A DNA stretch of 63,302 nucleotides, filler included, from Octopus bimaculoides (lineage: Eukaryota), in NCBI RefSeq assembly GCF_001194135.2. It is 7 parts of 6 records of this genome, joined end to end, with 100 filler letters (N's around TTAATTAATTAA, not from the genome) between each part and the next. Parts side by side here need not be neighbours in the genome. Positions count along the whole stretch, not along the records: positions 36,703 to 49,214 come from NC_069001.1; 6 more parts are not named here. One strand, 5' to 3'. Under the pieces are notes generated by a model. That model searched no databases and was not told the origin of the DNA. It saw nothing but the letters and a program-made list of their open reading frames with translations. Shown here in pieces: positions 1-63,302 of this stretch; positions within the stretch are counted from its first letter, which is position 1, and every line of letters starts with the position of its first letter. Made by a program: the position numbers and the translations under genes.

Positions 1-38825: not shown

Positions 38826-39018
38826 TTCTGTTGTGTCTGGGTAGAGTCATTCTCTTTTAGTGCTTTATAATTTAACACACCGGCAGACTAGTGAAAAGGT
38901 TGCAAGACGCGACGGAAATTTTAGAAAAATAAATAAGAAATGAGTGGAAACTGAACCGGTGAGTGTGTTAAATTATATGGCTACTAAAAGAGAATGACTC
39001 TCCCCAGATGCAACAGTA
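38826..39018. mobile_element. MITE with about 60-bp terminal inverted repeats
   Basis: Left CTGTTGTGTCTGGGTAGAGTCATTCTCTTTTAGTGCTTTATAATTTAACACAC pairs with right GTGTGTTAAATTATATGGCTACTAAAAGAGAATGACTCTCCCCAGATGCAACAG; TA-rich flanks. Confidence 0.85.
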
Positions 39019-39082
39019 TATGCTTCAACACACGAACTCACATAATCTTCCAAACCAAATCCCAAAACGAAATATATCTATC

Positions 39083-39132
<50 letters not shown>

Positions 39133-39207
39133 AAACTTACTTGGAAGAGGACGCGTGGCGTTCAATCATATAATAATATAAATAATATATATATATATAT
39201 ATATTTG

Positions 39208-39238
<31 letters not shown>

Positions 39239-39313
39239 CTCACACATATATGCACTCATGCATTCACTCATATACGCGTGTACATATATATGCACATACA
39301 TAGTCGGTGAGTC

Positions 39314-39347
<34 letters not shown>

Positions 39348-39401
39348 CACACACATACATACACATATGTACATATTTATATGTATGTATATATTCTCAA
39401 A

Positions 39402-39432
<31 letters not shown>

Positions 39433-39441
39433 GTATATATG

Positions 39442-39504
<63 letters not shown>

Positions 39505-39764
39505 NNNNNNNNNNNNNNNNNNNNNNNNNNNNNNNNNNNNNNNNNNNNNNNNNNNNNNNNNNNNNNNNNNNNNNNNNNNNNNNNNNNNNNNNNNNNNNNN
39601 NNNNNNNNNNNNNNNNNNNNNNNNNNNNNNNNNNNNNNNNNNNNNNNNNNNNNNNNNNNNNNNNNNNNNNNNNNNNNNNNNNNNNNNNNNNNNNNNNNNN
39701 NNNNNNNNNNNNNNNNNNNNNNNNNNNNNNNNNNNNNNNNNNNNNNNNNNNNNNNNNNCTTACA

Positions 39765-39850
39765 CATATATTTATTCTTTTACTTGTTTCAGTCATTTGA
39801 CTGCAGCCATGCACCAACTTGAAGGGTTTTCAGTCAAAGAAATCGACCCC
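39765..39850 (-). mobile_element. SINE family A 3' tail fragment
   Basis: TATTCTTTTACTTGTTTCAGTCATTTGACTGCAGCCATGC is the reverse complement of the tail at about 10140-10180. Confidence 0.8.
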
Positions 39851-39851
39851 A

Positions 39852-39890
<39 letters not shown>

Positions 39891-40793
39891 TGAGTACAAA
39901 CTTATACATATATAGAGATATGTACATATATACATAGTAATATGTATAGATGCATAACATACCTTCACGCAGACAGTTAAATCTGTTTAAAAATGCGATG
40001 TTCACGGTTGTTAGAAAGTTGATTAGAAATAGGTCTGCTGCATCAGGACTTCCCTATGGCTAAACAACATCAGTAACAACAACATCCAAAAATCTCTCGA
40101 ACATATTTACTATACACAACGACGACGGCGACTCCATAACGATATCACTTCCTCTTCCTCTTCCTCTTTATCTCACGCTCTTTCTCTTTACTTCTATCTC
40201 TCCCTTCCTCTCGTCTGCTTCCCAGACAGACGTTCTTGGCTGGCAGGCTTGCTGGCTGGTTGGTCAGTAATGGTGGTAAATCGAGTGATTGGCATTAGAG
40301 AACTTCTCTGAGAGCAGAGTTTCGGTGTCGTTCACCCTCCGTAAAGAAAACCCGAAACAGTGGAACCAACGGCAGGGCTTTTATATGCTTGCTCAATCTT
40401 TTATGAACAGCTGTCAAATCTTCTCCAAATCACCCACACTCACTCATAAAAACACGCATACACATACACACATACGCATATATTCACGCAACTTAAGGTT
40501 GTTTTTATTTTTTAAACGTAATGTAGTACTTTTTGGATACTTTGTGGCCTTTCTGAAAGAGACAGTATGGTCACAACTGGAGTGTCTTTATTGATAGATC
40601 TGTTGCTGGATCATGACTGACTTGGGGATAAGCAACCACAACGACAACAACAATAACAGCAGCAACAAAAACAACAAAAACAACGGCTACAACGAAAGTT
40701 TCTGAACACCTCTACGAAGCCCTTTTTGGTTGTCAACAGGAGACGATCGATCTTATCTCTCTCTCTCTCCCCCTCTCGCTATCTGTCTGCCTG

Positions 40794-40843
<50 letters not shown>

Positions 40844-40877
40844 AGTCCATCTATCAATCTCTCTATCTCTCTCTCTC

Positions 40878-40926
<49 letters not shown>

Positions 40927-41122
40927 ATCTATCTGCCAATTTCTTTCTCTCCTTCTTTCTTTCTCTCCTTCTTTCCTCTACATTCCTTTCTTCACTCTAT
41001 CTCATTCATTCCTCCATATTTCTATTCCTCTTTTCCGTTCATCCGTTCTTACATTCGTTTCATCCATTCTACTATTCTATTCTCTCTATCTTCTAAACCT
41101 CACCCCCATCAGCTACATCTCC

Positions 41123-41170
<48 letters not shown>

Positions 41171-41903
41171 TTCTCCCTCTCGTTCTGACTACTATTTAGA
41201 ACACTACTAATACTACCTTTATATAGAGAAGCACGCACCTGCACACCCACACACGCGAACACACACACGAACACACACACACACACACACACAAACACAC
41301 ACGCATACACACACACACGTATCACGCACACACACTTACACACACCACACGCATACGCACACACAGACCCCCCACCAACACAAGCGTACGCTTCATAAAA
41401 CAAAACCCACATTTGCATACGTGTATGCGTATATACAGAAAACGCACACACATACATACATAATTATACATACACACGTACACACACACAGACAGACACA
41501 CACACTCACACACGCACGCATACACACACACACACACACATACACACCTATATACACGTACACATAGGAACATACGCACAGGTGTGCACGTCAGGAAATA
41601 ACAAAGCTTTATTACATTTGAGAAGGTGCGCGCGTATACAAATATTCATACACACGCACACTCACACGCACACACACATACACACACACATATCCTGACT
41701 GCAAACACACAGACAAACACGTACTCATATAGACATATACAGACAGACAAACAGACAGACAGAGAGGCAGAAAAACATGCATACATGCATTTGTATTACT
41801 CATATTTAAAATCTGTGAACGTAACTCTACATGTATATATTTATTTACATATGATATATACATCACTTTTTTTATAATACATACACAAATACACACACGC
41901 GCA

Positions 41904-41954
<51 letters not shown>

Positions 41955-42399
41955 ATATATATATATATACACATACACATATATATGCATATATATACAC
42001 GACCACTACCACCATCANNNNNNNNNNNNNNNNNNNNNNNNNNNNNNNNNNNNNNNNNNNNNNNNNNNNNNNNNNNNNNNNNNNNNNNNNNNNNNNNNNN
42101 NNNNNNNNNNNNNNNNNNNNNNNNNNNNNNNNNNNNNNNNNNNNNNNNNNNNNNNNNNNNNNNNNNNNNNNNNNNNNNNNNNNNNNNNNNNNNNNNNNNN
42201 NNNNNNNNNNNNNNNNNNNNNNNNNNNNNNNNNNNNNNNNNNNNNNNNNNNNNNNNNNNNNNNNNNNNNNNNNNNNNNNNNNNNNNNNNNNNNNNNNNNN
42301 NNNNNNNNNNNNNNNNNNNNNNNNNNNNNNNNNNNNNNNNNNNNNNNNNNNNNNNNNNNNNNNNNNNNNNNNNNNNNNNNNNNNNNNNNNNNNNNNNNN

Positions 42400-42681
42400 G
42401 GAACCGGCCGAAGGCGGTGTTAGTGGTCAGTGCCCACTGGTCGGAGCAGATTGCTACGGTGATGGAAGACAAGTCACACTCGCTTTATTACGATTACTAT
42501 GGTTTCCCGGACAGTACATACAACGTGAAGTGGCAAGTTTCTGGCGCTCCGGCCGTGGCGGCCCGGGTGTTGCAGCTGTTTAAGGCAAAAGGAATAAGTT
42601 GTACCAATATTCACAGCCGAGGTCTGGATCATGGAGTGTTTGTACCTCTTAGTTTAATTTGGCCGAGAGCCAATGTCCCAG
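42400..42681 (+). CDS. Exon of a LigB-family (class III) extradiol ring-cleavage dioxygenase, 4,5-DOPA dioxygenase/YgiD-like
   Basis: NRPKAVLVVSAHWSEQIATVMEDKSHSLYYDYYGFPDSTYNVKWQVSGAPAVAARVLQLFKAKGISCTNIHSRGLDHGVFVPLSLIWPRANVP contains the family motifs SAHW, YDxxGFP, GAP and RGLDHGxFVPL. Stop-free, about 52% GC by hand count, ends at CCAG|GTAACA (phase 1). 5' part hidden in gap 42018-42399; no downstream exon seen. Confidence 0.93.
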
Positions 42682-42791
42682 GTAACAAATTTATTATATA
42701 CCATTTTGTATTTGTTATAATCTAACTGTGTGTCTATGTGTGTGTATGTGCGTCCGTCCATCCATCCATCCATCCATCCATCCATCCATCC

Positions 42792-42832
<41 letters not shown>

Positions 42833-43291
42833 GTGAGTGTACACACGTAGAGGCATAAATGTACGGTGCATAAATAAAGTGTGCGCACGTACGTGTAATT
42901 CTACGTGCACGGGTATGTATGTATATGTGCGTATGTGTGTATGTATATTTACATACACACTGTATGTAAATATACACTGTAGGCATGTATGTGTGCATAT
43001 TTATGCACATAAGTATGTATGTTTATATATNNNNNNNNNNTATATATACACACACACACTCAGCTAGCTATCAGTCTATCACTTGATCGATCGATCGATG
43101 GATCGATCAAATTTACTACATAGATATACGTAGCGTATACGTAAGCATAATATATATGCGTGCATGTATGTAGAATAGGCGTATATGTTTATACTTACAT
43201 ATTTTCGTGTATGTTTTCTATGAGTATACAAAGAGTAAAAGTACGGATTTGCATCTGGTATTTACTTAAATTGTCAGGAAATATGTAAATA

Positions 43292-43326
<35 letters not shown>

Positions 43327-43553
43327 ATGTGTGTCGGTATCTCTGTATCTCTGTATCTCTGTATCTCTGTATAAATAAATATTTATATGTGTATATATNN
43401 NNNNNNNNNNNNNNNNNNNNNNNNNNNNNNNNNNNNNNNNNNNNNNNNNNNNNNNNNNNNNNNNNNNNNNNNNNNNNNNNNNNNNNNNNNNNNNNNNNNN
43501 NNNNNNNNNNNNNNNNNNNNNNNNNNNNATATATATATATATGCATGTACGTA

Positions 43554-43658
<105 letters not shown>

Positions 43659-43986
43659 GCATATCTATCTATCTATCTATCTGATTGTAAATACATGCAT
43701 CTTGTGGAGTATTTGTTTAGGTAAATATAAATAAACTCACACGGACGTATATGTATATACACATACACGCATACATACATACATACATACATACAAAAGG
43801 ATGCTGAAGAGCTCCTAGCTTTGGGTAAAAGAAAATTACAGAAGAATCAGTTAATTACGATTTTATTCAACATATTCCCTTCTCAGATTCACACAATTAT
43901 TGCAGCAGTGTTGCAGTTTTTCTCAGCCCTTTTGTAACACTGTTAAAGCTAGGAACTTTTCAGTACACAAGCACCGCCCCACTCCC

Positions 43987-44027
<41 letters not shown>

Positions 44028-44173
44028 TTGTATGTATATATGTACATGCATACATATGTACATACATACAATACATACATGCATCATGCAAACGAACATA
44101 CATACTCGCACAACACACAGGCGCCCACACAAACACACACACACACACACACGCATACACACACACACACACG

Positions 44174-44216
<43 letters not shown>

Positions 44217-44709
44217 GTATATATATATATATACATGCATACATACATACATACATACATCATAAAAACGAACATACATACTCACACAATACACGGGCGC
44301 GCACACAAACACACATACACATACAAACACTCACACACACACACGCACACACACGCGCACACATATAGGAGTCTATGTGTGTGTGTGCGCGTGGCGGGGT
44401 GTCTTAGTTCTTGATGGAGGGGTGGCGTAGATGTAACACCGTTATATTTGGCGTCTGATGGTCATTTTTGATGCTCGACTTAATCCATCCCTGCCAAGAT
44501 ATGAATAGAGACGATTTGTTCCAAAGACAAACTGGGAAAGAGAGAAAAAGAGAACAGAAGTCTTGGATTACATAACTGGGATTATAGTATTTGTGCCCCA
44601 CGAAAGGATAAAAGGCAGATATAAGACGGCGGCTTTTGAACTTAGAGAATAGAGCACTGGAACGGAGACTACGATATGTTCAGTAGGGTTCTCTGACGCA
44701 CTGCACACA

Positions 44710-44797
<88 letters not shown>

Positions 44798-44804
44798 CTT
44801 CCAC

Positions 44805-44965
44805 TTGTTTCAGCGATTAGACTGTAGCCATATAGGGGCAACATGGTACTTATTTTTTTAAAGTGTGGTACTTATTCTATCGTTGTCTTTCACCAAACCG
44901 CTAAGTTACGGGGACGTAGACGCACCAGTATCGGTTGTCAAGCGATGCTAGTGGACAAACACAGA
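44805..44965 (-). mobile_element. SINE family A tail fragment
   Basis: CCGCTAAGTTACGGGGACGTA..CACCAGTATCGGTTGTCAAGCGATG..GGACAAACACAGAC is the reverse complement of the family A tail. Confidence 0.8.
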
Positions 44966-45470
44966 CACAGACGAATATATATGTGTATACATACGTACAT
45001 ATATATATGTGTGTGTATATATATATTTACATATATATATATGTACATATATGTATATTTATGTACATATATGTATATATGTACATATATATGTACATAT
45101 ATGTATATTTATGTACATATATGTANNNNNNNNNNNNNNNNNNNNNNNNNNNNNNNNNNNNNNNNNNNNNNNNNNNNNNNNNNNNNNNNNNNNNNNNNNN
45201 NNNNNNNNNNNNNNNNNNNNNNNNNNNNNNNNNNNNNNNNNNNNNNNNNNNNNNNNNNNNNNNNNNNNNNNNNNNNNNNNNNNNNNNNNNNNNNNNNNNN
45301 NNNNNNNNNNNNNNNNNNNNNNNNNNNNNNNNNNNNNNNNNNNNNNNNNNNNNNNNNNNNNNNNNNNNNNNNNNNNNNNNNNNNNNNNNNNNNNNNNNNN
45401 NNNNNNNNNNNNNNNNNNNNNNNNNNNNNNNNNNNNNNNNNNNNNNNNNNNNNNNNNNNNNNNNNNNNNN

Positions 45471-45527
<57 letters not shown>

Positions 45528-45786
45528 TACATATGTGTGTGTGTATATATATATATAGATATCAGTGGGGCAGCTGATGATGGGGCGGGGTGTTAGGTTG
45601 GTATAGCTGTTATTGTATGTGGAATAGTTTTATAAGACACCTATTTGCTATATACTCATGTATACGCATAAATGCACACACACACACATATGTATATATA
45701 TATGTATATATACTTATACACACACTTGTATATATACGCATGTATATATATATCTCTCTATATATATGTAGATATGTATATATCTA

Positions 45787-45836
<50 letters not shown>

Positions 45837-46795
45837 NNNNNNNNNNNNNNNNNNNNNNNNNNNNNNNNNNNNNNNNNNNNNNNNNNNNNNNNNNNNNNNN
45901 NNNNNNNNNNNNNNNNNNNNNNNNNNNNNNNNNNNNNNNNNNNNNNNNNNNNNNNNNNNNNNNNNNNNNNNNNNNNNNNNNNNNNNNNNNNNNNNNNNNN
46001 NNNNNNNNNNNNNNNNNNNNNNNNNNNNNNNNNNNNNNNNNNNNNNNNNNNNNNNNNNNNNNNNNNNNNNNNNNNNNNNNNNNNNNNNNNNNNNNNNNNN
46101 NNNNNNNNNNNNNNNNNNNNNNNNNNNNNNNNNNNNNNNNNNNNNNNNNNNNNNNNNNNNNNNNNNNNNNNNNNNNNNNNNNNNNNNNNNNNNNNNNNNN
46201 NNNNNNNNNNNNNNNNNNNNNNNNNNNNNNNNNNNNNNNNNNNNNNNNNNNNNNNNNNNNNNNNNNNNNNNNNNNNNNNNNNNNNNNNNNNNNNNNNNNN
46301 NNNNNNNNNNNNNNNNNNNNNNNNNNNNNNNNNNNNNNNNNNNNNNNNNNNNNNNNNNNNNNNNNNNNNNNNNNNNNNNNNNNNNNNNNNNNNNNNNNNN
46401 NNNNNNNNNNNNNNNNNNNNNNNNNNNNNNNNNNNNNNNNNNNNNNNNNNNNNNNNNNNNNNNNNNNNNNNNNNNNNNNNNNNNNNNNNNNNNNNNNNNN
46501 NNNNNNNNNNNNNNNNNNNNNNNNNNNNNNNNNNNNNNNNNNNNNNNNNNNNNNNNNNNNNNNNNNNNNNNNNNNNNNNNNNNNNNNNNNNNNNNNNNNN
46601 NNNNNNNNNNNNNNNNNNNNNNNNNNNNNNNNNNNNNNNNNNNNNNNNNNNNNNNNNNNNNNNNNNNNNNNNNNNNNNNNNTATATATATATATATATAT
46701 ATATATATGGATATATATATATATACACGCACACATACATTTATAATGCATGCACACACACATACACTTACATACACACACACACTTACACACAC

Positions 46796-46826
<31 letters not shown>

Positions 46827-47346
46827 TTCATACGCACTTGCATGACTGGATCTTGGCGAGAATTTGCAGCCACGAGTCTTCCGGTGTTCCATCAACAATA
46901 AACAAAACAAGATTCATTCAGTTATGTTTTTATGCGGCTGAATATTCTGTAGAACACATGAACATTCAACATTATTCTCAGACCCAGACTAATCAACATA
47001 ACACTGTATTATAAAGTTGTACTTGTTAAATGATGAGTACAAGTCCATCCGACAGGTTTCCGTACAGTGTCCCCTCTACTCAGATTCACTCATAGGGTTG
47101 GGTGTGACTCGAATATATAGAAAGTGGTACTATCCCTTCCTATTCACATTCTTTGTTTCAGTGTGTGTGTGTATGCGTGTGTATATATTTTATGTATATG
47201 TGTGTGTTTGCGTGTATACACACTCACAGACATACATATATACACATATATATATATATATATAAATATATATATACATATACATATACATACATACATA
47301 CATACATAAACACATACATACAAACATACATATATATATCTATATA

Positions 47347-47506
47347 TAGGCGCAAGAGTGGCTGTATAGTAAGTAGCTTGCTTACCAACCACATGGTTCC
47401 GGGTTCAGTCCCTGTGCGTGGTATCTTTGGCTAGTGTCTTCTACTATAGCCTCGGACCGACCAAATCCTTGAGTTGATTTGGTAGACGGAAACTGAAAGA
47501 ATCTCA

Positions 47507-47544
<38 letters not shown>

Positions 47545-47740
47545 TTGTATGTTTGTGTGTCTGTGTTTGTCCCCCTCCATCATTTGACAACCGATGCTGG
47601 TGTGTTTACGTCCCGTAAATTAGCGGCTCGGCAAAAGAGACCAATAGGATAAGTCCTGGGGTCGATTTGTTCGACTAAAGGCGGTGCTCCAGCATGGCCG
47701 CAGTCAAATGACAGAAACAAATAAAAGAATAAAAGAATAA
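47347..47740 (+). mobile_element. SINE family A, full length
   Basis: Head GGCGCAAGAGTGGCTGTATAGTAAGTAGCTTGCTT..GGTTCCGGGTTCAGTCCC, internal (TG)n, standard tail. Confidence 0.9.
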
Positions 47741-47774
47741 AAGAATATAAATGCAAACACAGACATATACACAC

Positions 47775-47965
47775 ATGCTTTTATCTTTCAACCATTGGAC
47801 TGAAAGCTGGGGGAACAGCGTTGAAGGGTTTAAGTCGAACATATCGATCCTAGGACTTATTTTTTCAAGCCTGGTGCTCATTCACTCCATCACTTTTCCC
47901 GAACCGCTAGGTTATGGGAATGGTAACGAACAGCATCGGGTGTCAAGCGGTTGGGGACAAATACA
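47775..47965 (-). mobile_element. SINE family A tail, diverged, inverted relative to the adjacent copy
   Basis: Reverse complement: GTCTGTATTTGTCCCCAACCGCTTGACACCCGATGCTG..AGCGGTTCGG..AATAAGTCCTAGGATCGATATGTTCGACT. Confidence 0.75.
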
Positions 47966-48073
47966 GACTGAGAGATACACACATAGAAACATACATACAT
48001 ATATATGTAAAGAGAGAGAGAGAGGGGGGGAGGGATATATATATATATACATACGTATATACACACATACATA

Positions 48074-48131
<58 letters not shown>

Positions 48132-48530
48132 TATAAAACAGAGATGTGATAAAAGAATAAATGAGGACCTTCATTAACTTACGGCTGTTTCTACTATGAG
48201 ATGCAATAGTCTCATATTTGAGTGCTTGAATAACTCGTTATAGATTCATCGGAGCCCCCCCCCCCACACATACATATATAGGCTCCGATGAAGCTATACG
48301 GTATTATTCAGTCTATTGGAGTATTCCAACAAGTCATAATGTAATCTTTGTATTGTCCGTTTTCATGCCCTGATGATTTTCCACCCTAGATATTTTGAAA
48401 TGCAAGCTTATATATTTGTATATGTTTTGTAGTTCAAATTGGATGTGAAATGAAACAATTGTAGGTGAAGATTAATAAATTACTTCGTTTCCATTGGATC
48501 TCTTCGCTTTGAAACTTATATACATATATA

Positions 48531-49214
48531 CAAAGGTGATACTCAAAAGTAACCGGAAATGTTCTCTGTGGAACAAGCCCGATGTAGTTCAGGATTCCGC
48601 AGCTAGAAGCCAATTTGAGGCGATCCTCAGACATCAGTCTGCCGACCGGTGTCGTAGTCTGGGGTTCTCTGCTACGTGGTGCACCTTTGTTTTGCAGCGT
48701 TTCTCTCCTGTTCGTCGATTTTTGCGATGGCTGAAACGAAGGAACAGAGTGCTTGCTTGGAATTCTGTTTTATGCTGGGGAAAACGGCGGTCGAAACAGT
48801 TGTCACGCATCAAACAGCATACAAGGTCGCTGCTATGAGCAAAACACAAGTTTACACGTGGTTTTCACGCTTTAGGAATGGTCACTTGTTGCTTAAGAAC
48901 CAACCCTCGTTTAGAACAACCGTCGACCTCCCGAACGAATGAAAACATCAGGAAAATTCATGAACTGATCTTAGAGGGCCATCATCAAACAATTGACGAA
49001 CTTGTTGATATGACTGCTTTGTCCTGGAGCTGCTGCCAACGAATTTTGAGCGAGGAATTGCAAATGAAAAGGTTTGCAGCAAAATTTGTGCCTCACTTAC
49101 TCACGGATGATCAAAAGCAGTCAGGGCTGAATGCGTGTCGTGAACTGAAAGAACAGTTGGACGTTGATCCAGACCTTTTTTCAAAGGTCATCACTGGTGA
49201 CGAAAGCTGGTGAT
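48531..49214 (+). mobile_element. Mariner transposon 5' half, frameshifted transposase
   Basis: TIR-like start TA|CAAAGGTGATACTCAAAAGTAACCGGAA; ATG at 48727 MAETKEQSACLEFCFMLGKTAVET..QVYTWFSRFRNG; then PSTSRTNENIRKI..KFVPHLLT..VITGDESW (first catalytic Asp); cut by the linker. Confidence 0.93.
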
Positions 49215-49492
49215 NNNNNNNNNNNNNNNNNNNNNNNNNNNNNNNNNNNNNNNNNNNNTTAATTAATTAANNNNNNNNNNNNNNNNNNNNNNNNNNNNNN
49301 NNNNNNNNNNNNNNCCCCCCCCCCCCTTTTTTTTTTTTCCATTTAAATAAGTTTTTATTGTTTATTTTCTTTGTTGGTTAATTTTACTCCAGCTCTCTGC
49401 TGTTCGTCCCAAATTCAGTAAAACAAAGTCTGTAGCCAAGGGATTTGGATCAGTTTTAAATCCTCTGCTACCCCTTTCTTTCTTCTAGTTAA

Positions 49493-50075
49493 CTCTTTAG
49501 CATTTAAACTGGCCCCTATCCAGCCCAAATATTCTACCTACTCTGCATTAAACCTGGCCAGATTCAGCCTCTTACACCCTACCTACGTCTTTTTAACCCT
49601 TTAGCATTTAATCCGGCCTGAATATTCTACCTGTTTTGTGTTGAAGCCAACCATATCCAACCTCTCGCACATAGCCTACAATGCCATTCTAAAAAATATG
49701 CAAATACACCATTGAAATCTTGAAGATACAAGATAACACATGATAAATTCAAAACAGTGTGAATAAATAAGCAATACGCTTGTTAGATTAATCTGAATGC
49801 GATGAGCTGGCAGAACCGTTAGCAAGCTGGGTGAAATGCTTAGCGGCATTTCGTCTGTCTTTACGTTCTGAGTTCAAATTCCGCCGAGGTCGACTTTGCC
49901 TTTCATCCTTTCGGGGTCGATAAATTAAGTACCACTTGCATACTGGGGTCGATCTAATCGACTGGCTCCCTCCCCCAAAATTTCAGGCCTAGAGTAGAAA
50001 AGGTTATTAAAAAGTATATGAAAAGCAAAACTGTAACCAAATCGAAATTTTATATATCATTTAAATGCTAAAGGC
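49493..50075. mobile_element. piggyBac-like non-autonomous element with two left ends and a nested SINE
   Basis: TTAA|CTCTTTAGCATTTAAA at 49489 and TTAA|CCCTTTAGCATTTAA at 49593; inverted TTTAAATGCTAAAGG at 50060-50074 (right TTAA degenerate). Confidence 0.6.
49800..50008 (+). mobile_element. SINE family C nested in the piggyBac-like MITE
   Basis: Near-consensus family C copy lying between the TIRs. Confidence 0.9.
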
Positions 50076-51132
50076 TTTCTTCTCAGTCTCCCATCTATCC
50101 ATCTCCCTATCTATATATCTACTATCTATCTATCTGTCCATCTATTTGTCTGTCTGCAATTANNNNNNNNNNNNNNNNNNNNNNNNNNNNNNNNNNNNNN
50201 NNNNNNNNNNNNNNNNNNNNNNNNNNNNNNNNNNNNNNNNNNNNNNNNNNNNNNNNNNNNNNNNNNNNNNNNNNNNNNNNNNNNNNNNNNNNNNNNNNNN
50301 NNNNNNNNNNNNNNNNNNNNNNNNNNNNNNNNNNNNNNNNNNNNNNNNNNNNNNNNNNNNNNNNNNNNNNNNNNNNNNNNNNNNNNNNNNNNNNNNNNNN
50401 NNNNNNNNNNNNNNNNNNNNNNNNNNNNNNNNNNNNNNNNNNNNNNNNNNNNNNNNNNNNNNNNNNNNNNNNNNNNNNNNNNNNNNNNNNNNNNNNNNNN
50501 NNNNNNNNNNNNNNNNNNNNNNNNNNNNNNNNNNNNNNNNNNNNNNNNNNNNNNNNNNNNNNNNNNNNNNNNNNNNNNNNNNNNNNNNNNNNNNNNNNNN
50601 NNNNNNNNNNNNNNNNNNNNNNNNNNNNNNNNNNNNNNNNNNNNNNNNNNNNNNNNNNNNNNNNNNNNNNNNNNNNNNNNNNNNNNNNNNNNNNNNNNNN
50701 NNNNNNNNNNNNNNNNNNNNNNNNNNNNNNNNNNNNNNNNNNNNNNNNNNNNNNNNNNNNNNNNNNNNNNNNNNNNNNNNNNNNNNNNNNNNNNNNNNNN
50801 NNNNNNNNNNNNNNNNNNNNNNNNNNNNNNNNNNNNNNNNNNNNNNNNNNNNNNNNNNNNNNNNNNNNNNNNNNNNNNNNNNNNNNNNNNNNNNNNNNNN
50901 NNNNNNNNNNNNNNNNNNNNNNNNNNNNNNNNNNNNNNNNNNNNNNNNNNNNNNNNNNNNNNNNNNNNNNNNNNNNNNNNNNNNNNNNNNNNNNNNNNNN
51001 NNNNNNNNNNNNNNNNNNNNNNNNNNNNNNNNNNNNNNNNNNNNNNNNNNNNNNNNNNNNNNNNNNNNNNNNNNATATATATATATATATATATATACAT
51101 ATATACACATATATACATACATACATATATAT

Positions 51133-51173
<41 letters not shown>

Positions 51174-51211
51174 GTCCAACCCATGCTAGCATGGAAAGCG
51201 GATGTTAAACG

Positions 51212-51262
<51 letters not shown>

Positions 51263-53089
51263 TATATATATATATATATATCTAATTATCTTTAACTAGC
51301 CAACCATCTATCTCTACCTACCTCTCTGTCTCTCTCTACCTCTCTGTCTCTCTCTACCTCTCCGCACATACTTATGTATGTAACTCTCTTCCTGATCCAC
51401 CCCTGTGCACACTGTATTAGCAATCCTTCGTGTCCATCACTCTTGGCTTTCTCCTCTCATTTGCCTAAAGAACTATTTTCTCTACTCTTTCGCTATGGGT
51501 GTGTGGGTCGCCCCTTATGTATACTTTTTCCCTGCATCTCTCTCTTTCTCTCTCTTTTCTTTTATATTTATTTATCTTTATTTTGTTTTTTTTTTAGTGA
51601 AAAATATCGGAGTAAAAGCAACAAGCTGCGTGTATATGTATGTATGTATGTATGTATATATGTTTGTGGGTGTGTGCATGACAAACTTTTATTTGCAAAA
51701 AAAATTGTGAAGATCAGAAGGAAAAGTTGGAGAAGAAAAAATTTAGAAAAAAAAGACAATTGAAAAATGTCCCCTTAAAACAAAAGTATTTGTTCCCCCA
51801 TCCCCATTTCCTTTAGCTAAAATGCAGTTTGTGTTGCTCCTTTTTTTTTTTTTTTTTTTTTTTTCTGCCACTCTCTCACAGTACATCTTTACTCTCCTCA
51901 AGTAGTCATAATACTGGTTTAGGAACACTGCTGTTTTCTTCACCCACCTCTATCCCTCCCCAGTTCATCAACCCCCCACCACCACCACCACCTGCCAAGC
52001 CTTCCCCATATTTCCAGTTNNNNNNNNNNNNNNNNNNNNNNNNNNNNNNNNNNNNNNNNNNNNNNNNNNNNNNNNNNNNNNNNNNNNNNNNNNNNNNNNN
52101 NNNNNNNNNNNNNNNNNNNNNNNNNNNNNNNNNNNNNNNNNNNNNNNNNNNNNNNNNNNNNNNNNNNNNNNNNNNNNNNNNNNNNNNNNNNNNNNNNNNN
52201 NNNNNNNNNNNNNNNNNNNNNNNNNNNNNNNNNNNNNNNNNNNNNNNNNNNNNNNNNNNNNNNNNNNNNNNNNNNNNNNNNNNNNNNNNNNNNNNNNNNN
52301 NNNNNNNNNNNNNNNNNNNNNNNNNNNNNNNNNNNNNNNNNNNNNNNNNNNNNNNNNNNNNNNNNNNNNNNNNNNNNNNNNNNNNNNNNNNNNNNNNNNN
52401 NNNNNNNNNNNNNNNNNNNNNNNNNNNNNNNNNNNNNNNNNNNNNNNNNNNNNNNNNNNNNNNNNNNNNNNNNNNNNNNNNTGAACTGAAGCGAGAGGGG
52501 AAGTCAGTAAGTCACTGAAAAGATCACAAGTAGTAACAAACTTTGACTAACAAACAACCAGTTGATTTAAACCGGCATATTAAACAATCCATCAATTTGT
52601 TGGTTAGGTATTTAAACCAGTTGACTAACAGTAAAGAAGTGGAGTTGAACCCATGTGTGAATATTATTGGCCATAACGACTCTCCCAAGACACTGCAAAA
52701 TTCTACTCTCTGTTTGCCTAAGTTCACCTTAGCTGTCAAAAACTGGTACCACATAACACTATGAATGTTCACAGTCTTTGTAATTGAAAATCCAGTTTCT
52801 GGTTATAATTTTAAAGGCTGCATGTGACAACTATCCCCCCTTATATCCGCAACCAGGTAAGCGACTGCTTGGATACAAAGTGCTGCAGAATTATTTCATT
52901 GTCTACAGATAGAGTTGTAGGAGATCAGAGAGAGGAGGGGGTGATGTCTATGATCCCGCTTCTAACTCCTTGAATCGAGATTAAATAGCTTGGGTGCAGA
53001 GAAGCATCTCTATAAGCTCTCATCCGTTGAACTATCTCTGAAATTTCAATGTGGTAAAATATTGATGTTATTCTTAAGGAAACGAGAAA

Positions 53090-53545
53090 GGTAGTGAGCT
53101 GGTAGATTCGTTAGCACATAATGACAAAATGCTTAGAAGCATTTCGTCTGTCTCTCTCCATTCTGAGTTCAAATGATGCCAAGGTCAAGTTTACCTTTCA
53201 TCCCTGATGAAATAGGTACCAGTTGGGTACTGGGGGTCGATGTAATTGACTATCCCCCTCCCCCAAATTTCAGGTCTTGTGCCCATAGTAGAAAGGATTA
53301 TTAAGGAGCTGGGAAGGTTGGTGAGCTGGCAAAATCGTTTGGACATTGGACAAAATGCTTAGCAGCATTTCTTTTGCCTGTTTACACTCTGAGTTCAAAT
53401 TCCGCTAGAGTCGGAATTTGCTTTTCATCCTTTCAGGGTCGCTGAAATACATAAATACATACCAGTCATGCACTGGGGTCAATGTAATCAACTAGCTCCC
53501 CCCCCAAAAAAAAATTTCAGGCCTTGTACCTGTATTAGAAAGATG
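53090..53545 (+). mobile_element. Two tandem SINE family C copies (53090-53302, 53316-53545)
   Basis: Both show GTGAGCTGG..AAAATGCTTAG..GAGTTCAAAT..TTTCATCC..CTGGGG..AATTTCAGG.CTTGT..TAGAAAG. Confidence 0.85.
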
Positions 53546-53851
53546 ATAGATGTTTAACATGTGGTATTTAATCACTTTGCTTTATGTTTGCAGTTAATAT
53601 ATATTTAATTGAAGTTTTTACTCTGCTCCCACATGACAGAAAGTTTTATGGTTGCATCTGTCCTTTTCAGATGTTAGGAGCAGAATTTGATTTTTGAGAG
53701 TAACTGAAATTGGCTTCTATTAATTAGTCTGGTCACTCTGGTTTTCATTGCTGTCCAAGCTACACCAGCTGCTTCCATTTCCTTTATTTTCTGGCGCATG
53801 CATTCGGATAAGATGTCCGAATTACAGATACAACTCTTTTTTTTTTTTTTT

Positions 53852-53970
53852 TTTGCCAACTGAATGAACTGGAGCAACGTGCTCAAGGACACGACTCACC
53901 ACTGGGAATTGAACCCACGACCTTTTGATTGTGAGATGAATCCCCTAGCAACTTAGCCGTGTACCGTCAC
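53852..53970 (-). mobile_element. SINE family B2 5' fragment
   Basis: TTTTGCCAACTGAATGAACTGGAGCAACGTG..CTCAAGGACAC..GGGAATTGAACCCACGACC matches the reverse complement of the B2 head. Confidence 0.7.
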
Positions 53971-54398
53971 TAAGCAACGAAGATAGTCTCCATATATTTA
54001 TTTAGAAGAGTTTTGTTTTTGTGTGTGTGTATGTGTGTAAAGTTACTGAAGACAATATAACTTATTAATTTCATGGGGTGGGGTGNNNNNNNNNNNNNNN
54101 NNNNNNNNNNNNNNNNNNNNNNNNNNNNNNNNNNNNNNNNNNNNNNNNNNNNNNNNNNNNNNNNNNNNNNNNNNNNNNNNNNNNNNNNNNNNNNNNNNNN
54201 NNNNNNNNNNNNNNNNNNNNNNNNNNNNNNNNNNNNNNNNNNNNNNNNNNNNNNNNNNNNNNNNNNNNNNNNNNNNNNNNNNNNNNNNNNNNNNNNNNNN
54301 NNNNNNNNNNNNNNNNNNNNNNNNNNNNNNNNNNNNNNNNNNNNNNNNNNNNNNNNNNNNNNNNNNNNNNNNNNNNNNNNNNNNNNNNNNNNNNNNNN

Positions 54399-54780
54399 GG
54401 CCTTGTGCCAAAATTTGAAACCATTATTATTATTAATGAAGGTGACAACTTGGCAGAATCGTTAGCACACCAGGGAAAATGCTTAGCGGTATTTCACCCG
54501 GGCGCTATGTTCCGAGGTCGACTTTGCCTTTCATCCTTTCAGGTTCGATTATATACAAGTACCAGTTATGCACTGGGGATCAATGCAATCGACTAGTCCC
54601 TTACCCGAAAATTTCAGGCCTTGCGCCTGTAGTAGAAAGTATTATTATTATTATGGAAAGCTGAGCTGACAGAATCGTTAAGCACGCCAGGCGAAATGCT
54701 TAGCGGCATTTTGTCTTGTCTTTACATTCTGAGTTCAAATTCCGTCAAAGTCGACTTCAGTTCCTTGTATCAAGTACCAA
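54399..54780 (+). mobile_element. SINE family C array: 3' fragment, full copy (54441-54653), truncated copy (54657-54780)
   Basis: Each copy begins directly after the (ATT)n tail of the previous one. Confidence 0.85.
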
Positions 54781-55094
54781 ACCTGGTGGGGTGATATGTT
54801 GGCATGGGTCAGTAGCTCAGTTGTCCTTCAGTGGAGTGTGAACACATCAGCAGCAGCAGCAACAGTCTATGTAGGACTAAACAAATTCGATGGCGTTGGG
54901 TCACAGTTGAGGTTGGACGATCAGTGTGGGCATGCTGTAGTCCATACAGGTGGCAGGGATTTAAACGCCCTGCCCTTCTGTGTGGAGACAGCCAGGCCAA
55001 GATGGTATATCTAGGTTGTCAACTGCTTACCGCACACACACACACACACACACACACATTCATTTACATTTAGAAATGCCAGCAAGGAAAGTAA

Positions 55095-55375
55095 CTGGTA
55101 CTCTGTTGGTTACGATGTCGGAGATTCCAGCCGACCTGGTCAACGGAGCAGCCTGCATGTGAAATCAACATGCAAGCACTCGACACATGTAGCCTTCATG
55201 CAGTTCTCAGAGGGTTCTGTGACAAGGCTGGCCCCTTTCGAATTACAGGTATAACTCAATTTTTGCCAGCTGGGTGGACTGGAGCAACATGAAATAAAAA
55301 AAACATCTTGCTCAAGGACACAGCTCACTCACTGCTCGGAATCGAACTCACGATTCCCTGCACCTTCACTAAGCA
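55095..55375 (-). mobile_element. SINE family B2, diverged
   Basis: Reverse complement co-linear with 6407-6712 (GTGACAAGGCTGGCCC.TTT.GAATTACAGG; TTGCCAGCTGGGTGGACTGGAGCAAC). Confidence 0.75.
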
Positions 55376-55762
55376 AGGAACATAGTCTCGAAACACATAG
55401 AGCTATTTTTTTTGTGTGTGTGTGTGTAAAGTTGATGACAGTGTAGCTACATAATTTCACAAGTTGGAGATCAGTGTTAAGGTGTTGTGTTGTCGGCGTG
55501 AGGGTTAGATGGTGGGCAGAATTAATACTGGTCTTTGAATCAACTTTACTCAAGTAAATATAATAATATAAAAAAAAAAACAACAACAAATGGTATGTTT
55601 AATAATCCCTCCTTGATAATCCAGCCCTGTTGTCATATGTATATACATCACCAGTCTTCATGCTATGTTTGTTTCTCCATAATGGAGACTTTGTAAATAA
55701 TATAACAATAAACCCTTGAAAATGAACAAGTCTTGCTTCTTGATTGTTTTTTTTGTTTTTTT

Positions 55763-56023
55763 GTGCCAGTGCAGGTGGCACATAAAATACACCATTTGAG
55801 TGTGGCCATTGCCAGTACCACCTGACTGGCCTCGTGCCGGTGGCACGTAAAAGCACCCACTACACTCTCAGAGTGGTTGGCGTTAGGAAGGGCATCCAGC
55901 TGTAGAAACTCTGCCAAATCAGATTGGAGCCTGGTGTAGCCATCCGGTTTCACCAGTCCTCAGTCAAATCATCCAACCCATGCTAGCATGGAAAGCGGAT
56001 GTTAAACGATGATGATGATGATG
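55763..56023 (+). mobile_element. Retroposon family D (RTE-like 3' tail, ends in (GAT)n)
   Basis: GGCGTTAGGAAGGGCATCCAGCTGTAGAAACTCTGCC..CCAACCCATGCTAGCATGGAAAGCGGATGTTAAACGATGATGATG. Further copies at 58806-59056 (-) and tail-only at about 51172-51212 and 58236-58280. RTE link is inference. Confidence 0.8.
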
Positions 56024-56052
56024 TAATATTTCATCATGGCTAGTCATGAAAC

Positions 56053-56084
<32 letters not shown>

Positions 56085-56850
56085 GGGTGGCGAGTTGGCA
56101 GAACCTTTTAACACACTGGGTGAAATTCTGCTAAGCATTGCCTTTCATCTTATCGGGGGGGTCAATAAATTAAGTACCAGTTACGCACTGGGGTTCGATG
56201 TAATCGGCTTACTCTCTCCCCTGAAACTGCTGTCCTTGTGACAAAATTCGAAATCATTATTATTATTACTAAGGTGACTGGTCCCCCTCTCCCGAATTTC
56301 AGGCCTTGTGCCTTTAGTACAAAGGATTATTATTATTATTATTATTATTATCATTCAGGTGGTGATCTGGCAGAATTGTTAGCATATTGGGCAAAATGCT
56401 TAGCAGCATTTCGTCCGTCTATGTTCCGAGTTCAAATTCCACCAAAGTCGACTTTATCTTTCATCCTTTCAGGATCGACTGCGATCATCTAGACCAGGGG
56501 TTTTCAAACTGTGGTCCGCAGACCACAGGGGGGGTCTGCAAGTACAAGACAGGGGGGTCCGTGGACAGCAAATACTTTTCATGGGCAATTTGATTTCATA
56601 TATGTTTTTTAATCGAAATCTTTTAATTCACAATAAACCTATTTTGTTAAATAATTAAATGTAAAAATATATGTTATTTTAAGCAAATATTTATGTATAA
56701 ATTTCATAAGCGTTTATGAGGGGGTCCCTGAGGTAAAGCCTGAAATATAAAGGGGTCCGCAAGTCAAAAAGTTTGAAAACCCCTGATCTAGACCCCTCCC
56801 CACAAATTCTAGACCTTGTGCCTTTAGTAGAAAGGATTACTGTTATCTTG
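56085..56850 (+). mobile_element. SINE family C copies (56085-56270, 3' fragment near 56280-56330, and 56357-56850 interrupted by an hAT MITE)
   Basis: Family C motifs stop at the left TSD and resume after the right TSD (CCCTCCCC..AATT..GACCTTGTGCCTTTAGTAGAAAGGATTA). Confidence 0.8.
56495..56785. mobile_element. hAT (Charlie-type) MITE, 291 bp, complete
   Basis: Perfect 16-bp TIRs CAGGGGTTTTCAAACT / AGTTTGAAAACCCCTG; perfect 8-bp TSD ATCTAGAC (56487-56494, 56786-56793) matching the NTCTAGAN Charlie preference; subterminal GGGGTCC repeats. Confidence 0.95.
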
Positions 56851-57892
56851 GAAAGCAAAAACAATACAATTATCATTATTATCATTTATTATTATCATGA
56901 TTGTTATTAATCCAGGTGATGTTTTTCTTCAGGTATTTTGCTACAAACAAAGGCTACAGGCACCTGCTGGCTTCCTCGGCACCGCGTTTCATCAGACGAA
57001 GAAAGCCACAAGACTTTNNNNNNNNNNNNNNNNNNNNNNNNNNNNNNNNNNNNNNNNNNNNNNNNNNNNNNNNNNNNNNNNNNNNNNNNNNNNNNNNNNN
57101 NNNNNNNNNNNNNNNNNNNNNNNNNNNNNNNNNNNNNNNNNNNNNNNNNNNNNNNNNNNNNNNNNNNNNNNNNNNNNNNNNNNNNNNNNNNNNNNNNNNN
57201 NNNNNNNNNNNNNNNNNNNNNNNNNNNNNNNNNNNNNNNNNNNNNNNNNNNNNNNNNNNNNNNNNNNNNNNNNNNNNNNNNNNNNNNNNNNNNNNNNNNN
57301 NNNNNNNNNNNNNNNNNNNNNNNNNNNNNNNNNNNNNNNNNNNNNNNNNNNNNNNNNNNNNNNNNNNNNNNNNNNNNNNNNNNNNNNNNNNNNNNNNNNN
57401 NNNNNNNNNNNNNNNNNNNNNNNNNNNNNNNNNNNNNNNNNNNNNNNNNNNNNNNNNNNNNNNNNNNNNNNNNNNNNNNNNNNNNNNNNNNNNNNNNNNN
57501 NNNNNNNNNNNNNNNNNNNNNNNNNNNNNNNNNNNNNNNNNNNNNNNNNNNNNNNNNNNNNNNNNNNNNNNNNNNNNNNNNNNNNNNNNNNNNNNNNNNN
57601 NNNNNNNNNNNNNNNNNNNNNNNNNNNNNNNNNNNNNNNNNNNNNNNNNNNNNNNNNNNNNNNNNNNNNNNNNNNNNNNNNNNNNNNNNNNNNNNNNNNN
57701 NNNNNNNNNNNNNNNNNNNNNNNNNNNNNNNNNNNNNNNNNNNNNNNNNNNNNNNNNNNNNNNNNNNNNNNNNNNNNNNNNNNNNNNNNNNNNNNNNNNN
57801 NNNNNNNNNNNNNNNNNNNNNNNNNNNNNNNNNNNNNNNNNNNNNNNNNNNNNNNNNNNNNNNNNNNNNNNNNNNNNNNNNNNNNNNNNNNN

Positions 57893-58148
57893 TAACGTAG
57901 TTCTTGGGGATATTCAGCGTGACACAGAGTGTGACAAGGCTGACCCTTTGAATTACAGGCACAACAGAAACAGGAAGTAAGAGTGAGAGAAAGTTGTGGT
58001 GGAAGAGTACAGCAGGGTTCACCACCACCATCCCCTGCCGGAGCCTCATGGAACTTTAGGTGTTTTCGCTCAATAAACACTCACAACGCCTGGTCTGGGA
58101 ATCGAAACCGCGAGTCCGCTGCCCTAACCACTGGGCCATTGCGCCTCC
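57893..58148 (-). mobile_element. SINE family B1
   Basis: Nearly identical to 4771-5196; 3' end in a gap. Confidence 0.92.
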
Positions 58149-58168
58149 ACGCTTATGTTGTATTACTG

Positions 58169-58213
<45 letters not shown>

Positions 58214-58337
58214 TAATAATGGTTTATATATATATAACCCATGCTAGCATGGAAAGCGGACATTAAATGATGATGATGATATATATATATATATATATAT
58301 ATATTTATTTATATATGTAAATGTGTATGTGTATATA

Positions 58338-58567
58338 CAAGGCGGGGGGGCTGAAAAGTTTTTGTTTTTAAGGGTATCATGAAAGGCCTGGTTGCTGGCC
58401 CGACTTTCCGAGTTATTTTACAGGGCTTATAAAACCCTTAAGGACTACTGCTGCTGCAGTAAGTGTGTGAATCTGAAAGGGGATTATGTTGAATAAAATC
58501 ATGATTAACTGATCCTCCTTGATTTTCTTTCACCCAAAGCCACAAACTTTTCAACCCCCCCACCTCG
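58338..58567 (+). mobile_element. Mariner-derived MITE, second copy
   Basis: TA|CAAGGCGGGGGGGCTGAAAAGTT..AACTTTTCAACCCCCCCACCTCG|TA; interior encodes KCVNLKGDYVE*. Confidence 0.8.
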
Positions 58568-58614
58568 TATATATTTGTGTGTGTGTGTGCATGTGTGTTT
58601 AGATATAACTCAAT

Positions 58615-58790
58615 GTTTATCTTTAGCGTGTTTCTGTCGCTGAACTGCGGTCATGCTGCAGCACCACCTTGATGTTTTAGTCGAAGAAATCAACCCCAGG
58701 ACTTATTTTCTGTCTTTAGCCAAAGTATTAAATTATGATGACATAAACAAACCAACACTTGTTGTCAAGCGGTGGGGAACAAATATAAAC
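58615..58790 (-). mobile_element. SINE family A tail fragment
   Basis: CTGCGGTCATGCTGCAGCACC..TAGTCGAAGAAATCAACCCCAGGACTTATT..TTGTCAAGCGGTGGGG.ACAAA. Confidence 0.75.
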
Positions 58791-58805
58791 ACGCATGCAC
58801 ACACA

Positions 58806-59056
58806 CATCATCATCATCATCGTTTAACGTCCGCTTTCCATGCTAGCATGGGTTGGACGATTTGACTGAGGACTGGTGAACCAGATGGCTACACCAGGCT
58901 CCAATCCTGATTTGGTAGAGTTTCTACAGCTGGATGCCCTTCCTAACGCCAACCACTCCGAGAGTGTAGTGGATGCTTTTACGTGCCACTGGCACGAAGG
59001 CTAGTCAGGCGGTACTGGCAACGGCCACGCTCGAAATGGTGTATTTTACGTGCCAC
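58806..59056 (-). mobile_element. Retroposon family D
   Basis: Reverse complement of 55763-56023 at high identity. Confidence 0.85.
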
Positions 59057-59057
59057 A

Positions 59058-59101
<44 letters not shown>

Positions 59102-59918
59102 CCATATATNNNNNNNNNNNNNNNNNNNNNNNNNNNNNNNNNNNNNNNNNNNNTTAATTAATTAANNNNNNNNNNNNNNNNNNNNNNNNNNNNNNNNNNN
59201 NNNNNNNNNGAAATGTGTTAACAACAAACAAGATGAGGACAAATATCTGTCAAATGTAAGAAATGGAAATAATGTACTAACAGTTTATATATATCTTTAT
59301 TATTTATTTATCGTAAAGTGTGTCGTGATACATCAAAACAATTTGAGCTGAAGAAACTGAACAATAAACGAGATATTTCTTGTAATCTACAGACACTTGT
59401 CCAGTCTCAGACAAAATCAAAATCACCTGTGTCCCCATCGACCTCACTGCAAAATCCATACCTGGACTGAAATTACATCCATCGCAAATAGATGCAGCTT
59501 CTTTTATTTTTAATCGTTTTTTCCTTCAAAATTTCATACGTGGAAATCAACGGGAATTACCATCTTCATTTATTTTCATTTTTCTAACGAATTACCAGAC
59601 ACCTTGGATAGTTTCCAGTTACGAAAAGCCGAAAAGCTTTGAAAAAACGTAAAAATCGTCGGCCATAAAACGACGGTTTGCGCATGCTCATAATCGTGTC
59701 AGTGACATATGGCCAAGCGCCATTGTATTCTCTGCAACTTCGACGTAATTACAAACGCTTTAAAGTGCTATTATAAAACCATCAATGAATGCTGACCCAG
59801 TCGCGTGCTTAACTTGCCTGAAAGCTGTTGTGATATAAAGTCACTTCAAGTGATGTTGATGCAAGACTTGCTCCAGCCACTCAACACTCCTCTCTCACTA
59901 ACTCACTCTCTCTCTCTT

Positions 59919-59955
<37 letters not shown>

Positions 59956-60197
59956 CTTTCTTTATCCTCTCTTTCTTTTTCAACAATATGCTCACCACCA
60001 CAACTATCGCCGTCACCGCCGCCACTTCCAGTTAGTTTCATTCTTCTAAATCGAAAGCCTTACAGTTCAATCGTAACTCCTTTCACGGTCTCCATATTGA
60101 GTACAGCTGCTTGTCACAAAACAGCCTCTCCATTTCCCCACTAATTTTCTCTCTCTTTCTCTCTCGCTAGACACACACACACACACACGCACACATA

Positions 60198-60229
<32 letters not shown>

Positions 60230-61432
60230 CAAACACATTTATATACGTTCATATATATGTGTGTATGTGTATGTATATATATATATATATATATATTTAT
60301 ACATGTGCATGTACACATATGCACACATTTCTCTCACTATATACATAATCAATGATATATATATATTAATATGCATGTACATATGTGTTTGTATACACAC
60401 AGAGACACTCACACATACATACATACATCCATACATACATACATACATACATACATNNNNNNNNNNNNNNNNNNNNNNNNNNNNNNNNNNNNNNNNNNNN
60501 TTAATTAATTAANNNNNNNNNNNNNNNNNNNNNNNNNNNNNNNNNNNNNNNNNNNNGTGCTGTCTCATAGCAAATTCGTTGAAAGATGGGTGACTGTTGG
60601 AAAAATGGCCAGTATAAACGGACCAATTCTGAGAATACACCTGTAGAAAAAAAATAAAGGTAATGTAAAAGGAGAAAGGGCTCTATACCCCTTTCTTATT
60701 TTTTCTGACCAGGCTCCCGGGGTTTAATGGGTTTTTCCACGTGTAACCTTTCCTTTTTCGAAGCGCCTCCCCCTTTGGGAGTTCTACTTATTTATTTATC
60801 TATTTATTTATTATATCTTTCTTCGTTTTCTTCCTCTGTGTAGACGAACTTTCCTACCTTTTCGGACAAAACCTTTTGTAACCTTCGTCCTGTCTTTGTC
60901 CTTATATGTCTTTAATTGATATTAGCCCTTGTGGCCAATAAAACGAATTAATTATTTATATATACATGCGTTTTTCTTCTTTTCCTTTTCTCCTTCTCAC
61001 TACCTTATGATATTAATATCTTCTTTTCTTACTTTAAGACATAAAAATATACACTACCTTCTCTCCCTATGTTGGATTGATGCCTTCTATAACCGGCTCT
61101 TTTAGTATATATACTATCAGTTAATGGTTTGCAGCCGTTATCTCAACATGTATTTCTAATCGGTATATCTTTACTACCGCTGAAGACATTGATCATATTA
61201 TGATTTTAATCTTATAAATTAATTATCGAAAGATTACTGAATCGAAACGGCTGTCAGAGATGTTGACATATTTTATAATTAATAAATAATTACCTCTCCA
61301 ATTTCTCCTTATTCTTTATATACATATAATAGCTGGTGTGCCCAGTAATTCCCGGGAGTAAAGATGGTCTATTGAAAAGCAATTTTGTTATAACTGTCAC
61401 AAAAAAGTACAAAAACTGTCTGCTGGAAAGAG

Positions 61433-61530
61433 GGAGAGATTGTTGGAGGTTGGTGAGAGAGTTTTTCGGAGGTTGACGAGAAAGATTGTCGGAGGTTGGT
61501 GAGAGAGGTTGTCGGAGGTTGGCGAGAGGC
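61433..61530 (+). repeat. Minisatellite, about 4.5 copies of a 21-23 bp unit (GAGAGATTGTCGGAGGTTGGT-like)
   Basis: Directly visible tandem units. Confidence 0.8.
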
Positions 61531-62517
61531 AGAGACATTATTCTGCTTAGTGAAGGAATCTGGGAAATGTATAACTACTGTCATTCACAGAAAAACTATT
61601 GTTTTACCATGAGAAAAGTGCTGTTGAAGTGTTAAGTGAAATTTTGCAACCGAGGATTGAATCCATGTTATGCCTGCATGAAGCCACTACGAATACGTTG
61701 TGGAATAAAAAATTATCAACTGTCATGGAAAAAGTGTAACTGTAAAAATGCATAATTATCAGAGTAATGGGCATTCAAAAAAGTATGTATGTATAGAAAT
61801 GTATGAATGAAGCCTTTAATGTTTAAGATTCAAATTAAGGAAGTGCAATAATAATGTTTAGCAGTTAAAAACTGTGAGTAGTGAAATGCAGAATTAGGTC
61901 GACTGATCGTGAGAATCAAATATTGATTGCTTCACTAAAAACTGCATATGGTATTGGTTATTTCCCTTGGGTTATTTAAATAAAATATCAGTAATATGTA
62001 GCAGCTAGAAGGATCCATTGGAAGGGCCCTATTAACGATTTTTTTTCAACAATAAGTATGTCATGAGGTTTCCAGACATGAGTTCTACTCACGTGTCAAA
62101 GTATAAAAGTGACGTCTGCAAAAATTAGAAATAGGACACACAAAAAAAATCAATATTCAAAGTAATCGAACATAAACAATGAAATGGGTTATTTCCCTTG
62201 AGTGTTTAAAATAATATTGTGCAGGTGCTATGGGTTCTTTCCCTTGTTTTTAAAAAAAGTTATATGAGGTAGATATAAAGGTCCCTTCCAGGGTCTGTAT
62301 TATTGATTTTTTCAACAATCTAAGTATGTCACGAAGTTTCCAGACATGAGTTCTATTCACATGTCCAGTTTCATTAAAATCAATAAAATGATGTAGGAGG
62401 AGTTAGCTAACAACGCCACAAACAAACACACCGATTTTTCACGTATGTAGTAGATATACACCATACATACACATACACATATATATACATACACACACAT
62501 ATACACATGCATATATA

Positions 62518-63302
62518 CAGGAGTTAGACAAAATAATGGAAACACCTAGCATCATAATTTTGAAATATCTATAAAACCTTCAACAGCTTGTTTATTTTCA
62601 TGTTTTTTTATTTATTATTAGTGTTTTGCTAAAATTGCTGTTTCTTTTCAGATATCATCAGAAAAAGGTAATTAAAATTCATTAAAATGACAGATCTATT
62701 GGACTTTCAAAGAGGTCAAATTGTTGGTGCTCATATGGCAGGCGTTAGCATAACAAAAACAGCCAAAATGTAGTACTGTCTTGAAATCAATGACAGCCTT
62801 CGAGAAAGAAGGAAAATCCTCCTTGTCAAAACAAAACTCCGGAACAAAACCAAATCTTTCAGATAGGGACTGTTGAACTCTTACACGAATTGTTAGAAAG
62901 GATCACAAAAGTACAGCTCTCAAAATTACTGCAGAAACCTAGTTTCTACAAAAACTTGTTCACCAGGAGCTGCACAAAGCCGGATTTCACAGGAGGGCTG
63001 CAATCAGAAAACTGCTACTTTCAAAAACAAACGTTGTGAAGCATTTAGAGTGGAGTAAAAACCTACAGAATTGGTCCCTAGAGCAGTGGAAGAATGTCAT
63101 TTTCTCGGACGTGTCAGCCTTTACCTTATTTCCGACCACCAGCCGAGTATAAGTGTGGAGAAGGCAAAAGAAGCATTTGACCCAGACTGCCTTCTTCCAA
63201 CTGTTAAACATGGAGGAGGATCTGTGATGGTCGGAGGTGGGGACTATATCTTCGAAATCCGCTAGCCCAATGGTTTCCCTTCATGGCAGAATTAATAGTC
63301 AA
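62518..63302 (+). mobile_element. Tc1-family transposon 5' part, disrupted transposase
   Basis: TIR-like TA|CAGGAGTTAGACAAAATAATGGAAACACCT; ATG at 62687 MTDLLDFQRGQIVGAHMAGVSITKTAK..LTRIVRKDHK..ELHKAGFHRRAAIRKLLL..EQWKNVIFSDVS..CLLPTVKHGGGSVMV; stops and frameshifts; runs off the window end. Confidence 0.93.

What the first reader, a model, noticed from the sequence alone, without database searches (positions are those of the whole stretch)
42400..42681. Spliced 4,5-DOPA dioxygenase/YgiD-like (LigB class III) gene in an apparent cephalopod genome
Seen: the only clear host coding exon here, with SAHW, YDYYGFP and RGLDHGVFVPL motifs, about 52% GC in an AT-rich background, and a phase-1 GT donor right after ..ANVP, so it looks like an intron-containing nuclear gene rather than bacterial contamination. 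Established: this family includes E. coli YgiD and plant DODA, which opens L-DOPA to betalamic acid. Inference: the family is not a familiar animal enzyme, and cephalopods handle DOPA heavily (ink melanin), so it may represent an unexamined DOPA/catechol ring-cleavage route for pigment or detoxification, gained horizontally or retained patchily. The residues that separate betalain-type DODA from other LigB enzymes lie downstream and are not visible.
Basis: partly seen in the sequence, partly recalled or inferred. Interest (0 to 1): 0.72.

Follow-up and report, generated by a model that had tools for sequence, protein, structure and literature searches.

The report
Octopus DOPA-dioxygenase-like gene exon
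This is one real coding exon of an octopus gene for an iron-dependent catechol ring-opening enzyme (DOPA-dioxygenase type); the gene is already in public octopus annotations and is shared by all major mollusc groups, so it is genuine but largely ordinary, and its function in molluscs has not been tested.

Summary
Window 42400-42681 (+) is an open 93-codon stretch (51.8% GC against 35.9% in the rest of the piece). It matches Pfam LigB (E 3.7e-17) and solved plant 4,5-DOPA dioxygenases (E 1e-17), and it ends at a phase-1 CAG|GTAACA donor. Its 5' end is cut by a 382-nt assembly gap.

It is not contamination and it is not new. It is 100% identical to residues 1-73 of RefSeq XP_052831521.1 (LOC106880842, Octopus bimaculoides) and 99% identical to "5-DOPA dioxygenase extradiol-like" CAI9738384.1 (O. 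vulgaris). The gene spans about 126-138 kb, so no other exon lies in this piece.

Orthologues are annotated in Argonauta, cuttlefish, gastropods and bivalves. An Octopus paralogue, Solemya and Pomacea have the phase-1 intron at the same position as the window. Mollusc sequences form one clade (NJ bootstrap 91). No other named animal phylum appeared among the best hits, which were protists and bacteria at about 40-44% identity.

All five key histidines of beet DODA are conserved across the orthologues, and two of them lie in this exon. The plant betalain-type motif is absent.

The most likely function is Fe(II) extradiol cleavage of L-DOPA or a related catechol. The substrate is unproven, and conservation in ink-less bivalves argues against an ink-specific role.

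The parts
42400..42681 (+). Visible part of a coding exon of the octopus DODA-type (LigB class III) extradiol dioxygenase gene (O. bimaculoides LOC106880842 or its equivalent). Codons run from 42402. Base 42681 (G) is the first base of a split Val codon.
   Evidence: Open frame of 93 codons. Pfam LigB E 3.7e-17. 100% identical to XP_052831521.1 residues 1-73 and 98.9% to CAI9738384.1 residues 56-148. Carries the equivalents of beet DODA His53 (SAHW, Fe ligand) and His119 (LDHG, catalytic) (PMC11926856). dN/dS is about 0.12 against the cuttlefish-like orthologue.
42682..42687 (+). 5' splice donor GTAACA (CAG|GTAACA), phase 1.
   Evidence: Sequence read. Protein homology ends at 42680. Same position and phase in the O. 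bimaculoides paralogue LOC106874817 (L005), Solemya velum (L006..HIP G|GTACGT) and Pomacea (L001..KVP G|GTACAA). Orthologues continue with V(L/F)Q(V/L)SL, which fits G + TN = Val.
42018..42399 (.). Assembly gap (382 N) hiding the 5' part of the exon. It may also hide the whole N-terminal coding region (about 55 codons, including the first Fe-ligand His in LFLSHGGGPS).
   Evidence: Gap bounds. O. vulgaris and Argonauta proteins have 55-56 residues before NRPKAV. In the paralogue and in Solemya the first coding exon runs uninterrupted from ATG to the ..IP|G donor. The RefSeq O. bimaculoides model starts at MEDKSH, the first Met after this gap.

Best explanation
The segment is a genuine coding exon of a nuclear octopus gene. 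It is most likely the first coding exon, with its start lost in an assembly gap. The gene is the one annotated as LOC106880842 in Octopus bimaculoides and as '4,5-DOPA dioxygenase extradiol-like' in O. vulgaris and Argonauta. It encodes a DODA/YgiD-type class III extradiol dioxygenase of about 288 residues.

Shown: family and fold membership; a conserved three-histidine metal site and two catalytic histidines; spliced structure with a mollusc-wide intron; purifying selection; and expression of the decapod orthologue as mRNA.

Inferred mechanism: Fe(II) held by three His binds a catechol substrate through both hydroxyls. The LDHG histidine, which is encoded in this exon, deprotonates the substrate. 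O2 then adds and the ring is opened next to the diol. With L-DOPA this would give seco-DOPA, which cyclises spontaneously to betalamic acid and/or muscaflavin.

The physiological substrate (L-DOPA or another catechol) and the biological role in molluscs are not established. Conservation across bivalves, gastropods and cephalopods points to a general mollusc catechol or tyrosine-derived pathway and not to an ink-specific one.
For: Family: Pfam LigB E 3.7e-17 for the exon and 6e-30 for the full Argonauta orthologue. The closest solved structures are plant 4,5-DOPA dioxygenases, at E 5e-40 for the full-length orthologue, and then YgiD. The AF2 model of the orthologue (pLDDT 89.7, pTM 0.90) matches 9J2L and 8IN2 with TM 0.82-0.89 and YgiD with 0.75/0.88.

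Active site: Argonauta H18, H68, H133, H189 and H249 align with YgiD H22 and with beet H53, H119, H175 and H229. They are invariant or nearly so in 20 mollusc-type sequences. The roles of these residues come from PMC11926856.

Identity of the gene: 100% and 99% identity to octopus proteins. The gene spans 126-138 kb on 40-47 Mb contigs.

Shared intron.

Mollusc-wide distribution and monophyly.

Expression: the cuttlefish-like orthologue occurs as 1.2-1.4 kb contigs carrying one uninterrupted ORF, indexed in 56 blocks of the Logan collection. These must be spliced mRNA.

Constraint: dN/dS about 0.12.
Against: No enzyme assay or expression data exist for this octopus gene. The first and third Fe ligands and the second catalytic His are seen only in orthologous or annotated proteins, not in this piece. 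The protein scores below the NCBIfam YgiD equivalog cut-off (119 against 233 bits). It lacks the plant betalain-type motif after the catalytic His (THTFEKMGQ in place of THPSNGTP), so L-DOPA specificity cannot be read from the sequence. Non-betalain plant LigB homologues act on other catechols (own knowledge). No betalain-like pigment is known from molluscs (own knowledge; no paper found).
Confidence: 0.9

Rival explanations
1. The enzyme is a working extradiol dioxygenase, but its natural substrate is not L-DOPA. It could be another catechol, for example dopamine- or DOPAC-type catabolites, dietary or algal phenolics, or quinone-tanning precursors. In that case it serves catabolism or detoxification and not pigment formation.
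For: It falls below the YgiD equivalog cut-off. The plant DODA motif is absent. The O. bimaculoides protein has a weak secondary similarity to 3,4-dihydroxyphenylacetate 2,3-dioxygenase (TIGR02298, E 6e-4). The gene is conserved in molluscs with very different pigment biology.
Against: The nearest characterised and solved relatives all accept L-DOPA: plant DODAs and YgiD (PMC11926856). Bacterial, fungal and tardigrade homologues without the plant motif also make betalamic acid (PMC13263728).
Confidence: 0.4
2. The exon is a decaying relic or pseudogene fragment and the gene no longer makes a functional protein.
For: Only one exon is visible here. The exon start lies in a gap. The O. vulgaris model has an aberrant C-terminus, and the O. 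bimaculoides model is N-terminally truncated.
Against: The 93 codons are open and both key His residues are intact. dN/dS is about 0.12. Identity to Argonauta is 84% over this exon and 89% in the local alignment, whose subject is the O. vulgaris model. The O. bimaculoides model has an intact C-terminal half with GSGFMTH and AHPRLEHFLPL. The model defects are explained by the gap and by mis-annotation of the last exon.
Confidence: 0.03
3. The segment is bacterial or other foreign DNA mis-assembled into the animal scaffold.
For: The exon is GC-rich (51.8%) compared with its surroundings (35.9%). The family is mostly bacterial, with thousands of bacterial hits.
Against: It has a canonical phase-1 GT donor at an intron position shared by other molluscs. 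It is embedded in microsatellite-rich animal sequence next to a mariner remnant. The best bacterial identities are only about 40-50%, whereas identity to octopus proteins is 99-100%. A GC rise in exons is normal in AT-rich genomes.
Confidence: 0.01

Closest known systems
Octopus bimaculoides LOC106880842 (XP_052831521.1); Octopus vulgaris CAI9738384.1 and Argonauta hians GAB1606918.1, '4,5-DOPA dioxygenase extradiol-like'
   Same: This is the same gene. Identity is 100% over residues 1-73 of the O. bimaculoides protein, 98.9% to O. vulgaris and 83.9% to Argonauta over the exon. All three sit in one 90%-identity cluster.
   Different: The window shows Ile where O. vulgaris has Val (SEQ-I/V-ATV). 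The RefSeq model lacks the N-terminus because of the gap. The C-terminus of the O. vulgaris model looks mis-annotated.
Plant 4,5-DOPA extradiol dioxygenases (Beta vulgaris 8IN2, Mirabilis jalapa 9J2L)
   Same: Same fold (TM 0.82-0.89). Same 3-His Fe site and the same two catalytic His (PMC11926856). About 30% identity.
   Different: It lacks the plant HP(S/A)(N/D)xTP stretch after the catalytic His (THTFEKMGQ). It has a mollusc-type insertion G(M/L)DK.S.AA.FLR near the N-terminus. Activity is untested.
E. coli YgiD (2PW6; NCBIfam NF007914)
   Same: It is the best NCBIfam match. The metal ligands are shared (H22 aligned). TM-score is 0.75/0.88.
   Different: About 25% identity. The score of 119 bits is below the 233-bit equivalog cut-off.
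Animal DODAs already studied: Bombyx mori DODA (Wang, Sun & Zhang 2019) and tardigrade Hypsibius henanensis DODA1 (Li et al. 2024)
   Same: They are animal genes of the same enzyme family, reported to act on L-DOPA. The tardigrade enzyme makes betalains (PMC11657626, PMC13389832, PMC13263728).
   Different: Both are described as lineage-specific horizontal acquisitions. The mollusc gene is phylum-wide with a shared intron.

Membership tests
LigB superfamily (Pfam PF02900, class III extradiol dioxygenases) | Profile match above the curated gathering score | tested here: met
   Exon alone: 62.7 bits against a cut-off of 26.3, E 3.7e-17. Orthologues: 84-110 bits.
DODA/YgiD-type subgroup | Three-histidine metal site (beet H15/H53/H229) in place of the 2-His-1-Glu site of LigB/APD | tested here: met
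   The H53 equivalent (SAHW) is in the window. The H15 equivalent (SHGGGP, aligned to YgiD H22) and the H229 equivalent (AHPRLEH) are present in the Argonauta, O. vulgaris or O. bimaculoides proteins of the same gene and are nearly invariant in 20 sequences. These two lie outside the piece, so they were not seen in the window itself.
DODA/YgiD-type subgroup | Catalytic histidines equivalent to beet H119 and H175 | tested here: met
   H119 equivalent: LDHG in the window. H175 equivalent: GSGFMTH in the O. bimaculoides and Argonauta proteins. Both are invariant in alignment A1.
DODA/YgiD-type subgroup | Fold matches solved DODA/YgiD structures better than other LigB-type enzymes | tested here: met
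   AF2 model of the Argonauta orthologue: pLDDT 89.7. Top PDB matches are 9J2L, 8IN2 and 2PW6 (TM 0.75-0.89). Aminophenol, DHPA and LigAB dioxygenases score lower (TM 0.6-0.7).
E. coli YgiD equivalog (NCBIfam NF007914) | Score at or above the curated equivalog cut-off (233 bits) | tested here: not met
   119 bits for the full-length orthologue and 53.5 bits for the exon. It is a homologue and not an equivalog.
Plant betalain-type DODA | H-P-(S/A)-(N/D)-x-T-P motif directly after the catalytic His (motif recalled from Christinet et al. 2004, own knowledge; visible as THPSNGTP in 8IN2) | tested here: not met
   The orthologue has THTFEKMGQ at that place.
4,5-DOPA dioxygenase (enzyme activity) | Conversion of L-DOPA to 4,5-seco-DOPA and betalamic acid | not testable with these tools
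   This needs recombinant protein and an assay. No publication on a mollusc enzyme was found.
Nuclear spliced mollusc gene (as opposed to contaminant) | Intron at a position and phase shared with orthologues, and a spliced mRNA | tested here: met
   The phase-1 intron after (V/I)P is present in the window, L005, L006 and L001. Uninterrupted ORF across the junction in transcript-like contigs of the decapod orthologue. Splicing of the octopus transcript itself was not tested.

The most novel reading that the evidence does not exclude
Molluscs as a phylum may keep an active L-DOPA extradiol dioxygenase, duplicated in octopuses, that makes betalamic-acid or muscaflavin-type compounds used as pigments, antioxidants or cross-linkers. 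That would be a class of animal metabolites so far shown only in a tardigrade. Among animals the gene may be confined to molluscs and a few unnamed marine lineages, through an ancient transfer or patchy retention.
Probability: 0.15. Interest if true: 0.6.

Novelty: already known. Interest (0 to 1): 0.2.

Why it matters
For this window the result is mainly a clean annotation: one real exon of a gene that is already in the databases. It also explains why the RefSeq O. bimaculoides model is N-terminally truncated, namely an assembly gap.

More broadly, a DODA-type dioxygenase is conserved across cephalopods, gastropods and bivalves. It keeps an intact active site and is under purifying selection, yet no functional study of it turned up in the searchable literature. 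After the tardigrade DODA1/betalain report, a simple enzyme assay on a mollusc protein would be a cheap test of whether DOPA ring-cleavage products exist more widely in animals.

Tried and rejected
1. I searched the whole piece for further exons by tblastn, using a spliced Pomacea model, 15 homologues and the three octopod proteins. Nothing was found beyond 42402-42680. This fits gene spans of 126-138 kb.
2. I tried to fetch the genomic DNA of the O. bimaculoides and O. vulgaris genes. The exon-intron structure of this exact gene beyond the window therefore could not be read, and the identification of the window as O. bimaculoides rests on protein identity plus the match between the gap and the start of the RefSeq model.
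3. Look-ups of the Pomacea and Haliotis proteins found no gene on record. The Pomacea structure was instead read from the Logan contig L001, which encodes nearly the same protein as XP Pomacea P0183.
4. I tried to name the sister sequences of the mollusc clade (P0024, P0302, P0303, P0305, P0018). They come only from Logan or JGI and carry no names. Horizontal gain versus patchy retention therefore stays undecided.
5. Literature searches for a mollusc or cephalopod DODA gave no relevant paper.
6. An Rfam scan of the piece found nothing.
7. Contamination and pseudogene readings were considered and rejected; see the rival explanations.
8. The first word-indexed protein search with the 93-aa peptide missed the octopus proteins. 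Only the exhaustive search found them.

Full report
OBSERVATION. The stretch 42400-42681 on the + strand reads, from 42402, as 93 open codons: NRPKAVLVVSAHWSEQIATVMEDKSHSLYYDYYGFPDSTYNVKWQVSGAPAVAARVLQLFKAKGISCTNIHSRGLDHGVFVPLSLIWPRANVP. A single G follows, and then GTAACA. The exon is 51.8% GC, against 35.9% for the rest of the non-N piece. The peptide matches Pfam LigB (PF02900) at 62.7 bits (cut-off 26.3, E 3.7e-17), covering profile positions 42-132 of 269. It also matches the solved plant 4,5-DOPA dioxygenases 8IN2 and 9J2L at E about 1e-17, and E. coli YgiD (2PW6) at 5e-10. There is one qualification: the exon does not begin at 42400. A 382-nt run of N (42018-42399) abuts it, so the true 5' boundary is hidden.

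WHICH GENE IT IS. The first, word-indexed protein search returned only 15 fragments at 53% identity or less in the table. The exhaustive HMMER search found 2720 relatives and one near-identical protein, P0016 (99%). Cluster look-up names it CAI9738384.1, '5-DOPA dioxygenase extradiol-like [Octopus vulgaris]'. The same 90% cluster holds GAB1606918.1, '4,5-DOPA dioxygenase extradiol-like [Argonauta hians]' (288 aa), and XP_052831521.1, 'uncharacterized protein LOC106880842 [Octopus bimaculoides]' (212 aa). The window exon is 100% identical to residues 1-73 of the O. bimaculoides protein. It is 98.9% identical to O. vulgaris (one Ile/Val difference) and 83.9% identical to Argonauta. The RefSeq O. 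bimaculoides model starts at MEDKSH, which is the first Met after the window's gap. The gap-ridden piece is therefore very probably from the O. bimaculoides assembly, and the truncated model is a consequence of the gap (inference). The gene spans about 126 kb in O. bimaculoides (GCA_001194135.2) and about 138 kb in O. vulgaris. That explains why tblastn with the octopod proteins, a spliced Pomacea model and 15 other homologues finds no other exon in this 12.5-kb piece.

A SPLICED ANIMAL GENE, NOT CONTAMINATION. The donor CAG|GTAACA leaves one base (G) of the next codon, and orthologues continue with Val (VLQVSL..), which fits G+TN. The same phase-1 intron directly after (V/I)P is seen in three other places. 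One is the O. bimaculoides paralogue LOC106874817 (L005, two coding exons, 3.65 kb). Another is the protobranch bivalve Solemya velum (L006..HIP G|GTACGT). The third is a genomic Logan contig (L001) that encodes nearly the same protein as Pomacea canaliculata P0183 (..KVP G|GTACAA; that gene has two further introns). Several unnamed environmental eukaryotic fragments read through into an intron at the same spot (P0002, P0007, P0018). The cuttlefish-like orthologue (P0170; its cluster contains Acanthosepion pharaonis CAE1280060.1) occurs as 1.2-1.4 kb contigs with one uninterrupted ORF across this junction. These contigs are indexed in 56 blocks of the Logan collection. Given genomic introns of tens of kb, they must be spliced mRNA. 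Against that orthologue the exon has pN 0.21, pS 0.70 and dN/dS about 0.12. Synonymous sites are near saturation, so the value is rough, but it indicates purifying selection.

DISTRIBUTION. Searches with the full-length Argonauta protein and with a 20-sequence mollusc-type profile list only molluscs as named animals. These are Octopus (two paralogues in both species), Argonauta, Acanthosepion, Haliotis, Pomacea, Littorina, Batillaria, Solemya, Tegillarca, Pinctada, Saccostrea, Crassostrea gigas (XP_011423503.2, '4,5-DOPA dioxygenase extradiol'), Argopecten, Pecten, Ylistrum and Mya. The next named hits are an oomycete (Achlya), a chrysophyte (Chromulina), other protist transcriptomes and many bacteria, at about 36-44% identity. 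I built a neighbour-joining tree of 277 sequences (264 columns, Kimura distances, 100 bootstraps). In it, all 15 named molluscs plus 18 unnamed transcript-like sequences form one clade (bootstrap 91). Cephalopods form a clade (100). The window's orthologue group (Argonauta plus the cuttlefish-like sequences) is separated from the Octopus paralogue (86), so the duplication probably predates the octopod-decapod split. The immediate sister of the mollusc clade is a set of unnamed eukaryote-like transcripts (P0024, P0302, P0303, P0305). They are 55-60% identical to bivalve proteins, and one relative shows the same intron. I could not name their source. The gene was therefore present in the common ancestor of the sampled mollusc classes. 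Whether it reached that ancestor vertically with loss in most other animals, or by an old transfer, remains open. NJ on this sampling cannot decide it.

HOW IT MOST LIKELY WORKS. The beet DODA structure paper assigns His15, His53 and His229 as Fe(II) ligands and His119 and His175 as catalytic residues (PMC11926856). In the HMMER alignments, Argonauta H68, H133, H189 and H249 align with beet H53, H119, H175 and H229, and H18 aligns with YgiD H22 in the (S/G)HG motif. All five are invariant or nearly invariant in the 20-sequence alignment. Two of them lie in the window exon: SAHW (Fe ligand) and LDHG (the residue proposed to deprotonate the substrate). An AlphaFold2 model of the Argonauta orthologue (pLDDT 89.7, pTM 0.90) matches Mirabilis and Beta DODA (TM 0.82-0.89) and YgiD (0.75/0.88) better than it matches aminophenol, homoprotocatechuate or LigAB dioxygenases. 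The supported mechanism is therefore Fe(II)-dependent extradiol cleavage of a catechol. That L-DOPA is the substrate is inferred only from the nearest characterised relatives. Three points weigh against reading it as certain. The protein is below the NCBIfam YgiD equivalog cut-off (119 against 233 bits). It lacks the plant HP(S/A)(N/D)xTP stretch after the catalytic His (THTFEKMGQ against THPSNGTP; motif from my own knowledge of Christinet et al. 2004). And the gene is conserved in bivalves and gastropods, which make no ink, so a special link to cephalopod ink melanin is not favoured.

COMPARISON WITH WHAT IS KNOWN, AND NOVELTY. The gene is already annotated under this very name in several mollusc genomes. 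[quoted passage not shown] They have also been studied in the tardigrade Hypsibius henanensis (DODA1, betalain synthesis, Li et al. 2024, cited in PMC13389832 and PMC13263728). PMC13263728 describes the tardigrade enzyme as the only one functionally described from an animal. I found no paper on a mollusc or cephalopod member in the searchable library. As a sequence feature this is 'already known'. What remains open is its biochemistry and role in molluscs, and its evolutionary origin.

VERDICT. This is a real, correctly located exon of a known, annotated octopus gene. Interest is low (0.2). The residual novel reading is a phylum-wide DOPA ring-cleavage pathway in molluscs; I put it at about 0.15 probability, and it would be of moderate interest if shown.

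Noticed in passing
window 48676-49213 (+): Remnant of a mariner/Mos1-type transposase. ORF 48676-48942 matches Pfam HTH_48 (E 2.6e-8). A second ORF in another frame (48878-49213) ends ..ITGDESW at the edge of the piece, so the copy is frame-broken and cut off.
   Followed up: partly
window 42018-42399 and six other N runs (38110-38811, 39505-39758, 43031-43040, 43399-43528, 45126-45470, 45837-46681): Seven assembly gaps total 2668 N in 12.5 kb. The gap at 42018-42399 removes the exon start. It probably explains why RefSeq XP_052831521.1 begins at the internal Met (MEDKSH) and lacks the N-terminal Fe-ligand His.
   Followed up: partly
protein P0016 (O. vulgaris CAI9738384.1), last ~45 residues: The C-terminus (..KWNHRKFPDIPTYFPHPTSSDHSTIHSFCRMYKVHNFSFIDDDF) does not match Argonauta or O. 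bimaculoides (..KWVRDVFCNPRLTP..AHPRLEHFLPL..). The third Fe-ligand motif is missing. The last exon of that model is probably mis-annotated.
   Followed up: no
L005 3587-3757 (intron of O. bimaculoides paralogue LOC106874817): A degenerate second copy of the 3' half of coding exon 1 sits just downstream of the real exon. It is about 50% identical at protein level and has an in-frame stop, so it is a decayed local exon duplication.
   Followed up: no
window 36703-49214, e.g. 42760-42832 (ATCT)n just after the donor, 43554-43682 (TATC)n, 40756-40934, 44043-44281, 45688-45836: Very dense di- and tetranucleotide microsatellites (TA, CA, TC, ATCT/TATC). TRF returned 32 rows. Most long 'ORFs' in the piece are translations of these repeats or of N runs and are not genes.
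   Followed up: partly
proteins P0024, P0302, P0303, P0305, P0018 (Logan/JGI/ENA, unnamed): These are eukaryote-like DODA-type sequences that form the sister group of the mollusc clade. They are 55-60% identical to bivalve proteins and carry the DK.S.SADFM motif. P0018 reads into an intron at the same ..IP|G position. The source organisms are unknown, and they could decide between vertical descent and transfer.
   Followed up: partly
protein P0304 (Achlya hypogyna, 518 aa): An oomycete protein about twice the usual length scores among the best non-mollusc hits to the mollusc profile. It may be a tandem or fused LigB-type protein.
   Followed up: no
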